Origin: Octopus bimaculoides
Taxonomy: Eukaryota
Direction: 5' to 3'
NCBI RefSeq assembly: GCF_001194135.2
Contig: NC_068981.1
Span: 190,787,555 to 190,851,554 of the forward strand
Length of the DNA stretch: 64,000 bases
This document shows positions 1 through 64,000 of the stretch, piece after piece. The notes under the pieces were generated by a model, which made no database searches, had not been told where the DNA came from, and saw only the letters and a program-made list of their open reading frames with translations. Within the stretch, counting starts at the first letter, position 1. Every line of letters starts with the position of its first letter. Position numbers and translations under genes: made by a program.

Positions 1-1150
1 TTTGTTGAGTTAGCATTAACACATCAATAGAAACTATAAAAATTGTGCTGAATCAATAAGTTTGTGTTATGGCTAGTAAAACAAAAGAAATATTGTATTA
101 TTTATTTTATACAATTTTTTTTATTATTATTATTATTTTGTTTGACAATAATATCTTTTAAAAATTTTTTTCTAAATTAATTCATTTCTCTTTATAAGTT
201 ACAATGAGGTTTAAATCAATAATATCCATTATCCGAAACCTGTTAAATGTCTGCTTGATTAGTATATATTACGTTCATTTTTGGAAACAACGTTACTCAC
301 TGCGATGGATATGATCTATTAATCTGTATCAGATTTCTGAATGTACTTAAATAGGAATTCAATGTTTATAGATTACAACACATGTCAAGATGACCTTTAC
401 ACATCATCATCATTGGATGTCTGCTTTCCATGCTGGCATGGGTTGGATAGTTTGACAGGAACCGAAGAGGCAGAGGACTGTGCCAATCTCTGCTGTCTGC
501 TTTGGCATAGTTTGTATGGTTGAATGCCCTTTCTGACACCAACCACTTTATAGACTGTACTGGGTGCTTTTTACTTAGCACCAATGAAGTCACTAAGTAA
601 GATGTAAGACAAGACCCCTCAACTGGAAGGGAAGTAGTATTGAGAGAGACAGCTTTGTGCCTGGTGATGAGAGGTTAAAGTATGATAGAGGGACAGAAAC
701 GGGTGTCTTGCTGGGGAGGAGAAACATCTTCACTGTTTAATAAATTTGTACATCTGCAAAGTTACAAGTAGTATTATATTGGTATAGTAAACTTGATTCC
801 CAATTGAACTCATTCTTAGTTACAGTTTTTAATGCATTCTGATGCATGAATAAATGAATGAATGAAAACATAATGCTACAACTACTTGTAGGTGTAAGAT
901 CTGGATACCAGAATAGATAAGGAATAGTAAATTACTACTTCAGAAATGAACACAACATTCATGACATTCAGAAACATTTTTTTTCATTCTTGGTATTGTT
1001 GAAACAGGGGATAAACAACTCCAGCGCTACACCCTTAAAAATTGCTATGCTTCCTGAAATTCACCAACATTACTCCTCATGTACCTATGCACCATTTATG
1101 ACACTTTTAATGTTCACTTTTCTAAGTTTTTGTGTAATTTTTCACAATTA

Positions 1151-1876
1151 GGTGCAGGAGTGGCTGTGTGGTAAGTAGCTTGCTTACCAACCACATGGTC
1201 GTGGGTTCAGTCTCACTACGTGGCACCCTAGGCAAGTATCTTCTACTATAGCCTCGGGCCAACCAAAACCTTGTGAGTGGATTTGTTAGACAGAAACTGA
1301 AAGAAGCCCATCGTATATATANNNNNNNNNNNNNNNNNNNNNNNNNNNNNNNNNNNNNNNNNNNNNNNNNNNNNNNNNNNNNNNNNNNNNNNNNNNNNNN
1401 NNNNNNNNNNNNNNNNNNNNNNNNNNNNNNNNNNNNNNNNNNNNNNNNNNNNNNNNNNNNNNNNNNNNNNNNNNNNNNNNNNNNNNNNNNNNNNNNNNNN
1501 NNNNNNNNNNNNNNNNNNNNNNNNNNNNGTAGCTCGAAACGTCAAAGACTTTCCGTATTCCCGAGCGTCATACTAATATATACTTTTGTTATTTACACCA
1601 CCTGTCCTCGTCTATTGTTATTTTTTGTATATTCTCCCATATATATATATATATGTATGTGTGTATGTATATGTTTGTGTGTCTGTGTTTGTCCCCCAGC
1701 ATTGCTTGACAACCGATGGTGGTGTGTTTACGTCCCTGCAACTTAGCGGTTCGGCAAAAGAGACCAATAGAATAAGTGCTAGGCTTACAAAGAATAAGAC
1801 CTGGGGTTGATTTGCTCGACTAAAGGCGGTGCTCCAGCATGGCTGCAGTCAAATGACTGAAACAAGTAAAAGAGTA
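1151..1876 (+). mobile_element. tRNA-derived SINE with a CORE-like domain and central microsatellite (octopus OR-type)
   Basis: A box TGGCTGTGTGG, B box GGTTCAGTCTC, CORE-like CCTAGGCAAGT..., TA/TG hinge and a conserved 3' module ending AAGTAAAAGAG. Confidence 0.85.
1529..1638 (+). mobile_element. Penelope-like terminal remnant with the 3' half of a minimal hammerhead ribozyme core
   Basis: GTAGCTC-GAAA-CG-TC (stem II 3' strand, GAAA, palindromic ACGT stem III, GUC triplet) directly after the gap, embedded in a TA microsatellite. Confidence 0.5.
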
Positions 1877-3369
1877 ATTATTTTACATTATATTTTAGAA
1901 CACAAAGACATCCCAGGGGCTGTATAAGTAAACCTCCTTATAGGGTGGGCTTCATAATTTGTTTATCTTGAAAGTGAAACAAGGAAATTATGAAATGCTT
2001 CTCAGTTTCCAGATTCTGGGAACTTGACAGTTGTTGGAGTGGAGTGATTCCTTATAGCACTGTTTGTGATTTTATTTGGCCCTGGTGTGGTTCTTTCTTT
2101 CAAGAAACTTGGTCACCTCTGGTTCAGTCTACATTTTGAACACCCAGTGCATTGCTGTTAATATCTATATCCTGAGATAGGCTAATTTTTTTCATGCTAA
2201 TGTGTAAAGAACGTGTTGTAATGACAAAAAAATTTCAGAATTAAATGCAACATTTTCCCAAATTAGTCCCAATATTAGAGAATATAAAAAAAAATTTGAA
2301 AAAAAAGGCAATTTTTTTTGTTGTTGCAAATCAAGTAATTCATTCAAATTTAAAAAGAAAATTACAAAAAAAATGTTTATTCATAACTAACATTTTCATA
2401 ATGCTTCTGACGTAATTATCGTGTAGTTTTCTTAAAATCCCTCTAATGAAACTGTCATGAAAGCTTTTCAATGATGTGGTGCAAACCTCTAATTTGTAAC
2501 CTTCTTCAACTGTCAATTCAGCATACTGTTAACTAAACCAACAGAAATCTTTTATTTTTGCGATCTTTGAGAAACTTTTTTGACAAATTTAACTGGAGAA
2601 TTATCCTGTTGGCATACTGCTAATTTAGAATTAATATGTTATTATATAAGGAAAGAATGTCGAGGCAACATGGAAGTAGATAAAGAAACAAAATGCTTCT
2701 TCAAATTTCTTAATGATAAAAAGAATAATAGTAATAATAATAATGATGACGATAATGATAATAACAAAAATCATAATAATAATAATAAAATCATCATCAT
2801 ATGACATGGGAATTGAATTAAAACAAGAACCTCTGATTCTCATAGCAATTATTTGAATTTTTCGAATGGTACAAATGTTGTACGTTTTTGTGTCAGGGAT
2901 GTATATAACATGACTCAAATTCACATTCATTTTCAAAAGACATCAGCATATTATTAAAATATCTTTATAACTTAATTTCATAATAGCTCAGTAGACTCTT
3001 CTGCTAGATAGAAGCATGCAAATTATATCACCTGCTTCTCCTCTCTCTATGTTTCTCTCTCACTTTCTTTCTTTCTCTCTTTCTATATATGTGTGTGTGT
3101 GTGTTGGATCTCATAGTGACAGAGACCTTTGGTAATAAGCTGTGCTTGAGAAGGCTCATCAAGCCAAGTAAAACCATAGTCATGACCATTGCAGGTGTCA
3201 TGTAAGAGGCACCTATTATGCGCTCAGAGTGGTTGGCATTAGGAAGGACATCCAGCCATAGAAACCATGCCAAAGCAGACTGGAACCTGGTGCAGCTCCC
3301 CAGCTTAGCAGTTTTGAATCAAACCATCCAACCCATGCCAGCATGGAAAATGGACATTAAATGATGATG

Positions 3370-3404
<35 letters not shown>

Positions 3405-4683
3405 NNNNNNNNNNNNNNNNNNNNNNNNNNNNNNNNNNNNNNNNNNNNNNNNNNNNNNNNNNNNNNNNNNNNNNNNNNNNNNNNNNNNNNNNNNNNNNNN
3501 NNNNNNNNNNNNNNNNNNNNNNNNNNNNNNNNNNNNNNNNNNNNNNTATATATATATATATGTGTGTGCGTGGAATGGGTTGGATGGTTTGACTGAGGAC
3601 TGGCGAGCCAGGCTCCAATCTGATTTGGCAGAGTTTCTACAGCTGGATGCCCTTCCTAACGCCAACCACTCCAAGAGTGTAGTGGGTGCTTTTACTTGCC
3701 ACTGGCACAAGGGCCAGTCAGGCAGTACTAGCAACGGCCACACTCAAATGATGTTCTTTACATGCTACCTCCACAGGAGCCAGTCCAGCAGCAAAGGAAT
3801 ATATGAGAAACTCTATTGCTCACAACAATCATTTTGACCCATCTTGCATTGATCCCTCATGGGTGGGATACTCTACAACCGGTAGAGGTGCATCTCTCAG
3901 TGCAGAAGTATCTTGTCATGTGATGTTATAAGAGGTATCTCATTAAATAAACTCTGTTTCACTTGGTTTTCATACAGCATACTGTTAGTGACTGTAAGTT
4001 TGAGCATTGGGCAGGAATATATATATGCACACACACACACTAGGTTCATCCAAAAGTTTATTTCAAGCTTTAATTATGTAAGTATGCACACACACATATA
4101 TATTCTTGGGGACACCACCTTGGAATAGTTTGGTTGATTTAATTAAAGTTATCAAGCACTTTGGGTTGATATTTCTTCAATTTCATTAGATATAAAAATT
4201 TCTACCCAATTTTTCTCAAAGCCTATTGATGAATCAAAAGTTATGATTTTATAAAAAATGCTTATGTTAAGTACCACACAGTGGTATTGAACCTGTAAAT
4301 ACACTGTTATGAAACAAGCATATTAGCTGCACAGCCATGCCTATTTATAATCTATTTTCGATAATAATTCATACATGCAAAATTAAATTTATTGAAAAAG
4401 TAGATTTTGTAAAAACTACAAAATTGTATTTTGTGTTGACCTAAATGTAACTTAGAACTGAAAGAATTTTCCTTTGAAATAAACCATTTCTCAGAACTGG
4501 TCAATCAGTGTGTGTGTGCGCACATATGTGTGTGTGTGTGCGCACATATGTGTGCACATGTGCGTGTGTGTGTGTGTGTATGCACATACACAGTAAAGCT
4601 TTACCATAGCATCGTAATTATCAACTGCTATTTCCAGTAAACATAGGTGCCTTGTTGTACTACTACTCTCTCTCTCTCTCTCT

Positions 4684-4721
<38 letters not shown>

Positions 4722-6386
4722 AGCCTCAGCACAGTTTCCATGTACTACATATCATTCGCAAATAATCAGTCCACAGAGTGGAATCAACCTCAGAACTTAT
4801 TGGTTACTCCTGCTCCTATAACTTCTAAATTACACATAATGCTTCTGCTGTTTACATTGCTCAGTGGTATCAGCCATTACAACAATTTACTGTTAAGTAA
4901 GCTGTCGTATGAGAGTTAAGCATCTCAAAAGTTTGAGTGTTAAGGGTCTTGACACTAGACATGTGCAGTAAAATTGCTGAGATGTATCCTTTTGGTAGTT
5001 AATTTGGCTTCCTTTCAATTCAGTTAGCAGCCAGCAGCAGTCCTTTCCCATTGTTCGCAGTGAGGTTTATTTAAACTATACTAGCTTCAATGCAACGAAT
5101 ATTAAGTTATGTAAAGCCCGATGGACTTCTAAAAAGAAAATCTTTTGTCTACCTCTTATATTTTTTGTAAATTAATGATGCGTCTTTGTTTCACACAATA
5201 GCAGATATTCACAGAGTCTGTATTTCTCAAATGATTCTGGCCTAAAGAAAATTAGCAGACTGTTAAATTTTACTGAATGTTCCAAAATTGAATTATCTAT
5301 TTTATAGTTCTTTCCATTTTCTGTGTGTGTGTGTGTGTGTGTGTTATTTAGAGCGCCTACACTGAACACAAGCTGAATACACATATACAAAAAGTTAGTT
5401 GCAAATCAATCGTTACACTAAACCCAAATAATGTGTTGTGCTTGCAACCACTGATAAGTTCCAACCCCAACTGCCCCCCACCCCACCCTAACCCCTGCTA
5501 TCACCACCACCAACACCACCACCATGCTTCTGCCACATCTTTGATCATATGTTAACAAACTGGATATCAAATCTGACACACGTTTCATTCTACACAATCA
5601 ATTACTGTTATGGTTGCAATGAACACAAGATGAGGTTAGAATGAAGCACAGTTTCCACAAGGTATCAAACATATGTGTCTCTTTGAAAATGTTTGATTAG
5701 CCACACCTGTATTGCAGGTGTACTGAAGCAGCAACAGCAGTATTTTCATTAAATGAATGCGTAAAATGAAAGAGCCTCTGTATGGTTATTTACACTACTA
5801 GAAATAGTAAACAGATTTCCCTCAAACCACAACACACATTTTTTGTTTCTTAAATATGCATCTAATATTGTAATTTTAAATGTTTGTCACAACTGGAATG
5901 GATTTTGTATGAGTGGAGATGAACAGTTGGTAAACATCATCATCATCGTCGTCATTTAACGTCCATTGTCCATGCTGGCATGGGTTGGACTGTTTGACCG
6001 GGCTGGCATGCTGGAAGGCTGCACCAGATTCAAGTCTGATTTGGCATGGTTTTCTACAGCTGGATGCCCTTCCTCACACAAACCACTCGGAGAGTGTAAT
6101 GGGTGCTTGTACATGCCACTGGCATGGGTGCCATTTGTGTGACACCAGGGTGCATTTATGTGCCACCGGCATGGGTGCCAATATGCATGACACCGGTATC
6201 TGCCACAACTGCGATTTTGCTTGGCTTGATGGGTCTTCTCAAGTACGACATAATGTCAAAGGTCTCGGCCATTGCCTACATGAGGCCCAACACTCAAAAG
6301 GAACTCAGCAACTCTGCCTCCATGAGGCCCAACTCTCGAAAGGAAAAGGGCTCAATGCTCGAAAGGAAAAATAACAATGAAATATT

Positions 6387-6818
6387 AGATTCAGATTTTG
6401 GCACAAGGTCAGCATTTTCAAGGGAGAGGCTAAGTCGATTACATCGTCCCCAATACTCAACTGGAATTTATTTTACCGACCCCTAAAGGATGGAAGGCAT
6501 AAAGACAGACAAAATGTCACTAAGCATTTTTGCCTGGTGTGCTAACAATTCTGCCAGCTCACCCCCTTTAAAACAATGAAATATTCCTTTCTACTATCGA
6601 CACAAGGCCTGAAATTCTAGTGGAGGTGGGTGAGTGTGGGGTGGCTAGTTGGTTGCATTAACCCCAGTGTGAAACTGGTGCTTATTTTATTGACCCTGAA
6701 AGGGTGAGAGGCAAAGTCAGCCTTGGCAGAATTTGAACTCAGAATGTAAAGACAGATGAAACTGCCGCTAAGCATTTCTCACAGCATGCTAATGATTCTG
6801 CCAGCCCACCACCTTAAC
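6387..6818 (-). mobile_element. Two tandem tRNA-derived SINEs (MetaSINE-like central domain) sharing one target site
   Basis: Target AACAATGAAATATT at 6373-6386, 6572-6585 and 6819-6832 (one mismatch); central motif TTTGCCTTTCATCCTTTCGGGGTCGATAAA in reverse. Confidence 0.75.
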
Positions 6819-7025
6819 AACAATAAAATATTAATCCCAATTCATTCCTGTTCATGCAGAATTCTGATCAAATCCATTCTAATGGTGACTAACCACCCTG
6901 CTTATATTTGTTTTAGACATGTTTAGGATTATGATATCAAAGGCATACTCTCTCTTTATTTATTATTTTTTTTTTTTTTGTTAAAGGGTATGTTGTGATT
7001 TGAGGCAAATCTACTGGCTATTTCT

Positions 7026-7255
7026 TATTTCTTTATTGCCCACAAGGGGCTACACACAGAGGGAACAAACAAGGTCAGACAAAGGGATTAAGTCGTTTAC
7101 ATCGACCCCAGTTCGTAACTCATACTTAATTTATTGACCCTGAAAGGATGAAAGGTAAAGTTGACCTCAGCGGAATTTGAACTCAGAATGTAAAGACAGA
7201 CAAAATACTGCTAAGCATTTCACCTGGCATGCTAACGATTCTGCCAGCTTCCTAT
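7026..7255 (-). mobile_element. tRNA-derived SINE with a MetaSINE-like domain
   Basis: TSD TGGCTATTTCT at 7015-7025 and 7256-7266. Confidence 0.85.
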
Positions 7256-7918
7256 TGGCTATTTCTGACTGGCTGATCGACCATACAGAGGCTACTCTAT
7301 TGCGTTGGGAAACATATGTGGTTATTTCATCATCATCATTATTTAACATCCATTTTTCCATGCTTGCATGGGTCACATGGAACTTATTGAGGCAGATTTT
7401 CTATGTCTGGATTCCCTTCCTGTTGCTAATCCTTGCATGTTTGCAAACAAGGTAATATTTTCCCATGATCAGACATGTTATTCATGGGAGATTGTGAATG
7501 AACAACATCACTTGTATGAATGTGATGCTTCAGGACAAGAGTACACACACACACACTTGTATGAATGGATGATGGGCTTCTTTCAGTCTCCGTCTACCAG
7601 ATCTACTCACAGGTTTTGGTCAGCCCAGGGCTATAGTAAAAGACACTTGCCCTAGTTTCCATGCAATAGAACTGAACCCAAGTTTCTGAATCACCAAAGC
7701 CCCAGTGAGTTGTAGATTCTTACCCTCTGCCTACCTCAAACTATGTCCATTTTATATTTTTTGAAAGAAATCCAAATTTGCCAGACCATTATAATAAAAA
7801 AAATCAATAAAGACTTAGTTTTGTTTATCCCCAGGTCACCTCATTTAAGCACATCTTGATCATCAATGCCATTCCACAAGAGTCCATTCCCCCTTTTTCA
7901 GACATAGTTTATTTCAGA

Positions 7919-9559
7919 CTAACAGGAGTACCCAGCATTGCTCGGGTATTAAATACTTGGCAATGGTCTTAATAGGTTCTTCCATTTCTTTCGTTGTATA
8001 TCACTTTGGATATTTTTTGCGTTAAGTTGCAAACATTGACATTGAGGAAGAAGTGATTTTTTCCCAAGTGGAATTTTATTAGTTGAACAACCAAACGCCG
8101 GAGAGGAGGTGCTTGAAGTTCAGGTAATGGTGNNNNNNNNNNNNNNNNNNNNNNNNNNNNNNNNNNNNNNNNNNNNNNNNNNNNNNNNNNNNNNNNNNNN
8201 NNNNNNNNNNNNNNNNNNNNNNNNNNNNNNNNNNNNNNNNNNNNNNNNNNNNNNNNNNNNNNNNNNNNNNNNNNNNNNNNNNNNNNNNNNNNNNNNNNNN
8301 NNNNNNNNNNNNNNNNNNNNNNNNNNNNNNNNNNNNNNNNNNNNNNNNNNNNNNNNNNNNNNNNNNNNNNNNNNNNNNNNNNNNNNNNNNNNNNNNNNNN
8401 NNNNNNNNNNNNNNNNNNNNNNNNNNNNNNNNNNNNNNNNNNNNNNNNNNNNNNNNGTGAGAGTGGAAGGTTGACCTAGACCTAGCCCTCTGCAAAAAAT
8501 CGAAGCTGTTGGAGGGGGAGGTGTATCCATGTTTTGCAATTTTCTGTAGAACCCGGATGCACAGGGGCAAAGAATAAACAATTTCCAGAAATGATGCAAC
8601 ATAGAGGTTCTTTTGCAACATAAAGCAAAAAACAAAACCAAAAAAAGGGCGTTCCTTGAAACAGCTTTCTTGGGTGTAACTCTGCAAAAATGCGAAAAGG
8701 TGATGTTTAACAGTATTTCATACATCTGTTGCAAGTTAAATAAAGAATATTAACCAAAAATAGTTTTAAACCATTGTTGAGTCATCTGTACTGTTCATGT
8801 GAGACTTGGACGAGTTTGGTCAAAAATGAGGGATTTAAGAGCAAAAACCCAGTTTTCTACTCAGTTTTGCAATTGATGGTGATACACGGATGAATTCTGT
8901 GGAAATTGGAGTCTCCTAACGTTATCCTTAGGATGAGTAAATAGTGAGTAAAGTTTGAATGCAATCCACCGAAGCAGTGAGAAGTCTTTGAAGATCTATC
9001 AGGGAAAAAAGTGTATATATCGATTTTTTCGTGGTTTTCTTGTCACACAGGAATGGCTTTGGACATAGAACAGATACTTGATAGAACCATCATTACATTG
9101 TGGTTTTTTAGCTGTATAAACCAAGGAAATCAGACTTTCCAGTAAAAAGTTTTCTACTGTGTAACTTTGCAAAAATGCAAAAAATTGATTATTTTCAAAG
9201 TTTTTCGCAGTTTTTCTTGGGAATCAGGGGCCCCAAAGCAGTGCCAAAATATTTGTCTGAAATGCTGCAACACGATGGTCCTTTTGACACCAAAATTATA
9301 AAATTCAGACTTTCCTGTAAAAACTTTTCTTGCATGCAATTTTTGCCTTTTTTTTTTTTTTGCAAAGAGTAGAGGGTCCTTTCAGTTTTATTGATTTTTC
9401 TCCTAGAAGCGAGGGGTATCTCTAGGCATCGGTAATGCAGCAGTGACCTGCCTGGGTAAATTTGCCATTTAATAAAACAAATTTCATCAAAATCGGATGA
9501 AAAATGTGAAAACACATAAAAAGCATACACAGACACACAGACATTTTGGGTTTTATAGA
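7919..9559 (-). mobile_element. Non-autonomous Helitron, apparently complete (contains a gap)
   Basis: On the minus strand it starts A|TCTATAAAA..AATGTCTGTGTGTCTG at 9559. It ends with the hairpin ACCCGAGCAATGCTGGGT plus TTAG|T at 7919, i.e. an A/T insertion site without TSD, the canonical Helitron termini. Confidence 0.75.
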
Positions 9560-9924
9560 TTACGTCATCCATTATGTCCTTTCTTTTTGAAAGACATTCA
9601 ATGTGATTTGTGAGATTTGGTTTTAATTTCTAGCAAGATGGGCGACCACATAAAGGCTCTTTGGTTAGCTCATAGAGAGTCATTGTAATGATTTTAGCTT
9701 GTAAAGACTAATTTTAATGATTTTTAGCTGCAAAATACTAGCCATTGTGATAGAGTACATAAATCTTCCAAACGGAATAAAGAAATATGTCAGATATTAC
9801 TTTTAGCTTCATGGTGATGTGTTTTATGATTGCTGCAATAAGAATAGAAGATAGCAGAGGGAAAGATACAGCATTGATACTTTAGGAATAGTTCGATAAA
9901 ACTAGCACTTCTGGTAGGTTTAGA

Positions 9925-9927
<3 letters not shown>

Positions 9928-9995
<68 letters not shown>
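9928..9995. repeat. (GT)n microsatellite (also 14770-14845, 22726-22786 and 32272-32320)
   Basis: Read directly. Confidence 0.95.
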
Positions 9996-9996
<1 letters not shown>

Positions 9997-10278
9997 TAAT
10001 GTTTCTCTCAAAAATGGTGTGATATATGTTTATGGTGTATTCATATGGCCCTCAATTCAATCCTACTGTATAGCACTTTGGGCAACTGTCTTCTTTTCTA
10101 CTGTAGCCTTAACTTACCAATTCTTCATGTGTGTATTATCATTTTTATTCATCATCATCATTTAATGTCCATTGTCCATGCTGGCATGGCTGGAATGGTT
10201 TGACCAGAGCTGGCAAGCTGGAGGGCTGCACCACCCTCCAGTTTGATTTGATGTGGTGTCTATTATTAACATTATTAT

Positions 10279-10322
<44 letters not shown>

Positions 10323-11287
10323 GTGGCACTCTGTTGGTTATGACAACGCGGGTTCCAGTTGATCCGATCAACAGAACAGCCTGCTCATGAAATTAACGTG
10401 TAAGTGGTTGAGCACTCCACATACACACGTACCCTTAATGTAGTTCTCAGGGAAATTCAGCGTGGTACAACAGAAACAGGAAGAAAGAGTGAGAGAAAGT
10501 TGTGGTGAAAGAGTACAGCAGGGTTCTCCACCACACCCTGCCGGAGCCGCGTGGTGGTGGTGATGGTGACGATGATGATATACATGGAAAGAAAAAGAGA
10601 GAGATTATTAGATTTAAATATTCAGAAAATAGTTTATATATTAGCTTAAGTCTATTTTTTGTGTCTTTATCACCATTAATGACCAATTAAAATGAAGTAA
10701 AAGCGTGAAAAAAAAAAACAGTAAAAAAAACCTCACATTTATCAGGAGACCTTATCACTTTCATTTACTTCCTAGAAATTATTTCATTCTTTACTTAGTA
10801 AGCAACAATTATGGAACAATTTGCCAGTAGCTGTTTTAAGTTTTTAGTACATATCAGCCTTCAACATTAAATTACTTTCATTTACTAACTTTAAAATATT
10901 TATAAGATCTAACATTTTTTTCTACCTTGTGCAGCTGACAGCATTCTCACATCTAATGACACACAGACTGTAGCTGCTCTCTGTAACTTTTTTATAGTTA
11001 CTGTCATCTTGGTGGTGCTTATCAAATACATTGACTAACAGTTTAAATCTACTAAATTGCTTGCAAATAACTTTAGCTAGTCCTGCACTTGAAATGGTGT
11101 TTTGTGCTTTTTTCACCACCAAATGAACCAAGACCGTATGTTCACTTCCAGCATTGAAAAGGCTATGCGCTTCCAGCCAGCATGTCTGAAGCATGTCTGT
11201 GTTGCCAAGTGCAATAGTGGATATGAAACCATTGGTAGCATTCTGACCAGCTATATGCTATGATCAGAAATATAAACTACTTGACAA

Positions 11288-11677
11288 TGTAACAATATAT
11301 ATATATACTGACACTAGTAAGGAACAATTATGAACTTTTATTTTAATTACATTTTTAAAAATATGTATTTTTGATAAGGTTTGTTTTTTTCAAGAAGCGA
11401 AGCATGTAAAATATCTCTGAGAAAATTAAAAATTANNNNNNNNNNNNNNNNNNNNNNNNNNNNNNNNNNNNNNNNNNNNNNNNNNNNNNNNNNNNNNNNN
11501 NNNNNNNNNNNNNNNNNNNNNNNNNNNNNNNNNNNNNNNNNNNNNNNNNNNNNNNNNNNNNNNNNNNNNNNNNNNNNNNNNNNNNNNNNNNNNNNNNNNN
11601 NNNNNNNNNNNNNNNNNNNNNNNNNNNNNNNNNATAATTGTTCCTTACTAGTGTCAGTATATATATATATTGTTACA
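11288..11677. repeat. 44-bp perfect inverted repeat (11288-11331 and 11634-11677) flanking an assembly gap
   Basis: TGTAACAATATATATATATACTGACACTAGTAAGGAACAATTAT and its exact reverse complement. Confidence 0.9.
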
Positions 11678-11697
11678 GAGAGAGAGAAAGAGAGAGA

Positions 11698-11734
<37 letters not shown>

Positions 11735-12582
11735 GTTGAAAAGGAACACACAAGTTGGTATGTATAAGGAAAATAAGACAAGGTAGAAAATGCTGAAATA
11801 ATTTTTTCATAAAGAATATTTTAGTACCAATTTCAGTCTTTGCGACTTTTTCAACTTAGAGTAAAGCATGAAAAACAATTAAATTGTGGAAAAATTAAAT
11901 TAAATGTTTTTTTAAAAATATTTCCATGGTTTTCAAATGCAAGGGACATGATATATATATATATNNNNNNNNNNNNNNNNNNNNNNNNNNNNNNNNNNNN
12001 NNNNNNNNNNNNNNNNNNNNNNNNNNNNNNNNNNNNNNNNNNNNNNNNNNNNNNNNNNNNNNNNNNNNNNNNNNNNNNNNNNNNNNNNNNNNNNNNNNNN
12101 NNNNNNNNNNNNNNNNNNNNNNNNNNNNNNNNNNNNNNNNNNNNNNNNNNNNNNNNNNNNNNNNNNNNNNNNNNNNNNNNNNNNNNNNNNNNNNNNNNNN
12201 NNNNNNNNNNNNNNNNNNNNNNNNNNNNNNNNNNNNNNNNNNNNNNNNNNNNNNNNNNNNNNNNNNNNNNNNNNNNNNNNNNNNNNNNNNNNNNNNNNNN
12301 NNNNNNNNNNNNNNNNNNNNNAAGAGATTGCAAGAGTGCAATGAAATAATTTAACAAAAAACTATATAAATTAATAAAGGACTGAACCAGTGCGTGTGTT
12401 TATTACCGGCATAATGCCTCTCCCAAGGTTTAATTGTATTTCTTTCAACACACGTATCCACATCAAGAATCTTGCACACGAAATACACATACGAAATATA
12501 TATATATATATATATATATATTTATGTATATATTATTTTTATGCTGCATGTTGATTAATGTTTATTTATTCTTTATTTCTAG

Positions 12583-12647
12583 GTGAGGACCTTTCATTTG
12601 TTTTATGGTGGTTAATAAGAGAAAAATGTTCAAATATTTAGAGTGCT
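12583..12647 (+). other. Candidate 65-nt exon / recursive-splicing RS-exon
   Basis: TTTATTTATTCTTTATTTCTAG|GTGAGG at the start and CT|GTAAGT at the end; stops in all three frames; AAAAATG at 12626. Confidence 0.4.
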
Positions 12648-14771
12648 GTAAGTAAAAACAATTTTTGATGGAAGTTTACAATTCTTTTTATATTTAATCT
12701 GTAATGTTTTTGTTGTACTCCAGTGAACCATAATGTGCAGCAGTTGGTGTTGTGTTGCCTCAGTCATATAGGGATGGTTGGCCAAACATCTAAGTTTGAT
12801 CCACAGATCCAAATTGCCAGATTTCCATCCAGTTAAGAATCATAAAGCACATTCTCATATTCATAGTTGATTTATATGTGACGCAGTATGGCACTTTGGA
12901 TGTGCTGTACACTGGCTACAGTCGTCTTTCTTTGCATGTATCATTATGGAACACTTTACCAATAGTTGTTCTAAGTTTTTAGTACATATCGATAGCTAAC
13001 ATTAAATTAAGTACTTTCATTTGACTTTAAAATATTTAAGAAATCTAAAATGTTGTGTGTTTCTTCAACATCATCCAGCTGACATGATTCTCACATCTGA
13101 TGACAGGCTGCAGCTGCTCTCTATAACTTTTCCATTTGGCTTTCATTTTGATCATCATCATGAGAGTGGTGTTTTCTAGTCCATTTGCTAGTAATTTCAA
13201 TCTAGTAGCTTACAAATAACTGCAGTTAACTCTATAGTAATCTACATATTGAGTCCACAAGTGGTGGTGAGAGGATTGGTGGAAACAAAGCTTCATTATG
13301 AGCCTGCCTTCTTTGATCCTCTCACTCATTTCTTATCTCTTACCACCACTCTTCCATACACTCTTGCAACCCCTACCTATCCACATTTCTTGTTCTGTCC
13401 CCACTCTTACTCACCTTGTGTCTTGAAGATCCACACCGATACCTCATCACCCCTACTTTTTTCTATCTTTCCAGTTCCATTGCAACCCCCTCCCATGCTC
13501 TCTTCTGTAATGTGAGTAGTTGTGTCTGTTCCTTACTTGTTCTGGCCCTTCATCCCATGGCATAAAGGTCCCTCTACTGTGGCCCCACTCATTCTCAAGA
13601 GGTCTTGCTGACTGGATGCCACCTCACTAGTGCTGGTACCTCAAGAAAAAAAAAAAAAAACTACCCCGTACATGCTGTAAAGTACTTAGCATTAGGAAAG
13701 GCCTCTAGACATAGAAACCATGTGAAAGTAAGCATCAGAGCACAATGCAGCCTTTGGGCCCATTGGATCCTCTCAGACTGCCCAACCCATGCCAGCATGG
13801 AATATCAATAGATGTGACTGGCACCTGCGCCAGTGGAGCACTAACAGCACTGTCCAAGTGTGTTCATTGCCAGAGCAGCTGTCTGGCTTCCATGCTAGTA
13901 GCCTGTAAATAGCACCATTTGAGTGTAATCGCTACCAGCGTCGCCTTCTAGCACTTGTGCTGGTGGCATGTTAGAAAATCATTCAAGCGAGGTCGTTGCC
14001 AGTGCCGCTGGACTGGCTCCCATGCAGGTTGCATGTAAAAAACACCATTTTGAGCATGGCCGTTGCCAGCACCACGTGACTGGCCCTCGTGCCGGTGGCA
14101 TGTAAAAGCACCCACTACACTCTCGAAGTGGTTGGCATTAGGAAGGGCATTCAGCTGTAGAAACTACTTCCCTCTTGATTTATGTTGCGGTGTGTAACCT
14201 AGCGGGACATTTGGTGAGGTTGCAAGTAGTATATTCATTACGCAAGTGTATTTCATATTGTTTTTTTTATTCTGAATATTTGCACTTTGAGTGTGTTGTC
14301 ATGTCTTCTGATTAATGTAGTGCTTTTTGTAGTATCTGTATAACTGCTGCAGACTTTTGTGTATGAGTTCTTTTCTGTGGCATGGTCTGCTCTCTTTTAT
14401 TGAAATGTAATTTGGAAAGTGAAGAATCATGTGTTGAGACTTGTAATTTTATTTCTCGTATAATAATGACATGACTGTCATGTTTGATGAAGTATTTTAG
14501 TTCCATAAAGGTATTTTTTAGGCCATTAATGTTGTATTACATTTCTAAGAAATCTTTTTGCATCTTGTTTATATTGGTTATATTTTGTTTATATTGGTTA
14601 CTTCTGCTGTTTCTGTGTATTCTATGTATGAAATGCTTACCATTTGAATTGATTGTGAAGTTATGAATGTATGGAAGGAGATAATGGCAACACTTTTGAC
14701 TTTCTTTTTATATTTTGTAATTTGGGATTTGTAAATATGTTTGACATTTTTTTGCTTGTTCATGACGCATG

Positions 14772-14847
<76 letters not shown>

Positions 14848-15329
14848 TATATTGTTGAGTTGTTCCTACCTTTGAAAGTGTTCCATTTGTCATTTCATGC
14901 AGCTCCATCACATTCCAAGTAATTCGACACTTTATGTTTAACTGCATGAATTCTTGATGTTCAACAGCTATGCTTTCCTAGAATGAATCTTTACCATCCA
15001 ATCGACCTTCTAGGAATGCTAAGACCATCTTATCTCATTTTCTGCTATATCATATCCATTTTATTCATCCATTTATATGACAGAACAGTGGAATTTGAGA
15101 GCAATTTAGCAGCAATTTCTAACAGGTTGATGCTTCTTTGTTGACTTGTGAAAATTGAAGTAGATGTGGATAAATTTAAGATCTTTCAATGGTGATTTAT
15201 TACAGAAAATGAAAAATAGTTGCTATGCCATTGTGTTTGATATCAGAATGTCGTTTGTAAAACACTCACTCACTCCAAGTGAGTAACAAAATACATACTA
15301 GCCAGAAAAGAAATGACTTCCATTTTCTT

Positions 15330-15690
15330 TTGTAAATATCCATTCATCCATCCATACATACATTTTCTTTGTCCACTATTTCTGAGAAATTTGTTGGGTA
15401 GAGTCCTGTAGCACATCCTCCATAGGGTTCTACCAGAAGCAACTGTCATTACACTTTCTGACTGGAATCCTAAGCATAGCCAACAGAGATGATGGACATT
15501 ATCTAACCATTTTATTCTTGGTCTACCCCTAAGTTTCCTGCTAGTTGGCTTGGTATGAAGAATCTGTCTTGTGACTTTTTCCTGCAACATTCTAACCTTA
15601 TGTCTGTAGTACCAGAGTTGGGACTTCTCAATGCAGAGAAGTAGCAATTTGATTTGGAAAGACTCACTGATCTTCAAGTTATACTCCTTG
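15330..15690 (-). mobile_element. RTE-clade LINE 3' fragment
   Basis: KSQLWYYRHKVRMLQEKVTRQILHTKPTSRKLRGRPRIKWLDNV..VASGRTLWR matches the RTE ORF C-terminus (GHVxRM..RGRPRxRWxD..A.DR..WR). Confidence 0.85.
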
Positions 15691-16319
15691 TTGAATAATG
15701 TTACTCTAGAGATAATTTACAATCCATACCAAACATAAAAGGAGGGGGCGGAATGACAATGAAAAATGTAGAAAATAAAGACTTCAATCTTATTAAGTCT
15801 TTTAAGACTTTGTTAAATTACCTTCTGAGAATTTTTTTTTTTTTTTTGAAACATATGAGATTTTCATTGCTAATAATGGTTCAGAATATCTGTGATGGGA
15901 TACCAAAATATGTTATTAACCGAGATATTAAATCTAGTATTGGCTTGGTTGATGTCACAATTCTACTATAAATCTATTGTTACAGTAGTAAAATCTTATT
16001 AATAGATCTATTTAAAGATAGAATAGAATAAATTTATTGATTGACACTAATAAATTCTTTAACAGATCATTTTGGAATTGAAAATTGACTGGATATTGAT
16101 TTCTTGTTTAAATAGAAAACACATTTTTTTTTTTTAATTTGGAAAAGGAAAAGACATAGAGTCATATTACTGGTACAGATTTAATGACCCAGAAAGATTT
16201 CTATCGAGTCTGGCTGTTTACAGTAGACACCGATACAACTAATCTAATGTATACTTTAATTTAGAGCTAGCCCATTCATATTTGTTAGAATTGTCAATAT
16301 GATAAATAGAATAATATAT

Positions 16320-16745
16320 GCACTGGCATGGCTGTCTGGTGAAGATGTTTAATTTGCAACCTAGTGGTTTCAGGCCCAGTTTCATTGTATGGTATCTTAG
16401 ACAAATGTTGCTTTATTATACAGCCCTGGGTCAACTAAAGCCATGTCAGTGAATTTGGGATGGAATCTGAAAATAAGCCCATTGTGTGTATGACAGTGTG
16501 TGTGTGTGTTAGTATGTACATATGTGTATATGTAGGTACATATTTGTGTGTATGTCTTGTCTTGACCATTTTCAACAAATCTCATTGTCATACAAACTGT
16601 GTCGTTTGTTTGCAGTCTTCTTGCTGCCAACATTCATCTGCCTTCCAGTCAAAGTCATATTTTCCCCCAGGGTAAAATATCACTTTCATTGGAAGCAGAT
16701 GAAAGTTGGTGACTGGAAAAGCATCCAGCCATAGAAAATCTACCT
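16320..16745 (+). mobile_element. OR-type head with an RTE-tail 3' module
   Basis: Head, CORE-like domain and GT hinge, followed by a different 3' module ending GGAAAAGCATCCAGCCATAGAAAATC. Confidence 0.65.
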
Positions 16746-19454
16746 TTAACAAAACCTTATTATCTAATAAAATATAGTTGCTGTTTAACCTGAAGTCAGT
16801 CCTGACTGAGGAGATCTGTGATTAAAGGCATTTCCAACTTTTATTCAGACATTGTGTATCTAGGAATACATTAGTCAATGTGTCCTTCTTGTGTAATAGG
16901 GAACATTTGGGTAATATTTCTAACAGGTTTGGTGACCACATATAGCAGAGGTTGGGGAACATTTTTAACCAATTACCCACAAAATATATTTATTTATGTC
17001 GATGTTTCCCCCCTTATTTGAAAGGAAGAAAATCATAGATTATTTTAATTCAAAAGGTTTATTGAATTTATTCATATGGAGAATACAGTTATAAATATAA
17101 AAAGTATAAAACAAATGTAATAAATTACACCTGCTACACTAGTGGCCTCAAGTCAATTCTAAATAAACAAATTGATGATCAAAGATATTCCAGTTTTGAC
17201 CATCCTGTCTTTGTATGTCCAACACTAAATTGTCTAATGTAATAGGGACTTGATCTGAGGAGATTTGGCTGTTATTTCTAGCAGACAAAGCTTATATTGA
17301 TTTGTATTTAGGTACGCGATAACAAGTTTATAAAGCCAGTGAGGAAAAGAAACGATATTTTGACAGTCATAATCTTCATGAGCATCTTATGATATAAAAT
17401 GAAGTGAAACAGCTCCCAACAATAATGAAAATCACTTCATTAAACCCTCCTATGAGATCTTTGCTTCTGTTCTCCTTTTCTTTCTCTGTTATGTTTTAAT
17501 CTTGAATATTAATGTTTATTGTAATTAACAATATATGTTATATTAGCAATATTTAGATTGAGCACAATTCAGCTATATAAACTAATGAGTTATCGTCTAA
17601 AATAAATTAAAATGTATTTTTGTTTAACGAAGGCTTGAACATCAAATATATTATCTAAATTATTATTGTTCTCTTTGATAATTACTTCAACATATATTTT
17701 TAAGTTTACTTTATTTTTCTGATCATAAAATATTAAATGATGTATGTATGTATGTATGTATGTATGTATATCTTTGTTATTCTTTCAATATATTACTACT
17801 AGAAAATAAAAAAAAGATATAATGTAGAATGGTTGTATAACTAATGTTTATATTCTTAACTTTGTGTTTAATTGAAAATGAAACTATAAAGCCTCTTTCT
17901 AATAAATGTAATTACATCCCCCTCCCCCAATTTTTTGATATTTTTAATTTTGGTAAATAAACAAATTTAAGTTTATTAATTCTAAACTGCTTCTTTCATA
18001 TGGAATTTGTCTTTCTCATAAACCATAAGTCTACCAAAGTCCTGCATCCAGGGAAATATTGTTTATGCAAATGGAATCTAAACGACTTAAATTAAACTAT
18101 TTCACGAACATAGAACATCATTATTGCTGCCATCACTCGACGTCTGTTTATTGGTTCTGGCAATTTTTGGTTGGGTCCACAGCAAAGCAAAACGGCTGAG
18201 ATGTTTCATTATTGGTTCCAAGGTTTTGTAGTATTTATTAATTCCAACAACCTGTCCTCTGAGTTCTAATCCTGTCAAGATCAAATTTTGCTTTCCATTC
18301 TTTCTGGGTTGATTAAAAAGTACTTACCCAGGGTATTGGATTAGCAGAATTGTTACAGGGTCAGGTGAGATACCTTGCAGTATCACTTCTTGCCATTTGA
18401 ATAATCATAGTAACACCTGCAATGATACTGGGGCCAGGCTGTATCAGCCCAATGAGGTAGACTTTATTCTCTTGGATAGACATCACTGGCATGGAGAGAA
18501 GAGATTTGTTTATATGGACAGCTGCCAGTCTTCCTAAAAGAGATCTTACCCAGGCCTGTGCATACAAGTACAGAGCCATGATCTACCTAGACTGCTGAAG
18601 ATCCTAATACACACTGGTTGGGTTTGCAGTGCAGAGAATGGTCATTTTATTTTTGGTGTGCAGACATGGCTCTTTGATTAAAAAGTCTACTTTTGCAACT
18701 GTGTGGTTTCAAGTTCATTCTCACCATGTGGCACCTTTGGTAAATACTTTCTACCAGGGTCTCAGGTCAACAAAAGCCCCATGAGTGATATTTGGTCAAC
18801 AGAGACTGGAACCCTAACAGAGGGACTTTTTCTGTTCATGTGCTGTGGACTGTGTCTATTGCTGGTATTTGAACCAGGTTTTCCAATTAAGGACACCTTA
18901 CTCCTAACAGTTTTAGGGACCCTGAAAAAAAAAAGGAAAGTCATGAGCGCTGTTCCTCCTTTGACATTTCAAAAGTGAGGAATGACATCTAGATATCAGT
19001 GCATGGCTTAATGGTTTGAGTTTTGGGTTCATAGTCGTACGGTTGTGAGTTTGATTGTTGGCAGCACATTTATGTCCTTGAGCAAGATGCCTTAGTTCAC
19101 CTGGCACCAGGACCAGCCTGGTCACGTTGTGTGTAATGCTGAATCTCCTTGAAAACAATGTCAAGGGTACAGGGTACACATGTCTGTGGAGTGCTAAGTC
19201 ACTTGCATGCTAACTTCACCAGCAGACTGTTCCATTGACAGGATCAACTAGAATCCTCATCATAGTAACCAACTGAGTGCCAGTTAAATTCTATGAGTTG
19301 TTCAAGCGTAGTTGATCCAGCTTCTTGAGCTTTAGGTTCAAATCCCTCTGCAGCCAACTTTACCTTTCATCTTCTGGAATAAAAAAAGTACCGATAGAAA
19401 CTGCTGGAATTATTAAATAATTATTTTGCGATGATTTGCAGTGTTTGTCCTGGT

Positions 19455-19612
19455 CAGGGGTGGACTGAGCCATCGGTCAATCAGGCACTACTTGAGGGCC
19501 TGGAGCTCTGAGGGGCCCACACCCTGCATGTTAACTCTGCTAAAACATACATTCAAAGGGGTCCGGTAAACAGTTATGCCCAAGGGCCCTTAATACACTC
19601 AGTCTGCCCCTG
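19455..19612. mobile_element. hAT-type MITE
   Basis: TIRs CAGGGGTGGACTGAG / CTCAGTCTGCCCCTG; 8-bp TSD GTCCTGGT / GTCCTGGC. Confidence 0.8.
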
Positions 19613-20816
19613 GTCCTGGCTCTTCGCATTCTGAGTCAAATCATACTTTTCTCTAGATGAATGGTAGACTTAGTCCATTGCCCAGTATAGCACCATCAAT
19701 GTGACCATCACCACTTTGAGTACGTCTGGCAGATTCCACTCTGTTGCAAGTAATTCAGGCCCAGTCTGCTATTTGAGGATGCCATATGCTGTTCCTTCCT
19801 CTGTCTTAGAGGACTTATAAAGAGTCATGAGCCATCCATTCCCTCTTGAGGAATGGGGAGGTCTGTCATGAGCCCTAGGATTCATAAAGGTTGGAGCTCA
19901 GTCTAGTTTCCATGTTGAATAAGTAACTGGGATTACAACATTCCCTTTTGAAAGGGACACAGGTCTGTTGCCAGGTTAACTTCCCAGTTAATTGCTGGAG
20001 TTTGTTTATAGCTGAGTTGACTGGAGCAATGTGAAATGAGGTTATTTGCTCAAGAACACAACACGTCACCCGGTCCAAGAATTGAAATCACGACCTTATG
20101 ATCATGAATGTGACACCTTAATCATTAGGCTATACACATGCAACTGGCTCTCCTCTACAGAATTGTTAGCACACGAGACAAAATGTTTAGTGGCTTTTCC
20201 TCTGTCATTTATGAAGTTCAACACCTGCCAAAGTCAACTTTACTTTTCGTCCTTTCAGGTTCACTAAAATAAGTACCAGTATGCACTGGGGTCAATGTAA
20301 TTGACTTACTCCCTTCCCTTATACTTGTCAGTCTTGTGCCAAAATTTGAGACCAATAAGAGCTATACATTCTCTCTTAGATTACTTGTGGTCAGCCTTGC
20401 ATGCAATTCTTCTTTACACATCCAGCAAACCCTATTAAACTTATTTCTCTCCAGCTTTCATTGTCATACAAGCATGTCTCGTTATCATACATGCATCATG
20501 CTCTTTACGCATGTTTCACATGGGAATAATTAGTCAACATGGAGAAACAAAGTTAAAATAAGATTAATTGGTGAATCTAATTTATTACTGTTCCTTGAAC
20601 ATGACAACATCCTACGTCATTATGTTTCAAACCAGCTCATTATTTTTAAATTGCTCAGAGAAAAATCTTTATTTTTTATTTTATTCCATTCATCGAAGTT
20701 AGTTGACATGAAACATTACTTGGGGATCAATTAAGTAAATATGCTCATAAGTAATAAAAAATAAAATATTTCCGATTATTATTTTTTTTTTTTCTCTTCT
20801 ATATTCAATTTTTCAG

Positions 20817-20850
20817 TTGTAGTTTTTATGTTAATCCTTAAAGCTAATGG
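20817..20850 (+). other. Candidate 34-nt exon
   Basis: Long polypyrimidine tract + TTTTTCAG| and GG|GTAAAT; only the phase-1 frame (VVFMLILKANG) is open. Confidence 0.3.
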
Positions 20851-21711
20851 GTAAATATAATATTAGATCTTGGCTCTGATGCCTCTTATCAATAGATTTT
20901 CACAGCTTTCTTTTCAAGTTATGTTTTTTTTTAAATAAACGGATTTTAAAAGCCATGGGGTTTCAGTGTAATAAACATTCATCTTTCAAAAATTGCCAAA
21001 ACAATTCAGTCGATTATTTGTTCCCCTTTTTATGTTTACATAAACGCCATTTGTTATCCAAATACAAAGACTATCAAAAAGAAGGGTGTCATTTTATGAA
21101 AACACCAACAAAGATATATTTTACAAACCGTCTGTTTTTATAGATTGCTACCTAATTACTCCAGTCACATAAATGTGGCAGTGTTTTAAATTAATGGGTA
21201 ATGGATTGGCAGTATCATTCTTTGCATATTTGTATATAGCCTTGTATAGTCTGAGTTCAAATTCAACTTGGGTTAGCTTATCCTTTTACCTTTCTGGTGC
21301 CAGTAAAATAAATACCAGTTGAATACTGAAGTTGATTTCTCAATTATACCCAACCCCTGAGACTTGTGGCCTATGTAAGAAATTTAATATTTGATCTTTA
21401 CCAGCGTCGCCTTACTGGCACATTAGAAAATCATTTGAGCGAGGTCGTTGCCAGTGCCGCTGGACTGGCTCCTGTGCAGGTGGCACGTAAAAAACACCAT
21501 TTTAAGCATGGCCGTTGTCAGTACCGCGTGACTGGCCCTCGTGCCAGTGGTATGTAAAAGCATCCACTACACTCTCAGAGTGGTTGGCATTAGGAAGGGC
21601 ATCCAGCTGTAGAAACTCTGCCAGATCAGATTGGAGCCTGGTGCAGCCATCCAGTTCACCAGTCCTCAGTCAAATCGTCCAACCCATGCTAGCATGGAAA
21701 GCAGACGTTAA

Positions 21712-21758
<47 letters not shown>

Positions 21759-22544
21759 CTTCCTGGCATTGGACTCACAGAATTGTTAGTCAGACTGAAA
21801 CCTGACCCAGTGTGTTTACACCTTTCTGTCTACAAAATATAGTGGATGGCTTTCTTATGGGTTCAAATACACCTCAAGCATATTTGAATGAGTTTGTATT
21901 TATACACAACACTGCTTAGTAACACATCAGTGCTTAGTGATGTCACCCCATAAATACTTTTTGTATTTAACCATGGTCCTTTACATTTTAAATCTTGCTA
22001 GTAAATACTAGGATCAATAAAATATGACCCACTCCAAAAGGTGTAACCTTGTATTGATATTAAATCATTAATTAAACTATTGAGCATGCAATTTGTTATC
22101 TTCCCATTGAAACCGTCAGACTTTGTAATTTGTCCCAGAATTGCTGGGATTATTTAAAGAGTTATTTTGTTGCTATTTTTTTGTTACTTTGGAATAGTGT
22201 CTATGACCTGTACCGGCCCTTCTAGACTGATGAAATTGATGCCATTAGTGTTTTCCTTAAGCATTTATAAGTTAATAACTTCTGGGAAAGATATGTTCTG
22301 AAAGAGGAAATTCCAGAGCCAATGTTCTATGAAGGAAATATTGGACATAATGATTAGTGTAGGGCCTGAGGAGTTAAACACAACATTGTAGTACATCATT
22401 AGATAGATTTTTATTAGATTTTGTGTAGGAGCTACGTTCTATTTTTCTTAACATTTATGAAAAAATCAACAGATTTTTACTTTCATGCTAAATGTGTGCA
22501 TCTTTTCTGTTCTTCCACTTCATCATCATCATCATCATCACCAC

Positions 22545-22583
<39 letters not shown>

Positions 22584-22722
22584 TATCATAATTATGTCTG
22601 CTTTTCCATATTTTAATGGGTCACATGAAATTCATTGAAGCAAATTTTCTGTGGCTGGACAATCTTCTGACCATCAAGCCTCACTACTTACTTATAAGCA
22701 AGGTAATATTTCCCTATCAAAA

Positions 22723-22788
<66 letters not shown>

Positions 22789-22864
22789 GATAATCTTCCG
22801 CTTTTCCTGTATCAAATTCACTCACAAACTTTTAGTTGGCCCAGTACTGAACTCATAACTGTCA

Positions 22865-23450
22865 AGTCATTGTCGTTTAACATCCGCTTTCCATGCTGGC
22901 ATGGGTTGGACGGTTTGACTGAGGGCTGACAAGCCAGGAGACTGCACCAGGCTCCAATCCGATCTGACAATGTTTCTACAGCTGGATGCCCTTCCTAATG
23001 CCAACCACTCCGAGAATGTAGTGGGTGCTTTTTACATGCCACCAGCATGAAGGTCAGTCAGGTGGTAGTGGCATCAGTTGCGCTTGAATGGTGCTTTTTA
23101 CATGCCACCAGCATGGGAGCCAGTCAGGCGGCACTAGCAACGACCATGCTCAATTGGTGCTTTTTATGTGCCACCGGAACAGGAGCCAGTCAGGTGGCAC
23201 TGGCATCGACCTCACTTGAATGGTGCTTTGTATGTGCCACTAGCACAGGTGTCAATTGGGCAATACTGTCATCGGCATGACAACGACTTCACTTACCTCA
23301 GCAAGTCTTTGCAAGCGCAGTTTATTGCCCAATGATTGAAGTGTCCTCTTAAATGGACTGGTTATGCTGCACTCGCATAGGACACGGTTAGGGACTCACT
23401 TGGCTTGCTAGGTCTTCTCAAGCACAGCATATCTCCAAAGGTTTTAGTGA
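22865..23450 (-). mobile_element. RTE-tailed SINE (further minus-strand copies at ~402-720, 3575-3800, 5936-6365, 7326-7530, 10149-10255, 24095-24460, 28335-28500, 43480-43650, 48021-48180, 52741-53175 and 53815-54065)
   Basis: (CAT)n-TTTAACGTCC..TTCCATGCTGGCATGGGTTGG..GCTGGATGCCCTTCCTAATGCCAACCAC. Confidence 0.85.
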
Positions 23451-25079
23451 ATTTCTTAAACTGCCAAGCCTGTATTTGTCTGTCTTCCTTTAGTAAATGA
23501 TATTGATTTTACCTGTCACAGCATCTTCAATCTTTCATCTTTTACATGCTTCAGTCATTGGACTGCAGCCATCCTGAAGTACCACCTTAAAGACTCTAGC
23601 CAAACAAAGTGATCCCAGCACATGTTTTTAAACTCTTATTCTAAGCTAAGTACTTAGTCTTGTGATCTCTATTTATGACCCTGCTAAGTTACAGGGACAT
23701 AAACAAACCAACCCCAGTTGTCAAGCAGTGATGGCAGACAAACACACACACACATATGTATATATGATGAGCTTCCACACAGTTTCAGTCTGCTGAATTT
23801 TCTCATAAGCCCTTGGTTGGTCCTCAGGTATTGTAGAAGACACTTTGCCTTGATTGCCATTTTGGGGATTTGAACCCCAAACCAGTCAGTTGCAAAGCAA
23901 GTAATATTAAAGTGTAAATTAGATTTTATGTCATCACAGCATAAATATATGAATAAGTTTGCTTTTTTTTTTTCTGTTTTTATAATTGCCATTGTAGGAA
24001 TGACAGTGTTTATGACATTTGCAGACTGTCACAGACAGAGAAATATAAGATGTCATTAATATTGTTTTGTTACTTTTTTATATCCTAATTTATGAACATC
24101 ATCATCATCATCATCATCATCATCATTTAACAAGTTTTCTGTGCTGACATGGGTCGGACTGTTCAACTGAAGCTGGTGAGCCAGAGGATTATTCCTGTCT
24201 TCATTATCTGTTTTGGCATGGTTTCTACAGCTGGATGCCTTTTCTAACACCAACCATTTTACAGAGTGTACTGGGTGCTTTTTATGTGGCCCTTCCACTA
24301 GTGAGGTCATGAAGTAACTTGTAAGACAAGGCCCTGTAACAAAGCGGGTGTGTAGTATTTAGGGAGATGGCTTTATGCCAGTTGATGAGAGGTTAAAGTA
24401 CGATACAGGTACAGTATTAGGTACCTTGCTACAGGTGAGATATATGGCTACTCTTGTAGGAAAAAAAAAAGGATGATGGAATATTCTCAAGCTACATTAT
24501 GGAGGAGTGAAGGGAGACTTTGGGACCCGAAGCAAATGGGGAAGAGTGACATTGGGGACCGGAAGCTAGGGGAATTGACATCATGTCAAGAAGCAGGGCA
24601 TTTGAATAGCACCTTTCTTCATGGGAATAGATGTGTATAAGTGATCTTAGGAGGGAGAGCAGTTTCTGGCCAGAGATTGGGGTAGTGTACACATATGGGT
24701 ACAATTGAATTCTGCTGGTTCTTGTGATGCAAAGCTGGATAATCTGCTTAGATTTCACCTCAGAGTAAGATCATCCTTATTTTTGGCTTTTCCTTCTACA
24801 GGAAGGTGACTGTAACTGAAGAGGTATAGATAGTAAGTTCACAGGAGTGTGAGAGGTGAGTGGAAGATGGATAGAGATGGGATTGAGAGAAATACAGTGT
24901 GTAATGAACATGGGTGGAAACATGACCGGTTACTGGTCTCTTCCAAGCCTATCATTGGGTCACTGGATTTATGGTGGCGAGGGTGACAAAGGGGTGTCTG
25001 GAAACTGGTTGTTTTTATGGAAAGAGCATGAATTTGGTAGATAGAAAATGCAGAAAGCCTGTTTTTACCCTTTTATTTG

Positions 25080-25430
25080 TTTCAGTCATGCACCACCTCG
25101 AAGAATTTTACTCCAACGAATTGGCCCCAAGACCTATTTCTTTTTAAGCCAGGTGCTTATTCTATTAGTCTCTTTTGCTGAACCACTAAGTCACATGGAT
25201 GTAAACACACTAACTCCAGTCGTCAATTGGTAGTAAGGTGACAAAAACAGGTGCCAAAACATATACACACAGACACCTAGATACTGCAGGCTTCTTTTAG
25301 TTTCCGTCTACCAAATTCACACACAAGGTTTTTGTCAGCCTGAGGCTATTGTAGAATACACTTGCTCAAGGTGCCATGCAGTGGAACTGAACCCAAAACC
25401 ATGTGGTTGTGAAGCAAACTTCTTACCAGA
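25080..25430 (-). mobile_element. OR-type SINE (further minus-strand copies at ~7545-7700, 23570-23900, 34620-34935, 36510-36780, 61880-62037 and 63395-63725)
   Basis: Reverse complement of the 1151-1876 family: TTTCAGTTTCCGTCTACCAAAT..CACAAGG..TTGCCCAAGGTGCCA. Confidence 0.8.
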
Positions 25431-25869
25431 TAGTCTTGCCTGCACCTGTTTGATATTCCATGTTTGTCACCATTTAAGCTACATGGTGATGATATTAACA
25501 CACCTTAATGGCGGCATTATGATTGTTCATTTGCACTTTGAAAGACCTCTGAGAATTCCCAAGCTATTGGTCAGCTCAAGGTTATGGCAGAAGACCGCTA
25601 TGGTGTCATGGCATGCTGTGGTATTGAACCTGGAACCATGTAGTCTCAAAGTCAACTTTTTAACCACACAACCACAACTGCATCATTCTATAACTTGTTC
25701 TCTATAGATTGCAAAAGATAGTTAAGACACATCAAACGTAAAATGATCCCAATTTTTAGGTCTTCGTCTGTTTAATAACTTAATAGGCCTAAATTTTACT
25801 AGAAATTAATTTATAGATTGACCATTTCCATTTTCAAAGGAAAAAGAAGAGAGAGATGGTGCTTCCATC

Positions 25870-26190
25870 TTCTCAGAACTCTGCCACAAATTAACCATCT
25901 GATAATATTCCTTCATTTCTCTGAACTCTTTGATGCGGAATATTAAATTGACTCTCTGCTGTATTTCATCTGAGTGCTTCTGAAAGCCATATTTCTATTG
26001 AAAGTAAAAGTTTCAAGAATTAAACCTGAGTTTCTCTGCTTCTAATAATTTCGGCAAATGATATCTGATCTACTTCTGGCACTTATTTAAATTTTCTTTA
26101 CTTGTCCTTTAGTATATCATTGCATTGTCTTTGTTTTATATGTCATCCAAGTCAGATATATTTCCTTTGAGATAATTCAATACTTCTAGT
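25870..26190 (-). mobile_element. Highly degraded LINE reverse transcriptase fragment
   Basis: The minus-strand translation KC..IRYHLPKLL..KYGFQKH..VNLIFRIKEFRE loosely follows the RT domain 0-2 pattern; many stops. Confidence 0.3.
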
Positions 26191-26470
26191 ATGTAAGCCA
26201 TTTAATGAGCATATTAATTATTTGCTTTATTAATCTATGTAAATTAATGCCTTTGCAGTGAAATGAAATGATGGAGACTAGTACCTTACCCAAAGTCACC
26301 AATATGAAGCGAGACAAATTCATGACTAAACTAACACGCCAAAGACTCAGCTTTTGCAATTATTACGAAATAAATGCTAACATATTTAATAAGAGAGGAG
26401 TATAGTAATGTTCATTAATCAATATTCACCTGTATCGTGAAGAGTTAAAACAGTGCTGAACAGAGTTTTA

Positions 26471-26761
26471 CCCATTACCTCCCATAATTCTATTAACTGG
26501 AATTTTTTTTATGAAACTTTGATTTCTAGCATAAAACAGCCTTAGAAACATGCTGGAATGATCAAAATAACATTTCAAAATAACATTCTAAATAGAAATA
26601 AGCGAGATATTGGGTGAAAAATTAGCAAACCTCATTTGAATATCAAAGAAATATACCTAGCAGATATAGCAAAAAGGTTAGATATGTGTAAATATTGACA
26701 GATAATTACGAAATTTGTAATTTTTAAGTGATCTCATATGAGATCACTGGTAGGTAATGGG
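26471..26761. mobile_element. piggyBac-type MITE
   Basis: TIRs CCCATTACCTCCCA / TGGTAGGTAATGGG; flanks TTTA and TTAA. Confidence 0.75.
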
Positions 26762-26834
26762 TTAAAACTAAAGGCAAGGGAGACAAATCAAATGAATAAC
26801 AAAAAGAGAACATTTAAAGCAACTTCTTCAAGCA

Positions 26835-27136
26835 TGATTAATATCTGACAAAACAATCATGGGAAGAGAATAAGTCAAATATGGTCCTTTCATGTGCAAT
26901 ATGGTAATTTAAGAGATAGAACCAAAAAAATGAACATCAGAAACATTAATCATTTTATATAAGCAATGTGCTAATATTTGTATGGTCATGTAATATGAGG
27001 TGAGGGAATAAACATCATTTAACATCTACCGTTATGTATTATCCTTTCAAGTACTTCCAGTGATTTATTTTCAGACATGTATTCCATTATTTCACACTTG
27101 TTCTCTACTTCACTATTTCCTTTACATCCAGACACA
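26835..27136 (+). repeat. Left arm of a ~300-bp near-perfect inverted repeat (non-SINE sequence)
   Basis: Reverse complement of 29326-29625 by manual alignment: 61 perfect bp, a ~30-bp patch with 6 substitutions and a 2-nt gap, then 211 perfect bp. Confidence 0.97.
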
Positions 27137-27329
27137 CCAAGAGACAGGAGTACCAGCTTTCAAAGCTTTAGCTGATTATATCAATACCATTTATTAGACT
27201 GGTTCTTGTGCCTTGTTTCTTTTACAATACTTTCTGTGAAGTGCATATTGGCACAAAAGATAATAGCCCAGTTGTAGTTGAAATCCTGTTTGATTGCAGT
27301 GATTTTCACTTCATACTGATATAACTGGC

Positions 27330-27630
27330 ATCAGTTGGTTATGACGATAAGGGTTCTAGATGATCTGATCAACGGAAGATGCTTGCTTGAAGGATTAATA
27401 TGTGCAAGTGGCTGAACACTCCACAGACACATGCACCCTTAACATAGTTCTCAGAGAGGTTCAGCATGACATAGGATCTGACAAGGCTGGTACAACTCAT
27501 TTTTGCCAGCTGAGTAGATTGGAGCAATAAAGTGAAATAAAGTGATTTGCTCAAGGACACAAGGCACCACCTGGAATCGAACTCATGACCTTATGATTGT
27601 GAGCCAAATATCTTAACCCCGTCACTTACT
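27330..27630 (-). mobile_element. tRNA-headed SINE with a Ceph-SINE-like central domain (also ~57795-58130 and 10335-10470 on -, 18990-19290 on +)
   Basis: GGGTTC.AG.TGATC.GATCAACGGAA..GC.TGCT.G.GA..TTAA..TG.AAGTGGCTGA.CACTCCACAGACAC plus a reversed tRNA-like B box GGAATCGAACTC. Confidence 0.7.
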
Positions 27631-27684
27631 CTCATATAAAGACAGATACATGTATATACACACACAGATTGATTTTTTTGTATA

Positions 27685-27935
27685 CAGTAATCCCTCAACT
27701 GTCGCTGGTGTTACATTCAAAACCCCACCCCCCACAGTAGGTGAAAATTTGCGAAGTAGAAACAGGACTGCACTGCATATTTTTGTTATTATTTTTATAA
27801 TTTGTATATATTTTTTTATCATAAATGCAAAACAACACCATGGAGTAATCAACATAAGTTTAAATAATAAACCGTGATAGATGAACCGCATTAGGTGAAC
27901 CACGATAGGTGAACTGTGATATGGTGAACTGTGAT
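27685..27935 (+). mobile_element. Tigger/pogo-like MITE with the right end missing
   Basis: TA|CAGTAATCCCTC.. left TIR and subterminal GAACCGCG-like repeats. Confidence 0.6.
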
Positions 27936-29084
27936 ATTGTTCAGTCCAAATCTATGGTAGAAGTGATTTGTCATAAGCGCCACCTGGTAAACTAAAACCT
28001 GGAACCTTGTGCTTACAAAGTGACATTAGCTAATAGCAATGCTTGTATCATCCTACAGCAATCCCAGCGTTCTGAAATTTATCATTCCCAATGTTTCTAT
28101 CACATGATAAACATAGAATGCAGACATTGCTGTTAATTAAGTCATTCACTTTTTGAGCTCATAATTCCAATTGTAGCCCACCAGGTGGTGCTTCAACGAA
28201 TCTCTTTTACCATAACTCTGAATTGATTAATGCCTCGTAAATGAATTTGGTATAGAAACTGTGGGAGCTCTCTCTCTCTCTTTCTCTGATGTGCATGTGT
28301 AGGTGTGTGTATGTATGTGCATGTGTGGGTGTGTGATCATCATCATCATCCTTCAGTGTCCATATTTCATGCTGGTGTTGGTTGAAAAAGCTTGACAGGA
28401 TCCAGCAGGTGAGAGGACTGTGCCAAACTTCATCGTTTCTTTTGATATGGCTTCTATAGCTGGATGCACTTCCTGATGCCAACCACTTTACGGAGTGTAT
28501 GTATATATCTTTGTGTAATTTTTTTTTATATCAATGAAAACCAGTACATTCAAGCAAGTTTATGGCACGCTTGCGAAGAAGTCCCATCAAGCCAAGCAAA
28601 ATCATAGTCATGACAGATAGCGGTGTCACGTAAATGGTACCCATACCAGTGGCATGTAAAAGCATCCATTACACTCTCAGAGTGGTTGGCGTTAGGAAGG
28701 GCATCCAGCCATAGAAAACCATGCCAAATCAGAGTGAATTCTGGCATAGCCTTCCAGTGTGCCAGCCCAGTCAAACTGTCCAACCCATGCCAGCATGGAC
28801 AACAGACGTTAAATGATGATGATGAACAGAGTTACCTTCCATTATACCAATATCCACTTTGCAGAATGTATTTTAAGAGAAAAGTACCATAAGAACCACA
28901 CTAACAACTAGTGTTGATATGATCTGCTGAAATTGTTAAAGGTGGTACTTTAGTATTGCTACAATCCAGTGACAAGTACAATAAAATGTAGAAAACAAGA
29001 TAATTAAAAAACATAAAGGAAAACACAAATAAAACAGTGAAACCTTGAGTATTACAAGAGTATCAGAGAAATAATGATGTTCAA

Positions 29085-29301
29085 CCCTTTAGCATTTAAA
29101 CTAGCAATATCGAGCTTGGAATATTTTACCTGTTTTATGCTTATGTTCAAACTGACCAGAACTGACTTCTTACACCTAGCCTGCAATGTGATTCCTACTA
29201 TAAACAACCACATCTTCTAAATCGAGAAGCTACAAGATGAGTTTTAAAAAGTGTAAATAAATAAACTTTACATTCGACAAAGTATTATGAATGCCAAACG
29301 G
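29085..29301. mobile_element. Decayed piggyBac-type MITE (related copy in the opposite orientation at ~31420-31635)
   Basis: TCAA|CCCTTTAGCATT ... AATGCCAAACGG|TTCA; degenerate TIRs and TTAA TSD. Confidence 0.65.
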
Positions 29302-29325
29302 TTCAGTAATCTCAGTAGTTTTTGA

Positions 29326-29625
29326 TGTGTCTGGATGTAAAGGAAATAGTGAAGTAGAGAACAAGTGTGAAATAATGGAATACATGTCTGAAAATAAATC
29401 ACTGGAAGTACTTGAAAGGATAATACATAACGGTAGATGTTAAATGATGTTTATTCCCTCACCTCATATTACATGACCATACAAATATTAGCACATTGCT
29501 TATATAAAATGATTAATGTTTCTGATGTTCATTTTTCGCTCTATCCCTTAAATTACCATACTTTACATGAAAGGACCATATTTGACTTATTCTCTTCCCA
29601 TGATTGTTTTGTCAGATATTAATCA
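29326..29625 (-). repeat. Right arm of the ~300-bp near-perfect inverted repeat
   Basis: Reverse complement of 26835-27136, checked block by block. Confidence 0.97.
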
Positions 29626-30409
29626 CATCAGTAGAGATTGTTGTTACTGCTCTAAAACCCCATTATTCTGCCATTAGCAAAATAAATTATTGTTGTTTAA
29701 TTTTCACGAGTTTTCCTAAAAATATCTAGCTTGTATTGTTTGATAGTTATGATCCAAATTCAGTTTTGTTATTATTTTGCAAAATGTATTTTTAAAGAAA
29801 AAAAACTATCAGTTACAAATGCTAAAAGTACATAAAATATATTCTTATATAGATAAATGATGTATTTTTGATTCCAGTCTGCCTGGATCTACTTTTATAA
29901 AAGTTTTTGAGTTTTTTTTTTTTCTTTTTACTTACTGATAATGATGATATGTGTACGTATATATGTAGAGTATGAATGAAAAATTCTCATCTAATGACAT
30001 GATGTAGGTATGTACTATAAGTGCTTAGTTTAGTTTACCACTAAAACTCCAACTGAAAAAGAGGTGGTGTTGAAGTTGCCTATGAAATATGGCTAGAAGT
30101 GGTTCATCATTGAGTGGGTAGCTATATTCTAGAAATAGAGACTGAACAAGCAAAATATGTGGTCTCACTTCAGAGCATTTAATTTCTAATTAAAGTATTT
30201 AATTTACACATAGGACAGAGTAGTTATAACAAATATGGAATTATGAAGTAATGTGTAAGTATGTATGTGTGTGTGTGTGTGTGTGTGTGTTTAAGTCACA
30301 ATATATGGATTCAAATAATCCAGTAGTACTCATAAAAAAAAGTTCCTTAATGTATCATTCTACAAAACATATAGAATATATAGTAATGATGAAGGCAGCT
30401 GTGTAAAGA

Positions 30410-30989
30410 AGTGCCAGTCTCTAACTGTGGAGGGAGCCTGTGGTAGCAATAGACCCAGGAAGACATGGGACAAGGTGGTGAAGCATGATCTTTGAACTTT
30501 GGGCCTCACAGAGGCAATGACTAATGACCGAGACCTTTGGTAATATGCTGTGCTTGAGAAGACCCATCAAGCCAAGTAAAATCATAGTTTTGGTTGATGC
30601 TGGTGTCACATTACTGGCACCTGTGCCAGTGGCATGTGAAAAGCTCCTTTCAAGCATTGGGCCTCACAGAGGCAAAGTGGCTGAGCTCCTTTCCAGTGTT
30701 TGGCCTCACGGAGGCAATGACGGAAACCTTTGGCATTACATCATGCTTGAAAAAAAGACCCATCAAGCCAAGTAAAGTCACACTCATAGGAGGTACCAGT
30801 GTCACATAAATAGCACCTATGCCAGTGGCACATAAAAACACCCATTACACTCCCGGAGTGGTTGGCATTAGGAAGGGCATCCAGCCATAGAAACCATGCC
30901 AAACCTGACTGAAGTCTTGGTGCAGCCTTTCAGCTTACCAGCCCTGGTCAAACCATCCAACCCATGCCAGCATGGACAACAGACTTTAA

Positions 30990-31036
<47 letters not shown>
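30410..31036 (+). mobile_element. RTE-tailed SINE with an internal duplication (further plus-strand copies at ~3100-3368, 13600-14165, 21400-21757, 28545-28825, 32800-33248, 53545-53815, 54070-54440, 59680-60045 and 63725-64000)
   Basis: Shared GGCATTAGGAAGGGCATCCAGC core and (GAT)n tail. Confidence 0.85.
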
Positions 31037-31195
31037 ACTAGAGAAAAGGCTAAGGAGTATGTATATAGTATATGACATAGTTAAATATTTCTCTATTATT
31101 TATGACAATATATCTATATATATACCCACACATATCATTTTTTTTTCAAGTCGCTCATGTCTGTAAGTGTTTAAATGCCATAAAAAGTTCATATT

Positions 31196-31413
31196 CTTTT
31201 CTACTCTAGGCACAAGGCCAGAAATTTTGGGGGAGGGGTCTAGTCAATTAGCTTGACCCCAGTACACAAATGGTACTTAATTTATCAATCCCGAAAGGAT
31301 GAAAGACAAAGTTGACTTTGGTGGAATTTGAACTCAGAACGTAAAGACAGACGAAATACCACTAAGTATTTCGCCTGGAGTGCAAATGTTTCTGCCAGCT
31401 CGCCACTTTAAAG
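31196..31413 (-). mobile_element. tRNA-derived SINE with a MetaSINE-like domain
   Basis: TSD AGTTCATATT at 31186-31195 and 31414-31423. Confidence 0.85.
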
Positions 31414-32114
31414 AGTTCATATTTAATCCTCAAAGATGTAATGCTCATTTATTCACATCAATTTTTGAATTCATCATGCATTATCTTGTAGCTTTGAGAT
31501 TTCAATGATGTGATTGTTTATTTTTAGAATGACGTTATAGGATAGGTGTGAGAGGCTGAATCTGGCTGGTTTGAATATAAAACTGTTTGATTATTTAGGC
31601 CACACATGGCTGGTTTGAGTTCCAAAGAGTTAAGTAGTAGTTTTATGTCAGAATCTATTCCAAACACTGAGTTAATAAACCAATTAATGATTAAATTATT
31701 TTACTGAATCCCTCCAAATTCTTCATTATTTTCAAGATTAATTAAAGCTTAAAATAATGTACTTTGTTACAAATATAATCATTGACAGGTTAAAGAGAAA
31801 AAATTTTAACCATTTTTATTGTTGTTGCAGCATTGATTAACCTCAGCTATTCAACTAGTTTAGCAGGCCTATGTTCAAAAGTATTCCAGCCATGACCATC
31901 CCATCTTTTACTTAGAAACAATGCATTCAGGACCTTATTGTTGAATGTCTTTTATTTTTTAAGATAGTGTGATCTGTGGGAGATTTGGTTACTATTTCTC
32001 ACAGGTCAAATAACTGCCTATTGTCTCTCTTGGAACTGTTGTTAAGGTTATTAAGTGATGAAAAACAATAGATAGAAAGATTAAAGGGTTTATCAGTAGA
32101 TTAAAATTATATGA

Positions 32115-32270
32115 TCTGTTGTGATTAAGAAGTTTGCTTTTGAACCACATCAGTGTTTTGGGTTCAGTCCCACTGCATGGCACCTTGGGTAAGTGTCTTC
32201 TACTATATATAGCCCTGAGATGACCAAATCCTTGCAAGTGGATTTGGTAGATGGAGTCTATTGTATGAGT

Positions 32271-32321
<51 letters not shown>

Positions 32322-32540
32322 TCCTTGCCTTGACATCCCGTGGTAGTTGTAAATGAATGTCTCTGTCATATAAGCAGTGTCATTTATTTCTGATATTTTG
32401 CAAAAGGCATGTCTAGTTATGGGGAAATATTGCTTTGCTTGGAAACTGGTGAGTGTTGGCAATAGGAAGAGCATTTGATGGTAGAAAATCTTCCTCCATA
32501 AACATCATCCAAACATACAAGCATGGAAAAGTGGATGGTA
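32115..32540 (+). mobile_element. OR-type head with an RTE-tail 3' module
   Basis: Head, CORE-like domain and (GT)n, then a module ending GCATGGAAAAGTGGATGGTAAAAATGAT. Confidence 0.7.
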
Positions 32541-33139
32541 AAAATGATAAAATACTCTCTTTCTCTCTCTCTGTACTTTGAAATTGTTTAACCTTCCTGG
32601 ACCATTCTACACTCCAAGTGGCTTTCTGTCTGTTTGTCTGCCTCTCTCTCTCTTTCCCTCCCTCTCTCTTTCCCACCCTCTCTCTCACCTTCTTCTCCTT
32701 CTCTGTTCTACTTACATTGCCAAAAATCTCCTTGATAGTAAGAAGGATACCCATGTCCTCAGTCATATTCTAATCTCTTGGTTCTGCTCCCTCTCTCATC
32801 TACATGTGCCTTGCCTTGCAAGCTCATGGGTGCTGGTTCCATGTAAAAAGCACCTATGCTGGTGTCACATAAAAAAGGCACCCGTGCCAGTGCCACTTGA
32901 AGAGTACCAATGCAAGCACCACATAAAAAAAAGCACTCGTGCCAGTATCATATAGGAGGCGCCTGTGCTGGTGCCACGTAAAAGCACCCTGTATACTCTG
33001 TGAAGCGGTTGGCATTAGGAAGAGCATCCAGCTGTGGAAACCAAACCACAGCAGACAAATAGAACCTGGTGCAGCTCCTGGCCTTGCAAGCTCTTGTCAA
33101 TCATCCAACCGATGCCAGCATGGAAAATGGACATTAAAT

Positions 33140-33149
33140 GATGATGACA

Positions 33150-33240
<91 letters not shown>

Positions 33241-33245
33241 CGACG
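33140..33245. repeat. (GAT)n microsatellite, the expanded tail of a SINE
   Basis: Read directly; similar GAT/CAT tails at 21713-21757, 22521-22590 and 30990-31036. Confidence 0.95.
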
Positions 33246-33894
33246 ATAATATATCATACAGAAATATGTTAACTGCATTCATATTTAGTTTTCTTCATTA
33301 AACAGTATTTTTACCAAACAAAAAAACTGTTTTGGAATATATCAATTCCTGAAGAAGATATTCTAGATGCTGGAATGATTTACATTTTCTGTCATAATGA
33401 AATGCTGCTTTGAGTAAATATAGACATTCTGTTTGCTGTGATTATTGGTTCTTTAAACTATCTCTGTATTAAAACTCCTTAAAAACTTTTTGATGTTTAA
33501 TAGTTTTCTTCAGACAAGATGAAAATAATTTGAGCTGTAAACGATTTGCAATTTGTCACAGCTGCTAGTAAATAAACATTGTGAACTTGTATAAAGAATA
33601 ATGCATTGCGAGGCCATACATTAATATCATCACTGCAGACATAACAGAGAATATTTGTAGGAAGATTGATAAAATGAAACCATAGTAAGGATATTTTTCA
33701 TATTTGTTTTCTTCATGAAGGAAGAAAAAGAATATGGATAGTTGTGAATGAAATATATATGAAATTCTTTTTCTTTTTTTTCTTTTACTTGTTTCAGTCA
33801 TTAGACTGTGGCCATGATGGGGCACCACCTTGGAGGATTTTGAGATTGTAGCTGTGGCCTGTGCCACTGTTCCATAACTGGCACATTTAAGAGT

Positions 33895-34592
33895 ACCCTT
33901 CAATCGTTGGGCAATATGCTGTGTTTGAGAAGACCTGTTGTATCAAGTGAAGTTGTTGTCATGGCTGATGCCAGTACTGCCTAACTGGCACTCGTGCCAG
34001 TGGCATGTAATAAGCACGTTTGAGTGTAGTCGATGCCAGTGTCACCAGACTGGCTCCCATGCTGGTGGCATGTAAAAAGCTTCATTCAAACATGGTCGAT
34101 GCCAGTGCCACCTGACTGGCTCCTATGCCAGTGGAATGTAAAAAACACCATACAAATATGGTCAATGCCAGTGCAACCAGACTGGCTCCCATGTTGGTGG
34201 AACATAAAAAGCACCATTCAAGTGTGGTCGATTCCAGTGCCACCTGACTGGATCTCATGCCAGTGGCACATAAAAAGCACCGTTCAAGCATGGTAGATGC
34301 CAGTGCTGCCAGACTGGCTCCCATTCTGTTGGCACGTAAAAAGCACCATTCAAGCATGGTCGATGCCAGTGTGACTGACCCCCGTGCTGGTGGCATGTAA
34401 AAAAACAGCCAGTACTCTTTCAGAGTGGTTGGCGTTAGGAAGGGCATCCAGCTGTAGAAACATTCCCAGATCGGATTGGAGCTTGGTGTAGCCTCCTGGC
34501 TTACCAGCTCTCAGTCAAATTGTCCAGCCCATGCCAGCATGGACAACGGACGTTAAATGACAACGATGATGATAATGATGATGATGATGATG
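33895..34592 (+). mobile_element. RTE-tailed SINE carrying a 7-unit 66-bp tandem array and a (GAT)n tail
   Basis: Tail GTGGTTGGCGTTAGGAAGGGCATCCAGCTGTAGAAAC..CCCATGCCAGCATGGA..GGACGTTAAATGA(TGA)n; units start at 33967, 34032, 34098, 34164, 34230, 34296 and 34362. Confidence 0.88.
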
Positions 34593-34745
34593 AAGCGTGG
34601 TACTTAGTCTATCGGTCTCTTCTGTGGAACTACTAAGTTACGGGGATGTAAACACATCAATACCAATTGTCAAGTGGTAGTGGTGGGGGTAGGACAAACA
34701 CAGACACACACACGCAAATATATACATATATATACACAAAAACGT

Positions 34746-34838
<93 letters not shown>

Positions 34839-35922
34839 GCTTCTTTCAGTCTCCATCTACCAAATCCATTGACAAGGCTTTGGTCAGCCTGATGCCAACA
34901 CTTGCCCAAAATCTAGTTGGAAGTTCAAATCACTGAAACTATCATTTAATTTAAGAACATACCTTCCTGACACTCTGGTTAGCTTATGGCTTGTTGAGCC
35001 ATTTTATGTCAGTGGTTTAAGGATTCGTCATTCAAGGTAACTTTCATAGCAGTGACAGAGAGGAAAGTATCTATCTCTTACCTGTTTCAGTCAATAGGCT
35101 ATGACGGGGGCACCACCTTGAAGAATTTTAGTTGAATGAATCACCCCAGTACCTATACTATTTGTCTCTGTTGCTGAACCACTAGGTTATGGGGACATAA
35201 ACACATAACGAGTTGTCAAGCCATGATGGGGGACAAATACCTGTTGTTGTTTCTAGCATGTCTGAGATGACATTTGCGTACCCCCACCCCACCTATTTCT
35301 TTCCCCAATTTACTCACATTCCTATGCTTTCCATCCAGGAGATTTGCATGTCACCCAAAAGCAGGTAGCCGATGAGTGGCCAAGGTGAGGGAAACGGGCA
35401 TTCGGTATTTCTTTCAGAAAAATGAAATTTTCAAAAATAAATTATATTTACCACATTCGTAATCTCTATATTTTTCCATCTGCATAAAAAACAAAATTCG
35501 AAAAACAGTTAAGTATTAGGAAATTTTGGCAGGGAGTGGGGAAATTATAATTTTGTAAACAAGATTTCTGGCCCAAATCATATTAACCCCTTTTTATTCC
35601 ATAGTTTGTGATCCTTCTTAAGAACATAAATCACTTTCATGCAAATTGTACCCCACCCCACTTCACTTCTGGACAAACAATAACATCCATTATGCCAGTA
35701 ATCCACTCCACTATATATCAGCTAACAGAATGCATTACACTTATCAAGATAGCCAAATCATTCACAGTTTACCGCTGCTTCTCATAATAACGGTATACAA
35801 ATTGGCATATGCATTTACCCACATCTTTTCATTCGTTACTAAAAAATCAAATCATACAATGCACAACTTCAAATTGCTGTCTTCCATCTTGTATATTCCT
35901 TAATCGTTCGCTCTTTTCAGCC

Positions 35923-36015
35923 ATGCTACCAAAACAAAGACATTCTCATTTATCTCTGCAAACAAGGGCCACAAAGAAAACTGCCTCTATTCGTGTTCAA
36001 GAAAACTCACTTCAG
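35923..36015 (+). pseudogene. Probable Helitron RepHel N-terminus
   Basis: MLPKQRHSHLSLQTRATKKTASIRVQE resembles Helitron ORF starts. It follows a pyrimidine-rich acceptor (CTCTTTTCAG) and lies 60 bp upstream of the helicase fragment. Confidence 0.45.
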
Positions 36016-36076
36016 TGATGCCCAAATTTGTAATATTTGAAAACGATCACTGATGGCGGAAGTTCTGTGCTAAACT

Positions 36077-36487
36077 ATACTTATTGTCTGGGATGAATGC
36101 ACGATGGCACACTGTGGTGCACTAGAAGCCCAAGATAGGTCACTAAGGTATATTAGAGACAGTACTGCCATTATGGGGTGGGGGCTTAACTGTTGTCCTC
36201 AGTCAAATATTACCAGTCATACCATGGGGTATGTGAGCTGATGGCATCTATGTGTGTCTGAAGTTTTCACCTCTGTAGAGGTTTGTTCACCAGCTTTCAT
36301 TAAGCAACAATATGTGAGCTCATCTCTACAACAACCCCCTAGCTGAGGAATTCTTTCATCAACTTCTACTAATTGGAAATGACACCTTACCATTGAATAA
36401 CACCCTGCAACAACATGTACTGCAATGTGGGCACATGGTGTCTACATTGGTCGAGCTTGAAGAAAAGGTATTTCTCACATTGCAATC
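36077..36487 (+). pseudogene. Helitron PIF1-family helicase fragment with in-frame stops
   Basis: Translates to ILIVWDECTMAHCGALEAQDRSLRYIR..MGWGLTVVLSQILPVIPWGM*ADGIYVCLKFSPL*RFV..NNM*AHL..FFHQLLLIGN, i.e. Walker B DECTM plus the QILPVIP and NMR motifs. Confidence 0.9.
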
Positions 36488-37209
36488 GGCAGACGAGGAG
36501 TGAGAAGCAAACCACCTTGAAAACTTTTTAGTCAAATGAATCAATACCAGTAGTCAAGTGGTGGAATGAACAAACACAGACACAAAGACACTCACGCACA
36601 CACACATACATATATGTATATGATGGGCTTCTTTCAGTTTCCGTCTACCAAATCCACTCACAAGGCTTTGATCAGTCTGAGACTATAGTAGAAGAAACTT
36701 GCCCAAGGTGCAATGGAGTGAGACTGAACCTGGAACCATGTGGTTGGGAAGCAGGCTTTTTTACCACTCAGCCACACCTACGAAATACATTCCTCGTTTT
36801 TCATTTAACATCATCAATTTACAGTATAAAACCTTAATTTTATCAGTGTATTCAGACTTTTGGCTATGACTGCAAAATTTAGCAATAAAGAAGTTTTTAA
36901 AAAAGCCGGTACCTCCTCTATTCAAACAGTATTCTTCCCAACATTACTAGTTCAAGAGTTATTTTACAAATGCTTCTCTTACTTCTTCAGATAAACTTTC
37001 ATTATATAAAACGCATTTTGATGAATAAATTTAGTTTCCACAACATTTTCCTGAAATAAGACAAAATGAAACAAGACATTAATAAGACACCATAGTCAAT
37101 AAGAAGAAGAACTTGCTTTACAGAACTGACTTATTTAAATATTATTTGAATATGTCAAACTGAAGTAGCAACATGATGTCTTGTCAGATTGTTTTTCTTT
37201 TTATAATTA

Positions 37210-37369
37210 CAGCATATGCACACACATACATACGCACACACACACACATACAAAAGTCCATGTACACACATGTGAATGTGTATGTATGCATGTATGTATG
37301 TGTATATATTTGTGTATTTTTGTATGTATGTGTATATGTGCGTATATATGTATGTATAATTAATGTGTA

Positions 37370-37420
<51 letters not shown>

Positions 37421-37435
37421 CTATATCTATCTATC

Positions 37436-37485
<50 letters not shown>

Positions 37486-37500
37486 CAATATATATATGTA
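37210..37500. repeat. Compound CA/TG/TA/CTAT microsatellite
   Basis: Read directly. Confidence 0.95.
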
Positions 37501-37807
37501 TAAATGGTTTCTCAGATCAATGATTTCTACATTAAAAATTAACTTACTCGCCTATTTTAAAAGACTCTGATTCCGTATGCACGCATTCCTGTGTAAACTG
37601 TCTTCAAAACTATTTGATGTCTGCTAATTAATTCTCATTGAAGTAATCCTGTGATCAAAGTTTTACTACGATATTTTTGAAAGTGTATGTATAAATTAAT
37701 GTTCAACCACAGACTAGAAGTAGTACACTGGTGATAAGTATTTTAGGAACTTTAGAAAATTCATTGCAGGAAGATAAACCTTATCATATTATATATATTT
37801 ATATATG

Positions 37808-37852
<45 letters not shown>

Positions 37853-38495
37853 TGCACACACTTTGTTGTTTATAGATATTTACTGGGTGTGTATTAAACA
37901 TATGAAATAGTTTGAATAGATGTGTTTAGAAAAGGAATATTGAAATCTGTTTATGCGTTGTTGATTCCAAGCAGGATACTATTATTTGTGGTTACAGGCT
38001 ACAGAACATTGAGAAAGTAATCTCAGTCGTATGGAAGCTAAAACACCTTTGACAACACCATCATATATACATGGCCTACCTTTCATCTATAGCTTTATAT
38101 TTCTTCTAACACTTTTTTTATACTGTTTTAATGGTTCCATATCATCACTATTCAAAACGTGTTGCTTCTCTTTTTTTTGTTTTTTTGTTTTTCTAACACT
38201 CAGACTGTACCAAGAGTCTTTGACATGACTTTAAACTGCATCTGGTAGTAGGGCCCTGACCTGAGAGTTTTAGGGTTTTGAGGAACTATCTCTTAGCCAC
38301 TATTGTTTCCAGGTCTTCTCTGGCCTGGAGTAGCAGCAGCGGTCAGGATCCCAGCTATGGGTTAATTAGCACATCCTGAAATTACTTCTAGAAGAAGGCC
38401 ACTCACAGACACTCCAAAGCAGCTTAGTAGATGAGGCCCTTCAGCTCTTTAGGTGCTCATCTAAGAGAAGGTAACTTCATACAAATCTTGCATCC

Positions 38496-39285
38496 TTTTT
38501 CGTTGAACCACTAAGTCATGGGGTTGTAAATACCAACACATTCTGTCAGGCAGTGGTAAGGGACAAACATAGATACAAAGATACACACACACACACACAC
38601 ATCCAATGGGCCTTTCTCAGTTTCTGTCATCCACACTCCTGGACTCATCATACTTGTTGCATCAGTCCAGTACAAACTTGCAGGACCAAAGTGTGGGATA
38701 GGTTCTACATGGACTATGCCCACTTTAACAATATTCATCCTGCAGGTTGTCCAACAAACCAAGACACCAGTGTGAAGCTGTGGCTTGTTGAATCCTCATT
38801 TGTTAAAGCAATGGGAGAGTCCACTCTACCAAAACTTTCTAAATTTCATTCCAATGATTCGCAGTCCTTTTAGCAAAACGTTGATTCTAAACTGCACTAA
38901 CTTCAAACAGTGTGTACATTCTTCAACTTCAAAAACCTTGTGGAAAATTATTGGGAAATCATATTTGTTTAATTTTTTTTTAAATCAGCTGTTAGGCTTC
39001 ATTGTTGTCTAAATGAACACAGGCATGTCTGTGTAGTAGGAAGCTTGCTTCCCAACCACAGGTTCTGGGTTCAATCCCACTGCATGGCACCTTGGGTAAG
39101 TGTCTTCTTCTATATCCTCAGGCTGATCAAAGCCTTGTGAATGGATTTGGTAGACAGAAACTGAGAAAGGCCCATTGACTGTATGTGTGTGTGTGTGTGT
39201 CTTTGTGTCTATGTTTGTCCTTTACCACTGCCTGACAGAATGTGTTGGTGTTTACACCCCCATGACTTAGTGGTTCAACAAAAAA
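38496..39285. repeat. Inverted pair of SINE segments (38496-38628 and 39153-39285) sharing private variants
   Basis: 133-bp ungapped alignment with 9 mismatches; the central microsatellite has the same length in both; spacer 524 nt. Confidence 0.92.
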
Positions 39286-39410
39286 GAACCAATAGAAAAA
39301 TTACCAGGCTTAAGGAAAAAAAAGAACTGAGCTCAATTCATTTAATTAAAAATTCTTTTAGGTGGTACCCCAGCATGGCCACAGTCTTATGACTGAAACA
39401 ATTAAGATAA
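39020..39410 (+). mobile_element. OR-type CORE-like SINE
   Basis: Head, CORE-like domain, GT hinge and 3' module. Confidence 0.85.
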
Positions 39411-39607
39411 AGTATAAACATATTTCATGAATAATAGACATATCATTTCATGACATCAGCCACACATGAAATGATAAACAGTTCATGTCTGACATTGCAC
39501 AGAGTTCTTGGTTTTCAGTTATGTATATTTTGTCCATCTTTACGTTCTGAGTTCAAATTCCGCTGAGGCTGACTTTGCCTTTCATCCTGTTGGGGTCAAT
39601 AATTTAA

Positions 39608-39827
39608 CCCTTTTGTTACCGTATTTCTGTTGAGATGTTCTGTGTTTCTTTCAATTACTTTAAATATAACAAAGAATTTTTTAAAATAACTTAGTTATCA
39701 TTAAGCTGGTGTTAGGAACATAAATTGTGACTAAGATTTGGTGGAAGATTTTAATTTAAAACTTATGAAAACAAGACATTTGTACTCAGAGCCGGAGCCG
39801 GTTTCAGCTGGGTTGGTAAAGAAAGGG
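39608..39827. mobile_element. piggyBac-type MITE nested in a SINE
   Basis: TTAA|CCCTTTTGTTACC ... GGTAAAGAAAGGG|TTAA; it splits the host SINE at its TTAA site. Confidence 0.85.
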
Positions 39828-42800
39828 TTAAAGACCAGTCAAATACTAGGGTCAATGTAATCGACTAGTCCCCTCTCCCAAAATTTCAGGCCTTATGCGT
39901 TTAGTAGAAAGGATTTTCAGTTATGTAGAATCAAGTCTTTAAAAAGCAACCAAAACATTTTATAAACGGTTTCCAGCAATTTTCATTTGACGGCATATAA
40001 AAGCCTTTTTTTTTTTAAGAAAAAAAAGGTTCTAAAACAATCATGTTAGGTCCTAAATGTGAAGCTGAGCCCCCTATAAGCTTTAATGCACCAAAACCTT
40101 CTTGTCTGAATATGCACTGTTGAAATTGAGGTATATCCATTATGCCTGTGTCATCAGATACAGTAACTTTTGATAACCACTACTTGTTTCCGACTTTGTT
40201 CCCTCTCCTACTCCCCTTCTTGGCCTACATTCCTAATGTTACTGAACACTCTAATGTTGGTGCCTCAGAACATGCACTTTTGTAAAAGTGGTTGGCAACA
40301 GGAAGTGTGTCAAGCAATAGAAACCATACCAAATGTCATGGATAAGTACTAATCTTCAGGAGCAGTATCTCCCAGTAAGAAATCACTGAAAACATGATGA
40401 CCTCTCCAATTCATGCCAGCATGGAAAGGGGATTTAAATTGATGAGTAATCAATCATTTTTTTATCAATATTATGTAGGTTTTACAGGAAGGATGATCTT
40501 TTCTTAAAAGCCTTTTTTTAGTTTACATTTTCCTTGACAATCATGTAGTTTGCTGTTTAACCAATAAAATCATGAAAAACAATGATGTTGAAATGCAGTG
40601 ACAATGGAGATATCTTGAAAAGGTCATGTGCACTGTTGCTATTTCCCCTCCTCTGACTATCTTATAAGAACAAAGACTAATAAAGTAGCAATACTAATGT
40701 TGAAGGAAGTAAAAAATGGTGACAATAATGATGGTAATGTATCATACATTGATGACCATTGTTAATTTGCTGTCACTATAAATTATACATCACATTTATA
40801 TAGCTGTATCATTGTCTTCAGTATCATCATCATCATCATCATCTACAGTGGTGGTGTTATACAGACACTGTTTATGGGTGAGGTGGTTTTATAGTTTATA
40901 TTTATTAGGATATTAAATTTAATGTTTAGATATATTGTTTCAGAGTATTCAAGTCTGTTCATCTTGTATTTAACTTACGTAACCTGTATCAAGTTTATAC
41001 ATTATTTTTATATCTTTATATTTTTGCATCTTGTAAGAATAATTCTCGAGAAAGTGCTGAGGCAAACAAATTAAAAAGTATTAAAATTTTTGTATTTCAA
41101 TTAACTTTACTCCCAATATATAGTTTTTTCGGTGGTGGGCGAGCAAGGCTTACATATAAATGTTAGCTTTGCTGCTTTTCGAAATGATGTTCTTTTTCTT
41201 AATATATGTATATTGATTCTGCTTAATTGACTTAATTATGAATTCTTCCTGTTGTGGCTTCTTATCAATTCCTCATGCTAATGAGGTACAAAACAAATTT
41301 TATATTCTTCTTGAAATTTATAGTGTTTTTACCCATTTTCCCTCCTCCGTTTTTTTTTTGTTTGAAGATGTTGTTATAGAAAAGGCATATACTTCAGCAT
41401 AAAATTAATTGAAACAGTCAAAGGATTCTCTGACTATATTAAAGATACAGCTGTGAGGTAGAATTTATCTTAATCAAATACACGTGTAATTTCAAACATC
41501 ATATTTGTTTGTTAAAAATCACTGTATTGATTGGTAAATGCACTAAGCATCAATTTCAATGTTTATCCTTGTAATCATGGCTTTCATACTTTCCTCTATG
41601 CATTTATTTTAATATTTTGTTTTTATACAATTAAAATTATTTGCTTACTTCAAAAACATCAGAAGTTTTAAAGTTAGTAAGTTTTGTCGTTTTATATTAG
41701 TTATTCCAAACTTAATTGCATAGAATATTGTAGAATACAACTTTATATATAAAATAGATTTAGGTCACGCAGGACTCCTCTGTTGTCTGTATTGAATGAC
41801 ACTGAAATGGTCATATGATCATAATTACAGGCAGTTTCTTTGTTGATTAGACTCATTAGGTAGTAAATGAAACACAAGAAACTGCAATAGAAGCTTTTCA
41901 GCCTATACATAGAGGTCCATATTTATTTTATTGCTGACGAGACTAATATGAGATAGTCAGTTAAACTTCTCACATCCTTTTGATAATTAAATTGAAAGAC
42001 CAGTAAAGACCAAGAATTAAATGATTCCATTGCAGAACAAATGAACTACTGAGGAAGTAATTAGTTCCCCACTTCCTTCAAAATGAATGTAAACAAGGTT
42101 ATTACAGTTTTTGTGATATCATGTGTTTTAGGACTGGCTGAGCTGCTGTTATCCTGTGTTGTACTGTAGTCATGTACAGTTGTCTAGGAAGTTCTTCACT
42201 ATGGCCATATTGTTTGTGTTGTTGTCCAGTCACAGGTCAATCCTGATCAAGTAGATCTATGATCAAAGGCATTACATCCATCATCATCTTTTAGTACAAA
42301 ACAGTAGGATGTGGTATGATCTGAAGAGAATTCGGCTGCTACTTCTAGCTGATTGAGCAACTGCATAAAAGCTTCCTCATTCCTGTTTTATTGTAGGTGT
42401 ACACACTGTCAGAGAATATAAATCTTAAAACATGTTGTCACCATTGTAAAGAGCAAATGTTTATTGAGAGAGATTCAGGACTGTATAGATCTCGCAATAA
42501 CTTGTTGAATGCAGAAGAAAAAAAAAAAGTAATAGATAAAATATATAAATAAAATTAAAGAAAAAAAAATCCTTGAGGAAAATTAAGAATGCTTCATAAA
42601 TTTCTGTATGCATCACAAGCTTCCTTCATTCCTCCTTCCTCATCCAAGATAGATGTATGTCACAGTTTCTATCATATTTATTTGATTGATGGCTTAAGTA
42701 TTCACTTGTAGTATTCCAGAAACTGCTGAAACTAGGAAGTTTGAAAATCTTCTTCATCAATAATTACTACAAAAAAAAATCTTTGAAAATTGCATTTTTG

Positions 42801-42974
42801 TGTGTGTGTGGGTGTGCATGCATGTGTGTATGTGTACATGTGTTGAAATTTTGTTGTTGTTTGAAAGCTTATTATTTTAAAATTATACATATCACTTGGT
42901 TCCAGTCAGCATATCAGCAACCTGTGGCTTGTATAAACAAATTTATGATCATTTTACATGAACAACAGATGCAG

Positions 42975-43370
42975 GCATGGCTGTATCGTTAAGAAGCTCA
43001 CTTTGCGACAACATGCTTCTCAGGTTCAGTCCAACTGCACAGTTCCTGGGAGAAGTGTCTTCTACAACAGCCACAAGTCAACCAATGCGTTGTGAGTGAA
43101 TTTGATAGATGGAAACTGTGTGGAAGCCTGACATGTCTGTGTATTTGTCTTTGTGTCTATCTTCGTGTTTATATTTATCCCCCACCCACTGTTTTGACAA
43201 CTGGTATTTGTTTATTTTCCCCATAGTTTAGTGGTTTGGTAAAAGTGGCTGATAGAATAAAGTCCCAAACTTTAGAAAATGTACTGGGGTTGATTTGTTT
43301 GACTAAAACCTTCAGGGTAGTGCCCCAGCAAGGCCACAGTCCTATAACTGAAAGAAGTAAAAGATAAATG
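42975..43370 (+). mobile_element. OR-type CORE-like SINE
   Basis: Head, CORE-like domain and 3' module. Confidence 0.75.
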
Positions 43371-43671
43371 AAAAAAAAACAAAATGATCTGAAAAAACAT
43401 TCATCACAACACATCATCATCAACTATTTGATGCAACTATTTATTTAAAAAAAAAAATTAATAGTTATTATTGCAAAATTGTTTTAACATCCACTTTTCC
43501 ATGCTTGCAAGAGTCGAGTGGAGTTTATTGAGACAGATTTTCTACAGCTGGAGGCTTTCCTGTCACCAACCCTCACCTGTTTCCAAGCAACATAATATTT
43601 CCTATTGGCCAGACATGGTTCCGCACAATATTGGAAATGAATGACGTTGCTTATATAATAATGGAGTGACT

Positions 43672-43813
43672 GTGGGGTAAGTAGCTTGCTTATCAACCAC
43701 ATGGTTCCGGGTTCAGTCCCACTGTGTGGCACCTTGGGCATGTGTCTTCTACTAAAGCCTCAGGCCACCCAAAGCCTTGTCAGTGGATTTGGTAGACAAA
43801 AACTGAACGAAGT

Positions 43814-43857
<44 letters not shown>

Positions 43858-44058
43858 TGTGAGTCTGTGTTTGTTCCCCACAACATTGCTTGACAACCGA
43901 TTGGTGGTGTGTTTACGTCCCCATAACTTAGCAGTTCAGCAAAGAGGCCAATAGAATAAATACTAAAGTTACAAAGAATATGTGCTGGGGTCGATTTGCT
44001 TGACTAAAGGCGGTGCTCCAGCATGGCCGCAGTCAAATGACTGAAACAAATAAAAGAA
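43672..44058 (+). mobile_element. OR-type CORE-like SINE
   Basis: Same head, CORE-like domain, TA hinge and 3' module as 1151-1876. Confidence 0.85.
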
Positions 44059-44074
44059 TTGCAACTACCACAAG

Positions 44075-44310
44075 ATGTCAAGACAAGGGGACACAAACAT
44101 ATACTTGCCCTCGCATGTGCACAAACACACACAAACACACTCACATGATGGGATTCTTTCAGTTTCTATCTACCAAATCCATTCACAAGGCTTTAGTCAG
44201 CCTGTGAAGGCTTTAGTAGAAGATAATTGCATATATTGCTATACATGTAGTAAGACTGAACCGGAAGCGATGTAGTTGGGAAGCAAACTTCTTAACCACA
44301 CAGCCACATC
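44075..44310 (-). mobile_element. OR-type CORE-like SINE (5' half)
   Basis: Reverse-oriented head and CORE-like domain. Confidence 0.8.
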
Positions 44311-45088
44311 TGTGCCTAGTGCAAAATATATTCAAATAATTATCACATTTATGTGAAATATGTCAGTAAATTTTCATGTAACATTTCAGTTTCATTGGCT
44401 TAAATATTGACAAGCTATGTAAAGAAAGGGAGTGAGGGGTTTACATTATATATAGACTGTCTTACAGGTTTCTTATCCATATGACATATATAAATTGAAA
44501 ATTAGTAACATTTACTAAATTTGTCATGTATTAATTACATAGACATCAAAACATACATTCAGAAATGATAATCACTTGTCAAAACATAAGAAATATCATC
44601 ATTATTTAAGAGCAATCTATCAAGCTTTCATTGACTGGACAGTTTGACAGGATCTAATGAGCGAGAATACTGCATCGTGTTCCAGTGTCTGCTTTCTAAG
44701 GCTGGTTGCTCTTCCTAACATCAAACACTGAAAGTGTTAGAAAGAGCAACCAAGCTTGGTGTTGAAAGGATAACCTTTGAAATAATAACAATAATTCTAT
44801 ATACAATAATTCTATATACAATAATTTGAACTCATTAGTATTTCTACCTCAACTGCACGATTTCAACAAATTACTTTTATACAATTGTCAGATCTTAGCA
44901 TGTTTGTACACATTACAGAATATATATGTAAATGTGTAGCGTATAAATGCGTTCTTGTATATACACATACATAATACATACATCTAACTCAATAACATCT
45001 TGGTTAAACTGAATTCAAATTCAGCTACATGATGATACCATCATGCCGTTCCTAGCTAAATATGTCATATTACTACATAACAGCTTCT

Positions 45089-45317
45089 TATTTTTTTACT
45101 GCCTTCAAGGGGCTACACACAGAGGAGACAAAGAAGGACAGACAAACAGATTAAGTTGATTATATTGACCCCAGTGGGTAACTGGTACTTATTTAATTGA
45201 CCCCGAAAGGATGAAAGGCAAAGTCGACCTCAGCGGAATTTGAACTCAGAACGCAAAGATGGACGAAATACCGTTAAGTATTTCGCCCGCTGTGCTAACG
45301 ATTCTGCCAGCTCACCA
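45089..45317 (-). mobile_element. tRNA-derived SINE with a MetaSINE-like domain
   Basis: TSD ACATAACAGCTTCT at 45075-45088 and 45318-45331. Confidence 0.88.
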
Positions 45318-45948
45318 ACATAACAGCTTCTGCTCACCGAATATAGCTGCTATAATCGCATAGATTATATACAGTTCTCCAACTCTGCCATAGCCATTGC
45401 TGGTTATTACTTAACTAACTAAGCTTCTGTTCACCAAAGATGGTTGTCACAGTGACATAGAAAACAGTCTCCAACTGAGCATATTATTGAAATAAATGCA
45501 TACACACACTGACTACATTAACAAAAACATATTCAACATTTTCAGAGTTTGTTGAGATTGATATTTTTTTTTTATGAGTTAAATTCAGTCCATTTTCTTT
45601 AGCAATTAAGGGTCCCAATTAATCAAGGTGGGCTATGCAGCTGCAAATGTGCAGGTGTATGTGTGTGTGTGTGTGTGTGTATAGATGCATGGACAAGATG
45701 ATTCTTATGGAAGACTTAACCAAACACACAAGACTTCCTCTCTCCAAGTCATCAATGTTTATCCCGGAGTCATGAAGTTGGAGTCGGAAACAATTAAGTC
45801 AGAGTTGGTAAAACTATACTGACTCTGACTCCAACTCACAATATTTTTATTCTTTAATATAAACCAGTTATAACATATAGGCCTACTCAAAGTACAAGTG
45901 TATGCACATGCTTTATGAGATATGTAGACCACAATCACTTAATTACAT

Positions 45949-46617
45949 NNNNNNNNNNNNNNNNNNNNNNNNNNNNNNNNNNNNNNNNNNNNNNNNNNNN
46001 NNNNNNNNNNNNNNNNNNNNNNNNNNNNNNNNNNNNNNNNNNNNNNNNNNNNNNNNNNNNNNNNNNNNNNNNNNNNNNNNNNNNNNNNNNNNNNNNNNNN
46101 NNNNNNNNNNNNNNNNNNNNNNNNNNNNNNNNNNNNNNNNNNNNNNNNNNNNNNNNNNNNNNNNNNNNNNNNNNNNNNNNNNNNNNNNNNNNNNNNNNNN
46201 NNNNNNNNNNNNNNNNNNNNNNNNNNNNNNNNNNNNNNNNNNNNNNNNNNNNNNNNNNNNNNNNNNNNNNNNNNNNNNNNNNNNNNNNNNNNNNNNNNNN
46301 NNNNNNNNNNNNNNNNNNNNNNNNNNNNNNNNNNNNNNNNNNNNNNNNNNNNNNNNNNNNNNNNNNNNNNNNNNNNNNNNNNNNNNNNNNNNNNNNNNNN
46401 NNNNNNNNNNNNNNNNNNNNNNNNNNNNNNNNNNNNNNNNNNNNNNNNNNNNNNNNNNNNNNNNNNNNNNNNNNNNNNNNNNNNNNNNNNNNNNNNNNNN
46501 NNNNNNNNNNNNNNNNNNNNNNNNNNNNNNNNNNNNNNNNNNNNNNNNNNNNNNNNNNNNNNNNNNNNNNNNNNNNNNNNNNNNNNNNNNNNNNNNNNNN
46601 NNNNNNNNNNNNNNNNN
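45949..46617. other. Assembly gap (others at 1322-1528, 3405-3546, 8133-8456, 11436-11633 and 11965-12321)
   Basis: N runs. Confidence 1.
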
Positions 46618-46719
46618 TGACAGTTAAACACTGACTACCCTGAAATACAATTCGATATTTGTGATATGAGGAATTAATATTATGTACACTACTTACATCT
46701 TGTGTCTCCATCTTGATTG

Positions 46720-46870
46720 TTGCTGTCACTATGTTTCAACAACTGAGTTCAACACAAGACACCTAAAGAAGGCTGGAGCATACAACAGCTGAAACATAGT
46801 GAAAACAACAGTGAAAATGAGAACATCAGTCCAACTAATTTGAATGGTATACGTAATATACTATGTAATA
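46720..46870 (+). mobile_element. Penelope-like terminal remnant with a degenerate hammerhead motif
   Basis: CTAAAGA-A-GGCTG-gagcatacaa-CAGCT-GAAAC at 46763-46795. Confidence 0.5.
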
Positions 46871-47263
46871 ATATTATTACACAGTAAAAATTTCTGAGTC
46901 AAATACTAGTCACATGACAAGGATTTTTTCTTTTCCTTTTTTTTTTTTAGCTTTTAATTAATTCTGACCAATCGATTTGTTTATGTGTTTATGATAGGGG
47001 GGACAGACAAATCGTTATTCTTAATGAAGTTAAGATGGTGTTAAATTATTAAAAAATTGTCAAACACCATGATGAAGGAAAAATTATGTGGTTGCCACCT
47101 CTATTTTGTCTTCACCTTTTCATGAATAAAGAGAGGTGGGGGACTCAATTTCTTTTATGAAATATTTATTTTTAAGGTAGGATACAATTATTTTTCACTT
47201 TGACAACCACTTCATTAATAGAGAAATCTTATTTCACAGCAATTAGTATTTCCAATTTCCATT

Positions 47264-47388
<125 letters not shown>

Positions 47389-48554
47389 ACTTGTTGCCTT
47401 TTACCCTTTTCCAAGTATTGCATACAATAAGCTCTTTCTCTTCTTCCTTCTTTTCCTGCCCATCGTTATTAATATTAAGGTGGCTGAGTTGTTACTGCGC
47501 TGGACAAGATGCTTACCAGCAATCTATTCTGGTTCTTCTGAGCTGAGGTTGACTTTGCCTTTCGTCCTTTCAGGGTCAATAAAATAATTACCAGTAAGAA
47601 ACTGGAACCACATGGTTCCAGGTTCAGTCCCACTGCATGGAGCCTTGGGCAAGTGTTTTCTAATATAGCCTTGGCCTGACCAAAGACTTGTGAATGGATT
47701 TGATAGATGGAAACTGAAAGAAGCCTGTGATATATATGTATGTGTCTGTGTGTGTCTTTGTATTTGTTTGTCTCCTACCACCATTTGATAACCAGTGTTG
47801 ATGTGCTCCCATTCCCATAACTTAGAGATTCCTCAAAAGAGGTTGATAGAATAAGTAACAGGTTTTAGAAAAATATGTATTGGGGCCAATTCATTCAACT
47901 AAAATTCTTCAAGGCAGTGCTCCAGTATGGCTGCAGACTAATGGCTGAAGCAAGTAAAAGATAAAAGATGATGTTGGATAGACTTAGCCCTTTCATTATC
48001 GCATTTCTGTTGAAATACTCTTCATCATCATCATCATCATCATCGTTTAACGTCCGCTTTCCATGCCAGCATGGGTTGGACGATTTGACTGAGGACTGGT
48101 GAGACCGGATGGCAACACCAGGCTCCAATCTAAATTTGGCAGAGTTTCTACAGCTGGATGCCCTTCCTAATGCCAACCACTCTTATCTTAATTAATTCTG
48201 AAATTAACGAAGAATTTAGTAAAATAACTTTATCACTTGTAAATTGGTGTCTGGAACTCAAATTAACATGAAATTTTGATGAAACGTTTTAATTGAGATC
48301 ATTTTAAAGCAGGAAGTTTTTTCATCATAGAACCAAGTTTGGTCTTAATTTTATTATACATGGCAATTTGTCCCCTTTTACAGTCTTCGCAGCTTCACCA
48401 CCATCACCACCACCATGGGAAACTCTGTTTTAGCAGATCAAACCAGTTCTGTGTACCAGTCTTAAAGAATGTTATATTTGCAATTGTATCGTGATGGTTT
48501 TGCAGTTTGGTTGTTCTCACAGTCTCTTCTGTTTGTTTCATGTCATATCTATAA

Positions 48555-48770
48555 GGCGGCGAGCTGGCAGAAACATTAGCCTGCTGGGCGAAATACTTAG
48601 CGGTATTTCATCTGTTTTTACGTTCTGAGATCAAATTCCTCTGAAGTCAATTTTGCCTTTCATCCTTTCGGGGTCAATAAATTAAGTACCAGTTGCATAC
48701 TGGGGTTGATGCAATCAACTAGCACCCCACCCACTGCTTCTCAAAAATTTCGGGCCTTATGCCTAGAGTA
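48555..48770 (+). mobile_element. tRNA-derived SINE with a MetaSINE-like domain (further plus-strand copies at ~20140-20360, 21180-21390, 39530-39910 and 47490-47600)
   Basis: Head GGCGGCGAGCTGGCAGAAACATTAGC.. and central TTTGCCTTTCATCCTTTCGGGGTCAATAAATTAAGTACCAG. Confidence 0.82.
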
Positions 48771-49173
48771 AAAAAAAAAAAATTAGTCATATTTATTTAT
48801 AATGTGTCAATCATACAGTTCTATATTTAAGAGATGAGGAATTATGTACATTATTTACATTTGACAGACGAATATCCGTCAAATGTAAATAACATGTCTC
48901 TCATAGATTGGCTGAATGGCTAAAAACACCATTTGACAATGGCAATGTCTTGGGGCCAATCCAGCCAATCCTGGGGCCAATCTTGGGCAAGCATCTTTTG
49001 TCACAGCCTTGGATTAACCCAATCCTTGTGAGTGAAATAAGGTTTTCAGAAACTATTTGGAGGCCATGTTGTTGCTTAGTAGTTTCAGCCTGTGACATTT
49101 AGACTGTTTATCATGGAAACATATCATGTTAAATAGTTGCTCAAACAGAGGAATAAATGAGTTCCGACAGTAA

Positions 49174-49312
49174 GCTGGGAAGTTAACCCTGGAAATGGAT
49201 TGGTGTCCCATTTAGGTGGGAGCAGTGTTGTAATCTATGTCATTTATATGTTATGGAAACTGGATTAAGCTCCAACCTTAGTCCTGGGGCTCATGACGGA
49301 CCTAAGTCTATA
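49174..49312 (+). mobile_element. V-SINE-domain-like fragment (related copy at ~19860-20010 on -)
   Basis: GTTAACCCTG..ATGGA.TGG.GTCCCAT..AGG..GGAG..G...T.AT.....TCA.....TG.TATGGAAACTGGA.TAAGCTCC resembles the V domain. Confidence 0.5.
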
Positions 49313-50489
49313 CAAAGTCTTTTCTTTTAAATGGTAGATATAAGGGAGATTTGGCTGCTATTTCTAGCAGACTGCTTGACCACATGGGTTTCTTCATTAG
49401 CTCATGCAATTCATTGGGTAATATTTGTCTTCTAGTCTTGGACACAAATTTAAGGAAATCTACCCCAAGTGATAAAAGGCAAGGTTGACTTCAAGGGGAT
49501 TTGAACTCGGGACTTAAAGAACCGTAATTAAATATTGCAAGCCATTTTGTGTGATGCTCTACTGATTATCAGTCCACCTAGCCTTTGCTTTGTAGTATCA
49601 TTAATGAATTTGTGTTTAGAGTTATGGAAATAAATCAATACTATTATATGACAATATAAACATAACTAACCAATTCATATGTTTCTTTTGAAGCATTCTT
49701 TAAGAACTCCTTATTTTATTTTATTCATTTCTGAAGAATTTTTACCTCTTTTATAAGAATTTATTATAGAAACATCTTGATGATAGATGTCAGTTCCAAA
49801 TAAAAACATTGAGGTCTAAGACATTGAATCACAGTGAAGGTGTCTCCTACCAGCGCTGTCTCACCAAAAGAATTAATCAATAATTGAATAAACTCAAAAT
49901 GTAATTATTAACTTTGATTGAATTTATTTCCTACAATTTTCTCTCAAAATTACTCTTTTGAATTATGCTTTCATTTAAGTTAGAATAAAGGATTATAATA
50001 AAATTAATATTTCAAATTCTAAGGTTATTTATTCTCCATTGATGAATGTCTAGAATCATTACAGTCCAGAAAAGAAAGATATTTTTACAAAATAAATTAT
50101 TGTTAAGGATTGTGTTTTTCTTTCAATTTTTTTTTTATAGTGAATTCAGACAATTATTATAAATATCTAATTTTAATGATTTAAAAATTTTTTTACTGGG
50201 GTATTTATATTAATGTTTTGAAAGGTAATTTTAAATGATAAAAATCAATCATTTTGTTACAATTTTTCTTTCAATTTTATCAATATAAAAATATTTCTGT
50301 GTATACTCATTTGTAACCAGCAGTAATTCTCAGTCAATTTAATTTTAAGGCAAAGGAAGAATGTTTAAAATGAGAATAATTCAATATGTGATTGCATTTG
50401 GTTAATTATTTGAAGAGAATTTTAGTTCGCCAATACAGTTAGCAAATGACATTGCCAAACTCAAAGCATTTGAAATAGTTTGCTAGTAA

Positions 50490-50790
50490 AATATGCTTAG
50501 ACTGACCCGCAAACAAATGAGTCAATATTTGAGGAAATGGGAACAGAAAGAGAAAAATTTAGTAACTCTCAGGAAGAGAAAGCTGCAGTGTTTTGATCTT
50601 GTCACCAGAGTACAGGACCCCGGGACCCACATCCTAGAGGAAAATGAAGCAGGGAGAAACTAGGAAGACTTTGGCTGGATAACATCAAAGAATGGGTCAG
50701 AAAATATCTGGCTGAATGCACAACCATTGCCAGAACCAGAAATCAATGAAAAGAATTGGTGCATGCATCCATGAGATTAAACAAAACAAG
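50490..50790 (+). mobile_element. RTE-clade LINE 3' fragment
   Basis: Translation includes LRKRKLQCFDLVTR..ILEE..WLDNIKEW..CTTIARTRNQ*KELV, an RTE C-terminal pattern. Confidence 0.75.
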
Positions 50791-51329
50791 TACTGTTAGT
50801 GTTCATAGATAGAGCCGCTTAACTTCAGATGGAAATAGGGTTGCATCTCAAAGCCAACAAAGCTAGTTTCTTTAGATGGTATTCTATCTACAGATGGTAT
50901 TCTTCTTTAAGGAGAAATCTAATAGTATATCCACAAGGTTCTCATGAGGGCTCAAATCATCTCATGTCATGAGCAAAAAAACCAAAAAGGAGATCTATGG
51001 ACACTCTCCACGCCATCCCAACTATTATTGCTCAAGACAAGGTGGGCTTTGACTGCCACTGCTCTTCTGCTGAGCAACAGACCATGTCAGATGTACTCAT
51101 TCCATTTGCAGGGTCTTATCACAGTAGTAGTTATACTAGTATGGGGACACACGCTGTAACAGTGCATTATAGCATCCACCATTTGTTGGTGATTCCCTAC
51201 TCCTGGCGAATGATGCCTTTGCACCATTCAGGCGACATCCTTCCAACCCATGGGTCTGTTTGGGTAGTCGTTGTTGGTGAGGGTTTTATGAAGGCAGAGT
51301 GTAAATCCTACCTCGACCTCTTTTACTCA

Positions 51330-51600
51330 CCTTTTATGACATGCAGAGGAAACATTGGGTCATTTCTTTGACATGATGGTCCTCACACATCAGAATCCCA
51401 CATTGTTATTTTCCACTGCTACCTCTCTGTGCCAGGAGTGGGTAATTTGCACCCTAACAGAGGACAAAGACCATTCAAATACATTGATCTCATAGGTTGA
51501 GGGACACAGCATGAAATCAAGGACCTCTCAAAGGTAATGGAGGACAGAAATTCCTAGCAATGCATTGTGAAATGCATCTTGTTTGCATCTGCTTTGAAGG
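51330..51600 (+). mobile_element. RTE/RTEX-like LINE 3' fragment
   Basis: HPNRGQRPFKYIDLIG*GTQHEIKDLSKVMEDRNS*QCIV resembles RGRP..TYIDxL..DTG..EL...M.DR..WR..V. Confidence 0.55.
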
Positions 51601-51779
51601 TGGAGGAATATTTTTACTTGGCCCAGGTCACTCACTGAATGAGCTGACCGATGTGCAAAGGCTTCACTACTTTGACCATCTGATTTCTTTGTTTCCAGAC
51701 AAAGTGTAACCACGGCTACATCTATCCTATGCTTTTTTTTCCTTTTTTTCTTTTTTGGATTTTAATATGGAGTGGTTTG

Positions 51780-52260
51780 AGGGAGATTTGGGCATGGTTA
51801 GGTTGTGCTTAGCAGAGAGTTATGAGAAAGTGTGCATTCTGAGGAAGAAATTAATAAAGTGTTGAATGTGGAGTAAGTGAAGATGGCATATTTGGAAGAG
51901 GAGGAATTGAAATATTGGGCGGATGGAGGAGGGGGGAGATCGAGATATTGAAAGAAGACAGAGACTACGAGGTATTGAAAAAAGAGGGGAGAAGGAGAAA
52001 GAGTGGAAGAGAACAGTAATATTCAAGAAAGTAATAATATTCGGTAATTATTTGCAATGTGTATAGAAATATTTGAAGAGGAAGCAAACTGCTATTGTGA
52101 GAAGAATGATCCTGTCCTTGAGATGAAGATTTTCAATTTGTATGGTTTTGGGCAAATACCTGCACATGAAGAAAGAGAGATAAGAGGGGGGATGATTGAA
52201 TTGTCTTGTAGAATATGGAATTGTTTATGGTCTCCTTTATTTTCAGGTAATAGCTGTAAT
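51780..52260 (-). mobile_element. Purine/pyrimidine-skewed retroelement remnant, possibly Penelope-like (similar tracts at 13250-13600, 54440-54740 and 55860-56500)
   Basis: Strong strand-asymmetric C/T richness; only a loose resemblance to Penelope RT/GIY-YIG translations. Confidence 0.3.
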
Positions 52261-55200
52261 GTTTTCTAAATCAGTGAATTGAATTACAAGAAGAGAAATA
52301 GATCAATCTATAACAAGGCTGATGCTAGTTCTTGGTTTTTGTGTGTGTATGTGTGTGTGTGTATGTATGCTTGTATATGTACACACACACGTGTGTGTAT
52401 ATAGATGTTTATATCTATATACATCCATACCTATGTATGTATGTGTTTGTGTGCATATATATATATCTATATCATCGTCGTCATCATCATCATCATCCAG
52501 TGTCTTAAATCTGGGTTTTGTCCCCATTAACTAAGGTGGCCAGATCTACTTCAATGACATAGCAATCGAGGTAGGCAGGTGCAGCCCACCCCAACCTTTA
52601 GGCTTCCTTGTTATCAATTTCTAGACATGAGTGATCCCGAGAACAAGGCCCCTACAATGATTTTTAAGAAACGTGGTGAAAACTCGCTCAGGAATGTAGG
52701 GACGCTACTCTCTGAGACCCCTTTCGGAGCCTCCCTACCTATATCATCATCATCATCATCATTTAACGTCCATTTTTCCATGCCAGTATGGGTTGGACAA
52801 TTTGACTGGGGACCGGAAAGCCAGGAGGCCGCACCAGGCTCCAATCTGATCTGGCAGTGTTTCTACAGCTGGATGCCCTCCCTAATGCCAACCACTCCAA
52901 GAGTGTAGTGGGTGCTTTTTAGATGTCACCGGCACGAGAGCCAGTCAGGCAGCACCAGCATCGGCCACATTTGGATGGTGCTTTTTACGTGTCACTGGCA
53001 CAGGAGCCAATCGGGTGGAGGGGGGGCGGAATCAACCACATTCGGATGGTGCTTTTTACATTCCATTGGCAAGGGAGCCAGTCACACTGTACTGGCAACG
53101 ATCCATGCATGAATGGTGCTTATTGCATGCCACCAGCATGAGAGCCAGTTAGGTGGCACTGGCATCGGCCACAACTACAATTTCCATTTTTGATTTTAAT
53201 TTGATTGAGATTCTGATTGTGATTTGATTTTGATTATTGATTTTACTTGACTCAGTATATTTCCTCAAGCTTATGTTTGTATGTAGACGTTTACCTTGAT
53301 TGTCCATGAAATGTGCTGAGCTAGTTTTGGTGATGTTGCAACCAACCCAGGAAAAGGTTAAGCAAACCAGCACCGCATAAGAAGCCATTTATGAAAAAAG
53401 AAAAAATATTTTAAAATAATTTTGTGCAGCATGAACACAAGCCCAGAAAGTCCTCCAATCCACCATCATTAAACATCATTATAAACCCTCAACTGGCACC
53501 AATCCACACCCCCTCAGTACTACTCCCCACTCCCAGTTCAGGTAGTTTTGTCTTTCAAAGTACTTGGTGACCCTGTTGGTGTTGGTGCCATGCGAAAAGC
53601 ACTGCTTCTGCTGCTGCTGCTGCTGCTGCTGGAGTCATGTAAAAGACACCCAGTACAGACTGTAAAATGGTTGGTGTCAAGAAGGGCATCCAGCTGTAGA
53701 AACCATGCCAAAACAGACAATGGAATATGGTGTGGCTCCTGGCCTTGCCAGCTCGTGTCCAACCCATGTAAACATAGAAAATGAGCATTGAATGATGATG
53801 ATAATAAACCATGCTCAACTCATGCCCAGTATGGCTGCCTTCATCTCCTGCATCTGCTATGGCAAGGTTTCTGTAAAGTGATTCTAACACCAACCACTTT
53901 AAAAAGTATACAGAGTGGTTTTTTACCATGCCACCAGCACTAGTAAGGTCACCATGCAGCTTGCAAGACTGTGAACTACAAGGGTGTGGCTTTGTTCCTG
54001 GAGATGCAGGATAAAAATATGAGAGAAGGGCTCAGAGCAGAACAGGTATCTTGCTGTAGAGAGGCTACTCACATTTTGGAGATGCCAGTGCCCCCCTGAC
54101 TGACTCCTGTGTTGGTGGCATGTAAAAATCACCATCCAACCATGATCGATGCCAGTTCCCCCATAATTGCTCCCGTGCTGTTGGTACATAAAAAGCATCA
54201 TCCAAACATAGTTGATGCCAGGTTCGCCTGACTGGCTCCCATGCCGGTCGCATGTAATAAGCACCCACTACACTCTCAAAGTGGTTGGCATTAGGAAGGG
54301 CATCCAGCTGTAGAAACATTGCCAGATCAGATTGGAGCCTAGTGCAGCCTCCTGGCTTGCCAGTCCTCAGTCTAACTGTCCACCCATAACAACATGGAAA
54401 ACGAACGTTAAACAATGATGATGGTGATGATGATGATGAAGGTAGGTGTGATCAGGTGGAGCCGGAAAGAGATAGAAATAAGGATGATGAAGTGTGTGGA
54501 TGGACCCTTAAGGTACAAGATGGGTAGAAATGATTGAGACAGAGGGATGAGGAGTGTGAGTGGATGTCGGCTGCAAGAGAGTGTAAAGGAGGTGAAAGAG
54601 ATGTAGACAATCATCAACAATGCAAGAGGTAGGTGGTGGTGGGAGAGTTGGACAGTGTAAGGTAGTATAAAAATGATTCAGTAGACAGGAGAAGGACAAG
54701 AAAGATGGCATGGTGTTGGGTGGGTGGGGGTGTTTGAGAAATTCAAAACTTTATTATTAAAAATGATTAAATTATTGAAATAAAAAAAAACATGCTAAGA
54801 GTCACGTGATGTAGAAAAGTATTACTTCTTCAGATCTTACATCAATTAACTATCATTACTTTCAGCTAATATCTGGAACATTTTCGAGGCCATTGAATTT
54901 GGTCATAAATCAGTCTTGTCTACAGCAAAGATGATGTTAATTTTTGCTCTTATATATCCGTGTTCAATTAAATATCATTATTAAAATGTTTCAGTTATTT
55001 TCAAAATGTTTAAGAAATTGGTTTTGGTTTTGATTTGGAATTTCTCTAAAAAATTTTTAATTCAAATTAAGTTTTTGAATCCTAAAACTTCTGCTGCCAA
55101 TGATAGACTTTTCATACCTGTGAATGGTAACATCCAGTTAAACATTTTCATTTTTAATGAAATTTACTTTCCTTGTCAAAATTGTTACAGAATATTGGTT

Positions 55201-57099
55201 ACAATTCATTTCAAATTATTTTCAAATTGACAATAGTTTAACTTAATAATTTCTGGGAGATATTGTAAAGAATATTAGAAAACTGAAATAAGAAAATATT
55301 CTATTAATCCTGCTAATATCTTTAAAAAATATATATGTATACAAATTTGTATTAAAGTTTTATTTAAATTAATAATTTTAGTTTCATTTGCTTTCTGTTT
55401 AATGCGAACAAGTAGATTATTACTTGTCTGTCAAGGATTAAAACGAGATATATTACTTCTCGTAGAAATTTCTTCCAACTTAACAATAATACCCACTCAT
55501 ATCAAACTGGTTGTTATTCAAATAAGACATGCAATTTTTTTTCTATCATTAACAAAACCTAAAAATCAGAACAATAGTTTATATTTGCTAATGAAGCTAA
55601 TTCAACTTCATCTCATTAATAAACTGTTTAGTATTTCATTTTACATAGCTCACAGTAGCAAAAATGCTGAGTAATTACTAATTTTAAATAACAAGTAATT
55701 AATTACTTTCACTTGGAAGTTATAGGTTATTCTCCATTTTATATCAATATTATTTAAGCAGTGTGGCACCTTGGGCAAGTGTCTTTGCAGACCAAAGCCT
55801 TGTGAGTGGATTTGGTAGATGGATGCTGAAAGAAGCCTGTCATTGTATACATATATAATGTAAACATCCCCTCCCTACCCTGATACCCCCTCCCAAACCA
55901 CTTCCATTCATCATTATCATCCCTGACCACACTACTTCTACCAACCACCTCTTTTCTGTGCCTCCAGCCACTGCTTTCTCCCCTGCTGCTGTACTCCATT
56001 CTTAACACCTCCCCTATCTGCTATCATTCCCAATGCCCTCTCATATCTATCATCAAGTCCCATTCATTAAATAGCCCCTTGTGCACCACTGTATCTCCCT
56101 CTCTACAGCTCCTACACCTTGCACATCATTCCACTATTTTCTGATCTATTCTCCTCCCTGAGCCACCCCCTATATCTCCCACCTTACCCCTCTACATACT
56201 GGTACTTCCCATCATCTTCACCCACACCCTTATCCATCACTCATAAACATCAACCTCTACCTCTACTTGTTTGTTCCCCCCACTGATTCTTATGAAAGCA
56301 TCCACTCTCTCATCCCCTCCCATGACCCATTGTCTGTATCCTCTCTAATGCTCACTTTCTTGTACCTTGAGAGTTTGCTCTAGCACCCCATCACTACCTT
56401 CCTTTTGTTTCTTTCAGCCATGTATCTCTTCTGTACCAAGGTACCTGTGCTTCTTCCTTTATCACACATTGACCTTTCAACATCTAGCGTTAGGCCACCC
56501 ACCTCTATTTTCTCCCAAATACTTCCTCTTAGTAGAGGGAGCTTCTTACCTTTCTTTTTCCCTCACCATCAACATGTCTCTTTCTGTGTATATTTTGTGT
56601 TTCCTTTTCTTGATGCTGTGCAACAATTGTAACCGAATTCACCACCATACAAATAGTGTTATTCATATTCTTTCCTCCATGTAAATATGTCTGGTCATGG
56701 GGAAATATCTTGCTTAGAAACAGGTGAGGTTTGGTGACAGGAAGAACATCCAATCATAAAAAATCTTCAGTGACTTCTATCTGACTCATGGAAAGGTAGA
56801 CATAAAAGCAACAATGACGTTGATGACATCAGTACACTGGTGTTTGAAATGCTGTCAAGGCTATACTTTTTTTTACCTATGTTGAGAGAGTTGTGGGGTA
56901 AACCACTTGCAGTGCCTTCTTCCCCCAAGAGATGTAAAAGAGTTGAGCTAAAGATCAGTAAGCTTATTTCATCTAGCATGCTCCAAAATCAGTCTAAAGA
57001 GGCCATAAAATGTGGTGGGCACGGGTGGACCATCGTGTTGTACATTGCATCTGTCTACTCTTCTATAAATAAATACCAGCCAGGTTCTGGTGCAGCTCA

Positions 57100-57490
57100 C
57101 TCTCATTCCACCTGTCACATCTTGGAACACTCAGCCACTTTCACATTAATTTCATGAGCAGGCTGTTCCATTGATCAGATCAACTGGAACCCTCATCGTT
57201 ATAACCGGTGGACTGCCAGTGACACATAAGTGCTGGTGCCATGTAAAAAGCTCCTGTGCCAGTGCCTCATACATAGCACTCATGCTAGTGCCCCATCGTA
57301 GCACTGGCACTGGTGGCACATAAAACGCAGCCACTACACTTTGTAAAGTTGTTAGCGTTAGAAAGTGCACCCAGCCATTGAAACGATGCCAAAACAGGCA
57401 ATTGGAGCCTGGCACCGCTCTCCAGCTGGCCAGCTCCTATCAAACTATCCAACCCATACCAGCTGCAAAACGGACGTTAAAGGCGACGAC
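57100..57490 (+). mobile_element. SINE linking a conserved central domain (Ceph-SINE-like) to the VNTR and RTE tail
   Basis: CACTCAGCCACT..ATTAATTTCATGAGCAGGCTGTTCCATTGATCAGATCAACTGGAACCCTC followed by GTGCCA repeats and the RTE-type tail. Confidence 0.65.
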
Positions 57491-58387
57491 TATATAAACA
57501 CCTAAAACAGTAAGTGAAAATGTACCCAAGTCATTGCTCACTCGTTAGGCAGCCAACTGTATTGTATAGTTGCACAGCATATCATAATTAGTAATATTAG
57601 TGATATATTTGAAGTCATTAATATATAATTATTTGGTTCCATGTGTAAAACTACAGTTCTTTGATAATTGTTTTAATTTACCACGTATGTATACTCTATT
57701 TTTGTGTGTTTCCTGTCCAAGTGTGTCTGAAAGAGAAGGACTTTTGGCAAAGATTTGTTTTATCCAATCAATAACTGTACTTAGGTGTAAACTGGCACTC
57801 TGATGGTTCTAACAAAGAGTGTTCCAGTTGATCTGATCAAAGGAACAGCCTGCTTGTGAAATTAGCATGCAAGTAGCTGAGTACTCTGCAGACAGGTGTA
57901 CTCTGCAGACAGGTGTACTCTTAGCAGTTCTCAGAGAGATTCAGCATAGCATAAAATGTGACAAGGGTGGCCCTTTGGGTTATGGGTATGACTCATGTTT
58001 GCCAGCAGAGTGAACTGGAGCAATGTAAAATAAAGTCTTTCCAAAGGACACAATGTACCACTAGGAATTGAACTCACAACCCTATGATTGTGAGCCAAAT
58101 ACCCTAACCACTAAGCCACACACCTTCACAGTTAGAAAAACTCTAAAACAACATGTGCTACATTAACAATCACTTAGTTGTAATTTGATTGTTAGTGTAG
58201 TGTAGGTTGTATTAGAATGATATTATTAGGTGTTCATATTATAGAACACAACTAAATTCTGTAATAATTTGCATTGGTGTGCGTCCAATTGACATACTTC
58301 GTGTTGAATTGATGATCGTTTTCTTTCTTTCTTCATTTTTGGTTTATATTTGAATGTGGTTTTATATTTATAATATAAATCCCATTC

Positions 58388-58422
<35 letters not shown>

Positions 58423-58715
58423 GATTATAACGGCCATATTCTTTAACTGATTTTCTCCAAACTGGGAACATACATTACTTATGTTCCAGAGATGGTTTAA
58501 GACTCTTAAAATTTGTCACATAATGAGTAATGGGCCCCCTGGGGGCAGAAAACACCTATTCCTGAGTTCCATGGAACAAACAGCAACAACAAATTACTGA
58601 CAGAAAGTTCGCAATTATTGATGAAAGTATGCGGTATGCAGGGCTGACAAGGAATAAGATCTCCACTGCAGAAGGAAGAGCAGTTGCAACAGCTCAGAGA
58701 AGCAGCTTCTATAAA

Positions 58716-59100
58716 GCAGCTTCCAATTATGATCCAGCAGTTCATTATGTAGATGACACGAGTTTCCATTGGTGCAATGACAACTGAGTGTGTACATTGT
58801 AAAGCCAGGAAGTGGCCTAGTGAGACACCTGCACTGTGCTGCAGTGGTGGAAAGGTTAAACTTCCTGCAATCTCCCAACCTCCAGAACTATTGAAGAAAT
58901 TGTTGTCATCAACTGGTCCAGATTCCAAGCACTTCCAAAGCAAAATTAGACAATACAATGCTGCACTACAGATGACATCATCTGGAGCCACAAGAGATTT
59001 AACTGAGCCAGGATTCATGCAGACTTTCAAGATCCAAGGTCAGATATATCATCAGATTTGCTCTCTACTACCTCTGTCAAATGAATCACCAAAATTGGCC
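58716..59100 (+). pseudogene. Helitron RepHel N-terminal (Zn-finger-like / helicase-N) fragment, frameshifted
   Basis: AASNYDPAVHY, then a frameshift into IGAMTTECVHCKARKWPSETPALCCSGGKVKLP..SKHFQSKIRQYNAALQMTSSGA..FKIQGQIYHQICSLLP, which matches the characteristic Helitron motifs CxxC..CCxxGKV and IRxYNxAFQMTS..FKIQGQxYH. Confidence 0.92.
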
Positions 59101-59209
59101 CTTCATTGTTTATAATTTGTACCTGTTCTACAGTTACAAAATAAGCTACACAAAACATGTTTTTGAATTACGTGTATTTACTTTATATACATATATGAGT
59201 TGGGAACTT

Positions 59210-59447
59210 TCTTATTTCTTTATTGCCCACAAGGGGCTAAACATAGAGGGGACAAGCAAGGACTGACAAAGGGATTAAGTCGATTACATCGACTCCAGTG
59301 CATAACTGGTACTTAATTTATCGACCTCGAAAGGATGAAAGGCAAAGTCAACCCTGGAGGAATTTGAACTCAGAACATAGCAGCAGACGAAATACCGCTA
59401 AGCATTTCGCCCGGCGTGCTAACGTTTCTGCCAGCTCACTACCTTAC
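59210..59447 (-). mobile_element. Young tRNA-derived SINE nested in a Helitron
   Basis: CpG-rich; imperfect TSD GTTGGGAACTT / GTTGGAAACCTT. Confidence 0.88.
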
Positions 59448-60401
59448 GTTGGAAACCTTCTTTTAACATTTCACTTAACGTTAGTGTTCCATACTGGCAT
59501 GGGTTGGAGAGTTATTAATGTAGAAAGTTGGTATTTCAGCTACTAGCAGTTGAGACCTGCATAATCTAGACAGCGTTTTTAAATTTCATTATTCTCTTTA
59601 ACCCAGGCAATGCTGGGTATTTCTGCTAGTTGTATTATATAAGTATTATATACTTACATGTTATATAACTATTATGTACATTGGCAATGTTCCTCACAGA
59701 GACAAAGTGGCTGAGTTCCTTTCGAGTGTTGGGCTTTGGGATTATGTCATGCTTGAGAAGAAGACCCATCAAGATGAGCAAAATTGCAGTCGTGGTAGAT
59801 ACCATTGTCATGCAAAATGGCATGTAAATGCACCCTGGTATCATGCAAATGGCACTCATGTCGGTGGCACATAAAAGTACCCATTACACCCTCGGAGTGA
59901 TTGGTGTTAGGAAGGGCATCTAGCTGTAGAAAACCATGCCAAATCAGATTGGAGTCTGGTGTAGCCTTCCAGCTTACCAGTCCTGGTCAAACCGTCCAAC
60001 CCATGCCTGCATGGACAATGGACATTAAATGATGATAATGATGATATGTGTTATATATATATGTAATTATTAAATTATCTAAATTTAAAAAAATATGCTT
60101 CAACTAATGAATGTAAAGATGGTTTTAGTTGTTTAACGAACAGTTTTAAACATGTGCCGTATAAGCCCCATTTTCTTTTTACAGAGGTGCAGATGTGGAT
60201 ATGTGGTTAAGAAGCTTGCTTCCCAACCATGTTGACTCGGGTTCAGTCCCACCATGCAGCACCTTAGGAAAGTCTCTTTCTGGCAATCATTAGTAAATCT
60301 TAAATATTTCAGTTTATCAATTATTAACCTTTAATTGTAATTTTAAATTTTAAACATAAAAAAAGACACTTTAATGTTAACAATTGTTATTATTGTTATT
60401 A

Positions 60402-60441
<40 letters not shown>

Positions 60442-61224
60442 ATTTACGTTTGTGTTTTAGGTTTATTCTACTACCTATTATTCAGATATTCATGTGAAAT
60501 AAATTGGAAATTACAATTAATTTGTAATTTTAATTAAAATAGAAATATTCGTGTGAAAACACTGGTTTAATCAAATTCTGCAGTACTCATCTAAAACATT
60601 TTTCTGATATTGCATATTTTCATTAGAAATTTTCCAGAAAATATATAGAAAAATCAATTTTCAACCATAATTAAAAATGGAGGGGGACAGCAGTCTATTA
60701 TTACTACTATTATTATTATTATTATCATTATTATTTCTATTATAAAGAAGTAATGTTTCAAGTTTTTCACAAGTCAATATGTATTTTGAATGAGTATTTA
60801 ATTTGATGAGACCTCATACACTTTATCAGACGTTAATAACCTGGTGTGATAATTTTGGTCATTCATCATCACCATCCACATCACTACCATTCTCACCTCC
60901 ATCATCATCACTGTCAGCATCACAATCACCACCACTCTCATCACCATCATCACAATCACTTCCACCACCACCACCACTCATCATTGTGATCATCTCCATC
61001 CATCATCATAATAGTCATCATTATCATCATCATCAACAAATGCCCCGTTTTCCATGTTCCAGCATGGCATGTCACCATTTATCATGATTATTTTTTGTCA
61101 TCTCCTTTGTTAGGTGATCTTTCACCATCTCTTCATACACCTTTATTGGTCTCCTTTTTACACAACTTCATTTCTGTTCTCTCATTCATTCATGCTAACA
61201 CTATGCATCCAGTGGAGGATACTG

Positions 61225-61400
61225 AGATGAGGAATTCTGTACATTATTTACATTAACGGATATGCGTTCTCATCTTGTTTATTGTTACCACAACATTTTG
61301 GCTGATTTACTCTCTGGCCTTCATCGGGTGTCCTGGTAGAATTTTGAACCCAACCCTGGGTACTCATTCCTAAGGTACTTTTTTGCTGATGTTATTGTTA
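61225..61400 (-). mobile_element. Penelope-like terminal remnant with a degenerate hammerhead motif
   Basis: The minus strand reads CCGATGA-A-GGC..GCC-AAAATGTTG, then AACAAGATGAG..TATCCGTTAATGTAAATAATGTACA; its tail is shared with 48828-48895. Confidence 0.5.
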
Positions 61401-62764
61401 TTATTATTTATTCAAGGCACTACTCAGAATTGAACTTACAATCTTGGGGTAAGTAGCCCATGCTCTTAACCATTATGCTATATGTAATTATAGAGGGAAC
61501 TATAGAGTGAATTATAGAGTGAATATAGAGTGAATTTTAGGGGCTTATAAACCTAATATTTTTGTATCCTTCATTAATACCAGTTCCCATATTCAACTCA
61601 TATCTGCACTAGGTCTGTTTAGGAGGTTATTGTGTCCTAGCATATGTGCTGCCTCTTTTAGTTTTCATATTTGCCAGTGGTGTTCTCTGTCCATTATTTT
61701 AACTTCTTCCCACAGGGGAAGGTGGTCTCTGCTTTTCCATACATGATCAGCTATACCTGATTTTTCAAAATCTCGTGTCACAGCTTTACGATGTTCATGT
61801 TCCTCTACCCTTGTTTTGAGTGGGCAGCATGTTTCACTAGGGTTGGGTTCAAAATTCTACCAGGACACCTGGAGAGCAGATCAGCTGAAACCTTTCAGTT
61901 TCCGTCTACCAAATCTACTCACAAGGCTTTGGTCAGCCCGAGGCGATAGTAGAAGACACTCGCCCAAGGTGCCACGCAGTGGGACTCAACCCGGAACCAT
62001 GAGGTTCGTAAGCAACCTACTTACCACACAGCCACTTGCTCAATAAAACATTAAGTTAGAAGTATGTAGAATGTTTAAACGTGTGGTGATAATTTAGATA
62101 ATTACATCATGTCCAAAGGTAGTTATTGCTAGTCAACCACTCTTACCATCCTGAGAAAGGCTCATTGATAAGTATGGTTGACCCCACACACACATATACA
62201 CATGCATATGCGCACACACACACACATCTTTTCATAAGTCATAAAGAGCTATTGTATAATTTATTGTTAATTCTTCAAACCTTCTCAATCTTACATGGTT
62301 AAGAAGTTCACTTCACAATTCCAGTGTTTTGGGTTCAATATCACCGTGCAGCTCTCAAAGCCAGGGAGCACAATTTGGTAAGCAGCAAATGTATGGAAAA
62401 CCATCAGGGGAAACCACCTGTGTTCTTGGGTATTGGAATTAATCTGTTACCTGGATTAACACTGCCACCAACACCTGGTCCTTCAGGTACTTTACTGTAA
62501 TCTCTTTCAAGCATTCATGTGAGGTCTCCAGTCTGGGGATAACATGATTCCACCAGCCTCAGAACCTTTGCAAAGAATCATGGGTACTGTTCCTCTTCCT
62601 CTGAATTAGCCATTAAAAATGAAGAAATCCAAGAGCAACAAACCATGTGATTATGAGAGCAGATATGTAATTTAGTAGACATCATATTACATGGTTGAGT
62701 AACCTCACAGATAGCATTAAATGAAATGATGCAGACTCACTTGTAACCTTTCAATCTGAGGTAA

Positions 62765-62850
<86 letters not shown>
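62765..62850. repeat. (AAT)n microsatellite
   Basis: Read directly. Confidence 0.95.
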
Positions 62851-62851
<1 letters not shown>

Positions 62852-64000
62852 GTACATCCTACTTTTGGTTTTTGGTTATTAAATAGATTATGTCTTCCTT
62901 AACAGCTTTCTACAACAAATGTCTGAGATATTTATTAATACATTATCTCACCATAATTACTGCTTTAAAATGTAACTCTATCCATTAAATCTTCATTAAT
63001 ACCCCCACCCACACCCCATCCTTTTATTGCTCCCCTATTCAATAGTACATATGTTATTCTCAACTATGACCTATATCAATGTTATGACCTGTAGTAGTAG
63101 TAGTAGTAGTAGTAGTGGAGAATTAATCATTTTCATATCCTCTCTATTTATTCTCATTACTTGATAGGCTACGGTCCTCACTGTTTATTCGGCTACAATA
63201 CAAAACTCGATTAGAATTTGTTTACTCTTGAAACCTTTTTTCTATTTTGAATAGAATATTAAAAGAATGGTATTACATCCTAAAACAAAAAAAAAATTCA
63301 CAAACAAAAAAAACAATTCACAAACAAACAAAAAAACATTAAAATATAAATATAAACATATTAATTACTTATCAACTTTTATTTTTGTGTTTTATTTTTT
63401 TGCTTCAGCCATTGGAGTGAGGCCATCATTTTGCCACACTTCTAAGTTACGAGGGATGTAAACAAACCAACACAGGTAGCCAAGTGGTGGAAGAACAAAG
63501 ACAAAATCACAGATACACATGTCATCCTCACCATTTTCCAGTGGACATGTGTGTATGTATATACATAAACATACACATACACAATAGGCCTCTACCACCT
63601 CCACTCAAGAGTCTGAGATTGGCCCATGGCTATAGTAGAAAATATTTACCCAAGGTACTGTCCAGTGGGACTGAACCCAAAACCATCATGTGGTTGTAAA
63701 GCAAAATTCTTAACTGCACTACCATGCCTGTGACTTTGGAAAAGCCAGAGCCATCTGACTGGCACCTGTGCAGGTGGCACATAACAAGCATCATTCAAGT
63801 ATTGGGTCCCATGGAGGGAGTGACAGGTGACCAAGACCTTTAGTGATACACTGTGCTTATGAAGACCTGTCAAGCCAAGTGAGATCATAGTCATGGCTGA
63901 TGCTAGTGTCATGTCAATGGCACCTGTGCCACTATACGCTTGAGGTAGTTGGTATTAGGAAGGGCACCCAGCTGTAGGAACCATGCCAAAGCAGATTGGA

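What the first reader, a model, noticed from the sequence alone, without database searches (positions are those of the whole stretch)
26835..29625. Ancient 2.8-kb palindrome whose outer ~300 bp have been homogenised to near identity
Seen: 26835-27136 is the reverse complement of 29326-29625 (61 perfect bp, a 30-bp patch at about 73%, then 211 perfect bp). Inside, the symmetry continues to a centre near 28085 at only ~65-70%. Each arm carries its own old TE insertions: SINE and Tigger on the left; two SINEs and a decayed piggyBac MITE on the right. There is no TSD at the outer ends, which argues against a simple long-TIR transposon. Inference: an old inverted duplication in which discrete tracts are kept identical by arm-to-arm gene conversion and/or selection for a ~300-bp RNA duplex. 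The diverged patch left between two perfect tracts is what patchy conversion predicts. If intronic, it would be a very long, non-SINE dsRNA of the kind that drives ADAR hyper-editing, endo-siRNA production or back-splicing. Cephalopods are known for extensive A-to-I editing.
Basis: partly seen in the sequence, partly recalled or inferred. Interest (0 to 1): 0.78.

Follow-up and report, generated by a model that had tools for sequence, protein, structure and literature searches.

The report
Old inverted duplication with homogenised outer ends
A roughly 2.8-kb stretch of repeat-rich non-coding DNA is an old, decayed inverted duplication whose outermost 300 bp are still almost identical, most likely because the two arms copy from each other; the pattern is tidy, but it is an example of a known process and no function is shown.

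Summary
26835-27136 is the reverse complement of 29326-29625: 61 perfect bp, a 30/28-bp patch at 73%, then 211 perfect bp. It is the only repeat pair of at least 100 bp and at least 95% identity in the window.

The inner symmetry is also real, but only in blocks. After the arm-specific insertions are removed, colinear blocks at 71-72% identity (K2P 0.37) lead to a 69-bp spacer centred at 28083. The innermost block is a SINE copy present in both arms. The two copies share 21-27 private changes, so ordinary DNA was duplicated in inverted orientation; this was not a transposon with its own terminal repeats.

The identical tract fills the one homology block that nothing interrupts. It is bounded outside by the end of the duplication and inside by a 372-bp right-arm-only block.

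Best reading (0.55): arm-to-arm gene conversion persists in the outer block, while the fragmented inner blocks escaped and diverged.

Not tested: selection for an RNA duplex, ADAR editing or siRNA roles, genome-wide copy number, orthologues and read support. No sequence from this organism was reachable. "No TSD" is not secure, because a palindromic TTAA or TA lies at both ends.

Verdict: a new member of a known kind, of low to moderate interest.

The parts
26835..27140 (.). Left outer arm (block A). Perfect tracts at 26835-26895 and 26926-27136, with the diverged patch 26896-26925 between them.
   Evidence: Unique in the window apart from its partner. 30% GC. No long ORF. No structure of its own (z = 0.57).
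29322..29625 (.). Right outer arm (block A'). Perfect tracts at 29326-29536 and 29565-29625, with the patch 29537-29564 between them.
   Evidence: Folded together as RNA, the two arms give -489 kcal/mol; in a fold of the whole 2.8 kb, 297 of 306 arm positions pair with the other arm.
26896..26925 (.). Diverged patch, left version (the right version is 29537-29564). 6 substitutions (5 of them transitions) plus a 2-bp indel; 73% identity.
   Evidence: The transition:transversion ratio does not differ from that of the old blocks (Fisher P = 0.40). Neither version has a third copy in the window.
27149..27273 (.). Old block B, left; partner 28825-28949.
   Evidence: 71.2% identity over 125 bp without gaps, K2P 0.371, z = 22.6. 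No other copy in the window.
28825..28949 (.). Old block B, right.
27282..27315 (.). Old block C, left; partner 28529-28561. It becomes colinear once the SINE at 28562-28825 is removed.
   Evidence: 25 of 33 positions identical, z = 3.8 within a small search space. Weak on its own; supported mainly by its position.
27319..27620 (-). Left-arm-only SINE ('SINE-C', with a tRNA-like head at the right end).
   Evidence: 5-6 related copies in the window at 70-79% identity. Absent from the right arm.
27640..27677 (-). (CA)n tail and adjoining part of the left copy of the duplicated SINE ('SINE-B').
   Evidence: alignment. It mirrors the (TG)n tail at 28290-28335 (inverted pair I6).
27678..27935 (+). 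Left-arm-only insertion. It has a Tigger/pogo-like terminus (TA-CAGTAATCCCTC...) and a 14-bp tandem repeat, and it interrupts the left SINE-B copy, replacing about 45 bp of it.
   Evidence: The family assignment is by eye only.
27936..28048 (-). Old block E, left: the body and head of the left SINE-B copy.
   Evidence: K2P 0.366 to its partner, z = 18.3. It belongs to a SINE family with about 20 copies in the window. It shares 21 private changes with the right copy in 97 columns, against 5.3 expected.
28049..28117 (.). Spacer of the old palindrome (69 bp); centre of symmetry at 28083.
28118..28335 (+). Right SINE-B copy: block E' at 28118-28231, continuing to its (TG)n tail at 28290-28335.
28336..28499 (-). 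Right-arm-only, 5'-truncated copy of the high-copy SINE ('SINE-A'), very diverged.
   Evidence: K2P 0.48 from the consensus built from window copies.
28562..28825 (+). Right-arm-only SINE-A copy with an (ATG)n tail. It splits old blocks B and C.
   Evidence: (K2P 0.11 from the consensus), so it is younger than the duplication.
28950..29321 (.). Right-arm-only 372-bp block; the left arm has 8 bp here (27141-27148). This heterology marks the inner limit of the identical tract.
   Evidence: no match to the left arm, z = 0. The junction was read directly.
29085..29301 (.). piggyBac-like MITE inside the 372-bp block. Its ends are CCCTTTAGCATT... and ...AATGCCAAACGG, flanked by TCAA and TTCA (decayed TTAA).
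   Evidence: a related copy at 31416-31659, 64% identity. The ends were read.

Best explanation
A stretch of ordinary non-coding DNA about 650-700 bp long, already containing an old SINE copy, was duplicated in inverted orientation around a 69-bp spacer. Later, each arm took up its own insertions. The left arm gained a SINE and a Tigger-like piece. The right arm gained two SINEs and a 372-bp block that includes a MITE.

These insertions cut the inner homology into short pieces of about 33-180 bp. Those pieces stopped exchanging sequence and drifted apart to K2P 0.37.

The outermost 306 bp stayed as one uninterrupted homology block and went on undergoing intrachromosomal, arm-to-arm gene conversion. 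It is therefore still identical, apart from a 30-bp island that has escaped conversion.

What is shown:
- the anatomy;
- the equal divergence of the inner blocks;
- the co-duplication of the SINE;
- the match between the limits of the identical tract and the limits of uninterrupted homology.

What is inferred:
- that the mechanism is homologous gene conversion;
- that conversion has been recurrent;
- that the insertions caused the inner blocks to escape.

No function is implied. If transcribed on one RNA, the arms would form a duplex of about 300 bp, but that would be a by-product.
For: - Exact mosaic of 61 and 211 perfect bp around a 73% patch.
- The adjacent colinear blocks B and E have nearly the same K2P, 0.371 and 0.366. 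Both are highly significant against shuffles, so they date from a single old duplication event.
- The two central SINE copies share 27 of 170 (whole alignment) and 21 of 97 (core) private derived states, against 8.5 and 5.3 expected. No other copy in the window carries more than 6 of them.
- All remaining interior sequence is arm-specific and is made of recognisable repeat families.
- The identical tract ends within 4 bp of the 372-bp heterology on the inside and at the end of all homology on the outside.
- About 88 differences are expected in 306 bp at the old divergence; 7 are seen, all inside the patch or at the last 4 bp.
- Divergence in the patch equals the old divergence.
- Established knowledge, not tested here: homologous exchange needs a minimum length of uninterrupted identity and is suppressed by mismatches, so duplicates can 'escape' conversion segment by segment (Walsh 1987; Teshima and Innan 2004).
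- Primate palindromes keep arms above 99% identity by conversion, and their rearrangements cluster around the centre of symmetry (PMC8327919).
Against: - There is no outgroup, orthologue or population data, so concerted evolution is not demonstrated.
- If conversion has been recurrent for a long time, a 30-bp island at the full old divergence in the middle of the converted block is awkward. It fits one or two recent events with patchy repair better. Yet a first-time exchange between arms only about 71% identical is itself mechanistically unlikely.
- The converted block shows no GC enrichment (30% GC, the same as the flanks), so there is no trace of GC-biased conversion.
- The window is a short-read scaffold with six N gaps. 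Isolated differences inside the 211-bp tract could have been collapsed by the assembler.
- Genome-wide copy number of the arm is unknown.
Confidence: 0.55

Rival explanations
1. A single recent non-homologous copying event. A replication template switch or break-induced repair across the old hairpin-prone palindrome rewrote the outer part of one arm from the other. This would be quasipalindrome 'correction' on a large scale or a secondary inverted duplication, with no history of recurrent conversion.
For: - It explains zero differences in 272 bp without needing homologous invasion between arms 71% identical.
- It explains why an island at the full old divergence survives.
- No GC-bias signature.
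- The sharp inner boundary lies at a structural breakpoint.
Against: - Known template-switch corrections are usually tens of bases and short-range (own knowledge). Here two tracts totalling 272 bp lie 2.2 kb apart.
- Two separate tracts need two switches or a patchy intermediate.
- The tract limits coincide with the limits of uninterrupted homology, which homology-dependent exchange predicts and a random switch does not.
Confidence: 0.13
2. The whole 2.8 kb is one copy of a non-autonomous DNA transposon with long terminal inverted repeats (foldback-like or long-TIR, possibly inserted at TTAA or TA). The identical ends reflect the family's requirements or a young insertion, not exchange at this locus.
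For: - The repeat ends abruptly, with no flanking homology.
- Both ends contain a palindromic TTAA/ATTAAT/TA that could hide a target-site duplication.
- The reconstructed ancestor is a compact hairpin of about 1.3 kb with a 69-bp loop.
Against: - There is no second copy of any unique part in 64 kb.
- There is no transposase or any protein match for the arms.
- The end sequence does not resemble piggyBac or Tc1/mariner termini (own knowledge).
- The arms carry a co-duplicated, already old SINE, as ordinary DNA would.
- Selection on termini cannot keep 272 bp identical while adjacent parts of the same arms reach K2P 0.37.
- The interior holds SINE insertions with K2P 0.11-0.48 from consensus, which is hard to reconcile with a young copy.
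Confidence: 0.12
3. Assembly artefact. Either the near-identity is exaggerated because the assembler or gap-closer collapsed two similar arms into one consensus, or the second arm is a misplaced inverted copy.
For: - The window is a draft scaffold with six N gaps.
- The 211-bp tract may exceed the read length of such an assembly.
- Elsewhere in the window a 44-bp perfect inverted copy sits exactly at a gap edge.
Against: - There are no gaps within 14 kb of the feature.
- Each arm is joined to unique sequence on both sides.
- The right arm lies exactly where the old, diverged symmetry predicts an arm.
- The patch shows that the assembler could tell the arms apart.
- Arms only 70-90% identical would not collapse in a k-mer assembly (own knowledge), so at most a few isolated differences could be hidden.
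Confidence: 0.12
4. The duplex is functional. The outer arms are kept complementary by selection because a transcript through them forms a hairpin of about 300 bp used as an endo-siRNA precursor, an ADAR target or sponge, or as intronic complements that promote back-splicing.
For: - If transcribed, the arms pair almost completely (-489 kcal/mol; 297 of 306 positions).
- Hyper-editing is reported to be very high in Octopus and to track near-perfect inverted repeats (PMC5625713).
Against: - There is no evidence of transcription, gene context, promoter, small RNAs or editing.
- No Rfam match.
- Perfect identity gives no compensatory changes to test.
- Selection for pairing would tolerate G:U and scattered mismatches, so it does not predict 100% identity, whereas copying does.
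- The inner blocks show no sign of maintained pairing.
- Such repeats are common in that genome, so most are expected to be neutral.
Confidence: 0.05

Closest known systems
Sex-chromosome palindromes with arm-to-arm gene conversion (human Y P1-P8; primate X palindromes)
   Same: Inverted duplication around a spacer. Arm identity is far higher than the age of the structure allows. Structural change is concentrated towards the centre of symmetry while the outer parts stay alike (PMC8327919; PMC3723533 and PMC8600007, listed).
   Different: - Those arms are 8 kb to more than 1 Mb long and above 99% identical along their whole length. They carry testis-expressed genes, are argued to be preserved by selection, and show GC-biased conversion.
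- Here the homogenised part is 306 bp of AT-rich non-coding DNA, the rest of each arm has escaped to about 71% identity, there is no gene and no GC bias, and chromosomal location is unknown.
Escape from concerted evolution in duplicated sequences (sequence-dependent gene conversion; Walsh 1987; Teshima and Innan 2004 - cited from own knowledge)
   Same: A sharp mosaic of identical and strongly diverged segments within one pair of paralogues. The boundaries lie at interruptions of homology.
   Different: The theory and its examples mostly concern duplicated genes in direct or inverted orientation. Here the sequence is a small non-coding palindrome, and the causal role of the insertions is inferred, not shown.
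Inverted SINE/Alu pairs and palindromic repeats as ADAR hyper-editing substrates (for example the palindromic Harbinger repeat of Xenopus; PMC5625713)
   Same: The arms would form a long, nearly perfect intramolecular dsRNA if co-transcribed. The arm length (about 300 bp) is like that of an Alu pair.
   Different: The arms are not copies of a dispersed repeat family. They are a locus-specific duplication with a 2.2-kb loop. No editing or expression data exist for it.
Drosophila hairpin-RNA (hpRNA) genes that give endo-siRNAs (own knowledge)
   Same: A locus-specific inverted duplication with arms a few hundred bp long and a loop.
   Different: hpRNA arms are homologous to a target gene and are transcribed from a defined unit. 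No target homology, transcript or small RNAs are known here.
Foldback and long-TIR DNA transposons (FB, Galileo; own knowledge)
   Same: Long, near-identical terminal inverted repeats around a degenerate interior. Exchange between the two TIRs has been proposed for Galileo.
   Different: There is no family, no transposase and no clear target-site duplication, and the arms are not built of tandem subrepeats. The arms contain a co-duplicated older SINE.

Membership tests
Palindrome with arm-to-arm gene conversion | Two arms in inverted orientation around a spacer, derived from one duplication | tested here: met
   Colinear blocks A, B, (C) and E around the spacer 28049-28117. K2P is equal in blocks B and E. 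The SINE copies in the two arms share private changes.
Palindrome with arm-to-arm gene conversion | Arm-to-arm identity well above what the age of the duplication predicts | tested here: met
   Met for the outer 306 bp only: 272 of 272 identical in two tracts, against 71-72% in adjacent blocks. P = 7e-32 for the 211-bp tract.
Palindrome with arm-to-arm gene conversion | Concerted evolution: arms more alike within a species than orthologous arms are between species, or paralogous variants seen to convert in populations | not testable with these tools
   No sequence of this organism or its relatives was found in any searchable collection.
Palindrome with arm-to-arm gene conversion | GC-biased conversion signature | tested here: not met
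   Block A is 30.4% GC, against 28-30% in the flanks and 34-38% in the old blocks. This feature is frequent but not defining.
Large sex-chromosome ampliconic palindromes (narrow sense) | Arms of at least 8 kb, above 99% identity along their length, carrying protein-coding genes | tested here: not met
   The homogenised part is 306 bp. There is no ORF above 61 codons in the arms, and no protein homologue.
Long-TIR / foldback DNA transposon or MITE | Target-site duplication flanking the terminal inverted repeats | tested here: inconclusive
   Only a 2-bp direct repeat (CA) lies outside the repeat. A palindromic TTAA, ATTAAT or TA lies within its first 9 bp and could be a hidden duplication.
Long-TIR / foldback DNA transposon or MITE | Multiple dispersed copies sharing the termini | tested here: inconclusive
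   No other copy in the 64-kb window. The genome is not available.
Long-TIR / foldback DNA transposon or MITE | Termini or coding capacity related to a known superfamily; foldback arms built of subrepeats | tested here: not met
   No transposase ORF or Pfam hit. No tandem subrepeats in the arms. The arms include an older co-duplicated SINE.
Hairpin-RNA / ADAR-substrate locus | Long near-perfect intramolecular duplex if transcribed | tested here: met
   Folding the two arms together gives -489 kcal/mol. 297 of 306 arm positions pair with the other arm in a fold of the whole 2.8 kb.
Hairpin-RNA / ADAR-substrate locus | Both arms on one transcript; clusters of A-to-G changes, 21-22-nt small RNAs or back-splice junctions | not testable with these tools
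   No expression data. No Rfam family. No recognisable exon in the window: Pfam scan of 10 ORFs and ORF screen.
Assembly artefact (false or collapsed inverted duplication) | Lies next to gaps or contig joins; not anchored in unique sequence | tested here: not met
   The nearest N gaps are 11965-12321 and 45949-46617. Each arm is flanked by unique sequence on both sides, and the right arm sits at the position predicted by the old symmetry.
Assembly artefact (false or collapsed inverted duplication) | Not reproduced by spanning reads; doubled read depth | not testable with these tools
   No reads or independent assembly are available.

The most novel reading that the evidence does not exclude
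The 306-bp duplex is a conserved hairpin-RNA element: an endo-siRNA precursor, a dedicated ADAR substrate, or intronic complements that drive back-splicing. Its two arms would have evolved in concert across octopod species for tens of millions of years while the rest of the palindrome decayed. Conversion would then be the means by which selection keeps the stem perfect.
Probability: 0.05. Interest if true: 0.6.

Novelty: new member of a known kind. Interest (0 to 1): 0.25.

Why it matters
As it stands, this is a clean small-scale example of partial concerted evolution. One 306-bp block of an old palindrome stays identical, while the neighbouring blocks, cut up by transposon insertions, have diverged to about 71%.

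If orthologous loci confirm the history, the locus would give a natural estimate of how much uninterrupted homology an animal genome needs to keep converting. It would also show how insertions let duplicates escape conversion. The calibration reported for Octopus vulgaris is about 0.0036 substitutions per site per million years (PMC13282606). If that rate applies to this organism, which was not verified, the dates are roughly as follows:
- the duplication is about 50 million years old;
- the youngest nested SINE is about 30 million years old;
- the last homogenisation was less than about 1.5 million years ago.

The duplication would then pre-date the reported 13-33-million-year split of O. vulgaris and O. 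bimaculoides, so a test across species is feasible.

As a source of dsRNA the locus is one of many in a genome reported to be rich in near-perfect inverted repeats. It has no special claim to function.

Tried and rejected
- Independent or orthologous copies could not be reached by any route tried:
  - Exact look-ups of 12 window ORFs in the protein and contig collections found nothing.
  - A composite of the arm's open frames found no homologous protein.
  - A 22-mer from the arm was absent from the metagenome and viral contigs.
  - As a control, the 24-mer core of the window's most abundant SINE was also absent from the metagenome contigs. That collection therefore shows no trace of this organism, and the negative result for the arm says nothing about copy number.
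- The taxon could not be confirmed. A composite of transposon-protein remnants found only five Helitron-like proteins, at 43-58% identity. SINE core strings occur in no searchable paper. The cephalopod assignment rests on my recognising the SINE sequences from memory, which is a lead rather than a test.
- No gene context was found. There are no Rfam or tRNA hits, no Pfam hit for 10 ORFs, and an ORF screen of the unmasked sequence showed only transposon-like remnants.
- I first took the central palindrome 27936-28231 for a MITE. It is instead two head-to-head copies of a SINE family. Independent insertion of the two copies is rejected by their shared private changes.
- Two independent insertions of a young element forming the outer arms is rejected: the arm continues directly into old colinear homology.
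- The symmetry does not continue beyond the arms. The best alignment of the 500-bp flanks is not significant (z = 2.0).
- The A-to-G excess in the patch is not significant.
- Foldback-type subrepeats are absent from the arms.
Full report
**1. The observation**

26835-26895 is the perfect reverse complement of 29565-29625 (61 bp). 26926-27136 is the perfect reverse complement of 29326-29536 (211 bp). Between them, 26896-26925 and 29537-29564 differ by six substitutions and a 2-bp indel, giving 73% identity. After one more mismatch and three matching bases, homology stops at 27140/29322.

The arm occurs nowhere else in the window. In a comparison of the whole 64 kb with itself, this is the only pair of at least 100 bp with at least 95% identity. 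Every other repeat pair, mostly SINEs, is at most 91% identical.

**2. The inner symmetry**

The symmetry inside the arms is real but comes in blocks. A sensitive self-comparison, dinucleotide-shuffle controls and explicit alignments give these colinear blocks:
- B: 27149-27273 against 28949-28825, 71.2% identity over 125 ungapped bp, K2P 0.371, z = 22.6.
- C: 27282-27315 against 28561-28529, 33 bp, weak.
- E: 27936-28048 against 28231-28118, K2P 0.366, z = 18.3.

All other interior sequence is specific to one arm and shows no symmetry (z between 0 and 1.4). The strong self-palindrome at 28340-28825 is off the main anti-diagonal. It consists of two copies of the window's most abundant SINE, tail-outward, both in the right arm.

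**3. What the pieces are**

- Left arm only:
  - a tRNA-derived SINE at 27319-27620;
  - a 258-bp piece at 27678-27935 with a Tigger/pogo-like terminus and a 14-bp tandem repeat (assigned by eye).
- Right arm only:
  - a very old truncated SINE-A copy at 28336-28499;
  - a SINE-A copy at 28562-28825, with K2P 0.11 from the consensus of the window's copies;
  - a 372-bp block at 28950-29321. It contains a piggyBac-like MITE at 29085-29301 with matching ends and decayed TTAA flanks, and a related copy lies at 31416-31659.
- Both arms: block E and the microsatellites beside it are two copies of a third SINE family, which has about 20 copies in the window. The two copies lie head to head, one in each arm.

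**4. One duplication, not two insertions**

Measured against the family consensus, the two central SINE copies share 27 identical derived states in 170 columns, where 8.5 are expected. In the well-aligned core they share 21 in 97 columns, where 5.3 are expected (P = 6e-8). No other pair of copies in the window shares more than 6% of columns, and no other copy carries more than 6 of the 27 states.

The two copies therefore descend from a single insertion that was already old when it was duplicated together with its surroundings. Together with the equal K2P of blocks B and E, this shows a single segmental inverted duplication of about 650-700 bp of ordinary DNA around a short spacer. It argues against a transposon that carries its own terminal repeats.

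**5. The contrast that needs explaining**

At the divergence of the old blocks (p = 0.288), about 88 differences are expected in 306 bp. Seven are seen, all of them in the patch or in the last four bases. The probability of 211 consecutive identities is 7e-32. Sequence must therefore have been copied from one arm to the other long after the duplication.

The identical tract fills exactly the one homology block that no insertion interrupts. Its outer limit is the end of the duplication; there is no significant flank homology. Its inner limit is the junction with the 372-bp right-only block.

Homology-dependent gene conversion predicts this arrangement. Long uninterrupted identity keeps converting, whereas short, interrupted and progressively mismatched segments escape. 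That principle is established theory and experiment, cited from my own knowledge. The 30-bp patch has the old divergence, which fits an unconverted island.

I give this explanation 0.55. Its weak points are these:
- There is no outgroup.
- An old-looking island is odd under long-running conversion.
- There is no GC-bias signal: block A is 30% GC, like its flanks.
- The data come from a short-read draft.

**6. Rivals**

- **Single recent template-switch or repair event (0.13).** It explains the island and needs no invasion between diverged arms, but it does not predict that the tract limits should match the limits of homology.
- **Long-TIR or foldback-like transposon (0.12).** It cannot be excluded without the genome. 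Against it:
  - there is no second copy, no transposase and no subrepeats;
  - the arms carry a co-duplicated SINE;
  - selection on termini could not hold 272 bp identical next to K2P 0.37.
- **Assembly artefact (0.12).** The window has six N gaps, and one gap edge carries a 44-bp perfect inverted copy. However, the feature is more than 14 kb from any gap and is anchored in unique sequence on all four sides. The right arm also sits exactly where the diverged symmetry predicts it. At most a few isolated differences could have been collapsed.
- **Selection for a functional RNA duplex (0.05).** The arms would pair almost completely (-489 kcal/mol), but nothing else supports a function. A single arm has no structure of its own, there is no Rfam match, and no exon or gene was recognised in the window.

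**7. Context from the literature**

Porath et al. (PMC5625713) report that 0.44% of random 50-mers in Octopus bimaculoides have a reverse-oriented match above 95% identity within 2 kb. That figure is exceptionally high among the animals they surveyed, and hyper-editing tracks such structures. If the window is from an octopus, this locus is one of a large class of potential dsRNA sources and is not a singular one.

Primate X and Y palindromes (PMC8327919; others listed) are the closest described system. They show arm-to-arm conversion, with structural change concentrated around the centre of symmetry. They are 25 to more than 1000 times larger, carry genes, and are homogenised along their whole arms.

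A recent O. vulgaris repeat study equates Jukes-Cantor distances of 0.09 and 0.2 with 25 and 56 million years (PMC13282606). On that scale, and only if it applies to this organism:
- the duplication is about 50 million years old;
- the nested SINE-A copy is about 30 million years old;
- the last homogenisation was less than about 1.5 million years ago (95% bound from zero differences in 272 bp).

**8. Limits**

No DNA or protein from this organism could be reached in any collection. Genome-wide copy number, orthologous loci, read support, gene context, expression and even the taxon therefore remain untested. The cephalopod assignment rests on my recognising the SINE sequences from memory.

**9. 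Verdict**

The structural part of the interpretation (an old inverted duplication with homogenised ends) is supported and has been sharpened; the functional part is unsupported. This is a new member of a known kind: partial concerted evolution in a small non-coding palindrome. Interest is 0.25.

Noticed in passing
window 11288-11331 and 11634-11677 (N gap at 11436-11633): A 44-bp perfect inverted repeat whose right copy begins at the first base after an assembly gap. It is either a gap-edge artefact or the visible outer part of a second near-perfect palindrome whose inner part is hidden in the gap. Only 1 of the 12 gap edges shows this.
   Followed up: partly
window 26727-26748: A 22-bp perfect palindrome, AGTGATCTCATATGAGATCACT, lies 87 bp to the left of the left arm. 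Origin unknown.
   Followed up: no
window 27319-27677 and 28290-28499: Each arm independently acquired a different SINE directly next to the microsatellite tail of the co-duplicated SINE copy. This suggests the tail is a preferred insertion site.
   Followed up: no
window 26896-26925 / 29537-29564: Four of the six substitutions in the patch are A-to-G when read from the left arm to the reverse complement of the right arm. The transition excess is not significant against the old blocks (Fisher P = 0.40).
   Followed up: yes
window 58753-59112 (+), 36074-36238 (+), 15273-15716 (-), 30319-30492 (+), 61668-61856 (-): Remnants of transposon proteins. A composite query of the 58753-59112, 15273-15716 and 61668-61856 remnants found five proteins at 43-58% identity; the one hit carrying a Pfam domain has PF14214, which I take from memory to be the Helitron N-terminal domain. 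Which remnant each hit aligns to was not checked, so the Helitron label for 58753-59112 and the helicase-like, reverse-transcriptase C-terminus-like and GIY-YIG-like labels for the others all rest on recognition by eye.
   Followed up: partly
whole window: At least three SINE families account for dozens of copies in 64 kb. About 42% of the window matches another part of itself or is an N gap. No pair other than the palindrome arms exceeds 91% identity, so the repeat landscape here is uniformly old.
   Followed up: partly
window 28084-28105 (inside the spacer): A short imperfect hairpin, TGTTTCTATCA / TGATAAACA, lies off-centre in the 69-bp spacer. It could be a relic of the short inverted repeat that seeded the original fold-back duplication, or it could be chance.
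   Followed up: no
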